Shown in pieces: positions 1-64,000 of a stretch of 64,000 bases of DNA. The stretch is from assembly GCA_022813865.1 (NCBI GenBank), contig JALDZX010000033.1, forward strand, positions 124,001-188,000. The letters run 5' to 3'. Within the stretch, counting starts at the first letter, position 1. Every line of letters starts with the position of its first letter. The notes beneath the pieces were generated by a model. That model had not been told where the DNA came from and made no database searches. It saw nothing but the letters and a program-made list of their open reading frames with translations. Made by a program: the position numbers and the translations under genes. This stretch comes from Xylographa opegraphella. Taxonomy: Eukaryota.

Positions 1-128
1 TTTAACTGCCACTCACCAATTCCAGAGTCGGGACCAACCGGTCCAATATCATATCCTGCGTTGCATTTCAATCGTCCAGGCACTGATAGCTCTAATCCTA
101 GGACTCTAATGTCGTAGTGACCGCTAGC

Positions 129-2843
129 ATGGGAAACACATCAACCAAAGAACAACGACCGCTGTCCCCATCCTCACGGAACAGCCATGTCCGTTCAGTC
201 TCTTCGCCGCAAATAGCAACGCAACAGCCACCATCCGCTTCCGAGCAAGAGGATGCAAGATCATACGTTGTCTACAGCTCCCGTCAAGGGAGAGGCAGTA
301 GATCCGAGCTTTCGTCACTTTTGGGCATTGGTTCTGGCGCCGATAGAAATGCGGACGCTTCGGAAAGTCGAAGGGAAACCAAGCAAGACAGGGATGCTAG
401 AAAACTCGAAAAGGAGCGTATTCTACGTGAGAAAGAACGTGAAAGAAGTATGCGTGAGGAGAGTGTCGATGGGGGCTACCTGGTTACACAGGGTGTTTAT
501 ACGGGTCTTGAAGATTACAACAAGGCTATAGTAAGACAGTTGATGGTATGTAATACACTGGACAGACAGACACAGGATGTTAACGATGAGAAGATTGAAC
601 GCCGAATCGCCCCATTTTGGCGAGGCCTTAACGACCACTCGAGTTCATGGACAGAAAATCAGCTTGTGGCAGCTGTTCGGGCTCTACCAATCCCGGCCCC
701 TGACGAGATACCATCAGATGAACCACAACGAGCGTTTCCCATAGATGATACTGATGCTCGGACCTCCAATCTAAACATCAACAGTCTGACTGTTCCGATC
801 TCTTCTCGGTCGCCATCCTACAACTCTGACTCGTCATCGAACCTTTCACCCACGCAGCCAACATTTTCACTTCCCTCACCCTCGGCAGCATCCACCCTTC
901 TCCGAGGGCGTGCCAAAACATTAGCTACGCTCACAACATCGTCAAAGAATATGCCACAGGCTGAACTGGTACCTAGGGAGATGAATCTGCCAAAAGATCC
1001 CTTCGTCAATGGCCAGCACATCGAAGCTTACCTATACAAGGATGCATCTGAATGTCCAATCTGTTTTCTTTACTATCCCCCGTACTTGAATAAAACAAGG
1101 TGTTGCGATCAGGCAATTTGTTCGGAATGTTTCGTCCAGATAAAGCGTCCGGAGCCTCATCCGCCAGAGCATGCTGACTCTACTGCCCCTCCTCCCTTGG
1201 AATCTGAAAGCTTACAAGCTGAAGACATAGACCCGGATGCCTCTCTTGTTTCGGAGCCGGCAGCTTGTCCATTCTGCGTCCAGCCTGAGTTTGGTGTCAC
1301 ATTCGAACCACCTCCTTTTCGTAGAGGACTGACTTACGTTAATCAATTAGCGGGAAATTCGTTGGCCCGTGCTACATCTGCAATGTCTTCTTCATCATCT
1401 CTTGGGTCCTTCTCTGGCAGTGGCAGCTTCATACCGCCTTCAACCATCAACCGTCGCCGAACAACGTCTATATCTGCCAATTCACCAGCGGTCATAACGA
1501 CTGATCGGGTGAGACCCGGTTGGGCTTCTAAGTTGTCGACTGCTAGAGCTCATGCCGCTAGGCGGTCGGCAGCAGCTACAGCGCTACATAGTGCGGCATA
1601 TTTGATGGGTGGTCGTAACGGTTCCCCTGATACACGCAGCTTCGGAGCCTTGGGCCGCCGGGCTATTCTACGGCGAGGCACAGGTGCAGATAGTCCATCT
1701 GGAGGCAATAGCTCAACACACTTGAGTATGCTAGCATTGATGGCTGAACGTTATGGTGCACCTGCTGGCGCAAGGGGTGAAACTGACACCAACGGAGAAA
1801 CGTCTCCAACAATCTTTGGTCCACCACGAGGTAACTCCAGGAGGAACAGGGTAGACGACCTTGAGGATATGATGCTAATGGAAGCCATTCGACTCAGCTT
1901 AGCTTCGGAAGAGGAAAGGCGAAGGCGCGAAGAAAAGGAAGCCAAAAAGGAGGCGAAGAAAAAAAGTAAAGACGATAAAAAAGCCGAAAAAGCTGCCCGG
2001 AAAGCTGGCGTTTATCCGACAAGTACGAACCAGAGTACTGCCACCTTATATAGCCCACAGAGCGGGGAGATATTATCGGATAATGTCAAAGGGAAAGCCG
2101 TGCATCTCAATAATTCCGGTCGATCATCAGTACCAGAATTATCCTCTACACTTAGCAGATCAGCACCTCTTGGCGGTTCTTTGGATGACACAGCTCAGAG
2201 TCACTTGGAGAAAAGTAGAGCGCAAATAATGCTGAGTGATACTCTCTCCGCTTCTCCTTACGGTAATACCAATTATAAGCCTTCTCATCTGCGCACCTTG
2301 TCCAATGTCTCGTCTTCAGCTTCTTCGGTAGCGGATTCAGCTACCGGTATACACAACGTTGGCGGGTCACACTCATCTTTTGAACCGTCCCCAAATGCCA
2401 GCGGTCTCAACATACCGCGTACAAGCCTTCAGGAAACTTACAATTCTGGCACTCCACCTGGGGGCGGAGCCGGTACGGAATCTTTGTTTAATTTTAGAAG
2501 TCTTGCTGCCATGATAGGAAATGATGAGAATGCAGAAAATTTATCGCAAACGGGTCATGGGGGCATTTCCAATGATGGGAAAGGCAAAGATTCCACACAG
2601 GAAGAGGACGCAAGCAAGGACCATGACGAGGAACCACTGGAGGAAAGTGCGGCTGTGCCAATGGAAAGGGACTCCTCTGATCACCAATCCGAAACCAATC
2701 CAGAGGATAATGTTCATGGCGGCGAAGCAACACCACATCAAGCAGGAGATGAAACACATTCCGGCTCCAGCTTCGGATCTAAGTCGCGGGAGATACACGC
2801 TATGCACCATGAAGGGATGCATCACGAGACAGGTAGTGTATGA
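129..2843 (+). CDS. SIP5: SIP5 (Snf1-interacting protein) homolog with RING-like Cys-rich domain
   Basis: Starts MGNTSTKE (ATG 129). Motifs ESVDGGYLV and [33 protein letters not shown]...ACPFC, plus [16 protein letters not shown]. In-frame 48-nt intron 546-593 (GTATGT...AAG). Confidence 0.9.
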
Positions 2844-3169
2844 GGCGCAGAATCTACGACCTCATGAGAGATGCGGTGGATTATCTAGCATGTATGTGTA
2901 TTGCCAATCCGCTTGGATTCCAGAAGTAGAGAGGACCAATTGAATTTTTCGAGTGCGTATCCTAATAGACTAACATTGCCACTGCACCATTCCATCCAAA
3001 ATTCTGCGAATTGTGCTTGGTGGTCGTGATGGCAAAGCGCTTTGCCAAGATTGCCGGCAAGATTGGAAAATCTCTATTATGATCCTCATCTGCCTACCTA
3101 CACTACCAGAGTGATTTGAAATGCCTTCCTGCTGATCGACAAACACCCGCACCCGTGTTTTTAGCCCTC

Positions 3170-4187
3170 TCATGCAACTTGCGTCATGAACCAGCTGAGG
3201 CCGTTAGCCGGGTATTCGCCATAGTATACTACTTGGTACTGTATCCCGTCGTTGGGAAACGATACGATGGTCGGCAGATCGCTTAGGCTGTCGGAGTCCT
3301 GGTTCGCCCAGGTGGAATCGGCGCCTGCTTCGGCGTAGTTGATGCTGACATCTATCAAGTGCGTTAGCAACGAGGACACGTAATCAACATTCCACAGTTG
3401 AGAAGAAACGAGATGGTGCAGAGCACACCCGAATATATTGGTCAGCAGCATTGGATGGTACGCTCGGAGCCAAGGGTTTGAGTACTTGTGCGTGACTTAT
3501 TCTCCCATGCATGGGCGAGAAAGCGCACGTCGCGTGGGGGTTTGGACAAACGTTTAGGGCTGGAGAGGACTTACGGCCATTACCAGTGACGTTTTGCCAG
3601 GTCAGCTCGAAAGTGCCTGGAGAGAAGATGAGCATGTCCGACTGCATGCCCATGCCGCCTAACCATCCGCAATAGGTCGTGTTTGGTGGGACTTGGATGG
3701 GCACGCCGGCCGGTGGGGCTGCAGGAGCTCCTACTGAGCCATCGAATGCGCTGTCTGTACCATCAGATGTTCCATCTGAACCATCGAATGATCCATCTGA
3801 ACCACCGAGTGCTCCATCTGAGCCATCGGATGCTCCCATTGAATCATACTGCCTTTCATAGAGTATATTTCTCATCTCACCCCGGCGTAAGTCTCTGCGC
3901 GCCGTCGGGGAATTGCCGTCGCCCCCAGTGCCGTCGCTAAACCCTGAGTCCTCTGCAGCACCCGGGTTCGGTCCAGGACCCATAGGGGGAATCACTGAGG
4001 CACCGACACCCAAACACTTTGGCTGAGAGGTTCCTGCGGGGAGACCAGTCGCCGTGGTAGCAGATGCTGCGGGTCCTGCCACAGCAGTTCCCGCACCAAC
4101 ATTTTGCGGAGCAGGGGAAGCAAGAGCGACAGAGAGGAGAAAAGTAAAGATGGCTGATTTCCTCGTCAAGAGATTAGAGTGCAGCAT
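3170..4187 (-). CDS. Secreted protein of unknown function with Ser/Asp/Gly heptad repeats
   Basis: Signal peptide (AIFTFLLSVALASPAPQ). Intron about 3574-3352 (GTAAGT...GCTAAC...TAG) joins ...VTGNG-H-VSINYAEAG... in frame to the stop at 3170. Confidence 0.7.
3739..3843. repeat. Degenerate 21-bp coding tandem repeat, about 5 copies
   Basis: Units such as ccatcagatgttccatctgaa / ccatcgaatgatccatctgaa / ccaccgagtgctccatctgag, encoding SDGxxDG-like heptads on the minus strand. Confidence 0.8.
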
Positions 4188-5431
4188 AATTTATATTTCA
4201 AAGTCTATAGAACAGTGGTTTAGAGAGACAGGGGACATGCAGAAGCTTGGAGGATGCTAGGTAGTAGGATAATGTTATATATCGCATTGCGGGTAAAGCA
4301 AGTGGAACAACTAAAGGTGAGACCGATTGAGACTGGAGGTTGCGAGGCACTGGACACGAAGAGCGGAAGGAGAATGAAAGACATATGTGTTGTGTTTACT
4401 ATACGAGACCGAAGCAGCGAGAGGGCGGCTGGGAGAGCCAGATGCGCCATGCTTCAGATCTTTGCGCAAGATTCTTGCATAGCAAGCGAGCATTCCAAAC
4501 GATATTCAAACACTACAGCCTCAATATGGGAGCGAATTTGGCCTTTGATGAGTGGATTGTAATACTGGCATCTGTGCATCATGAGTGAGGCTTCCGTGGT
4601 TGTTGTGGACAGGTGCCCGACTGCCCCAAGCTAGGATATCTCGATATTTGATTGCCACTAGGCCGCTAGTTCTACCAGCTAAGCGCGTGTGACCAGCCTT
4701 CAGTCTGCCTCTTTCTCTCCTCAGCTCCTGTCCCTGTCGTCCTTGTGGCTGCTGTCAGCCAGCCTCAGACTGATCCGCGGACCACATAAAGGATTGCCAA
4801 CCCTCCATACCGCTACACCGTACTTTCGAGATGTTATCACGTTCGTCAGCCTCGACGCGCCAATGCTTGGGTCTTGCATGATCGATTGGATTCTGGTGAT
4901 TTGGGACCCCGCACGTTCGCTCTCATGAGCATTCCGGGTTGAGTCTACCCACAAGAAGTCTGTATAGAATCTAGCTAGAATTTACCGATATTGATATGGA
5001 GGATGTGTCTGATCATATCGTCTTGTGCAACCATACTTACATTCAGCTGACGGTTCGCCATCCTCCATGTTAACTCAGCTGTAATCAAAAGATATGGACG
5101 AACATGTGATTTCATGCCGGTCTTATTCCATTTTTGTTCCAGAGCAAGGCTGCCGGCTCCCATGTACCTGTCGAGTACATCAGAAGCACAACTTCAAACT
5201 TTCCAGCGAATCCCACGGACCTGCGGTGAGGCCAGTCCTGTCGGTGGCTTGAGCTGAGGAAACAGCTGAATTATCCCTCCTCACTTTTGTGCCTCTCCGA
5301 AGTTGAGCAAGAACAAGAACATCACACCCCCGTTGTTTTCTATCATCACCAGTTCCTGTCCCTTTTTTATTCTTACAATCCACACTGTTCGAGTCTTTCC
5401 AAGGAACTCTTGCCCAAGCTATCATAACAAA

Positions 5432-7760
5432 ATGCCTCTAGACATTGCTGCACCAGACACATCCAAGCTCAATAATCACTTCATTTTGAAGGAGATTATT
5501 GATCACGTCTACGAGCTTGGCAATGACTTCCCAAATGTTAATCTTGAAGAACTGATCCACCAACTAACACAGGTCAACAGTCATAAGTGCGATCCAGAAG
5601 TACAGCTTCGGGGTTTTCTCAAGGTTTTCCAGAACACGCCCATGTACAGGGAAGAATACCTCAAACTGGACAACACAACAAAACGTCAATTACACGATTT
5701 CATTAACGGAGGATCAGCAGCCAACGTTGTTCAGGAACAGAGCTTTGCTCTTCACCCAAGCCCTGCAGCTAAGCACCACTTCAGATTCCTAGACTCGCTC
5801 CAAAAGCTTTTCGCCTCGACAGACAACATCCATAGCTTAGAAAAAAGCTTAAAAGCTGCAAAAGTTCCTCTAATCTATGAGAATGAAGCTCGTTCTGAAC
5901 TTATGGAGGTACGGTTTCTCACACCGCGAAATGATTCCCAGGCCTTGCCATTAAAAATCCAACAGTAACCTGACGCAGAATACAGGTATATTTAAATGTG
6001 CCCTTCGTCAACTGGGGCCAGTCAGTTCATAATGTTCCCAGCATTACGGTCGTTCCCACGAAAGTCATTGGTATCCAGAACGTAGTCCTTTATGCAAAAG
6101 AACATAAACTTCGCATTCGCTGCAGCGGCTATCGTCATAGCTGGAGTCCTCTGTTTTCCGAAGATGGCCAAATTCTTGTGTCGTTACTTAACCTAAAGCA
6201 AGTCACCGAAATTCCCGACCCTACCAGCCTGGAACCGACCCCGGCCTCAGAAAAGAATAATGAGCTCAAATCTATTGAGTTAGCACCGTCGACTCTGCAA
6301 GGATTACCAGAAAAAAGGCTCGTACGAGTAGGCGTTTCGGTCACAAATGAGGAATTTCGTTGGTGGGCTGTAGCCAACAATGCCTGGTCATTGCCTATGG
6401 ATGTCATTCTGGTCGAAGTCACGATTGGAGGTGTGAACGGACCCATTTGTCACGGCGCTGGCCGCCGTCATCAAACTATGTCAGATCTCGTCCGCATGAT
6501 AGAGTATGTTGACGCAAATGGTGTACATCAACAACTTTCGGATCCTAAACTCCTCAAAGCGGCTGCTGGCTGTTTTGGACTTTTGGGTATTGTTACACAC
6601 GTTACTCTCGAGCTTGACGCGATGACCTATGCAGTGCTTAAGCCTCGCAAACCCGATATCAGTCTCGCTATTCCACCACTGTCACTAAATGACATCCCGG
6701 TCGCACTACAGAAAGATTTCACGGATAAGCAGTACACTGATGCTCTTGCTGATTTTGAGGATCGTGCTTGCAATCATTATTACTCGGAATGGTTCTGGTT
6801 CACTTACCAACGCACTGCGTGGGTGAACACTTGGAACAATACTACGAATTCTACGGGTGTTGTAGACTACCCTTCGCCGGGCGGAGTGTGGATGCAATGG
6901 ATAGAGGGATGGATTGGAGGCATAAGTACTCATCCCTAGTTTGTAATGTCCGTAGCCTCCGCACTGACATCTTGAAGTTGCATCCACAGAGTTCTTCCAA
7001 GCCTTGCCTGGCCACTGGCAAGCTCAGCTTCTTGCTACGTTGGGTATGGCGGTCCTGCCACCTACTGTCTTTGAGGATCCAAATCCTGAGATTATCACCT
7101 ATATGCCCGATGCCCTTCACTTTCGCCGGTAAGTTGTTGTATATGCAACAACACTTGCCAATTCTGTTCAGACTAATCGGATCAATGCTCTCTAGAGGTA
7201 TCCAAAACACGCGCGTTCGTGACATGGAATTTCAAATTCCGCTACCCGCCAAAGCCGGTACTGTTGATGTACCAGACTTTGATTCTGTCCGTCGAGCCTG
7301 GTGGGATGTCATCAACCTTGTCTATGCAGATCCCAGTTGTCCGATGCGCCTCACGCTCGAGCTTCGAATCATGGGTGGTAGTGACACGTTGATGGCGCCC
7401 CAACGTGGTAACGACCTCGGCACAGCCAGCATCGAAGTCCTCACTGTTCCTGACGCAGTAAGCGATGGTGAGTGGCAAGGGTTTTGCCAGAAAGTGTATG
7501 AAAAGTGGGCAGGCTGCTCCGGGGCTGGTGATGGTGTCGGTGCTAATAGCAGGGTGAGGCCGCATTGGGCAAAGGAATGGGTGGATTTGAGGATGGGCGG
7601 GACCGACGCAAAGGTTTACCTGAGAGACGTGGCATATAAAGATGAAATCCGAATGTTCAAAGACGTCTTGGCGGAAATCGGCCAGAAGCAGAGTTGGGCA
7701 CTCGGGGATTTGAAGGAGAGATTCTCGAATGCGACTTGGGATACCATTGTCTTTGGATGA
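5432..7760 (+). CDS. FAD-linked oxidase (FAD_binding_4 plus ALO C-terminal domain; gulonolactone/arabinonolactone/alditol oxidase family)
   Basis: NWG...GYRHSWS flavin-site motif, EVTIGG...CHGAG, FGLLGIVTHVT, C-terminal RPHWAKEW. Introns 5909-5985, 6926-6977 and 7129-7195 give one continuous frame. Confidence 0.85.
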
Positions 7761-8088
7761 TGGGAACAAGTTTCGCAAGATGAAGGAACGAGTTTGAACT
7801 GAACACTGTACTTGGGAAGGATTTTGATGAGGTTATGACATACTTGTTCTGGTCAGATGTTGTGATAATTTGCTTGAAACAGAATTGTGCTTTAATATGA
7901 GCTTTGCTTGTCAGTTCGATAGGAAACCTCTAGCTCATGTTGCCTTCCAATGATTCATCCGTCTTACGGTGGCTTTCCATCCATATCGACCACCATCAAC
8001 CATGAGCCGGTACTAGTCTGACGAATCAGTCACAACGGCCTGCATCACCAAAGAGGTCTTATCACTCCTCCCAAAACCTGGTCCCAAT

Positions 8089-9834
8089 CTATGAATCAGA
8101 CTTCTGCCAATTCAACGGCCGCCTCCGTTCCTCCACGTCCTCTCCCGGCCGCTCCAGCTCCGTGAACGCAGTCGCAACCGAGCCCGTCATGTCCACCAGC
8201 GTACTCTTCGTTCGCACCCAGGCCTCGATTCCCTTCCGTCCATTCTCCACCCCCAGCCCGCTCTGCTTCCACCCGCCCACGCTCATCTCGGCGGGGCTTT
8301 CGCCCCACGTGTTCACCCACGTGATGCCCGCCTGCAGCTTCGCGATGATGGAGTGCGCCTTGTTCAGGTCCTGGGTGAAGACCCCGGCCGCCAGGCCCAG
8401 CGGCGTGTCGTTCGCCCGTGCGATGGCGTGCTCGACGGTGTCGTACGGGAGGATGCACATCACCGGCCCGAAGATCTCCTCGCGCACGATCTTCATCGCG
8501 TCACTGCAATTGCGGAAGATGGTCGGCCGGATCCAGTAGCCGTCCTCGCAGCCCGAGGGGATGTCCGCTGGGGCGCCGAGGCCGCCGTAGAGAAGCTCGG
8601 CTTTGTCGACGGAGACGCCGTGCTGGATGTAGGCGGTAACTTTGTCATGGTGCACCTTGGACACCAGCGGGCCCATGTTCGTGGTCGGGTTCATCGGGTC
8701 ACCGATGCGGACGAGGGCCATCTTCTCGAGCAGGCGGGCTTCGAAAACCTGCTGCAGCTGCGCAGGCACGAAGATGCGCGTGCCGTTGGTGCAGACTTGG
8801 CCGCTGGAGAAGAAGTTCGCCATCATGGCGCCGTCGACGGCGGTCTCCAGGAGGGCGTCTTCGAGGATGATCAGGACGCTTTTGCCGCCGAGTTCCATCG
8901 TCACGTACTTCATCTCGCCTGCGGCCGAGGCGGCCACTTTCTTGCCAGTGGAGACTTGACCGGTGAAGCTCACTTTCGCAATCGAGGGATGAGAGGTCAG
9001 GTAGGCGCCTATACGGCCATCGCCGTGGATGACGTTGAATACGCCTGGCGGAAGGCCGGCATCTGTGTATATCTGCGCGAGGGTCTCGCCGTGGAGAGAC
9101 GTGAATTCTGAGGGCTGTTTTTGCAAGAATTAAGCTAAGAGGTTGGTCAAGCTAGCTTAGAAACAATACCTTGTAAACCATACAGTTTCCTGCAGCCTGT
9201 CAGGATAGTCAACGTTAGTACTACCATTCCTGTCATAGGCATATTTTATAGCAACGTACCAAGCAAGGCGCGGACTTCCACAACGCTCTGTGAGTAAAAC
9301 AAGTCTCAGCTTCTCTCCAGATCATGTGGTGAGTAGACCAGCAGCGTACATCTGGATGGGATAATTCCACGCCCCGATCCCTGCACACACTCCCAGCGGC
9401 TCTTTCGTGGTGTAACACCACACGCCCTCTCTTAGCTGAACAGTCTCTCCATTAAGACCTCCGCCTCCGACCAGATTGGCATAGTACTCAAGGACATCCG
9501 CTCCGGTCGCTACATCCACAGTAGAGGTTTCTGAGAAGGGCTTTCCGGTATCGTGCGTTTCCGCTTCGGCGATCTTGTCATTCGCAGCCCGGAGCAAGGA
9601 TGCCGCACGGTGCAGTATCCGAGAACGCTGAATGGCGGGAGTAGTAGACCATGCCGGGAAGGCTTTCCCTGCGGCATTGATGGCGGCGTCGACATCAGCG
9701 GGTGAGGCTCCCCAGATATCCCCAATAGATTGTCCTGTGGAGGGATTGATGGCAGGAAATTGATTGGTCGGATTTGTCTGATGTGGTTTACCATCGTATT
9801 GGATCAGACGCTTATAGGGGAGTTCGAACGACAT
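8089..9834 (-). CDS. Betaine aldehyde dehydrogenase-like ALDH (BetB/BadA type)
   Basis: [52 protein letters not shown] (catalytic Cys), EEIFGPV. Introns 9349-9288, 9259-9197 and about 9169-9116 with 28- and 27-nt micro-exons. Confidence 0.9.
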
Positions 9835-11721
9835 GGTGACTGAGGGGTAGTTATCAGGAACGGTACAGTAAGGTTGAAGAACAGAGTAGAAAGAAGAAAG
9901 ACGCAGTAGGATAAGAAATGGGCCAATGGCTCTGTCATTGGTCTTGCTTGACACGGCAGTGCGAGCAAGTGAGTTCAATACCTAAGACTTAGGGCTAGCC
10001 CAGTTGATTGTTGTTAATCTCAATACGACATCTTGCAGACGAATTTTTACAATACCACGACTTTTGGATGGATAGTACGTTGTGATTCTAAATACAGATA
10101 TCTGAAAACCCATATTCTCAATCGACCCCATCAGGAGTGTGCTTACTGTATTTATTCGTCGATGAGAGCCGTTCGATAGGGGTTGATTCTCTGCTAAGTT
10201 AGGTCGTGGCGCCTATTCTAAACCGCTTAGGGGATCATTCTACCTATTAGGTGGACTAGCGTTAGGATAATATCTCTGTCTTTAGGTAAACGGTCCACTT
10301 CAACGCAATAGTAACCTATCGGTCTCCATAACCTCAGACCACTGGGTTGAATTGCCAGATAGAGTTGAGATGGGACTTGCTGTCACCGTCAACTGCCTCG
10401 ATTCTCCCGCTTCTCATGTCCGTGCTGGAATATCCATTAAGCCCCTTGAAGCAGGCTTTACCAATACTTTGAAAAGAGCATACATGCTAAGGAAAACTTT
10501 CTGATCAAGATTTCAGTGCTCCCGGCTCCCAGAATTGGTGTTTTGTCGGGACTGTGCTTCTTCTGGTTGTGTTATGATCTTTGACCTTGTTCAGTCTACT
10601 ACAAGTGGTGCCATTCTCAGCTAGCTATCTATTGCGTTTCGTATTACAGGAACTAACCAACACAATTCGCTTACTTGCAGAGATGGGGGCGGCTGTCGAA
10701 CCAGTCTATGCCCTTGTTCCAATTTATCCCTTATCTTGAAGTGGATCTACTAATATTACGCTTCTTATTCGCATACTTATACCACTCTGGCCCGCATTTT
10801 CTTCTTCTCTACACTGCATCTATCATATCTCTGAGCGCTGCAGCTCTGAACTGATGGGTAGAGACTGTTACTTCAATGCAAATTACATCGTTGTTCTTTT
10901 GTATTGACATTGATCATCAAATGCGTGGAATGACGATGACAATACGCCTCAACTATGTGTCAGCCGAATAATCCAGCACAGCACGACTGACCGCAGGATC
11001 TTCTCGAAGTAGGCTTCGGACTAAAAGGGTCGATATCAACGGAAGCATGAGCAACATTGACTCTCTTGCCTTGGTTGACTTCATTGCGTAGTCAATTGGC
11101 CGTTGTTCTCCATATGTATCATGATCCAGATGAATCTGACCAACGAGAACTATCCTGCGAGTGACGACTTAGTTATAGTGTCATTGTTGCAAGATTCCCG
11201 CTGACAACCGTTGATCCTTGAGGCATCATCTAAGACACGTAGGTAGGAATGCTGATTATCAAGATGCTTGAGCACCTGGCGTGAAGCATTGGAGAACGAC
11301 ATGTCGGATGGTTTGGGCGGGCTCCTGTTATAATAGCAGTTCTATCATTCCGTAATTCAAGAATATAAGATGAATTAAGGTATAATGACCCGATACAAAA
11401 TACTAGACCATTGTAACGCCGAGTCGCTTAGTGTTAGGGTTGCATCAGTGCAGTACCTTATTGATCGTAATTCAGTACTCTGGATATGAGGTAGGCCATG
11501 AAACATACGGAAACACGAATGCAGGAGATATTCCAAGGAAAAATTCGGTATCGCAAGCACGATGTGCACGGACCGAACGACACTTCTGATCGTTGAGTCC
11601 GAGCTCGGCTGTGAGGTCATCGGTGGTAAGCCCTACTGCCTCGACTAAGGTATCAGCGACGGGGGAGCCATATGCCATATACACGAAGAAATGAGACTCG
11701 CAGCAAGTCGCTCGTCTAGCT

Positions 11722-13123
11722 ATGTCTTCTGTTGAACGTTTTAAAGTCTCGGTCCCTGACAGTGAGCTGGAACGGCTTGGAACAAAATTGTCGACAGCGT
11801 CTTTTCCAAACGAGCTTGAGAATTCAGGCTGGGATTATGGCACCCCTCTGTCGGAAATTAAACGCTTGACAACCTACTGGAAAAAGCAATTCGACTGGCG
11901 AAAGGTGGAATTGAAGATTAATGAGCTTCCAAACTACAGAGTCCGGATCCAAGCCGAAGGATTCGAAGCTCTCAACATCCACTTCATGCATCAAAAAAGC
12001 AATGTTTCTAACGCCATTCCCTTGTTGTTCTGCCATGGCTGTAAGTTTGCTTCATGCACTCTATGAATCCGAGCTGAAGGATCACAGGGCCCGGGAACTT
12101 CCTCGAAGTTGTGAAACTCCTACCTCTCCTTGCCGGCTCTGGAAGTGGCAAGCCTACGCCAGCATTTCATATCGTGGCACCTTCCATACCGGGATTCGGC
12201 TTCTCTGAAGCCTCGAAGAAAAAGGGATTCGGCCTCGCCCAGTACGCAGAGACATGCCATAAGCTGATGCAGAAGTTGGGGTATGAAAAATACGTGACTC
12301 AAGGAGGGGATTGGGGCTGTATGATTACACGGACGATGGGGAAGCTATATCCTGAATCTTGTGTGGCGTCACATATCAATATGCCTCGCGGCATGAAGCC
12401 CTCCTTTTTCTCCCATCCTATCCTTGCTATCCAGCATTTCCTCACACCGTACAGCGAGAAAGAGAAAAGGGGCCTTGGACGAACTCAGTGGTTCCTGCAA
12501 AAGGGAAGTGGATATCGTATCCTCCAGGCGACAAAGCCTCAGACCTTGAATTATGCGCTTGCGGATAGTCCTGTGGCTTTGCTCGCTTGGATGTATGAAA
12601 AGCTTCACGATTGGACCGACAATTACGAGTGGACTTCGGAGGAGGTGCTTACATGGGTATCAATATATTGGTTCTCGACCGCAGGGGTTGCTGCTGCTCA
12701 ACGTATTTACTACGAAGCTACGCACCCGTCCCCCGAAGGCGTCCATTGTACTATGACAGAGCAGTACATTCCCCACGTGAAGCTGGGATTCGCATATTTC
12801 CCAATGGTACGCTACCAAGCTGCAGATACGGTACATGGATATCTTAACTAATCCGGGCTTCAACCGCTAGGAGTTAACAAGTCTGCCCCGTATCTGGAGC
12901 CGTACACTTGGCCCTGTCGTGTTCGAGAGCGAGCATGATAAAGGCGGCCACTTTGCAGCAACAGAGAGGTACAACTCACATCTCTACTAGACCAACGTCA
13001 TCGCTAACAAGATCTAGGCCTGACGCGATCGCAGATGATCTACAGAAGATGTTTGGCAAAGGCGGGCCGGCGTACGAAGTTGTCCCTGGCCGAGGTGGTT
13101 ACGATATCATGGCAAAATTATAA
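11722..13123 (+). CDS. Epoxide hydrolase (EHN plus alpha/beta hydrolase; microsomal EH family)
   Basis: HGWPG motif (across intron 12041-12087), nucleophile [14 protein letters not shown]. Further introns 12827-12870 and 12969-13017. Ends in AKL. Confidence 0.92.
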
Positions 13124-13652
13124 AGCGCAGAGCTGGAAATCGTGAGTTGAGGATATGGTTGACATGTCCAAGCTGATGCGGTTTCAGCAAGGGATTTATT
13201 TACAAGTACTTGCCCATGACTATCCGTGCAAGAATGAGAGCGACTCTCGACGACCACATGTTTCTCTGAACCAATGATAGATATTCCACCAATTATGCAC
13301 GTTCCAGCACAACTGCGCACGAATCACATAACAACCCTGGTCCAGTCGGTGCCAAGAAGACGGCCTGCGGCGGGCCGGACCCTCGACCCCTCACGAAGGG
13401 CTTGCTAATCCAGATGCGGTATCGGCTCGCCTTTCGGCTCAAGCGTGAAGATAAGGTAAAGAAACGGTCATGCTTGACAACGGCTGATAGCGTCGATACC
13501 TGCTGAATTCAACCTACGGCTTACTTGTGCCACCTGCGATGTGATGCTCGTGCGGTCTTCACCATTGTGCTTGCGATTTAGGTCTCTCATGAAGTATCCT
13601 CCCTCCACCTATCTTGGTCCTGTGGAAGAGACCTTATCTTATTCTAACTATA

Positions 13653-15432
13653 ATGGCCAACGCTTCGGATGAGAAACACCATGCGAATGCCGAGCCTGGT
13701 GTTGTGACGGCAGCCTCAAAGCAGGATTTGCAAAGTCCCCAGATCGATATCGCCAATAATCACGACATTGATGGCGAGGTCGATCTCCCTCGTCCAGCAG
13801 GGTGGATGTACAAGAGCTTCAGAATCGGTCCAATCGTTATCCCGTGGTATGCTTCACCACCGACACAGCTCTTCATCGTGGCATTGGTGTGCTTCCTCAA
13901 CCCAGGTGTATTCAACGCTTTGAATGGTTTGGGGGGGGGAGGGCAGCTCAATGCCACTGTTGCCGATAATGCTAACGTGGCTGTCTACTCAACATTCTCT
14001 ATCGTCGGTTTTTTTGCCGGGTCTTTGGTCAATCGACTGGGTATCAGACTGACGCTCAGCTTTGGTGGTCTTGGCTACTTTCTATATATCGCGAGCTACT
14101 TGAGCTACAACCACAATGCCAATTCAGGATTTGTGACGTTTGCAGGCGCTTTCCTAGGGCTCTGTGCAGGGCTGCTGTGGTCAGCGCAGGGAGCCATCAT
14201 GCTCAGTTACCCACCTGAACGGTCCAAGGGAAAATATATCTCTTGGTTCTGGATGATCTTCAATCTGGGAGGTGTGATAGGAAGTCTAGTTCCGCTGGGA
14301 CAGAACATCAACTCTACTGCTGGAGCTGTGAACGATGGTACCTACATCGGGTTTATGGTATTGACATTGATTGGTACGGTACTGGCATGGTTTCTTGTTG
14401 ATGCACGCCACGTTCGAAGGGTCGACGGATCGAAAGTCATCCTTATGAAACAGTAAGTTGTTGCATCTTTCCTCTTCTGTACATGTCGCTAACTAATTTG
14501 GCTAGCCCTACATGGCGGACGGAAATTCTTGCCGTGTGGGAGGTACTTTCAACCGAGAGTTACATTATTCTCCTTTTCCCGCTCTTCTTTGCCAGTAATT
14601 GGTTCTACAGCTACCAATTCAATGATGTCAACGGTGCGGTATTCAATATTAGAACCCGCGCCTTAAATAATGTTTTGTATTGGACCAGTCAGATAGTCGG
14701 TGCTTTCGTCTTCGGTGAGTGTTTTCCTTGCTTTTTATTCATATGTACTTTGATTGTTAATGGTATTGCAGGCTATGCTCTCGACATTGAGTCTGTACGG
14801 CGATCTATCAAGGCTAGAGCCGCACTAGTGGTCCTCTTTGTTCTCACTATGGGTAAGTGTAAGGCTGTTTTGACCCCTATCTTCGAAGGCTAAGCAACCC
14901 ATAGTCATTTGGGGAGGTGGCTATGCATTTCAGAAGAACTATGACAGAGCGGCGACTGAGGCCAAGGACTACATCACGATGGACTGGACCACAAATGGGT
15001 ATGTAGGACCGATGTTTCTTTACATTTTCTATGGGTTTTTCGACGCGGCCTGGCAAACGACGACGTACTGGTTCATGGGGTCTCTGTCCAACAATTCAAG
15101 AAAGCTTGCCAACTTTGTCGGATTCTACAAAGGTATCCAGGTAAGATTTGAATCGGCAGCCGCCCGTCAATCAGCCGAGTGTGTCGCTTACTCCATTATA
15201 GTCAGCTGGAGCGGCCATCAGCTACCGCATTGATGCGCTGAAGGCACCGTTTATGAACGAGTTTGCATCGAACTGGGCGCTTCTAGCTGGTAGCCTGCTT
15301 ATTGCGGCACCAGTGATCTTGATGAAAATCAAAGACACGGTACCGATCGAGGAGGACCTAAAGTTCAGTGACGAAACGCTCGAGGATGTGAAAGGGGTGG
15401 GAATGGATACGGAATTGGTCAGGAATTACTAG
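13653..15432 (+). CDS. UNC-93-like MFS transporter
   Basis: PGVFNALNGLGGGG, GLLWSAQGAIMLSYP, WMIFNLGGVIG, FFASNWFYSYQFN, GFYKGIQSAG. Introns 14453-14505, 14715-14771, 14853-14903, 15141-15201. Stop TAG at 15430-15432. Confidence 0.88.
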
Positions 15433-15720
15433 GCATCCTCCTCACGAACAGTGCAATTGCGCTGTGACGACACAGATGGTCACCTTCACCGTCTTCGTAC
15501 AATTGATAATACGTGGGGTTATGTTTACATGTACTCGTACCCTCCTCGACTCCCAGAGGACGAATGAAATCCACATTGCAGACATCTCATAGACACTCTG
15601 CCTAACTTACCCAGTCTAAACTCCGTTCCGAAGACACACGTATGCTGTGACGCCGAATCGCTCTTCTGGTCCCAGGCTTCCATTTCCCAGATCAGAAACT
15701 CCGTTGTCGCTATCGGAGTG

Positions 15721-15786
15721 TCTCCCTTGTCTAGGTACTTTACGCAGTGGCTCTCCCTTGTCTAGGTACTTTACGCAGTGGCTCTC
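15721..15786. repeat. Perfect 31-bp direct tandem duplication upstream of the CYP52 gene
   Basis: tctcccttgtctaggtactttacgcagtggc occurs twice in tandem, followed by tctc. Confidence 0.95.
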
Positions 15787-16440
15787 GGGAACCTCGGTTC
15801 CGAGTCCGCCCTAGTATCCTTGTCGACGCGTTTATTGTAGCAGACCGCGCGGCGACGCCGTAGCATATCCTAGCCGTAGCCGTGACCTCGGCGTTACGCG
15901 TACTCCGTACTTTACGGTTTCAGCCCCGTCAAGTTTACCGAATGGCCAACCTTGACAGCGTTTCCGTCCTCAATACTCTGCCGTTCTTGAGAAGTGTCAC
16001 AGTGCTGTGCCCATGGCGAGGATCTCGCATGTGCCCTTTTCAAGAGGTGTAGTCGTGGCAGGATCGTTGAGAGGCAAGCTATAATCCCCATCCTCAAGAG
16101 CAAACCGTAAGCGCGGTGAAACTAGGACAGCTGAATGCGCGAAGGATTACCAATCTGTGCTACCTTAGTTCGAGCTCCGGAGTTGAACCCAGCGCCGGGC
16201 ACGCTTAAAGGCGGACTCCGCTTTTGGACGCTGCAGCTGAGTACATGACTTGCGACGACAGCTAATATATACTGAGCAACTGTGTCTGCTTTTCTCCATC
16301 TCCATATCCCTTCTGCCTCGTATTCAAACAGTGCGAATTGATTTCTAGAGGTTTATCTTCACTCCAGCAACTAACAGGCGCCGGAGTACACTCGTACATA
16401 TCTTCTACATACGCTAACTCGCTATAACCTATAAGCAAAC

Positions 16441-18284
16441 ATGCCTACCCTATTCGTCTCGAACGTGGTTCAAGCTTTTTCTGGGCTTGTCATTGTCTCA
16501 ATACTGTATTATGTTTACTGGGAATTGACCGTTGGTGACTCACGGCGTCGGATGATCAAAGAGCACGGATGCAAGCCAGCCGTGACATGTCCATCTTCCG
16601 ATCCATTTCTGGGACTCGATGTCTTCCTTTCGAATCGTAATGCTTTGAAGGAACATAGACAACTCGCCAAGACGAGAGAGAGATTCACGTCTCTAAACGT
16701 CAATACCTTCCAGATCAAAATGCTTTTTCAGACGATCACGGTCACAATCGAGCCGGAGAACTTGAAAGCCGTTCAGTCTATCCAATTCAAGCAATTCGGC
16801 CTCGGATCTCGTCGCATAAAATCGTTCAGACCCTTTTTAGGGAAGGGGATCTTCACTACTGATGGGGCGGCGTGGTCACATTCAAGGGAAATGCTGAGGC
16901 CCAACTTTACCAGAAGTCAGGTTGGAGACCTAACAACGTTCGATACACATGTCAATCATCTTATTTCGGCGATCCCGCGCGACGGCTCAACTGTCGATCT
17001 GCAAGACTTGTTCTTCAGACTTACCATCGACTCCGCCACCGAGTTCCTCTTTGGAGAATCGACGAACTGTCTTGCACCTGGGAATTCCACAGTTTCGGCC
17101 AGGCAGTTTGCGGTGTCGTTCATGAGGGGCCAGGAGAACATTTCGAAGAATGCCCGATTTGGCCCACTAGCTAATCTTTTTGTGGACAGTCAGTTTAAGA
17201 AAGATTGTGACTTCGTGCATGGTAAAGCCCTCCCATGTGAGCGCTATTTTCATTCCAGATGCTTATACTTCGACAGACTTTGTGGATAGCTTCGTCGAGA
17301 AAGGTCTCACATATAAGAATTCAGCCGCCGCTGAAAAGGGCGATGGACGCTATGTGTTCTGCTACGAACTTGTGAAGCAAACGCAGGATAAGGTTCAGAT
17401 CAGGAGTGAACTGCTGAACATCCTTCTCGCGGGACGCGATACAACTGCATCTCTTTTGTCTGACTTGTGGTTCGAACTGGCCAGGAGACCGGACATCTGG
17501 GCTAAGCTTCGGGCCGAGGTTGATGAGCTTGGAGGCGAGAAGCCCACGTTTGCGGAGATCAAAGACATGAAGTACCTCCGCTACGTGCTGAATGAGTGTC
17601 TCAGGTCAGTTGTGCTTCCCTGATGGTTGCGAACTGACTGCTAAGCTATTACGTAGACTTCATCCTGTGGTTCCAGGTAAACCAGGCCACTCCTATGTTA
17701 AGCACATCTAACACTCAGACAGCCAACTCTCGCGAAGCTTTTGAAGATACTGTCCTGCCCGTAGGTGGCGGGCCAGACGGAAAGTCTCCTCTGTTTATCC
17801 CCAAGGGAAGAGTGGTGGCCTGGTCCGTCTACACCATGCACCGCCGTAAAGATTACTTCGGTGAGGATGCGGACGATTTCCGGCCGGAAAGATGGGAGAC
17901 GTTGAGACCTGGCTGGGAGTATGTCACGGTGGTGACAACTCTATTCTCGTGCTCTCGCTAATAGAGACCACCCAGATACTTACCCTTCAACGGCGGTCCC
18001 CGTATTTGTATAGGACGTACGTTCTCCTCTAGTTTCGTATCCTCAGTATCCGGCTGCGTTCTGACAGGTTTCTAGAACAATTCGCGCTCACGGAGGCGAG
18101 TTACACCACTATTCGCTTGATGCAGGAGTTCAAAACGCTCGAAAGTCGGGATGATGTGAGACTCCGGCGCCAGAGGATGTGCGACAAGTATATGCTAATG
18201 GGTGTGTAGCGACCATGGACCGAGTGGCTCACGCTTACTTGCACCGGGCTTCACGGCGCAAAGGTGGCTCTGACGCCAGCATAA
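16441..18284 (+). CDS. Cytochrome P450, CYP52 clan (alkane/fatty-acid hydroxylase-like)
   Basis: [49 protein letters not shown] (heme Cys). Introns 17222-17276, 17605-17656, 17677-17722, 17919-17975, 18017-18075, 18156-18209. Confidence 0.93.
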
Positions 18285-18620
18285 GCAGCTCGTAAAATAG
18301 GGGCTCGATTCGGCGAATATGGTTGCGTCGGTTTTCTGTACGAGGTTTGAGGTCCTGAAGTAACCCGAAAAGGGGGGTTGAATGTCATATCCTGTCTGGT
18401 ATCATGTCCTCATTAGTAACGCCTTAATATCAACGATTCACGCCCTTCTTCGATGGCACGGCATGATCAATACTCAATCATCCACCAGAGCGTGTCTGCA
18501 ATGGTGAATGATCATTGGTATACAACGTCACCAACCTCATCTCGCCTCTGTCTTCGCCCTCGCAACGTTCTCCAATTTCCCATACTGCAATGTCCCCCTT
18601 GCCGAAACCGTCCACATGCA

Positions 18621-18660
18621 TTCCATCCTTCCTTCCTTCCTTCCTTCCTTCCTTCATTCC
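18621..18660. repeat. (TTCC)n microsatellite
   Basis: ttccatccttccttccttccttccttccttccttcattcc. Confidence 0.9.
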
Positions 18661-19540
18661 CTCGCACTCACCTTACCCCCCAACACTTCGCTCTCCTGCC
18701 TCAACAACCCTACAATGCCACATCGGAATTACCCTGCACGAACCTATCAGCCACAGTACTGTGAGCATCACAACTGCAGCCCCTCCATCCTCATCACCCT
18801 GCACCAGCATGCCCAGACACTCGCACGACCCTACACCTAATGCGGTACTTGAGCGGCCGGGACCAAGACACTGGATTTCTTCTTTGCTTTCCGTTTGCCT
18901 CAGTAAGGTAGGTATCTTAAGGTACCTCAGACGTGTTGTGCGCTAAGCCCTTACGGATTAGTGCGCCACATCTGAGGGATTGAGGTAATTATCAATCTAG
19001 CGAGTTGTATCCATCTTCCAAGTTTGTAGAGAGAGCTAGCCAGGGCTCGTGCTAGAAAGCTAAGGGTGTTGTCGACAGCGCCTTTGTTTGATTGTTTACT
19101 CTGTAGCTGATTTCAGGTAAGAAGTCGAGGACGCTTTCCCGGCACGCTATTGGCTCATCAAGCCCGCGGCAACAATAGCAACCGCCGAGATATTTTTACA
19201 CGTTACAATTCTCAGATAATCACCACAGTGCATGTCAAAATGGACAGAAACCTGTGCTTTGACAATTCGTTTCTTTGTACTAATACAATGCGATATCTTC
19301 TGCTGTTTACAAGTTTCTTTCGCAGTTACCACACTGGCTTTGTTCCAATGACTCAAATGGTTGACTTGCTCAAATATGTCCTTTGTGTGCTTTCATTCAA
19401 TGAGAGCAATGTCATAACGCCAACAAATTTCTTGCCAGCAGCCTCGAGTTGATCTCGGTTCCCTTAAAATTACTCTTCACCTCAGGAAGGTAGTGAGATC
19501 GCATTATTTTCTCCAATACAGTCCCCAACACGCCATAATC

Positions 19541-20232
19541 ATGACGCCTGCAGCCTCGAGCGCTACATCTCGATCGAATGTTCCCGTGGCAGCCTCATCA
19601 ACTCCCGTACGACCACATATCGTCACACAACCTTCGATCCACACCCGCTACGTGGAAATGCTGCTCGACCTCGACAAAATCCCTCGGCTTCACAATATTT
19701 GCGCCTCGTTCTTCACTTGGCTACTGCTTGCCGGCTACGTCGTCTTCCCAGCCACTTTCACAACCGTCAACAAGGATAACAAAATCACGCAAGCAGCGCA
19801 GACCGAGTTTGAGCGTCAAATTCTGACCGAAGTAAGGAATGTCCCTCTGCTGTATATCGCTGCAGTCTGCTGTATTGTGGGCGGCAGCGGTATGATATGG
19901 CTCTGGTGGAAGTGGAGGTCGAATTACGTATGGATGATCAATCGTATATTCTTGTAATTGTGCTCTCTTATCCATGTCTCCCCAGTCTACATAACTAACT
20001 TACGTCTAGGCCTGGTCTTCTGAATTCCGTCGCGGGAGTCATCTCCACGCTTGTTAACATCTACAGCGCACAGAATGGGGATTTTTCGGTCACGGCCAAA
20101 GTAACAGTGATAGCTACAGGAGTTTGTGCAGCCATCACGGCCTTATTGTTCCTTCTCTACAACAATTGGGCACTGTCTCGGGTCAAAGAGAGACACCAGA
20201 AAGAGATGGATAGGGAAGCCATAAAGGTATAG
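19541..20232 (+). CDS. Small multi-pass membrane protein of unknown function
   Basis: RYVEMLLDLDKIPRLHNICASFFTWLLLAGYVVFPATF and about four hydrophobic segments. Intron 19954-20010 continues PGLLNSVAGVISTLVNIYS... to TAG at 20232. Confidence 0.8.
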
Positions 20233-20725
20233 CTGGCAGAGTCTACTTAGAGAAGAGTGAGAGTCGACTGTGGTGTCCCGGAGTTCAGTCTGAGTCTGCG
20301 AATAACTGTTCGACGATTGCCTCAGTTACTGGTGAATCGATATATTTAACTGTGCTCCCTATTACAAACTGAGTCACCTAAGGCCGCTAAAATGGCGATA
20401 TATGGTATGACAAACCAAGTCTCAACTATGAGTTCGAGTCAGCAGGATTCGAGCCAAATAGCACTCAATGTTGACCGCGAAAAGGCCTCCTCGGATAGTA
20501 TATTTTCACGGCGTTTTCTAGAAATCAAATTCCCGCTTTGTCTGGCCCGAAGATCATGGTAGTGAGTATGTACGGCGTTTTCTGCCTTCTTGACCAAATT
20601 TCTTGAGAAGAATTCAAAGGCAGCGATTCGAAGGTAAAAGCGTGAAAATCATGGACAGATCTTGCTGGAAGTGCTGAGAAGGCCTGACCACTACATCATA
20701 ATGCTCTCGTTCATGATCCGAAAGT

Positions 20726-21723
20726 TTATGATGATGTGGGAGATGTGAAGAACGTTTGCGACTTCGAATCATTCGTACATATATTTCTTATCATTGTCTC
20801 GATCTCTTTATCCGACATGCCCTTGATTCCGAATAGATCATTGTCCAGCTTCTTGAAAGGCTGCCCATATGCTTCCCCGCCGAAATACATTCGGAACACA
20901 GAGCCAGACATACTCATGGGGTTTGGATCCTTTCGTTCGTACGCAGCCGACGCTTGCTTTTCCAGCTCCACTGTGCTCGCATCTTTCAGATCCCATTTGC
21001 CAGGGTTTACCTTGTTTGTCAGCTCCATGAGTTTGTTCTGCGAGATGGCTGCGTCTTGAATATAGACTCCTCGATTCTTTGTTTCCTCTGGTTGCAGAAG
21101 GCAACCAGTAATACCCTTAGCAACGGTGGCGATGGTGGTGGTACTGATCATGGTCTTCCCTCCATCATAGAGCGTTCCCGTCCGGTTCTTGACCCCAAGA
21201 ATCATCCCGTTCCCCAGGCCCCAGTCGAAGAACAATCCAGTAAAGAGGAGCGAATACGTCATGCCACTCTGTTCATACTTCTCCGCCAGCATTTTCTGAA
21301 CTTGGACTTTACTCTGCAGTATCGGAAAAGCTCGGGTTTGCTGGTTCAGTGTATCGGCACCGAATTCCGCGGGAATGAAGCGCTTGACTCCGAGGAAACT
21401 CGCTGCTTCGACGAGGTTGGGCTGACAGCCGAGTGCGAACGGGCCGATACACGAAACGACCGCATCTTGTCCCTTCAGGGCCGTGGTCAATGACTCGATG
21501 GAATCGTAGTCGACCGTGACGATGCGGACGCCGGCTGGGATGCTAGACGTGGAGCCACCTCGACCGAGCGCTGTTACTGTGAAGCCTGCCGTCTGAAGTG
21601 CGTGTACTGTCGCAAGGCCAATGTTGCCGGTAGCCTGGAAAGACTGTTAGCAGGCACGGAAGGGGCAGGTACCTGGGAGTAGGAGTATACCCCTGCAACT
21701 GCGACATTCTTTATTTGTGACAT
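20726..21723 (-). CDS. NmrA-like / isoflavone reductase-like NAD(P)-binding oxidoreductase
   Basis: MSQIKNVAVAG|ATGNIG Rossmann motif split by an intron (about 21690-21635), ALKGQDAVVS, VKRFIPAEFG, TGLFFDW. Confidence 0.88.
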
Positions 21724-22407
21724 GATAGCACTATCAACTCATGAGAATAGATGTAAAAAGGGTTTCTCGAACGGTCAATAATGTTGACGTATTATACGGC
21801 TGTCATTGCTCTTATACGAGCCAAACGTCGAATACATAAGTGTATAGCTTACCAACTCCTATCCTTCATAGCTGCACAAAATTTCACAAAATGTAGGAAT
21901 GCGCACAGACCTAAGAGGGAACTCGTGAGCGCATCAGTAGCTGACAAAAACATTAAGTACACGAAAATCCATAAAATATGAGTCAGTATCTCTAGAGGTC
22001 GAACGGATGTTCCGTATCTGCCTTGCGTTCTGCAAGCTGGCACATTCCCCGCAGTGCGACGACTTCAACCCGTCATGCCTCTTCAATCCAGCTCTCTGGT
22101 TCTGACTGACCGCTTCTCAACATGTCCGCTTTGAATCATGATCTGACTCAAGCTAATGCCGCGCCTTCCTTACCATTTCTTGACAATTCCAGTTCTTTCC
22201 GGGTTTTGCAAGCGTGCAACGTTCCTTCTCCTGCACTTCTGCTTCTCCGGCGATGCGTCTTGAAGTCTTTCTATCTCACAATCTTGAGAGTCACACCGTG
22301 ACCTTCATCGCTACCTACTCATGTGTTCATCCGGTTGACGCCCATTGCACCTCGTATTGACAACCTCTTATCCCTACTCATCCCCATCTCCCATCCACTT
22401 TACAACT

Positions 22408-23597
22408 ATGTCACCCATCATTTCCGCAAACCAGACCGGACCCCCCGCTCGCAGGGCAAGGAAACGTCAGCGCAGGCGCGGCAGGAACAGCACCGAGGAC
22501 AAGGTCAGCTTGGAATATGGTGTAATAAAGTCGGGCAAAGAAGACATCGATAGTTCTAGGATGAGAGCAATATCGGAAGATGCTGTCATAACGAGTGAGT
22601 AGTCCAGAACCTCTCTGGATGATTCAAGTCCGGCTTTGCTCGATAGACATCATTTTACTCCTGGTCTGAGACCTGCGAGTGGCAACGAAGAAGCGTAGGT
22701 TATACTAACTTGCTGGCTTCATCGCGTGAAGATAGTCACGAAGTTACGCTACTTTCGCCTGTCACCAATGCTAACCCTGGAACTTCGTCAACGAAACAAG
22801 AAGCACGGACCGTCGCGGTAGCTTGCGCCTCAAAGCAACCTCACATGAATGATATAGTCTTAGCGCCACCACAATCAGCGTTCACTTTCTCGTGCTCTCG
22901 CCCAGTATCGACGACATCGAACGTCCGTGGTTATGCAGGATCCCAAAGAAACACGCCAGTTCGAGTATCAGCAGCCGGTTCTCCTTGTCCAAAGGTGTCG
23001 ACCTCCTCGCCAAGGCTGCTTGGAAATGGCGAACTCTCGGGCGAGGGACTCTCAAATAGAGGCGAAGCAACTGCGGACAAGATATTATTAAGCACAGAGA
23101 TCATCAAGCCTGGACTGCAATCTCATGCCCACAAGGGAGTAGCGCTCATACAACCACAATCCGTCAATAATATGGTCGATTGTAATCTCGCCCTGCCTCA
23201 CAAAGTCGGCACCGATGGAGTTGCATGCGGATGGCCGATGCCCGAACCATTGATCATGGCTCCTGCCACCAAGGATCGCAAATCCCGCTTCCTGCCTGCA
23301 TTATCGAAGATGATCACGACCGATAGCCAGTCGTTGGCTGGAGGAAACGAGGCTCCCACTGGAACGATCGTCCGCGAACTTGTCGCTTCTCCCGTAAGCT
23401 ACACTGACGCTCTCGAGCATCAGGTCGCGGATCCGGTTGTCGACCCGAAACCTGCAAGCTCGCGTGGAAGCACAGATTCAGGCTACGGAACGAAGAGCAG
23501 GAGCCCTAGCATCGAAGCCAGCCCGACGTGGAGTCATAGTCCGGGTAGTGAGCACGACTGGGAGGGGACGGACGTCAGATTCTGGATGAGGGAGTAG
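22408..23597 (+). CDS. Hypothetical low-complexity protein (possible orphan gene)
   Basis: Exon 1 with basic patch RRARKRQRRR. Candidate intron 22595-22731 (GTGAGT...CTAAC...AAG) joins in frame to a roughly 290-codon Ser/Pro-rich ORF. No recognisable domain. Confidence 0.4.
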
Positions 23598-24260
23598 ATG
23601 CTTGGAGAAGTCCACACTGTCCTCGAAAGACCCTTGATGTGGAGCACTGGAAAGCGAGGGAGTGTGCGAACACGCGTAGGATATTGCGCTCGGACAGCTC
23701 GTGCTCTGCCATGCGAAGTATTGTTGACTGGTCTATTAGATTGTGCAAGTGTGAGGGATTGGCAAGTGCACCTGAGGTTGTATTCGTATGGGATCCAGAA
23801 TGATTACGGTATTATGTACCTTAGTACTACATTCTCCTAAGATGCTTACGGGACACGATTCCTGGAGGGGTTTGACGCGCCATCACGTGAACTCGCCTAA
23901 TGGTGGTTGGACGCACGCGCCTTAATCAGCCAAAGTGGGGGCTGTTTCATCCACGCCACTCATCCTTCGGGTAAGCAAGTTCGGCCTATGAAACCCACGA
24001 ATCGTACTCCACCATGCAGTGCTTCATCTATTCTCATCTTTGGCATCGTGCAGATCCGTGCCTTGTGCCACAGGGCGTAGCAGCACCGGCATTCGAGAGT
24101 GGGAGCTACTCAGTAGCTGCGGCTGGCCATGAGCTGCATTGCCTCGATGGTGACTGTGCTTTGTCGCAAGTGTTTTAAATGCTCTTGCTGCTGATTTACC
24201 GTTCGCTTTCGCTCTCTTGTTCTGATCCACCATTTCGATTCACTGCACAATTTTGCAGCT

Positions 24261-24934
24261 ATGAAGTTATTCAACTCAGTACCTTTGCTTGCGGTCCTGC
24301 TTGTCCCGTTTGTGAGCTGCCAAAGTTTGGGTAATATCCCACAATGTGCTGTATGTGAATACACTGGCCCAGCCAATGTCTCGAGGCATACTAAAACTTG
24401 CTCCTAGCAATCAGCAGCTGTTTCGAGTTTGATCACCACAGGATGCGCCATTACAAACTATACGTGCTTTTGTGAGGATAAGTCCTGGATAAACGGACTT
24501 CTGCCGGTGGTGATGGGCGATTGCGATGCCGCCGACTTCCAAAGTAAGAACTTCTGATTTAGTCGGCGGTTCCGTTTGTTGACATAGGTTGCTTCTTAGC
24601 GACTGTGCAATTTGCACAACAATTATGTGGCAGCGTCCGAGTAAGTCTCAGTATCAGTGGCGTCAGCGCAGCGGCTTCCACGCCTGCCGCCACAGGAACA
24701 GCTTCATCGATCTCACCATTGTCTATGACTACGGTGACGAGCACCTCCGGCAGTCCAGTCATGTCCTCAAGTACCGACACTGCTTCGATGGCATCCGCTG
24801 CCGCCACTACAATGCCGACTACGAATGCGAGTTCCGCTCCAAGTCCTACTGCAGCTTCCTGGCTTATCCTTGGGCTTGCTTTGTGTCCTGCACTTGCGTC
24901 CATTGTCTTCATTTTCTTTGGAAGTATTGTCTAG
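24261..24934 (+). CDS. GPI-anchored CFEM-domain protein (6-Cys variant)
   Basis: Signal peptide, then IPQCA|QSAAVSSLITTGCAITNYTCFCEDKSWINGLLPVVMGDCDAADFQ|TTVQFAQQLC, a Ser/Thr-rich stalk and a hydrophobic C-terminus. Introns 24351-24407 and about 24544-24599. Confidence 0.85.
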
Positions 24935-25461
24935 GGTCACGGAAGTGCTGTGGGATAGATATAGTGACTCTGCATTTGTGAGTTTTGCTTCGGAGTAGAC
25001 CGAAACGATTTGAGTGCAAATGAATTTATGATGTTATGAGCTTTCGCAGCCACTTGTTGCACCTTGCGCCATAGGCAGCTCATAATTGCCTTCATATGTT
25101 CCTCCATCTGCAAAACGATTCTTAAACTACTACAATCCTACGGCCGTGCTGGAGACGGGAGTGAGCGAAAATGTACTGCAACCAAATTTGAGGATAGCCA
25201 CAATACTTCGTGATGAAGTGGCTCAAGCATGGGCAGATGTCGCCCTACTGTTTGAGCAAGATCATCATTGACAGGCGCTGTTCAGTGGCAACCCATGGCG
25301 GTAAGCACTAGCTTAGTGGTAGGAATGCGGGCCCACGCGACAATTACCCGATTTGTGATGCTACCTGAAACGACCCTCCTTGAACTTTGTCCAGCGACGA
25401 GGGATCGTTCCACACTTTCACAACTCTCCGATCAACAGCAGTATTGTAGGAGGTGAGCGTG

Positions 25462-27285
<1,824 letters not shown>

Positions 27286-28124
27286 AGATTGGTGGAATGG
27301 GTACCACCTCACCCCGCGATAACAAACCATAGTACGGAACTTAATGTTTGAAGTTGCGGAAGCGGGAATAACCGCTATATTTTCTGACCAAAATGTCCCG
27401 GTAACATTCAAGACCGAGACGCAATGGAACAACGCCAAGGTATTTTTGTGTTGTGTATAGGGGACATTGCGATAAACGGTAGAAGTGGCAATTCTTTGGT
27501 TCTTCACTACCTTATAAAGCGGGTCATAGATTCGATAGACAGATTGGGCCAAGTAATCATTGCATAAAGTCGACTTGACTTCAATGCCGGATTTTGTCTT
27601 GCGGGCCTCTTGTCATTATTGGTTGGGAGCGAGCTCAGAAAGTCCCAATGTTCCCATCAAAAGCATTCGCCTTGGATTCTGAGAAGATTGCTCTACTGCA
27701 GCTGGAGATGTGAAGAGGAATTAGTAGTTTTTGCCGGGTGGAGAATGATGCTGCGATAAACCCATCGCTCACTGGCTGCAAGCATTACTATACCATCCAG
27801 CTCGATATAAAATCTATAGTTTCCACTGTAGCAATAACTAGTCCAGGTTGCTGCATTCGCCATTCCGTTGGGGGAAAATATGGATTGTTGCATGATGACC
27901 AGCAGGATAGGTAGCAGTGATGCGCTCCCGGATCAACGAAAGTCCGTAAAGGCACTGATCGGACTTATCCTGGGGCTATTCTAGAATAAGCGGAGCCGCA
28001 GAGCCGCGAGGTTAGTAAGTTCAAGCGTGGGTGGGCTGTTTCGTAATACTTTGCAATAGCGAAGACGCACGAACGGATGCCAGCAAAGGTCCAAGTGGCC
28101 GTCTGACGTGGGGAGGCAGTCGAG

Positions 28125-31100
28125 ATGGCGCTGGTGGCAGAGGAATCCCTAAATCATGTCTTTTCCGATCTCAAGAGCAAAAATAAAGAAACCCGACTCA
28201 GAGCTAGTTATGAGCTTCTCAATCATGTTAACATTGCGCATAGAGGTAATGGCCATACATTTCCAGCTCGGATCAGACTAACAGAGTCCAGATCTTCCGT
28301 CGGACAAATTCTACGACTCTTACATGCGTGTCAACTCACGTGTAGCCCAGCTTGTTGTGACAAGCACCGATCCAGCAGACAAGATTGGCGGTATATTAGC
28401 CATTGAGCAGCTCATAACGTTCGAGGGAGACGATGCAGCACAGAAAACAACGCGATTCTCTGGGTACCTCCGTGCGGCGCTACGAAGTAACGACAATGAG
28501 GTACTCGTGTACGCAGCTCAGGCTCTAGGTCATCTTGCTACACCTGGAGGGGCACTCACAGCGGAGCTGGTAGAAAGTGAGATAAAGTCAGCTCTGGAAT
28601 GGCTTCAGACTGAGCCTAGACAAGAGAGCCGGCGGTTTGCAGCTGTCCTTGTGATTCGAGAATTGGCAAAGAATTCTCCGACGTTACTGTACCCTTTCGT
28701 GCCTCAGGTTCTTGACTGCATATGGTCTGCACTCCGTGATATCAAAGTTCTGATTCGTGAGACTGCTGCAGAAGCAGTCGGGGCATGCTTCGAAATCATA
28801 TCTGCGCGGGATTCTACATCAAGACAGCAATGGTACTATCGTATGTATGCAGGAGCAACGGAAGGGCTGAAAAACAATATTGTCGAGTCGGTCCATGGAT
28901 CTTTGCTCGTAATCAAAGAGCTACTGCGTACTGGTGGTATGTTCATGAATGAACACTATCGCGAAGCATGTGAAATTGTTCTTCATTACAAAGATCATCG
29001 AGACATGAAGATACGTTCCGAGGTTGTCATTATCATCCCAATACTAGCTGGCTATGCACCATCGGAGTTTTCTCAGCTCTATCTGCATAAATTTATGACA
29101 CACCTACAAGGACAGCTGAAAAGGGAAAAGGAACGAAGTTCCGCTTTTATAGCAATCGGCAAGACCGCGAATGCCACCGGAAGTGCGATTGCACCGTATC
29201 TGGACGGTATACTCGTCTCTGTTCGTGATGGCCTTAGCCATAAAGCAAAAAACCGAACGAGAGACGGAGCGGTCTTCGAATGCATCAGCATGCTGTCTAT
29301 TGCTGTTGGGCAGACGCTGACAAAATACATGGAAGCCTTGATGGACCCTATGTTTGCTTGTGGTCTAAGTGATGCATTGACACAGGCTCTTGTGGACATG
29401 GCTCATTACATCCCGCCGGTCAAGTCAATGATTCAAGACAAGTTACTTGATCTCCTGAGTCTTGTGCTTTCTGGACGACCTTTCAAACCCCTCGGCTGTC
29501 CAGAGAACCGTCTGCCGCCTATTCCGGTATTTGCGCGGGAATGGACTACGAATGGTATAGAGCATAGAGATCCGGAAATTGCGTTAGCATTACATACGCT
29601 TGGTAGTTTCGACTTTCGGGGTAAGATATCTTATTTGCGTTAATACCATAAAGTCAAACTAATTATATACGCAGGCCACGTCTTGAATGAGTTTGTGAGA
29701 GACGTTGCCCTACCCTTTGTAACGAATAATAGTGCAGATATTCGCAAAGCCGCAGCTTTGACATGCTGCCAGTTATATATTCAAGATCCTATAATACATC
29801 AAACCAGTTTCCACGCAAAACAAGTCGTGGGTCAGGTGATTTCGAAACTTCTAGGTGTCGGCGTTGGGGATCCCGATCCAGATATCCGTAGAACTGTCCT
29901 GCAGGCATTGGGTGTGCAGTTTGACATACATCTCGCTCATCCGGACAATATACATGCACTTGTGATGGCAATCAACGAGACGGAGTATGAAGTTCGACAA
30001 GCCGCGATGATCATCCTCGGTCGTCTGACTAGTGTCAACCCAGCCTACGTTTTTCCACCACTCCGAAAACTGCTTCTCAACCTCATGAATGGGGTCAGAA
30101 ATTCAAACGACTCAACTCACGAAGAGGAAGGAGCGAAACTTATAAGTTTATGCATATCTAGCGCCCAGCAAATTGTCAGGCCATATGTCGAAACAATAGT
30201 CAAAATTCTTATACCCAAAGCAACAGACTCGAATTCTGTAGTGGCTTCGACGGTCATCAGAGCTATAGGAGATCTATCGACGGTTGGAGGGAAAGATCTA
30301 CTTCCTTACCTTCCGACCATGATGCCAATCATCATCGAATCTCTTCAAGATCTTAGCTCTCCCGTGAAGCGAGATGCTGCTTTACGAGCTTTAGGTCAAT
30401 TGGCCAGCAATTCTGGATATGTTATTAAGCCATATCTTGACCATCCTCACCTACTGGATCTCCTTGTGAACATAATCAAGACAGAACAAACGGGCGCTTT
30501 GCGCAAAGAGACTATCAAGCTGTTAGGCATATTGGGAGCATTAGATCCCTACAAACATCAAGTACGTAAATAGCTCCTAACGATAATGGTAATGCTTATA
30601 GCTTTGTAGCAGATAATCGAGACTTCGTCAGATTCGAGCGTTGGCAACGAGGTCCAATCGGTATCAGACGTTGCTTTGATCATGCAAGGTCTCACACCAT
30701 CGAACGAGGAGTACTATCCAACTGTCGTTATGAACACACTGATGCACAATGTTCTAAAGGACAATTCGCTCTCTCAATACCATTCCGCTGTCATCGAAGC
30801 AATTGTCACCATCTTCAGGACTTTAGGTCTCAAATGTGTGCCGTTCCTCAGCCAGATCGTCCCCACTTTTGTTACGATCATTCGAGTCGCTCCTCAGAAC
30901 CGGCTGGATTTATATTTCAATCAGCTGGCAATCCTAGTATCCATTGTGAAACAGCATATCAGACCATTCAGAAACGACCTTGTAGAACTGATTGAAGAAT
31001 TCTGGGATGTCTCACGTCAAGTTCAACCAACGGTGCTGTCACTGATTGATGCTCTCTCGGGAGCCCTAGAAGCGGAATTTACACCTTCGATTGTGAAAAT

Positions 31101-34100
31101 ACTTCCATTGATGATGAGAGTTCTTGACAATGATCCAACCCCTCAGAAGCGGGCCTCAGAGAAGATATTGCACACAATTCTAGTATTCGGTCCATCAGCC
31201 GAGGAAAGCATGTGGCTCATACTTCCTAAATTGGTCCGAACTTTCCAAATCACTTCGAATCCGGTCACCTTACGAAAGGCGTGCATCGATACTATCGGGA
31301 AGATCTCGCGTCAGGTCAATCTGTCAGACTACACGGGCCTTCTTACACATAGCTTAATCGAGGTGTTCTCGGCGAAAGAACAGGTTCTCAGGACGTCGGC
31401 TCTAGATTGCATTTGCGCCTTGGTGTACCAGATTGGGCATGACTTTGATCCATACGTAGATGCTGTCAAGAAAAGCCTTGCGAGGTCTCATATGCTGAAT
31501 CATGGTCGCTTTGACGATATGGTAACACGTCTGCGCAACGGCGAGTCGCTGCCCCAAGACTTAAGCCCTGATCGATTCTACGGAGCCGCCAGCGACGAAG
31601 CACCAACTTCAGATGTTGGCCAGCGAAAGCTTCCGGTCAACCAGGAACACCTTAAAGTCTCTTGGGAAGCTACTCAAAGATCTACACGAGACGACTGGCT
31701 GGAATGGATGAGACGTTTCAGTGTTGAACTCCTTAAGGAGTCTCCTTCGAATGCATTACGTGCCTGCGCTGTGCTTGCAAGTGTGTATCAGCCATTGGCA
31801 AAGGATCTTTTCAATGCTGCCTTTGTGTCATGCTGGACAGAGCTCTATGATCAATACCAAGAAGAGCTTGTCCGATCGCTAGAACTAGCTCTAATATCAC
31901 CACATATCCCTCCAGAAATTCTGCAGGTACTACTCAACCTTGCGGAGTTTATGGAACATGATGACAAACCATTACCGATCGATATTGGTACACTCGGCGT
32001 CTATGCCGGTAAATGTCATGCATACGCAAAGGCATTGCATTATAAAGAACTGGAGTTTGAGGAAGAAAAAACGCCTAGCGTTGTGGAGGCGCTTATAAGC
32101 ATTAACAATCAATTGCAGCAGACGGATGCAGCAGTAGGCATTCTGCGTAACGCGCAGAAATATCGCGATTTTGAGCTCAAGGAGACGTGGTTCGAAAAGC
32201 TTGGTCGCTGGGACGAGGCCTTACAAGCATACCAGACTAGGGAGCGGGAAGATCCGAATGCTTTCGATATCACCATGGGCAAGATGCGGTGCCTTCATGC
32301 CCTCGGAGAGTGGGATCTTTTGTCCAATCTTGCACAAGAGAAGTGGAGCCTAGCTTCGATAGATCATAAAAGGCACATCGCGCCTCTTGCAGCGGCAGCA
32401 GCATGGGGCCTTGGTCAGTGGGAGCTCATGGACAATTACCTCGAAGCGATGAAACTTCAGTCCACTGATCGCTCTTTCTTTGGCGCGATATTAGCCCTAC
32501 ATCAGAATCAGTTTCCAGACGCGTTGGACCACATTGAACGTGCTAGAGAAGGACTTGATACAGAACTGAGCGCCCTCTTGGGAGAGTCTTATACACGTGC
32601 TTATAGTGTTGTCGTTCGTGTGCAGATGTTGGCTGAACTCGAAGAAATAATAACATATAAGAAATCTGGTAACAACCCTGTCAAGCAAGCTACCATGAGG
32701 GAGACCTGGACTACACGATTGAAGGGTTGCGAACGCAACGTAGAGACTTGGCAACGAATGCTCAAGGTTCGAGCACTCGTACTCACACCTACCGAGAATA
32801 TTGACATGTGGATAAAGTTTGCCAATCTTTGTCGCAAGCAAGGACGTATTGGCTTAGCAGAGAAATCTCTCCGCTCACTACAGAATGGTCAGGAAGATTT
32901 GGACATTGACCCCTTGACAGCTACTTCAGCAATTCCGGAGGTTACGTATGCGCAACTCAAGTACGCTTGGACAACGGGAAGAAATGAGGCTGCCCTTGTG
33001 AATTTGCAAGCATTCACAAACAACCTCTCAGAACAGCTGGCCTCGAAAGTTGCAGCAGCCGTTCCTACAGACAGAAAGAACCAGCAAAGTGTCTTAAATG
33101 CCAACTACGACCCGAATGCCAACAAGTTGAGGTCATCGGATATCGATAGCACCAAGAGGTTGTTAGCAAAGTGCTACCTGAAGCTCGGTGAATGGCAAAC
33201 CTGGATGAAGCACGGAGACTGGGCTTCCGACCATGTCCATGAAATCCTAGCGAACTATTTAGCCGCTACCCAGTATAATCCCAATGCATACAAAGCCTGG
33301 CATGCCTGGGCTCTGGCCAATTTCGAGGTTGTATCTGCGATCACATCTCAACCTGATCGTGATGCAAGCACTTTGCCACAGGCAGCTATAGTTGACCATG
33401 TTGTTCCTGCGATCCAAGGCTTTTTTGAGTCTATCGATCGTTCAAACTCGAGCTCTCTTCAAGATACACTACGCCTTCTGACACTTTGGTTCAACCATGG
33501 AGCAGATGCTGAGGTTAATCGCACAATGGTCGAAGGCTTTACCCGAATCAACATCGATACATGGCTGGAAGTCATACCCCAGCTCATTGCACGCATTAAC
33601 CAGTCCAATCCCAAAATCCGCAGTACGATTCATCGACTGTTGGATGACGTTGGAAAAGCACATCCTCAGGCTCTCGTGTACCCTTTGACTGTGGCGATGA
33701 AGTCGAACGTTACCCGTCGCTCTCAATCAGCGGCCATAATCATGCAATCGTTGAGCAAGCATAGTCCAAAGTTAGTGGAGCAAGCTGAACTGGTCAGTCG
33801 CGAACTTATCCGTGTGGCTGTTTTATGGCATGAATTGTGGTACGAAGGTTTGGAGGAGGCTTCTCGCCTGTAAGTAGTCAGTGTTGCTGCAGATCACTGA
33901 TGCCCCCTGGTAAATATTACTTCGCATGTACTGACATGAGCCACAGCTATTTCGGTGACCACAATATCGAAGGAATGTTCGCTACCTTGGCGCCTCTTCA
34001 TATTTTACTGGAGGAAGTGAGTAGTTGAATTTGTGTCTCGTCACTAAAGACTAACAGAAATAGGGCCCTCAAACACTGCGTGAAATCTCTTTCACCCAGG

Positions 34101-35527
34101 CCTTTGGTCGTGACTTGGAGGAGGCAAAACAGTGGTGTGATACCTATCATCGCAGTCACGAAGTCGGCGACCTGAACCAAGCTTGGGACCTATACTATTC
34201 AGTGTTTCGGAGGATTAGTAGACAGCTCCCTCAACTCATGACTCTCGACTTAACATATATCTCTCCTGCTTTGAAGGATGCACGGGATCTTGAATTGGCG
34301 GTTCCGGGCACATATCAGAGTGGGAAGCCGGTCGTGCGCATTTCTCGATTCGATCAAGTCTTTACAGTGATACCATCAAAGCAGCGTCCTCGCAAAATGA
34401 CTCTAAAGGGTAGCGATGGGCAACCGTATACCTATGTATGCAAAGGACATGAGGATATCCGCCAAGACGAGCGTGTGATGCAGCTGTTTGGATTGGTCAA
34501 TACACTACTAAACAATGATACGGAGAGCTTCAAAAGGCACCTCAACATTCAGAGCTTCCCGGCCATCCCGCTGTCGCAGAGCTCAGGCTTGCTTGGATGG
34601 GTACCAAACAGTGATACTCTGCACAATCTCATCAAGGACTACCGAGAGAACCGCCGGATATTACTTAACATTGAACACCGGATCATGTTACAAATGGCAC
34701 CGGACTATGATAATCTTACCTTGATGCAGAAGGTTGAGGTCTTCAGCTACGCCATGGACAATACCACGGGGAAAGACCTCTATCGCGTGCTCTGGCTCAA
34801 GAGCAAGAGTTCCGAATCCTGGCTTGAGCGGCGCACCAACTATACTCGATCATTGGCAGTGATGTCCATGGTCGGGTACATCCTCGGTCTTGGTGATCGG
34901 CATCCATCAAATCTAATGCTCGATCGCATCACTGGCAAGATCATCCATATCGATTTCGGTGACTGCTTCGAGGTCGCTATGCATCGCGAGAAATATCCCG
35001 AGCGTGTCCCGTTCCGTCTCACGCGCATGTTGACCTTCGCGATGGAAGTCAGCAACATCGACGGCAGCTACAAGCTGTCCTGCGAGGCCGTCATGCGCGT
35101 GATTCGCGACAACAAAGAATCGCTGATGGCTGTCCTCGAGGCCTTCATCCACGATCCTCTTCTCAACTGGCGTCTCGGGAACCGCGAATCACCACCGGAG
35201 CCATCGTTCACGTCGGAACGTCGCCAGTCCCTGATGGGTGAGCTGGAAACCACGCAGACGAACGTGCGCACGGGCGGGGGCTCGTACCGCGCCCGGAACC
35301 GCACCTCCGCCCTCGAAGCCAACAGCGGCGCGCAGGACGAGAACCGCGACAGCCAAGACGCGCAAGCCGTCAAGGTCCTCGCGCGCGTCAAGGAGAAGCT
35401 CACCGGCCGCGACTTCAAGCCCGATCAGGAGCTCGACGTCGAGGACCAGGTCGCCAAACTCATCGGCCAGGCGACGAGCGTGGAGAACTTGTGTCAGCAT
35501 TACATCGGGTGGTGCAGTTTCTGGTGA
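28125..35527 (+). CDS. TOR: TOR serine/threonine kinase (HEAT, FAT, FRB, PI3K-like kinase, FATC)
   Basis: [24 protein letters not shown], kinase GLGDRHPSN / [24 protein letters not shown]. Introns 28246-28291, 29621-29674, 30562-30609, 33870-33946, 34017-34063. Confidence 0.98.
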
Positions 35528-36061
35528 TCGCGAAAGCGGATGCATATAAGGAACGGATAGGGTCAGATTACAATCAGGCCGGGGGCATTTGTAAGAGGAG
35601 GGGAATAGGGGGTGCGATCGGCTGCTGCTTTTACGCGAGGCGTTTTCTCGGCAGGCGTGCTTTTTTATGACCGGAGATACCCTGATGGCGCTGTAGCTGG
35701 ACTCTGCTTGATTTGCTGTCTTGGGGGACGTAGTAATGTAGTAATGTAATGTTCATGGTGGTCGAAAGGTCCTTGCCCAGTGCGATTTTGCATTAACCCT
35801 ATCACGGGAAAGATTCCTCGGAGCGTCAGATAGGATAGTGGAACGGGTGCTTATAGATTTCCGAGACAGCTAATGTACGGTCAACCTTTTTCAGTCGGTG
35901 ACATCTCGACAATGCATCAAATCCGACATCTAGCCTCCGACGCAAAAAAAATCTAACAACAGTCTAGATGAGGTATGCAAGAACCACTTTTTCACGGCCC
36001 AAGACATCAAAACTCGGATAACGCCTTCTAGATGTGAAAACGCTCAAAGCATGGCAGCGTT

Positions 36062-37409
<1,348 letters not shown>

Positions 37410-38125
37410 GTTGGGTGATGTGAAGTCTGAAGAAAGAAGAATTTCGGAACTGTGAACTGCAGATGCGTTCTCGGCGGGGCGGTCTGGTAGTGTACCGTGA
37501 AAAGTTGCAGGGGATGATACAACCCTAAGAGAATTTATTTGCGGGGAAGGATTACGTGAACGGACTAAGCTGAGTAGGGAATGCTTGATACAACTACTGG
37601 ATAGACAAATTATACCGCTTATTGTTGATCTCACTCGGGTCTACTGACTTTATCATGTAACACTTGTCGAGTTGTCATTCATTGTTCGTAGTCACCGCGG
37701 CGCAGTCATCGCTCAAAATCCTTCCTGACCACCGCCCAAATGTAGTTAGCGCACTACTCTAGCCGAGTCCCGAGCCCAGGCCACCACTATCTCCCAACTC
37801 AGTCTAGCGTTCCCGGAATGGTCTATCTTTATCCCGTGCTTCCGTAACAACGCATCATCTTTCGTCTTGGCCTTCTCGAAGATCGCAATGGTGAAACCGG
37901 AACCCCCTGTCTGAGACAGGCGGCGCAGTAATTTCACTTCATGCGATGCGCCATAGCTCTATCGATTTGGCTGTATTCGCGTCCATGCCTGAGCGCTTGC
38001 ACATATAGCTCGCCCCGTTCCTGAAGCCGTTGCTGAAGATTCTGACACCGCTCGACCCTCAGATTGAATGTTGTCCGAGTCCGCCAAATCACCAACGTCT
38101 CCCCCAAACCACAACTTCAAGAAAC

Positions 38126-39088
38126 ATGTTTGCGTCCGGAAAGAGAAGTCGGGAGGAGAATGAAGTCGAGCTTGATCAAATGCGGATGGATCGTAAGGTG
38201 GGCTTGCTCTCTCTGCTGTTCGATCTCATCATGCTAATGTGGAACCAGAAACCTCGAACGTTGCCCTTCCGAACCTCGCCCACGACCAAGCATACTTCAC
38301 TCTTCTCGCAATGCCGCCAACTTCCTCGAGCGCCTGTCCTTACACCAGCCGAGTCGTCCGAAGATGAGTCCGATGATGGTGCTATGAGCAACCGTGGCCC
38401 GAAGCTTCCGTCTCATCTTCTGGCAGCATCTCTCATGCACATGGAGGACTCTGATCTGGACATGGAAGACTCTCAACCACTCGGCTCTCCCCTCTGGTCG
38501 TCGAAGCTACCATCGTCCCCAATGAACTCCCCACTGTATCGAGACTCCACATCTCTGCCTGTCAAGGCTGTAGCACGGGTACAACAACTTTTGGTATCCA
38601 ACACCCGAATCCCCACACCCATATACGGTCACTTCCAATTATCCCCGCAAGACGTCTCGATGGACACGCCCACAAGTCCCGCTCACCCAGAACCTGCTTC
38701 GAAGCTCGGCACTCTCCGCGAGACCCAACACGACCTCTTCGTGCGCCGGCGCCGACTCCCAAGCCCCATCTCCGAAGACGAGAACATGGAGTCACCCACC
38801 GCGGTGACGGGGGGCATGCTCCGCAAGCTCGACATGACCGCCCACCACGAACCGGTCTACCCTCCCGACATCGACATGATGACGCCCGTGACCCCGAGCA
38901 CGACCAACCTCGGCTACAGCGAATGGCGGGACAAGCGCCGCGGCGCGTTCGACGGGCGCAGCGCCGGCCACCGGGCGGAGCAGCCCAGCACGCCGGGCAA
39001 GGTCGTGCTCTCCATGGGCTTCAAGGCCGACTGCGAGAAGTGCAGGAGCCGCGTGCCGGGGCACTACAGCCATCTGTCGCGGGTTTAG
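38126..39088 (+). CDS. Hypothetical protein with C-terminal CxxC-x6-HxxH motif
   Basis: LPFRTSP, RIPTPIYGHF, RLPSPISEDE and terminal MGFKADCEKCRSRVPGHYSH. In-frame 51-nt intron 38198-38248. Confidence 0.8.
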   Translation: MFASGKRSREENEVELDQMRMDRKVGLLSLLFDLIMLMWNQKPRTLPFRTSPTTKHTSLFSQCRQLPRAPVLTPAESSEDESDDGAMSNRGPKLPSHLLAASLMHMEDSDLDMEDSQPLGSPLWSSKLPSSPMNSPLYRDSTSLPVKAVARVQQLLVSNTRIPTPIYGHFQLSPQDVSMDTPTSPAHPEPASKLGTLRETQHDLFVRRRRLPSPISEDENMESPTAVTGGMLRKLDMTAHHEPVYPPDIDMMTPVTPSTTNLGYSEWRDKRRGAFDGRSAGHRAEQPSTPGKVVLSMGFKADCEKCRSRVPGHYSHLSRV

Positions 39089-41067
39089 TGGAGATTGCGG
39101 TTCGGCTTCCGGGCATGGTGGTGGCGGGCTTCAGTGATTGACGCATTTAAGCGACGTTGCTTTGTTTCTCTTCTTCTTCGTCTGATCGGTCGCACGTGGG
39201 CGAGGCGCTTCTTATTTCTATCGCTGGTGGCGGCGCTCACGGGGGGCGGCAGCTGGTTTCGCTACGACGTGACGTGGGACATGGCGCTTTGGAAGCCTCG
39301 CTGTGTTTTTACTACGTCGTCTACTCGTCATTCGCTCTCACGCGACAATCGATTGTTCCTACGTCCATCTAGCTTTTTGAACTCCCGCGTGACAAACAGA
39401 TAGTGCACGTGACCGATCTCATCCCGCAACGCGGAGGACGTAGCGAGCAACCCATCAGCACCTTGATCCTCCATCTCCGCTCCCATAAAGGCCACTCCAC
39501 GACACCCGCACGTCAGACGCCGGCCCCCGGTCCCGGCCATGCATTGTTTCGGGCGGCAGGCGGTCGGCAGCTGCAGCCGCGGTGGCGGGATAGGTGCGCT
39601 TGCAGTGGCAGGAGCCGGCTCCCGGACGGCCACGTCGGGGTCTCGGTCGGTGGTCATACTTGGGCCTGAGACAGGTGGCTGGTAGGTGCACGGGGCTATT
39701 GCGGAGATGGGCCGGTGGGGAGGGGAGGGGGATGGTGGAGATACAGGAGGTGGGAATCGGGAGGTGGGAGGTGGGGACGGTTAGGTATTGCTGTGCTTTC
39801 TGGGCAGTGACAGAATGGGTGGAGTGGTAGAGCTTGGGCAGGCACAATACTGGGTGGGTTTGGAACAGGCTGGTGGTGGTGGAGGGGTGGTCAGAAGGCT
39901 GGTCAGATGCAAGGTATCAAATCTTTTCGTTAGGGAAGCCGCATCAACGGTGATGGATCTACGCTTGATTCGAAGTAGTATCACGAGCTCATTCTCAACA
40001 TCGATTGTGCACCAGAGCGCTCGAGATGAAGTGGAAACACGGTACAGGCGGCCTGGAAGGGGTGGCGATTTCTCGATCTTTTGCACCCAGAGCGATCGTG
40101 AGAAAGCGGCCAAGGAGAAATATGTCGCCATGTCCAATCATGGAGCCGGTTGGCAGCTTTTTTGGCAGCGGGTACGCGCATTAGCGGGGATTTTGCCATC
40201 TGCACGGAAGCGTTCAGCCGATGATCGTGCCGAGGCCCTGGCCTGGAGTCAAGTAAGGTAGGTCAGGTAAGTATAGATAAGATTGGCAATGGTGGGTACG
40301 GATCTCCTAACAGTAAGTAGATGAATTGTCCGCGTCCTCAATGCTCCCGATAACAGTTTTGTTGATGCATGATTATCGATGTGAGTCTGCAGGACCACCC
40401 TGGAGGGCTTTCCCTGGGATTTGGGGGTCTATAAATACACATCGTATTCGAGAGAGGTCGCCTTCCGCCAACGATGGGATGTCTGGCCGGCTGGAGTACC
40501 TACTCAGGTGAGGTACTTGGAATTTCGTCCCGTTATGAATATCCCGATATCGGGATGGGCATGCACGGCAAAGCAGCAAGTTGGAGGGGTGGAGAGGGGC
40601 ATGGAAACATGGAGAAATGCACATTTCGCTTCTTGACGGTCTCCGCCGCTCCATAAGAAGGTGGCGCTAAGCTGGAGAGGGTTAGGGCACAGATCTGGTG
40701 TGCATCTTTTGCCGGTCTGGTCTCTACCAAGGGCACTACTACTGTAAAGTGGTATCAATCAACGCCGATTTCCCGTAGAGATCTCTGATAGTCACGCCAG
40801 CCCCCCATCCCCCACCAAGCACTGATCCCGGCATGAATTCGCCATGCCACCCTGCTCACTCCTCACTGCCTTACTCTTCTCCTCTTCCTTCTTATCCTTC
40901 TTCCTCTCCCTCTTCCACACCAACAGCTATCGTCGACCGCCGCTTCTCACCTCGGCCTCGTCGCCTTTTCTTGTTGGCTTTGTCGCATAAACCACACAGC
41001 TGATTGCTTTGTCACTTGAAAGTACAAGCCAGCTGTGACTGTAAGAATCAAGAGTGGTCCCGGGGAA

Positions 41068-42792
41068 ATGGTATTGACACTTCAGCGAAGAAACAAAAAC
41101 ACCAACCACGGCTTTCCGACCACCCAGCTCTTCGTCCTTGGTGAGCACAGTCGTCCGTTGCCACTTTCGTCTGGATGCTGACTTCGTCGTCCGCAGCAAT
41201 ATGTCGAGTCGCCGAACCCATCGCGCTCACCTCCATCTTTCCCTATGCCTGGGCCATGGTCCGTGGCTTCTTGGGCGACCAAAGTAACGCCTCCTTCTAT
41301 GCCGGGATCTTGATCTCCTCTTTCGCCCTTTCTGAAGCTCTGACTGGCATGTTCTGGGGCTCGTTATCTGATCGGGTAGGACGAAAGCCGGTTTTGTTGC
41401 TTGGGTGCGCTGGAACAATGCTATCCATGCTCTTGATGGGCTTTGCCACCAACTTCTGGATGGCGCTCTTTGGTAGAGCCTTGGGTGGGCTACTGAATGG
41501 AAACATTGGGGTCATTCAAACCGTGGTGGGGGAGCTGGTGCGCGATCAACCGCAATATGAACGTGAGTGACCAAACCCGAATTTGTCCGCACCGGTCAAC
41601 AGACTAACACTCACCCACAGCGAGAGCATTTGCAGTCATGCCGTTCGTTTGGTCGATTGGTACGATTCTAGGCCCCTGCGCAGGCGGCTTTTTGTCCAAT
41701 CCCCACGAGACGTATCCAGCTCTCTTCTCTGAAAGCGGAATCTTTGCGCAATTCCCATATCTACTTCCTAATCTTGTTTGCGCCGCCTTGCTGTTGATGA
41801 GCATAATAGTTGGTCTATTCATGCTTGAGGAAACCCATCCAGACTTGCAACCATGGAGCACCAAGGCAGATTTTGAAAACTCGGTGGCCGATACTCCCCT
41901 GATGGCTACCGTGGGCTCAATCGCCAATGCGGGAGCCGATCTCAGAGCTGAAAGCTACGGCACGTTCAATCGGGTCGATATTCAGGAGAGTGAGACCTGG
42001 GTTGTCAATGCTGACGGATCTCTCCAGCCTTCCGCAATGCCTCTGTCTTCGGAGAGTATAATGACCCGACAGATCGTTATGCTGGTTGCGGCTCTCGGAA
42101 TTTTTACCTACCACACAATGGCCTACGATCATCTCCTCCCGATCTTCCTTGAAGACAAGCAAGTTAGCGATGTCTCGGCCCTGCGTGGCAACATCCACGA
42201 TATGTCAGGCGGCCTTGGAATGACCACTCAGCAAGTCGGCATGATCATGGCTGTCAACGGCGTCATCGCCCTCTTTATCCAAGCCGTCGTCTTTCCCTTG
42301 TTTGCAGAGTGGCTGGGGGTGTGGAAACTCTTTCTTGCCGTCACCATTCTGCACCCGATTGCATACTTTATCGTTCCTTTCATCGCCTTACTGCCTACCA
42401 ACCTCATATACCCTGGCATATACGTTGCCCTCACAATGCGGAACTTCCCCTACATTCTCGCTTATCCTCTGATCCTGATCTTGATCAAGGAAGCATGCCC
42501 GAAGCCATCTGTTTTGGGGAAAATCAACGGACTTGCGGCATCCGCAGGAGCGGCTTGCCGCACCCTCGCGCCTCCGGTTGCCGGTCTTCTGTACGGCTTG
42601 GGTGGCCAGATCGGCTTCACGGGGATCGCTTGGTGGGGCAGTGGTCTCGTCGCTGTCGTGGGAGCGTTTCAACTCTTCTATATCAAGCGGGATCGGAGCA
42701 AGAAATCTACAGTCCGAGTTCCGTGCGCCGCCCCTGTGGAAACTGGACTGGAAGATAAAGATGTCATCCGGATTATCGTTTCCGAGGTCTAA
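41068..42792 (+). CDS. MFS transporter (ZIFL/YCR023C-like drug:H+ antiporter family)
   Basis: FPTTQLFVLAICRVAEPIALTSIFPY, WGSLSDRVGRKPVLL (MFS motif A), LNGNIGV, EPRAF. Introns 41141-41196 and 41563-41620. Confidence 0.9.
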
Positions 42793-44312
42793 ACCCAAGC
42801 CTGGCTGCTCAATTTTCGGTATACTTTTGCGGTGTCTGTCCAGGAAGCATTGGGCTATGAATGGTCTTAGCGATTTAGCACGGCGTCGCAGGTTGACGGC
42901 GTTTATATATAGCGAGGCGCCTTTGGGTATACATGCCATATACGGGAGTCATGCTTATAGAGCTGATATCGGGACCAAGGAGTTATGCATCAGCTAGTGG
43001 TAGATATATAAATAAAGGTTGTCGAGTCAAGAGCGACCTACAAACAAGTGACGATCATTAATCAGCATAAACATGCGCCTTGCTTTGCCCTGCTAGAAAA
43101 ACCATCGCAAGGCAGTCCGCACGCTTGAAAGCCCACGGAAACAGCCACCGGCACCTCACTGACCAAGCGGCCCTCCAAAATTGAGCCGCCGACTATACCC
43201 ACGCATGCAAAATCCCTTATAGTACCTTAACGAACATTTCAAATCGAATATCTCGCGAACTTCGCAAATCGCGCTTCTCCTTTATCTGCCGCGAGATCCC
43301 ATGGTAAATAGACTACCGCATCCCCTGCCCACCTACTACGACGTCCCGTCGGTTTATGATTCCGTTTGGGTTTTAGGGGATGGTGGAGTTTATATAAGGT
43401 AGGTAGGTACTTTACTATTACCGTGAGCCATACGTAAACGACACCGGGGGTGGCGGGGGGGGATGAGGGCGGTCGAGGTGGGGAGGAGGGCTTGTATACT
43501 ACCTACCAAGGTAGTTTGGAATCCTCTCCGGGGTCCTCGTACTTCGTACGCGCGAGGGGCAAAAGGGGGGGAGGTGGGCATGGCGTCCGGTACCTTAAAT
43601 AGCATGGGCGAAGCAGAGATGTAGACTCCACCCTACCGCTACCAGTCACGATATCAGATCTTCCACGCAAACTCATCACGGCCACAACACAAAAGTCCAC
43701 CGCACCACGAACCACCCAGCCACGTCACGAAAGCACGCACACTGTACACATGAACAAAGCCTCTCTCGCGCCTCAAGGCCAAGTCTTCATGTTTCCATTT
43801 TCCAACTATCGTCCACGGGAAGCTTATCTTTATCTTATCGCCCCCGAGCCCGGAAAATACCCATGTGTTCTTACCCCCCCGCGTCGTCCTGACCAGTCCC
43901 GCTGGCACTCCCGTCCGGGTCATCGTTTTCCTGGAGACAACATGGTGGTGGTACAAAAAAGGAAGCCATTCGCATTCGACCGCAAAGTCAAAGCGGGACA
44001 AATGCAATATTACCGTTCGTGATGGGTACGCGCCAGCGAAGGGAAAAAATAAGGGGGGAAAGGAGCCTCGCCAGAGAAAAGGAAATTTATGTACGGCCCC
44101 GCTCGAGAAAAGAAGGTCTCGAGGCTGGGCGGATTGCTGTGCTGGTGGGCGAGCATGGTTGTTGCTCCTTCGTGTCGAGACGAGTATAACGAGTGACTCC
44201 AGCGCTTTGAATGTTCTCCGTACTCGGAGCTCCAGACTGAAGATGAAATGAACTCCGATCGTTGCGTGTTCTTTGTTCGATGCCCCCCGTCATACATAAC
44301 CCGATTGATGCT

Positions 44313-47300
44313 TTAGAACATAGAACCGTCCTCGGCCTGGCCCGTGACAGGCGTACTTGGCATAGCAGGACTTTGATCCATGAGGGCTAGATGCCGAGCA
44401 CGAGCGGCCATGCTTCCACCTTCGCTGCTTGTCTTGCGCAACCTCCTTCGTCGGGTACTCGGCTGGCTCTCGTCCGCGGAGAATGTGTTGCGCTCGTCGT
44501 ACGGCTCCGTTACGGTGCGTGTCGGAATCGATCTCGCGGCATTAGGATTATGCTGCACATTGTGTTGCGCATGATACGGGGACGGTGAGTGCGGCGAATA
44601 TGGCTGGTCGTTCCGCATCATCTTATTCCCAGGTCCCGCAAACACGTTCTGGGGTGGTGCACCCTTGCGGCGTGGGTTGAGGGGCGGAACAGGAGGTTTG
44701 TAGAGATCCGGTGAAGTCATGCCATTACGAAGGCTAGCACCAGAGTCCAAATCAACCGTTGTGACGGAGGAAGTGGAGTTGATAAAAGTCGGATCCGAAA
44801 TCTCGGACTTGTTGACAGATCGTTTCCGCGCCGCAAGGACCCGTGTCTGCGAGGGATAGGCACCTGATTGACCCATAGTCGGTGTCGATAATCCAGAATG
44901 AGCCGGAGACGTGTCATATAGAGGTGACGTAGGATTTGAGGCATACGGAACAATCGGAGAAGCACGTGGGTTGCGACCAAACGGTGCCGGGTAGTTGTTC
45001 TGATACACTGGCTGTAAAGACCTTGGGTCTATACTGTATGTGGCATTACTACGGCTGTTGCTCCTGCTTCGACTGGACATTGCCGATTGAGATCGTGGTG
45101 GGAGCGTCCTGTCATTCGCCGGGTCGAGAGGCCTGGGAGGTGAATACTTGCGTGAGGGCTGGATGCTGGGCTGATAGCCATTGAGCGGCGCTGTATGGGG
45201 AAGTTCTGCGCGTGGCTTCCCAAAGTATCCATTAGGCTCTGGGGATGGCTGCGCAGAATGATCAGAATCAGAGTGTTCACGGAGCATGGAGGAAGGCATG
45301 AGTTGACGGTTCTGAAATCTATTCCTTCGTTCTGCCCCAATGCTTCGTCCTATGAAGGACGAGCCTGAAGGTGCTGCAGACTTGGAGAAAGGTCCAGATG
45401 AATCAGTCGTGCGCAGCGGTGCAGAAGGAAGTTCGTTCGTTGGGGAGGACTGCTCGTCTGTGATATTTGATGAATGTGTTGGGACACTGTTGGGAGTCGA
45501 AGCACCAATACCAAGCATTTTCATAGCTTTGGAGGCATTCTCATTTCTCCCGATTATGGACCCTCTGCTAGCCTTCTTTAGCAGACCAAAGGTCCCCGTC
45601 GGGTGGTTAGAGCTGGGATCCTGTCCATGATTACCAGGCATAGGACTCGACGATCTGCTTCCTGCGTCGGCATAGTTTTTGAGGTTTTCTTGGACACGTT
45701 TTCTACGATCCGCGAGCTCCGACGCAAAGTCCTCCCTTTCCTTTTGTGTCTCGGAACTATCGCCTCTAGAGTGGTGATGCTCATTGAGTTGCTCTTGCCA
45801 AGTGGCCAGGGGATAGTTTCCGCTCCCCCGAGGCGCTTCGCCACCTAAGATTTGCTGCGCTTTATCATATCCACGAGATGTTGTCGTTTGTTGCATTTTC
45901 GTTGACCCATCCGTCAATAGTCTGGCCTGTTTGAGAATTTGCTGAGCGCGCTGTGAAAGGGGATCCCGCGCCGTCTGCTCTGCTTGATCGGCTGTAGAAT
46001 CTTCCACTTCATTCCCAATATTATTCCATTCATCGTCATACCTTTTGATGAACGCGTCGCTAATCAGGCTATCAGTCGATATATTGTTCTTCACTGGCTC
46101 GGGTTCTTGGTTCGGTTCCGCTGGTAACGAACTGGGATAGACAGACGATTGATTGCTCTCGTTTCTCAAATGCGTTCTTATCAAGCCATTCAAGCCTGCC
46201 GGTGTAGCAGGACCCAATGTGGGTGAATCGTGCCCATATATGGAGTCGTCCGTATTTGATACGTCACCGGGCATGGCATGACTGAAACCAGAGTGCATTA
46301 TATTGATAGGAGTTAGTTGAGAGTCGTTTGGTAGGTCAAGATGTGGGATTCCGGCTTTTTTATCATCGAGCTTGGATCCTTGGTCACTCGGTGGTCTCAA
46401 TGGCTGTAGAGAATCCACTGCAGCTTCCGATTGGCTTTCATTGGTTCCTGGCTGCAAAGTAGGAAATTCAAAGCTGGGTCCACGTTCGTAATCACTGTCG
46501 GCCTCGCTTCCGCTGATACCCGCAAGAAAAGTACCCTCAGCATGTCTGTAGTCATCCGTCGGTGGAGGGTTTGCCCCCGCACTACTTGCTTCATATACAA
46601 CACCCAATGACTGGTCAGGCAGCGATGAATCTAGTGGCGGGTTTTTTAAACCATAGGATGATTGCACGCTAGCGGAGGAATCGTTTCGTGCCCGGCCACT
46701 CTCCTCACTGTAAGACTCTGTTCTGGACGGACCTCTTGGAGGTGGAGTCTCCCGACCTTCCTGAAGTTTCAGCTGTCGTTGAGCGTATTGGTGTTCGTTG
46801 AACTGAAGTCTGGGCTTGTTGAATACGCCAGAGGCGGTGGCTTTACCGATATCATTCGGCTCCAAAGACGCAGCAAATGCTGAGACATCGGCATTGGGGC
46901 TCATTGGAGGGCTCAGGGGAGGCAGCCTTCCAAATCCAGGGTCGACTCCACGATTTTTCGCATCAGTGGACTCTTCGTTGAGACCATGAACAAAGCCTCC
47001 TAAATTTGCACCGTTTACAGATGGTGGTGGACTGGCTGCTCGAAATTGACTTGATGCGTATAAAGGCCCCGGACGCTGGTACCGGTCATTCAGATTGGTC
47101 GCGCTTCTGGACTGGGAGACACCTGTAGGGAACGTCGTGCCCACAAATCCCCGCTGGCGCTGAAGAGACTCAAGTCGATGAACTGCTGATGACTGCTGCT
47201 CATACATTTGCTTGTCGAGGCCTTGGCCATACAACCTTTTACTCTTGGTGGCCGTACGTTCAGGGCCATTCCCCGAGGGAGAGAATTGCCGCAAGCCAGG

Positions 47301-48218
47301 TACCTCGTTAACCGGGGAATCGGACTTTACATGCGTAGGGCCATGTAACGGCGAAGCGCTTTGCGACGTTATGGATGTCGCAGCGGTAGAGATACGAGTG
47401 GTGGCAGGAACAGAGGCAGTCGACGAGGATGTCTCCCTGTTACGGTTGTAGCCAGACGGGGGAGGTGACCCACGTGGATCACTCGAGCTCCTCGCGCTAT
47501 TGTCCACTCTGCTGTATTCGTCTAGTTCCCCAAGCTCTTCCTTTTCCCTCGCTCTCAAAGCTTGGAATGCGGACATGGCAATGTCATCATCATACACCGC
47601 TTTTCCCATGCCACGACGGGGTACATTCTGATGACCGTCCACAGTACAGACATCTTTAGCAGTGGCAGAAGTGCCCATGGGTATCTTGTATATTTTCTGC
47701 CGCCCACCAAAGAACTTGTTACCCTGACCCGGTTTGGACCGGCTCATCACACTTCCGCCTTGTGATAGATCGTCGTCCGTACCGTACCCATCAGTTGACG
47801 CATATGATGCTGACCGGCCATAGGCAAATGGGGGCCGTATCGAACCTGCAAGCGATGTGACCTCTGCAATATCGGATAGCCCCTCGTGTCCAAATAGATT
47901 CAATCTCGATACACGTTTGGGAAACAAGACACTGTCGTCGTTGGCCTTGCCAATCTTGGTGGTCGGGTCATCTTGATCTCTCAACATGCTAAATCGGGCT
48001 GAGAGATTTGGCATGAGAAGACTGGTCCTGAAGTCGTCTGAGGATGGCAATGCCGTGGATAAGTCAAGTTCGACCTTTGCTTCCTCGGCCTGTACCTTCC
48101 TCCTCCTAAATGTTCGGGCACGTGATGTTGGAGGTAGAGCTGGTATCTCCTCAGAGGAGGATCTCTGAGTGGTGTCTTGACCATCATGAGACTTCTTCCT
48201 CGAACGGAAAGGATTCAT
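44313..48218 (-). CDS. Large, mostly disordered fungal protein of unknown function
   Basis: Intronless ORF of about 1300 codons from MNPFRSRKK, with a structured-looking block LPSSDDFRTSLLMPNLSARFSMLR...GKANDDSV. Confidence 0.85.
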   Translation of the reverse strand: MNPFRSRKKSHDGQDTTQRSSSEEIPALPPTSRARTFRRRKVQAEEAKVELDLSTALPSSDDFRTSLLMPNLSARFSMLRDQDDPTTKIGKANDDSVLFPKRVSRLNLFGHEGLSDIAEVTSLAGSIRPPFAYGRSASYASTDGYGTDDDLSQGGSVMSRSKPGQGNKFFGGRQKIYKIPMGTSATAKDVCTVDGHQNVPRRGMGKAVYDDDIAMSAFQALRAREKEELGELDEYSRVDNSARSSSDPRGSPPPSGYNRNRETSSSTASVPATTRISTAATSITSQSASPLHGPTHVKSDSPVNEVPGLRQFSPSGNGPERTATKSKRLYGQGLDKQMYEQQSSAVHRLESLQRQRGFVGTTFPTGVSQSRSATNLNDRYQRPGPLYASSQFRAASPPPSVNGANLGGFVHGLNEESTDAKNRGVDPGFGRLPPLSPPMSPNADVSAFAASLEPNDIGKATASGVFNKPRLQFNEHQYAQRQLKLQEGRETPPPRGPSRTESYSEESGRARNDSSASVQSSYGLKNPPLDSSLPDQSLGVVYEASSAGANPPPTDDYRHAEGTFLAGISGSEADSDYERGPSFEFPTLQPGTNESQSEAAVDSLQPLRPPSDQGSKLDDKKAGIPHLDLPNDSQLTPINIMHSGFSHAMPGDVSNTDDSIYGHDSPTLGPATPAGLNGLIRTHLRNESNQSSVYPSSLPAEPNQEPEPVKNNISTDSLISDAFIKRYDDEWNNIGNEVEDSTADQAEQTARDPLSQRAQQILKQARLLTDGSTKMQQTTTSRGYDKAQQILGGEAPRGSGNYPLATWQEQLNEHHHSRGDSSETQKEREDFASELADRRKRVQENLKNYADAGSRSSSPMPGNHGQDPSSNHPTGTFGLLKKASRGSIIGRNENASKAMKMLGIGASTPNSVPTHSSNITDEQSSPTNELPSAPLRTTDSSGPFSKSAAPSGSSFIGRSIGAERRNRFQNRQLMPSSMLREHSDSDHSAQPSPEPNGYFGKPRAELPHTAPLNGYQPSIQPSRKYSPPRPLDPANDRTLPPRSQSAMSSRSRSNSRSNATYSIDPRSLQPVYQNNYPAPFGRNPRASPIVPYASNPTSPLYDTSPAHSGLSTPTMGQSGAYPSQTRVLAARKRSVNKSEISDPTFINSTSSVTTVDLDSGASLRNGMTSPDLYKPPVPPLNPRRKGAPPQNVFAGPGNKMMRNDQPYSPHSPSPYHAQHNVQHNPNAARSIPTRTVTEPYDERNTFSADESQPSTRRRRLRKTSSEGGSMAARARHLALMDQSPAMPSTPVTGQAEDGSMF

Positions 48219-50296
48219 CTTGCCGAACACACAAGAGTGTATAAGAGCAGGTGAGGATCAATCCCTAAGGAGAAACGATCGGTTTGCTAAGTACGGTAAG
48301 GTAGTTTGTATGATGTTGAAATTAATGGTTCCTGTGTGTTGATTTTGTTTTTCCTATCTAGCTGTCGGCGCAAACTTTTCAGACCAGAGGAATAACACTT
48401 CGGGCTTCGAGTGAATATCTTCACACACTCGGTTGTCAATGAGCTCGGGCGTGATCGGTGCTCCGTGACCACATTGGCAACGATGTAGCGTTCACAGAGA
48501 CTGTTGTGTTCGAGCCAAGAGGAGTTGATATTTTCGAATTGGACGCAGAACGACGACAAGGGCAGAAGGATAGCGTGTTGAGTAGTTATGGACCGGGGGA
48601 AGTTCCGGTAGAGATCGTTCAGACTATCGATGACCGCGCTCCGACCACGCGCTGCTTGCAAAACATGAACCAGGAATCCTTGGACAAGTTGGATAAGTTG
48701 GATAGGATGGCGCAAAGCAATCTCAGTGCCGCGAGAGAGAGATCGGACTGGGCTGGAGAGAAATGGGCAGCGCGTTCGGTGGAGCAGCTCATCTTAGGGA
48801 AATAGCAGTCATATGGGCGTAGGGTGTTGACGGGGCCTTTGGGGGTGGTCGGACATCCCTTTCTTCGCAGAATCGGGGTTAGGGGAACGCTGGCGGGGGA
48901 GGGAGTAGCTAAGGTACTAGGTAAGGTAGGCAGGAGAGCGACCAGCGCGTTCCATGCAAGAGCCCTTTGACGTGACTGCTCTCGCGTGGCAGCTGGGTAG
49001 TGATTGGATGAATATTAGATGGCTCTGTACCGGTCGGCCAATCAGCGCACTTAGAAGGCAAGCACAATTTAAGCTCCTTTGTGTGATGTTGGCGAGAAGA
49101 CGATGGCCCGGTCCACATCAACGCCGCACTGTTCGACTACAGGGTGTGGCGCTTCATCTGCTTGAGACGGGGCCGCCTTGAGCATACGAGATGCCCCCGT
49201 TCTCTATGGAGGAAGAAAGGACTCCGTCGAGTTGGATGAGAACTCTCAGACACCAACTGTTCAGCAGCAGCGCACATTCGATACTGTACCACAGTACGTC
49301 TACGGAGGTACCAGGTGCGAGGGGGGAGGCGGGTGATGCCACAGACGAACAGTCCCAAAGGACAGGGGGGCCTCACCAGCGGGACCCAGCTGAGTTCCCG
49401 GTAGAAAAAGGGGCGCTCAGGGGCAGCAGGCCTCCCATTGGTCCCAGCTACGGGAGTTGCCCCACCCTGAGACACTAGACCGGCCTCTAACTTCATGCCC
49501 CGAATGGTGCTTCCCTTGGGTGAGAGGCCCGTTGCACCTCTGGCACGTCGTCCGAGAGCTTCCGTCTGGATTGACTTTGGACCGGTAGATCGAAGAAACC
49601 AGACTTTGGGTTGATTGCAATTGACTTTGCGTCCACCACTCGTGACTCTGGCAGCCACTACTTTCGCCGGATGATACCTAACGATAATATATGCATGTGT
49701 GAGCGCTACATACGAGAACAGCAAATGGCGGCCCAATGGCTGTTGACCGATAGCATCTGCAGACTGCACCAGCGCTTAAGTCTGGTGGCTGTCGTTTCAG
49801 CCCAGTGGCCCCTGTGGGGAGGCATATGGGACAGGAAACGGTGCTGCAGCTTGATGCATCGGGTCAGATACGTCCTTCATACTGTGGCTTACAACTAACC
49901 AGCATCGGTGCAATAATGGGCATCAATATTGATGTGAGGGCAGACGCACTCGAGCGAGCTCCAGCTGTGTGGCCCCTGCATCCGAGAGCCTCTGGGTCAA
50001 CAGGATCGCAAGAAAAGGGGATGGGCGACCTCCAGCGGAACCCAACAGTGGCGCGTATATCCAATCAAGCGCACGCTGTGATCCGAGACCTCGCCTGTTT
50101 CACCTCGACGGAAGAGAAATGCAGCTGGTAATAATGAACGACGGGCCCATGATCATGGCTTGTCTTGATCGGGGTTCCGTTGGTAGGCCGTCGCCCATGG
50201 GGGCCCAGGTGGATGGCAGCACGCAGGAGAATCCTCTTCACAGGACGGATGAACGAATTGCTATGGTGGCGGTGAAGAGCAATGGCTGATGAAGTA

Positions 50297-52095
50297 TCAC
50301 AACTCATCCTTCGATGTCCCCGTTCCCACCCCGCTTGTCCCCTCACATACCGCCGGCGTCCCCACCTCCATCCGGTAAACACACTTTTCCTCCTCCACGA
50401 TCTTCCAGATCTCATCCTTCTCCGCACACGCAAGCACGATGGTCGTGCTCCGGTTCGGTCCGTTCCAGCAGTGCTGCCCGTTCTCATGCTTCATCGCCAC
50501 TCGTTCGCCGGATCCGACTCCCCGGCCGTCGGGTGGCACATCGTCGTCAACCGTGATCGACTCAATACGCACGAAGTTACCCAAGTTGGTGTCTCCTCCG
50601 CTTTTCTTCGACTTTTGCTTTGTCCGATCCAGCCAACATAGCTCGTAGCTGTATTCGCCAGAGTCGGTGGAGATGCACTGCCCTTTCAGTGCCCGGAATA
50701 CGTCATCGATCCCGTAATCTTTCTCTAAATCACCTTCGTGGGTTGCGACCTGCTTCTTGTTCTTCTCGAGATCCTCCTGCGCAGACTTCAGTGCACTACG
50801 AGCGTCGGTTACTGCTTTCGATTCAGAATCTGAGCCACCAGAAGCTGCGATGATCCCGTTTTCCACAAGTAGGATACGTAAATCTCGTAACTTCTGATCC
50901 AACCATCCACGTAAAGTCACCGGTAGATATTCTTCGAATTTGTAAACTGGAGTCGATCAGTACGACCACCCGGACGAAGAGTGACCAAGATACTCACGAA
51001 GCTCGACGTCACTTTCACCAGAGTCCTGCCAGTCCTCCCAGACAATGTTTCCCGTTTCTGAATCGGCCTTTGAGACCTCGTCGAGGTCTCTTTCATGCGC
51101 AGCATCCGTGTCATCCGGCTTGTCTCGGGCGGCATATTCCTCCCAACTTCTGACGGCTCGTTTGACGCCCTCATCATTGAAATTGGGATTATACTCCTCT
51201 TTGAAAGTTGTGAGGATAGTTTCCAGCTCCTTGATCCGCTCTCTGCCCTGATCTCGCTGAGAGCGCACATCCACCAAGAAAGTTCGAAGTTCTTCGATCC
51301 GATCTTTTGCCAGGTTTACGAGAATGCTCATCTTGCCAGCCTTTTCTGGAGCCTTGACGACTTTTCCCCTTTCCTTGCGCTCCGTCTCTGCCAATTGTTC
51401 TTCGAGAGCCTTGACCTTCACCTCGGAAGCTTTGACCTTAATGCCTAAGTTTTCGATCTGATCCTCGACCTCTTTTCTCAATCTTTGTGCTTCTGTCACC
51501 AGCTCTTTCCGTTTTCGAGCCGCGTTGCTCATTGACTTCTGCCTCTGTTCGTTCTGTTTCCTCCATTCCTTGCCAATCTCCTTACATTTGTCAGGACAGC
51601 TCACACCACCTACTTGAGCCCACTCATTGCTCCCATCGCAACACTGGTCGTAGTCGCAAAGGCCATCATTGACACTAAGGAAGGGAATGTAGCTCGGCTG
51701 GTGACCTTTGTTTTTGCAGTAAAAACCTGGAAGAGCCGGAGTAACATTGAAGTTGCCTGGCGCGTAGTTCTCGAGGGTTGGTGGAGATAGAGCGCTTATG
51801 TAGGAACAGGCCGAAGTACCTGGCTCGTCCGAGCCATCGGGGCAGTCGCAGTAATCGTCGTTCACATTGGACGAGGGAAGCTTAATGGAAGGATTCGAGA
51901 GGCAAGTAAAGCTATCTTGCGATTTGTAGAACTTTGCAACTTTGATCATGTCAGTCCCAACGCAGCTTCGCGAATTGTTCTTCGTCAAGAAGTATTTTGC
52001 CTACATTCGGGGCCAACTCCCCTCGGTCGAACTTCCGCAGCAGCTCCAAGCAACGAAGCTGTTGTGCACAGCAGACAAGCGTTTAACTGTCGCAT
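50297..52095 (-). CDS. GTB1: Glucosidase II beta subunit (PRKCSH/GTB1)
   Basis: Signal peptide, RPRGVGPE, VNDDYCDCPDGSDEPGTSAC, coiled coil, MRH domain (NGQHCWNGPNRS, EEEKCVY), C-terminal KDEL. Two introns. Confidence 0.95.
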
Positions 52096-52424
52096 TATAT
52101 AGATACGAGTGCCTTTAATGAAGTCACTTATGCACGAAATAACAAGATTGGTGGTCGAAACGACACATAGGTACGCCGTGTGTTTCAACATTAATGCAAA
52201 CCATGCAAATTCCAGGAACAATTGGACTTCGGTTCCGTGCAGAGACAGGGTTTCGACATTACAATGATCAGACTTGCATCACGAATTTGCATTCTTCGAT
52301 AGTGTGTGTCTTTCAGCTAAGGTCACCTAAGAAAGGCAAATATAACATTTCAGTCATAGTAATTCAGCACCCATCCTAAGACTCCAGATGTGTCTCCTTG
52401 AACTAAACTTCAGCAAAGGTCCCT

Positions 52425-53490
52425 CTAGTGCTTTGCGCCTGCTGGTATCGAGAACCCTCGGGTCATAAAGTCACCATCCCTGTGTTTCGCCTTTCCAGAG
52501 GAGAAGAGGCTCTTCAGATTTGGGTTCGCATCCAACTTCCGTCGCTTCGCCTTGACCTCCTCCTCCGCCAGCACCTTAGCGGTCAATGAAGCTGTTGTTG
52601 CATTCTGGATTCTGCCTTTCGGAGTCGCTACACCACTGTGATTCTGTGACAGGCCTGCCAAGCTGTAGGCTTCTGTGGCGGAATTTGAAAGAGATGTCTG
52701 AGCAAGTTGAGCTTTTCCCGTATCCTCGTTTTTCTTTCTCTTCTTCCCAGATCCTGTTACCTTCTTGAGAGAGTGTGTAAGTCCCTGATCTTTCAGGCTC
52801 TGTATTCGAGCATCCAAGTGCTCTTTGTCCGCAGTCAGTGTAGGGAGGATCAAGATGATGCTTTCAGGTGTGTATGCTTCATTGCACTACACTAGTCAGC
52901 AAATAGGTGAAGAAACACTAGAAGTCCCATTACCTGCAAGCAAGCTTCTGCTTGAATCTCCTTGACTGTACTCTCCAGGAAGGCATGTCCACAAGGCACC
53001 AAGTAAACTGCTCTAACGCCAGGACCCAATACTTTGTTGGTAATTGGGCATATCCACTTTGATTTCCTTGGGCTCGCCTTCCCATCCTCTCTACCAGATT
53101 CATTCCTTTCAACCTCGAACTTCACCTCGACCACATCCTTCAAGCTTCGGACGCGGCCGCCAAGGACTTCCTCGTCATCAGCCTTACTTCTTCCTCGGGT
53201 CTCATCATCCTGCGGTAACAGATATTCGAGGACGGAGTCTTTATTGTAGAGTATACCAGCCGAGTCAGATACCACTGGTTGTTTCAGCGGCTCGTGCGAC
53301 AAAGGACAAGTGGTCCAGTGATACGCCTGCTGTTCCTGCTGGGACTCTTTAATCTCCGCAGAAGTTGGCAGTCGAGCGGCTTCTTTGACTAACTCTCGTC
53401 GTTTTGGTATACTAAGCTTTACTCAGCCGCCGAGCTGGGAGCCGCACTTATGAAAGAGACGTTTACATACCTTCCTCCATCGTTACCCAT
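52425..53490 (-). CDS. RTF2: Replication termination factor 2 (Rtf2 RING-finger family)
   Basis: MGNDGGS|IPKRRELVK, CPLSHEPL, WICPIT, LVPCGHAF, CLQ|CNE, DFMTRGFSIPA. Two introns. Confidence 0.93.
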
Positions 53491-53946
53491 GGCTGGTGGT
53501 GAGCAGGAACCGTGGGATCGAAAGTGCTTGGCGGTGATGACTCGGATTATCATTCACCCGAGGATGTTAAGATAGTGGTTACCATATTTTTAGGTATCTT
53601 ACCTAGTCCTAATTGATTAGTACGCGCAGAATGACGTCAAGCATCGAACCTATTCGCTAGATCACAAGTCCGGGACGGTTAACGGCATTTCTAATAGAAA
53701 GATGTCAGAAATCCAAACGAACAATGATTCGATGCTGTTTGCTAGTGTGTCGTCCGGAGCTATTGACGAACGTATCCATTTGCTCTACCTCGTGCGGTCC
53801 CAATAATGATTCGGCGATCCCCGGGGATGCAATTTATTCTCCAGCATCAGTTTCTGTGATGGTGTCCGGGTCGATACAAGCACTCTGAAGGACTCAGCTG
53901 TGAGGAACGTGACTATTCTGCTTGGATTGGCAGTTCTGCCGGAAAA

Positions 53947-55485
53947 ATGTCAGATATATCGGAGAAATCAGAGCATACACAGATTGGTAACGATGTTTTC
54001 ACAAGACATGAAGACGGTTCAGCCACAACGCTTCCTATACCACAAAATGGGGAAGCGACCAGCACAGATACGCCTCCTATGGTCAAGTTAGAGGCCCCAG
54101 AGCCCACGGTACCGGTACTTAACCCACCTCCAAATGGAGGTATGCAAGCATGGCTGCAGGTGTTCGGGGCGTTCTTCCTCGCAATGAACTCTTGGTATGT
54201 CTATGGTATCCTCTATCAGCGGAAGAATCAGCTGATTATACGTAGGGGGATTGTTAACTCGTACGGAGTATATCAAACCTACTACTCTACTGGAATCCTG
54301 AGCAGCGAGACAGCGTCTAACATCTCTTGGATTGGTTCAATACAAGCCTTTTTGCTGCTTCTTGTCGGGATTGCCACTGGTCCTATATATGACGCAGGCC
54401 ACTTTCAAATGTTGATCCGGCTGGGCGCGTTTCTTACAGTCTTTGGCTTGATGATGACAAGCATAAGCACGGAATACTATCAAGTAATGCTTGCACAGGG
54501 CATCTGCGTTGGATTGGGAAGCGGCTGTCTCTTTGTGCCATCCTTTGCTATAATACCGCAATACTTTTCTACTCGAAAGGCCTTGGCAACAGGTATCGCT
54601 GCTAGTGGAAGTAGTCTAGGTTCAAATTGCCCTTCATCACGTTCGATCGCACTGCCATACTGATGCAATCCAGGTGGAATCATATACCCCATCGTTTTCT
54701 ATAAGCTGCAGCCTCAAATTGGGTTTGCATGGGCAACACGTGTGCTTGGTTTCATCACTCTGGCTGGGTTTGTTGTCTCCCTTAGTGTGATGCGTGTTAG
54801 GATTTTGCCGAAACAGAAGCGCGCACTGTTGGAACTCGGAGCTTTTAAAGAAATACCTTACGCATTTTTCACAATTGGACTCTGTAAGTCTTGCAAAAAA
54901 CCACATCTCTTGAAACATTGGCTGAGACACATCCCCTTAGTTCTATCTTTTATTGGTCTGTATACGCCCATATTCTACGTTCAATCATACGCTATCCAAG
55001 AAGGCATCACCAACCAGAACCTTGGCTTCTACCTCCTCCCAATTCTGAACGCTGGTTCTGTGTTTGGCCGGATCCTTCCCAACTTCATAGCCGATAAGAC
55101 CGGGCCGCTTAACATGCTCATTCCGTGTGCATTTGTAGCCAGTATCCTCTGTTTTGCGTGGATAGGCATAAAAGATGTGCCTGGTATTGTGGTTTTCGCG
55201 TTACTCTACGGTTTCTTCTCAGGCGGTTTCGTTTCTCTCCCTCCGACGTGTATCACGAGCCTGAGTCCTCATCTCGGGGTGGTCGGTACACGCATGGGGA
55301 TGTGCTTCGGACTCACTTCGTTCGGTGTTCTCATTGGAACGCCTGTCTCGGGAGCACTACTGACCTCGACGGGCTCATGGACAGGCACTCAACTATTCGC
55401 TGCCGCTACCGTTGCACTGGCACTGGTCTGCTTGCTAGTCGCACGGGGAACCAAGGCAGGGCTGAAGTTGGCTGTGAAGGCCTAA
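53947..55485 (+). CDS. MFS monocarboxylate transporter-like (MCH/MCT family)
   Basis: PPNGGMQAWLQVFG, SNISWIGSIQ, QYFSTRKALATGIAASGSSLGG, GRILPNFIADKTGPLN, GTRMGM. Introns about 54196-54246, 54620-54673, 54883-54940. Confidence 0.92.
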
Positions 55486-56635
55486 TCCGCATATTCGCCT
55501 AGATGTGCACTGCACATACAAAATTGACCTAACACAAGGGTGACATCGGGACGTAAGATTCCGTTAGATTCACAACCTATCGGATCTGAATGTCCCCGCC
55601 AGATGTCCCTCGTCGAACCTGAACCACCATCAGCGTTCAGCCTCAGGCTCGAATTGTAACACACTAGGGAGATGAAATGGCAGAACCAGTCGACGACCCT
55701 CGACTCCATAGTTACGGTTAGGATATCATCAATCGGTAGCAGACAACCTAGATTAGGTGCTTCCTCCAGAAGAGCTTCAATCTATGCTCAATATCAACGT
55801 ACAACCAACCGCCATACCCCTTCTCCATCTCCCACACAAGCCCTCGTCCGCAGTGACCCATTTTCTGCATCGTTCAGATGTCGATTTCAATCTCGACGTA
55901 GCATCTCATAACCTCCAGACACCAGACACCCATACCGCAAACCGCATACCTCCGAACCTAATCTACCATTCCATAGCCCAAGCTTGGAGAACTGGCGCTA
56001 CACCGTCCATGCACGCCATCACAGCTCCGACAACCACGCGCACGAGAACTTAGCCCATGACACCTTACCGTGTCACCTCGTGCACGCAAGCCTCGCGCTC
56101 AACGGACAGCCAGTCAGCCGCCGACAAGCGAAAGCTTCGTCGCACGCGGAGCAAGCAGTCCGATCCAGTGGACGCGTAGCCCGAGAATTTACCTAATAGC
56201 GCGATGAGCTGCGTCCGCGGTGGATGGTATGCATAACGTCGAGCGCGATACTGATATCCTACCGAACTGCGTGAACTCTCAATCCTGCCAGCAGGAAGCG
56301 GCACGGGCGTCACCCTGAGCAAGTTTGCACCCGTTTCCACCACTGCCTGCTCGAAGAAAGCCTCCCCGTCAGCTGAGTCAGGAGGGGTCATTGCTGGCAC
56401 CCCCAAGCATGTCCCCCCCGGAGGCAATCCATCCCCCCTGCCCCACCACCCGCCGTTTCACCCGTCCGCCCGCTGGGCTAGCCCGCATTCCGCAAAAGAC
56501 GCCTAGGAGCGATCGTCCCCCCGCCGGCACACCGACAAGCAGCCGATCCCGATCCTTCGAGAGCGGCCGAAACAAAAGGAAAAAGGAAAGCTACTCTTGT
56601 TTGCACTGCAGTGACTGCGAGCTCGACTGTGAGGA

Positions 56636-56643
56636 TATAAAAA
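56636..56643 (+). promoter_or_regulatory. TATA box of metallothionein gene 1
   Basis: TATAAAAA about 160 bp upstream of ATG 56795, followed by a CT-rich stretch. Confidence 0.6.
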
Positions 56644-56794
56644 GGGCCTCTCCCCTCCCCGTCGACTTGCACTTCTTTGACACTCTCGAACAAAGCGCCC
56701 CTTCCTCCCAACCAAAAAAATACAAGCCAGCCATACCTTCAAAAAAGCCTATCCCAAACCACAAACCTCGAACCATCCAGCCACGCAAAACAAT

Positions 56795-57039
56795 ATGGGT
56801 AAGTGTTGAACACCTAATGAGCATCGCTTCCCTCCCCCTTTACCCCCACACTTCCCACCCGCCCCAGACAACTTTATCCCGAACCCTACTCTACCCTACC
56901 CTCCCCGAGCGCAGACCAGACCATTCGTTCAGAGGACTTCCGCTGACATTCACGTGCCCGTGCTCCAGGACCCGATTGCCCGTCGACATGCACGTGCGGC
57001 AGCTCGTGCTCCTGCCCGAAGGGACAGTGCAACTGCTAG
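56795..57039 (+). CDS. Metallothionein 1 (24 aa, 7 Cys): MGPDCPSTCTCGSSCSCPKGQCNC
   Basis: Exon 1 ATGG (56795-56798), intron 56799-56968 (GTAAGT...GCTGAC...CCAG), exon 2 56969-57039 ending in TAG. Three CxC motifs, no aromatic residues. Confidence 0.88.
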
Positions 57040-57643
57040 GTTTCACGCCGTAGGAGAAGGAGGTGTTGAGAACCTGCTGCGGTGGAGCTGCAGGATGGGG
57101 GAGATAACGAGGTGTGGTGCAGGGGTTGATGGGGGTGGGGAGGGCAATGCCCGGTGGATGATTGAGTGGGGAGAGGAGAGTCGCTGCAGGAATGGGAATG
57201 TCGGTGGGGGTGGATCGATTGATTGATTGATCAGGAAGGAAGCAAAAGCCTGTGTGGTTGGTGGTTCGCTTGCTACGACGCGGGACGCTGCGACGTGGAT
57301 AGATGAATCATAGATATGCTCCTCGTCTTGTTTGTTGTCTAGGTACCTACTGCAGTGCCTTCTCGATCGGCTCGCATATCCGGGGACTTGACAACTATCC
57401 GACCTTATTCTCCGCCAGCATCCCTACAGCGCAAATGTCCGTGCTGCCACCCATCATCCGGTTGCACGTGCGCCCCCGAAACTCAGTGGGGGTTGTACGT
57501 TGCAGTATCTGTATGTCACTCGGGCCAGAGGCACCGAGCGGAACCGGCCGTCCAGAGCGAGAGCACAACCTCATTCGCCCAAGCCCCTCATCCTCCGTTT
57601 GAAAGTCCGTGCGGTGAGACCGCACCTGCGCTGCCGGTTGCTG

Positions 57644-57650
57644 TATAAGA
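57644..57650 (+). promoter_or_regulatory. TATA-like box of metallothionein gene 2
   Basis: TATAAGA about 140 bp upstream of ATG 57783. Confidence 0.5.
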
Positions 57651-57782
57651 AGTGGTGGCTACTCTTTCGCTTCCCACCATCCTTAACTAGCAGAAGCGCT
57701 TTCAGACCTTGATACAAAAGCATACCGTTCATCAAATCCACCGAGAATACCCATCCAGCACCACACGTCCGACTCCATCGAA

Positions 57783-57911
57783 ATGGCACCCTGCTCCTGC
57801 TCCAGCTGTAGCTGCACCGGTTCCTGTGCCAGCTGTGGTTGCTCCAGCTGCGGCGTAGGTCATCTCTCGTGTCCGGTACCACAACTAGTACTGACGCCGG
57901 TGTAGCATTAG
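57783..57911 (+). CDS. Metallothionein 2 (25 aa, 8 Cys; CAP5-like): MAPCSCSSCSCTGSCASCGCSSCGH
   Basis: Exon 1 57783-57854, intron 57855-57905 (GTAGGT...ACTGAC...TAG), exon 2 CAT TAG. Resembles the remembered Colletotrichum CAP5 pattern (MAPCSC...C..H). Confidence 0.9.
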
Positions 57912-58263
57912 GCGGGCAGAAATGTGACGTCCAAGCAATGTGAACAAGGGGTGATTGCCGTGCGTGAAGCAATGGTGAGAAGCATAGTACAGTGATGTCG
58001 AATGGTGGTGATCTGGCTGGAATGGTTGGAGGATGTTTGCAGCCGAATTTGCTTATGTCTTCCAACATATGACTGTCATTAGAATGCAATGGGTTTTGGA
58101 GGCGTTCAGGAGTATTTGATACCATAACCATTTCAAACACACTGACCCTGGTCACAATTTCCAGTTCTCAACGGTCGTGATGCCGAGAGTGAGGTGCCAT
58201 TCATCCAGCCTTCTGGTGTAGTGCTGAGATGATGAATTGTGACTGGCAAACCAATACCTCGCC

Positions 58264-59926
58264 TTAACCCAACCCCATTTTCACTTCATCGCCAACATTC
58301 CAAGCGCCCGCTTGCTCTGCGGAGTCCGAAACCACGGAGTGGTCTTGGTCGTCATCGCTGGCAAACAGGCTTCTGTTCGACTGCACACTGCTTGGTGGAC
58401 TCGTTCTACTGTTTTTTCTAAAAAATCCGCGCCTTTTGTTTGGATTGCCGCTCCCATTACCTGTATCCTTAATAGAGATGGGTGAGCCGAGATTACTATC
58501 GACCAGTGTCGAAGTTTGTGAAGATGCAACACTACCACCCTTCGTCTCGGACGCAGGCAGCTCAGTGGGATGAATTCCTGTGTCCGAAGTATCATCCACG
58601 AGCTCAGCGTCACGGTACCACTTTCTCCGCCGGGTATAACGTCCCCAGCCATCTTGCCGTCGTCCGTCATTCCACTAGATGGAGTTAGCGTACTGGCATT
58701 AAGAATATGACATTGGCCATTACCTTGTTGTCGTAATAGATCCACCCTTCGCTGTTGGACTTGCTTCCTCCCGACGCGCTAGATTTTGCAACGCCCTCAA
58801 TATGCCACTCGCTACCAGGAACCCACTGCCAATGGGAGCTATTGTTTTCCATCACGGGCAGGGAAAATTCCTCTTTGGGCTGTGAGGGGCTGAGGTGTTC
58901 ATCAGTCCATGCCGATCGTTCATAAGCAAAAAGGGAGGATGTCCAGCCTAGACCAAGCCATCTCCGCTGGTTCTCGTAAACAATGAAGGTAAATCGCACT
59001 CCGGTGGAGGCAGATCGTCGATGACTGACAAGAGAACTTGCCATATCTTGTTGGCTTTTATTTCGTGGTGGCAAAGGTGGTGGAGCCACCACTCCTGTTG
59101 AACTTTGCATGAAACTGAGCCCTGTTATAATGGAGAGAATATAGCGGACTGTAAGAGATCGCCAAAGAATTGCTCGAGTTACTCTGGCGGGTCGGGAGTG
59201 CCAACTTAACATGAGCGTACCAACAGCCAGTACGACACGTTGCGTGGTAATAATTCTTATGGGTGGGAGGGCGAGTCCCACCCATATTGGGGTTATCAAC
59301 AAGATCCGAATGAAAAGCGTGGTCAAGGCAGGACGCGTTGTGGCAGACGTTGCGGTTCTTTGCGTAGACAGAAAGTCTGTCAAGTCCAGAAACGGGTCTA
59401 AGAGTATGTTGCAGCGTACCACAAAACCATTCAAGGTATCGACGATCTCATCCAAGCTCTTTTGACGTGTAACGAGTGCTCCCGGATCATTTTTCTGACC
59501 CTTTACCTTTTCCCCGGTCAAGCCAGTCGAGGACAGCGGGGAGTACCTACGCGAATACATACATAATATCAACAAAATGACTACGAGTACAGGACCAGCC
59601 CATACTACAATCGTTCCACCATATATAGTCAGCGCCCAAAACGCGCCAATGACCAAGAAGCTCTCCCAAGGGTCTCCGCTGGACCACGAGATCAGGCCAG
59701 CGAACTTGTTGAGCGGTAAGAGGAAGGGATGTGAGAATGCTAGAGCACGAGTGACCTGAGGTGGAGTAGCGATGAGGAGTGGTGACTTTTGCTGGACTAA
59801 GATACTGCTTCTTTGTTGACCTTTAGTTGGAGTTTGAGATGGAGAGAACGGCGCAATGGTAGATGGATTTTGGTCTTGAAAGACTCTGGGCGAGGCAGGA
59901 TCAGATCCTTTCGTTGGTGATGACAT
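58264..59926 (-). CDS. PEX30: Pex24p/DysF-domain peroxin (Pex23/Pex30 family)
   Basis: GDPWESFL, YENQRRWLGLGW, GWIYYDNK|WND...GWGRYTRRRKWYRDAEL. Intron about 58723-58676. Confidence 0.88.
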
Positions 59927-60368
59927 CTCTTGGAGCCAAGGTGTCTCTGTTGATGTTAGCTGGAGCGGTTTCGCAGAATGACAGACAGTCTACCAAACGC
60001 AGCCATACAACAGCTCCTAGATTGTTTGCTTGCTTGCTTGTCGTGTTCTTGCTCTTAGATGTTCGAGGTTAACATAGTGATAGGTAGAGCAATCTGGAAA
60101 CGCCGCTCTATTAAGACTCCATGCCATGACATACATCAACAGTCGAAATGGTCCTCGGGACCATACAGGTATTCACAGCGGGCTTGAAGGCAGTCATTGT
60201 TGCATGTGAAGATCTGGGGGAACGCCCACCGGGGGAACTATTAACCCGGAACAGACGCTAATGACTGGCGAGTTCCATTCTCTCTCGGACATTTTTCTAT
60301 GCGGAAGCAAGCCTACCAAATATGCAACGCCGACCGGGCTCACCCACAGAGACGTCTTTGTTCCCATA

Positions 60369-60870
60369 ATGGTACGTATTTAAATGCAACAAAACCCCAC
60401 TTCTTGCACCAAAACAAGACTTTCATTCATCCTAAGAGCTAATCTCTCTCCAGGCGCATCGGATAATAACCCAGGTCGTCATAGTCGGGACGCGAGTCCT
60501 TGGACGTGCGTTCGCCGAAGCATGGCGGCAGGCGGCTGCCTCGCAGAAGTACGCCCAGCAAGCATCCAAGGCCGGCCCAGGCGCCATGAACAACTTCGCC
60601 TCTTCCGGTTTGACGCTCGACGAAGCCTGCAAGATCTTGAACGTCAAGCCGCCACAAGGGGGCAAGGCCAACATGGAAGTCGTGATGGAGCGATTCAAAA
60701 AGCTGTTTGACGTCAACGACCCGCAAAAGGGAGGGAGCTTCTACCTGCAAAGCAAGGTCTTACGAGCTCGTGAGCGGATAGAGATGGAGGTTCGGGAAGC
60801 TGCCGAGGCGGCGGCGAGAGAAGCGGAGTTGAAAGAAGGTTGGAAGCCGAAAGTCTACAGGGACCGATGA
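60369..60870 (+). CDS. PAM16: Mitochondrial import motor subunit Pam16/Tim16
   Basis: Coding part of exon 1 is ATG only, intron 60372-60453, then AHRIITQVV...GRAFAEAWRQA, LTLDEACKILNV, GGSFYLQSKVLRARERI. Confidence 0.95.
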
Positions 60871-61367
60871 CCATAATGCTGAGGTTGTGGAGCGTAGGAA
60901 AATGAACTTCCGGACACCGTCGTACCTCGCCACCTACAACACTACGACTGGTATTCGGTGGCTAAGCTCGACGTGCGATCGTGGAGATGCACTGTACAAT
61001 ACTCCACTTATAGGCATAGCGCGGCGTTTGGGATAGTCTCGACGGGCATATTTGCCATCTTACACCACGAGGCCATACATCAAGATAGCTTGACAGCATA
61101 CTACGAAAAGGCTGCGAAAAGGCCCTGATAGGATCGCATATACTGTCACCTGGATGTCGCTTACACTGTGAGATATACAAGTCCCCAGGATACAACTATG
61201 GGTGTGAATATGTCGAGCAAATCTGAAACATGATGCAATAGCACACTTTCGGATATCTACAGTTTCCATGTTACCAACTCTATGAGTGTTGTGGGACTGA
61301 TTTCCATGTCTCTTTTGCGCTATCGCTCGTCCAAAAGCGCCTGAAGTGTCCGTAGCGAAGTTGCACC

Positions 61368-63045
61368 TCACCTCCCAACCTTGAATGAGAGGACCTGCCA
61401 CGCCATCAGCATCCACATCTCCCACGTCAAACGACACGGAAGTGAAATAACTCACATCACATTTGCCCACCCCCACAACCTCCTCCTCACTCACCCTCAC
61501 ACCTCCCGTCCCCTCTACATACGCGAGCGGCGCATCCCCCATCACCTTCCGAGCCACCTCCCGCACCGTCGTCCCCCTTTTCACCAGCACGCAGTCCCGG
61601 AACACAGGCCCAGTACCCCCTTCCGCGCTGCCAACACCACCAACCCCAAAACTGTGGATATTCCTGACCGGAAAGACAGGTACCAGTCCGAGAAGATCTG
61701 CTGCCCGCGACAAGACTTGCACCACGCCCGTGGAGCCGAATCGGAACAGGACCATATCCCTTAGATTCTCGATGCGCGTTTTCAGCTTATCGTCCAATTC
61801 TTTAAGGCCACCTCCGCCTGGATCTCCGAGCTCGACGAGGTCGTCCCGAGTGTCAACCAGGTCGCTGCCCTCGACGTACTTGACGAAGCCCTGCTTTGCG
61901 AGCTTGCGGAGAAAGACTTCGGAGATGGCGGAGCAGAGGACGAGGGAGTTGGCGGGGTGGGCTTTCGCGATCTTGGCAATGTTTTTGTCTGCGTCTGGAT
62001 GATCTATTTTGTTGAGGGCGAGGACGGTTGGGAAGCGGGTGGTAACGAAGGCGGAGACGAGGTTGGAGATGGTTGGGGCATCCCATGTCTCAAGTGGGGT
62101 ACGAAGAGGGATGGAATCGAGTGTAGCGGCTATCGTCTTGGGGGTGGAGCCATAACCTGATAGCTGTCCTTGCATTGTTTCGACCGCTGTGGCTTCTGGA
62201 AGGAAAGTAAGCGGGTTATCCGGTAGAAGGAAAGAAAAGTGAGCGTACTGACGGCTATGTGGCGGCGTTTGAGGGAGCCCCTTTTTGCAACATCAGCGAG
62301 AGCATAGACAGCAACAGTGGAACACTCTACCATTTCTCCATCAAATTACCCAGGATCCAGTTCTCGATCTCTGACCGCAGCCAGACGATATCTTGTGATG
62401 GATCATAACCTCGGGTAGCCTTTCCTGAGATCAACAGACGTCAGCTGAGCCTCTACAGAAACCCTTTCCGCCTAGAGCTCCTCAAGAGTTTTCTACTCTC
62501 TTGGTGGCTCTTCTCACCTTCTGCATCTGTAGTGCCGCTAACGTCCACCACGTGTATCAGAGCGTCCGCATGCCGCAAGTCATCAAGGAACTTGTTTCCC
62601 AGTCCTTTACCCTCATGTGCCCCAGGAACCAAGCCAGCAACATCCAGAAGCTCTATAGGCACAGACCGTCTACCATCAACGCATGACCCGTAATTTGGCT
62701 TACACCGATCGGATACATTGAAGCGGGCGCAGGCGCATGCGATTTGGAGGTAGCCGATGGCTCGCTGCGGATCGATTGTGGTGAACCTGCGCTTGTTTAA
62801 GCAAGAGCATCCGGCTATGAGAATATGGCCTTACGGGAAGTTTCCTATTTCCAAACGTCAGCTCTAGCTACGTATGCTAAGTTTTGGGTTTGTTCGACAT
62901 GCCGACTTTCGAGGTCGCATCGGTCAAGCTACCAACGTTCAGAGACCATATCTTGTTTCGTGACGACCGGAGCTTACCTGTTCAGAGTTGTAGATTTGCC
63001 AGATGAAGGCTTCCCAACAAGACCTATTAGCGGGTCGCGAGGCAT
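61368..63045 (-). CDS. Obg-family P-loop GTPase (YGR210C-like)
   Basis: [19 protein letters not shown] (G1), GNFPFTTIDP (G2), [25 protein letters not shown] (G3), LNKID (G4). About seven introns. Last exon VLSFKVGR then TGA. Confidence 0.92.
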
Positions 63046-63243
63046 AGTATCGCAACGTAGTTCATCAAATGGATGTCCCGAGAAGTGACGAACTGAGTTG
63101 TGGTGGACTTTATCGATAAGCCCTACAAGGCTTGATCAAAGTCAACATCACTTCGATTGTTCAGTTGGCCAATGTCATGCTGCGACTCATGGCATCTTTT
63201 CAAAATAGGGTATTGCCGCTCCGTCGATCTTCAATGATAAGCG

Positions 63244-64000
63244 ATGGAATTATTATCGCTCATCCTGCTACTTTCTCTCGCCTCCACTATAATTGATACA
63301 TTACCACTCAATGTAACCATACAAACAAACCCCTCTCCTCCGCCACGCTGACAGCCCCTCTCCCAGTCCCCCCGGACCTCCAACACCACTCTCCTGACCG
63401 TACCTCTAAACCCTCTCCCCTCCCACCACCCGCGGCTCTAACCCCGACAGTTCGACTCCCTCCCCACCACCAACGGTCTCGCCCCCCTCCCCTCCCCTTA
63501 CCACCACCTCCTCTTCCGCTCCCTCTCCCTGTTCGCGCCCCGCTCCCCCTCCCTCCGCCACCTCATCAGCCCCCACGACCTCAACTGCGCCACGTCGGCC
63601 CCCAACGCCCTGATCGGCTCACGGGTCTACGACGAGGGCTTCGCGCCCTCCTCGATCGTCATTGCCAACGCGACCTCCATGCGCGCCGGCGGCCTGCTCC
63701 CGTATTTCTCACTCGAGTCCTTCAGCATCAAGCCGCTGGACGCGCCGGACGTGGGGACGACGGTCTATGTGAAGGGATACACGGTGGATGGAGACGAGCC
63801 GCTGCAGTGGGAGGTGGAATTTCCGGCCGGGTATCATCTGCCGTTTCGGGTGGAGATGGCGAAGCATAGCCTGGAGCTGTGGGAGCGGTTGGGCCGCGTG
63901 GAGATGTGGGCGGCGTACGGGGAGAGTGCGCTGGATTGGGAGTTCTGTGTCGATGATTTGGAGGTGCGGTTCTGGGAAGCGGGGGAGGGCCGAGAGACGT
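63244..64000 (+). CDS. Secreted protein of unknown function (3' end runs off the window)
   Basis: Signal peptide MELLSLILLLSLAST. Two short introns (about 63313-63366 and 63399-63451), then an open frame FDSLP...PYHHLLF...SAPNALIG...DWEFCVDDLEVRF to the window end. Absent from the ORF track. Confidence 0.75.

Follow-up and report, generated by a model that had tools for sequence, protein, structure and literature searches.

The gap of about 2.8 kb that separates an MFS transporter gene from a gene of the Pex24p family (PEX30/31/32) in this lichen-forming Lecanoromycete has no recognisable feature apart from two very short cysteine-rich reading frames, called genes A and B here, and the question that these raise is whether they are genuine genes and, if they are, whether their products are metallothioneins. 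Our analysis of the window (the entire 64-kb stretch of DNA that contains the locus) leads us to favour, with a probability of about 0.65, the reading that they are two independent ascomycete micro-genes on the same strand, each with its own TATA promoter and a single intron, and that both encode metallothionein-type peptides. Support is good for gene B and somewhat weaker for gene A.

The two gene models and their surroundings

A preliminary description of this DNA had proposed two intron-split genes for 24-aa and 25-aa peptides, each with a TATA-like box and splice signals, arranged in tandem with about 750 bp between them and flanked by MCT and PEX30-family genes. We recover exactly these gene models and signals, with the MFS transporter and Pex24p-family genes on either side; the distance from the gene A stop to the gene B ATG is 743 bp, and both genes lie on the + strand. 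The features of the locus are collected in table 1.

Table 1. Features of the genes A and B locus (positions are those of the window)
Feature	Position	Strand	Remarks
Palindrome	56604..56613		10 bp, CACTGCAGTG; 23 bp 5' of TATA box A; possible regulatory site
Gene A TATA box	56636..56643	+	TATAAAAA; 159 nt 5' of gene A ATG
Gene A coding exon 1	56795..56798	+	ATGG, start codon plus one base of a Gly codon that the intron splits
Gene A intron	56799..56968	+	170 nt, C-rich; donor GTAAGT, acceptor CAG
Gene A exon 2 (including TAG stop)	56969..57039	+	Gly (split codon), then PDCPSTCTCGSSCSCPKGQCNC (P0001)
Inverted repeat	57609..57625		Perfect, GTGCGGT-gag-ACCGCAC; contains CGG-N5-CCG; 19 bp 5' of TATA box B
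Gene B TATA-like box	57644..57649	+	TATAAG; 139 nt 5' of gene B ATG
RF01504 (Afu_254) match	57712..57864	+	Gene B leader, exon 1 and first 10 nt of intron
Gene B exon 1	57783..57854	+	24 codons, MAPCSCSSCSCTGSCASCGCSSCG (P0002)
Gene B intron	57855..57905	+	51 nt; donor GTAGGT, acceptor TAG
Gene B exon 2	57906..57911	+	CAT TAG, C-terminal His and stop

The gene A TATA box is the sole match to TATA[AT]A on the + strand within positions 55500-58300. The leader that follows it is C/A-rich and has no ATG before position 56795, the first ATG past the box, whose context has A at -3 and G at +4. In the predicted intron a branch-site sequence, CTGAC, is present at 56943-56947, 22 nt 5' of the acceptor, and the acceptor CAG is the first AG past it; the donor GTAAGTGT also serves a real internal intron at position 14853. 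The product predicted from the spliced mRNA has 24 aa, of which 7 (29%) are Cys, with three CxC motifs and the spacing C-x3-CxC-x3-CxC-x4-CxC, and it ends at the stop at 57039. Unspliced, the same mRNA could be read for only 4 codons from its ATG, while the Cys-rich frame itself lacks a start codon. The GC3 of gene A is 0.86, compared with 0.49-0.70 for the neighbouring genes. Two other uses of the long gene A intron were considered and rejected: an intron-encoded snoRNA (Rfam gave no match), and a 121-codon product made by way of an acceptor at 56866, which by inspection only is a low-complexity frame that belongs to no family.

Gene A is nevertheless the weaker of the two models. It requires a coding exon of 4 nt and an intron roughly three times the length of the other five that were read in the window (about 42-61 nt), Rfam and Pfam give no match for it and its PDB matches are not significant, and a Cys-rich fragment elsewhere in the interval (57436-57474) hints at metallothionein-like debris there; these points would fit a situation in which only gene B works and gene A is an unexpressed or differently spliced look-alike, for example a decaying copy. 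Set against this is the coincidence, at one place, of the only strong TATA box in the interval, an ATG-free leader and a perfect GTAAGT donor directly after the first ATG, and then of a branch site and first-AG acceptor that are in phase with an intact frame of 23 codons and 7 Cys with a GC3 of 0.86. We consider the look-alike explanation unlikely.

The leader of gene B, too, is C/A-rich, with no ATG between TATAAG and position 57783, and its start codon is preceded by a purine at -3 and followed by G at +4. The predicted intron has the branch sequence TACTGAC at 57889-57895, 11 nt 5' of the acceptor, and the TAG used is the first AG past that branch; in size and layout it resembles the intron of the adjacent Pex24p gene (about 52 nt, GTAATG...CTAAC...TAG). 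With the 51-nt intron the predicted product has 25 aa, with 8 Cys (32%), three CxC motifs, a terminal His and the spacing CxC-x2-CxC-x3-C-x2-CxC-x2-C. The C-terminal tail depends on the acceptor, since use of position 57920 would add 7 residues and translation without splicing would yield 40 aa. Exon 1 contains an internal repeat of 27 nt (57790-57816 and 57817-57843, 74% identical), and the GC3 of the gene is 0.75 against the same 0.49-0.70 for its neighbours.

The core of the palindrome upstream of gene A, ACTGCAGT, occurs again at 57349-57356; these are the two copies in the window and both are in this locus, a finding not significant on its own, as at least two copies were present in 33 of 100 shuffles. 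The perfect inverted repeat upstream of gene B is a possible candidate site for a dimeric regulator. The two genes may also be jointly regulated. The Cys-rich fragment at 57436-57474 lies within the same interval, and long spurious ORFs are plentiful between the MFS and Pex24p genes.

Chance expectation and similarity searches

Metallothioneins are defined, following Kagi and Binz, by small size, a Cys-rich composition with CxC or CxxC arrangements, a lack of aromatic residues and the formation of metal-thiolate clusters. Both predicted peptides are of low molecular weight (24 and 25 residues), both have their Cys (7/24 in A and 8/25 in B) in a Cys-rich CxC arrangement, and F, W and Y are found in neither; aliphatic residues are absent from them as well. 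To express this composition as a count we used two filters: a loose one (22-aa windows that contain no stop and have no fewer than 7 Cys and 3 CxC) and a strict one (the same, with no F, W, Y, L, I, V or M). Three loose windows are present in the 64 kb and two of them are strict, and these two are genes A and B. Among 3000 first-order Markov (Markov-1) simulations of 64 kb each, one loose window was found in 41, two were found in none, and a strict window was found in none. Real DNA exceeds the simulation, since a third loose window, in an unrelated frame at about 31749, exists.

A chance origin of the two Cys-rich frames is improbable. If neither frame were a gene, both would be accidental products of C/G-rich intergenic DNA, a notion to which the unrelated frame at about 31749 that passes the loose filter and the abundance of long spurious ORFs in the interval lend some colour. 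Accident does not, however, readily give two adjacent strict windows on one strand where 3000 simulations give none, nor place promoter, leader, Kozak context and splice signals all in register for both genes, nor make one of them resemble a transcribed Aspergillus locus, Afu-254 (below); we regard this explanation as very improbable. The composition and the strict-window count bear out the earlier proposal that A and B are credible separate genes of metallothionein make-up.

BLASTP found no alignment between peptide A and peptide B, so the two genes are not a recent duplicate; the preliminary description had come to the same view from their different Cys spacing and intron position, which we also find. 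Pfam has no family for the exon peptide of either gene. In a PDB sequence search the gene B peptide had no match, and that of gene A had only matches at E = 2.5 and E = 4.6, which are not significant; the latter, to metallothionein chain 1qjl_A, is gapless, places 7 of 7 Cys and has 11 of 20 residues identical by hand count. In an atlas the neighbours of the peptides were metallothionein clusters (at 0.75-0.83) or were unnamed, and these serve as leads only. A literature search with the peptide strings of both genes gave no match.

None of the 22-70 aa proteins in a collection of 5.8 billion has three 5-residue words in common with the 40-aa frame of unspliced gene B. The same collection includes an annotated Xylographa opegraphella protein that is 100% identical to the product of a neighbouring gene, which identifies the host as a lichen-forming Lecanoromycete; in Pex24p-family proteins the identities were 90% for X. 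parallela, 89% for X. vitiligo, 86% for X. trunciseda and 68% for Lambiella insularis. Since a neighbour of this species is annotated there, gene B looks unannotated; the suggestion that the pair had escaped automated annotation is thereby sustained for gene B only. An exact look-up of eight ATG-to-stop ORFs from the interval found none (0/8) in the protein collection, and no homologous protein was found for the antisense 198-aa frame that overlies gene B (residues 92-141 scored).

A HMMER search of 1.84 billion representative proteins, for which the query was the 30-aa frame that spans exon 2 of gene A, had six matches: two are TPR-repeat proteins aligned to the intron-derived part of the query, which we rejected as spurious, and the other four are, at the level of the listing, long multi-stretch proteins like those two. 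A metagenome scan for the gene A Cys/Pro/Gly pattern returned 104 loci, nearly all of them simple repeats of the TG/TGC type, with no gene A orthologue among them. The gene B pattern preceded by ATG-x-Pro was found at no locus in a contig scan, and when ATG-x-Pro was omitted at least 120 loci were found, all of them simple Cys-codon repeats.

Gene B and the Afu_254 RNA family

The top-ranking Rfam match of the entire window is that of gene B to RF01504 (Afu_254). Its score of 29.3 bits does not reach the family's gathering score of 60, and its E value rises with the length searched, from 0.0081 over 601 b to 0.027 over 2 kb and 0.87 over 64 kb. The alignment covers the full length of the model (1-158 of 158) on the same strand and places AUG on AUG. 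The RF01504 consensus itself contains a frame of 23 codons with 9 Cys, which starts Met-Ser-Pro-Cys-Ser-Cys and ends Cys-Gly-Leu-stop. Counted by hand, gene B and the consensus have 24 of the 29 bases about the start in common, and 7 of the 8 gene B Cys codons fall on Cys codons. Thirteen control loci with Cys-codon repeats (65.9 kb) included none that matched RF01504 at E ≤10, and the gene A region had no match to it at E ≤5; one bacterial genome and 14 genomes used as controls had no match to the family either, as expected.

The Afu-254 RNA of A. fumigatus was obtained twice by cloning, and northern blots show it as bands of 90 and 420 nt; its locus, at chr7:927204-927348, is described as intergenic and unannotated, and Rfam lists the family among the non-coding sRNAs. 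The term metallothionein does not occur in the main text of the paper that describes it, as judged by a term search. Gene B and Afu-254 share the start Met-x-Pro-Cys-Ser-Cys and an end of the form C-x3-C-x2-CxC-x2-C-Gly. The Afu-254 consensus frame is not split by an intron and closes with Gly-Leu-stop, whereas gene B is two codons longer and has an intron ahead of its last codon. Because the Cys frame of the consensus aligns start-to-start with gene B, the Afu_254 "sRNA" is probably a micro-metallothionein mRNA, to judge from the sequences, and would be what was seen on the A. fumigatus northern blots. If this is true, the RF01504 database entry would be corrected and an unannotated A. fumigatus gene would be indicated, a consequence of perhaps wider import than the gene pair itself.

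Relationship to known fungal metallothioneins

The Cu-metallothioneins of Neurospora crassa and Agaricus bisporus belong to family 8 (fungi-I); they have about 25-26 aa and 7 Cys, mostly as CxC, are free of aromatic residues and bind about six Cu(I), and the family spacing is X2-CXC-X5-CXC-X3-CXC-X2-C-X3 (PMC4755600). Gene A is like them in its 7 Cys and equal size. The family 8 spacing fits neither the gene A nor the gene B peptide, and the latter also differs in having an eighth Cys and a His. Another partial resemblance of gene A is to the repeating unit CXCX3CSCPPGXCXCAXCP of the Cu-thioneins TmMT of Tremella mesenterica and CnMT1/2 of Cryptococcus neoformans (PMC4755600). Gene A residues 9-24 (CXC-X3-CSC-P-K-G-X-CXC) follow this unit as far as its third CxC, apart from a K in place of one P; the AXCP tail of the Tremellales unit is absent, and the seventh Cys of gene A is on the N-terminal side, unlike the arrangement in that unit. 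TmMT and CnMT1/2 are, moreover, long modular basidiomycete proteins with several tandem units, whereas gene A would be a single unit.

Gene B, in its 51-nt intron model, is like the small metallothionein of Heliscus (Neonectria) lugdunensis, a cadmium-specific protein with 8 Cys and a metal-binding His. Both have 8 Cys and one His, although H. lugdunensis is in the Sordariomycetes, another class than the Lecanoromycete that carries gene B. We take the Cys spacing and C-terminal His of the Heliscus protein to be the same as those of gene B. In very small size and Cys content both genes are also like MMT1 of Magnaporthe oryzae, an ascomycete gene for a Cys-rich product of 23 aa that standard annotation missed unless the length threshold was lowered (2026 preprint). 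The adjacency of A and B is paralleled by the MT1/MT2 and MT3/MT4 pairs of Yarrowia lipolytica, but those adjacent genes are highly homologous and genes A and B have no detectable mutual alignment. The preliminary description had likened both peptides to ascomycete examples of this kind; the likeness stands as far as tiny size and CxC richness go, but not for the Neurospora/Agaricus spacing, and the host, a Lecanoromycete, is no relative of those Sordariomycete examples.

After translation the Cys thiolates of each peptide, joined in B by the terminal His, would fold around a small metal-thiolate cluster and in this way buffer or detoxify soft metals. By analogy with the 7-Cys fungal precedents the gene A peptide would most likely form a Cu(I) cluster, and because it has 8 Cys plus a His the gene B peptide may have a preference for Cd(II) or Zn(II). 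The Cu(I)-binding label attached earlier to both peptides agrees with the Neurospora and Agaricus proteins but is too narrow, as the H. lugdunensis protein is cadmium-specific.

It could be argued that both peptides are real but have a main role other than metal storage (redox or antioxidant, cell-wall, metal-chaperone or signalling). MMT1 would be the precedent, since a review places it in appressorium walls, with an antioxidant action and a role in the cell wall and pathogenicity; in addition, the Cu-thionein family 8 spacing fits neither peptide, and no recognisable metal-response element has been established at the locus. However, the size, CxC density and freedom from a signal peptide or other domain of A and B are defining metallothionein traits, and kindred small fungal peptides are reported to bind Cu or Cd. 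We find a main role other than metal storage quite unlikely, and genes A and B most likely belong to the already well-known small fungal metallothioneins.

This makes the gene pair useful rather than surprising, small fungal metallothioneins being well known, and it shows how genes of 24-25 codons drop below annotation thresholds. A bolder proposal, tentative and on balance doubtful, is that A and B form a conserved divided cassette of lichen-forming fungi, in which a 7-Cys Cu(I)-type and an 8-Cys/His Cd/Zn-type metallothionein would together contribute to the well-known tolerance and accumulation of metals by lichens, with gene B a member of a Pezizomycotina-wide micro-metallothionein family that is hardly ever annotated and is filed as Afu_254. 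Lichens are well established as accumulators of metals and as biomonitors. The literature searched, judged mostly by title, described no metallothionein gene from a lichen-forming fungus, and genes A and B are concrete, testable candidates for genes with which the fungus of a lichen would buffer metals.

Gene models and surroundings of the tandem pair

Reading of positions 56300–58300, with rebuilding of the models from their coordinates, upholds an earlier proposal that this interval holds two same-strand, intron-split Cys-rich genes, here genes A and B. The TATA-like boxes and splice signals are present as claimed, and the peptides of 24 and 25 amino acids, said to be encoded about 750 bp apart, are rebuilt as 24 and 25 residues, with the start of gene B 743 bp past the stop of gene A.

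Features of the gene A and gene B locus and its neighbours
Feature	Position	Strand	Remark
Gene A	56795–57039	+	ATG to stop
TATA box A, TATAAAAA	56636–56643	+	canonical; upstream of the ATG
Palindrome CACTGCAGTG	immediately 5' of TATA A		candidate control element
Gene B	57783–57911	+	ATG to stop
TATA box B, TATAAG	57644–57649	+	139 nt upstream of the start
Perfect inverted repeat GTGCGGT-N3-ACCGCAC	19 bp upstream of TATA B		candidate control element
MFS transporter	53947–55482	+	Pfam
Pex24p-family peroxin	58685–59989	-	Pfam
Pex24p-family gene	58267–59926	-	gene end at 58267
Pam16, YGR210-like GTPase, glucosidase II beta-like protein, Rtf2			neighbours; Pfam

The gene A start codon is the earliest ATG 3' of its TATA box, behind a 150-nt C/A-rich leader that contains no ATG, and one base past it lies a perfect donor (ATGG/GTAAGT); this donor, GTAAGTGT, is also used by an internal exon at 14849. 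Unspliced, the ATG opens only four codons. The intron is 170 nt long, with a CTGAC branch 22 nt 5' of the first AG (CAG, 56966–56968), and the Cys-rich frame of exon 2 (P0001), which has no ATG of its own, ends at a TAG (57037–57039), giving a product of 24 residues (Met, a split-codon Gly, then PDCPSTCTCGSSCSCPKGQCNC) with seven Cys. In gene B the leader also contains no ATG, and exon 1 consists of 24 unbroken codons, MAPCSCSSCSCTGSCASCGCSSCG (its Cys-rich frame, P0002). The 51-nt intron (donor GTAGGT, branch TACTGAC, first AG, a TAG, 11 nt on) leads to a two-codon exon 2, CAT TAG, which adds His and the stop, for a product of 25 residues with eight Cys; the tail varies with the choice of acceptor, and unspliced mRNA would encode 40 residues. 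Because the five introns read in the window are about 42–61 nt long, the gene A intron is long and that of gene B typical, and the former is the chief weakness of the gene A model. An intron of the Pex24p-family gene, about 52 nt long, carries GTAATG, CTAAC and TAG, and the splice signals of both small genes agree with local usage. Third-position G+C is 0.86 in gene A and 0.75 in gene B, versus 0.49, 0.52 and 0.70 in three neighbouring coding stretches. Exon 1 of gene B holds two tandem 27-nt (9-codon) units (57790–57843, + strand; 74% identical), which suggests that an x-C-S-C-x-S-C-x-C unit was duplicated internally to give the peptide.

The palindrome and the inverted repeat are possible control elements; the core of the former recurs at 57349, a count that is not significant. 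A 15-nt near-repeat, CCCGTCGAC[T/A]TGCAC, joins the stretch right behind TATA box A (56658–56672) to the coding part of gene A exon 2 (56979–56993, + strand), with 14 of 15 bases identical and a rough chance expectation of about 0.07; a third, less similar copy is found at the intron branch (56940–56957). The leader and intron of gene A are strongly C-rich (GC skew -0.34, 56500–56999), and the skew reverses at its stop (57000–57499), the next 400 nt being G-rich with GGGG runs (+0.23). Between the genes, a frame at 57436–57474 (+ strand) reads K-C-P-C-C-H-P-S-S-G-C-T-C, five Cys in 13 residues, and contains TGCACGTGC, also present in gene A exon 2 (56989–56997); neither a start codon nor a splice model was found for it, and it could represent the remains of a third copy or have arisen by chance. 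The end of the minus-strand peroxin gene places it and gene B in convergent orientation, about 350 bp stop to stop.

Composition and likeness to known metallothioneins

We searched all six frames for stop-free windows of 22 residues holding seven or more Cys and three or more CxC (loose filter), and among these for windows free of F, W, Y, L, I, V and M (strict filter). The real 64 kb contains three loose windows and two strict ones, the latter being genes A and B. First-order Markov simulation of 64 kb, run 3000 times, gave a single loose window in 41 runs, never two, and never a strict one. The third real loose window, at about 31749, is a hydrophobic frame of 37 codons unlike metallothionein, and by it the real DNA exceeds simulation under the loose filter. 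Besides genes A and B, two Cys-dense frames, 31737–31847 (+) and 3940–4173 (-), each with eight Cys in 24 residues, have many hydrophobic or aromatic residues, unlike metallothioneins; they are probably out of frame or due to chance.

The gene A and gene B peptides are 29% and 32% Cys, with three CxC each and a remainder of small or polar residues; BLASTP gives no alignment between them. Neither fits the Neurospora/Agaricus pattern X2-CXC-X5-CXC-X3-CXC-X2-C-X3 as printed in PMC4755600. The 7-Cys unit of a Tremella protein, CXCX3CSCPPGXCXCAXCP, there aligned with Cryptococcus units, agrees with gene A residues 9–24 through the third CxC except for one Lys in place of Pro, but the seventh Cys of gene A is N-terminal instead. 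All seven Cys of gene A align without gaps with those of the solved metallothionein chain 1qjl_A (11 of 20 residues identical), at a non-significant E of 4.6. The small metallothionein of Heliscus lugdunensis, described as specific for cadmium and as serving mainly in cadmium detoxification, has eight Cys and a histidine involved in binding; gene B has eight Cys and a terminal His. Their Cys spacing is presumably the same.

Protein searches with longer frames covering the genes found no homologue, none of eight simple ORFs taken from the interval is recorded, and no 22–70-residue protein in the collection searched has three 5-residue words in common with gene B. One metagenome scan for gene A-like patterns returned simple repeats almost exclusively, and two prokaryote scans for gene B-like patterns gave, among the loci listed, nothing but simple repeats. 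A 473-base metagenome contig (L085:1-471, - strand) encodes a protein fragment with C-terminal repeats of the type C-T-C-P-P-G-T-C-T-C-G-x-N-C-T-C, near the Tremella-type 7-Cys unit and fused to an unrelated N-terminal domain.

Gene B and Rfam family RF01504

The single Rfam match in 56300–58300 is RF01504 ("Afu_254"), filed as a non-coding sRNA of A. fumigatus, at 57712–57864 (+). It spans model positions 1–158 of 158 with 29.3 bits, and because this lies below the gathering score of 60 gene B is not assigned to the family; E is 0.0081 (601 bases searched), 0.027 (2 kb) or 0.87 (whole window), and at the last scale, where four matches have E ≤ 5, this one ranks first. The consensus is itself coding: behind a leader of about 75 nt, an AUG opens 23 codons with nine Cys (positions 4, 6, 8, 9, 13, 16, 18, 19 and 21), starting Met-Ser-Pro-Cys-Ser-Cys and ending Cys-Gly-Leu-stop. 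The AUGs coincide, 24 of 29 bases round the start are identical, and seven of the eight gene B Cys codons and its final Gly codon fall on consensus Cys and Gly codons, with a common terminal spacing C-x3-C-x2-CxC-x2-C-Gly; gene B differs by a two-codon insertion. Similar composition might produce such a match, but RF01504 gave no hit with E ≤ 10 in 13 bacterial loci that carry Cys-codon repeats (65.9 kb in all), a kind of repeat that the family isrG does match, and none with E ≤ 5 in the region of gene A, Cys-rich though it is. These controls support a true resemblance, and we conclude that gene B is a distant relative of the Afu_254 RNA.

For Afu-254, a pair of 163-nt cDNA clones and bands at 90 and 420 nt on northern blots are reported, from a locus that lies between Afu7g04110 and Afu7g04120 and has neither annotation nor recognised conservation; a term search of the main text of that paper does not find "metallothionein" (PMC2377427). 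Rather than a non-coding RNA, the "sRNA" is probably a piece of the mRNA of a micro-metallothionein.

Predicted function and host

Proteins labelled Xylographa opegraphella, X. parallela, X. vitiligo, X. trunciseda and Lambiella insularis match the peroxin ORF at 100%, 90%, 89%, 86% and 68% identity, respectively, so the host is a lichen-forming Lecanoromycete. It is not one of the Sordariomycetes, to which the fungal analogues named in the preliminary description belong.

Most likely, each gene would be transcribed from a TATA promoter of its own, and its mRNA, after a single splicing event, would yield a peptide whose thiolates, plus His in gene B, surround a small soft-metal cluster. Fungal metallothioneins with seven Cys are described as binding about six Cu(I), and gene A would by analogy be a Cu(I)-thionein; gene B may prefer Cd(II) or Zn(II), as the 8-Cys/His Heliscus protein suggests. 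A metallothionein reading of both genes is the best explanation, with a probability of roughly two in three (0.65), and we rate it higher for gene B alone. No such genes are described for this group of fungi in the literature searched. The small fungal metallothionein is a known kind of gene, of which genes A and B are further members, and the probable mis-filing of RF01504 as an sRNA is a useful by-product.
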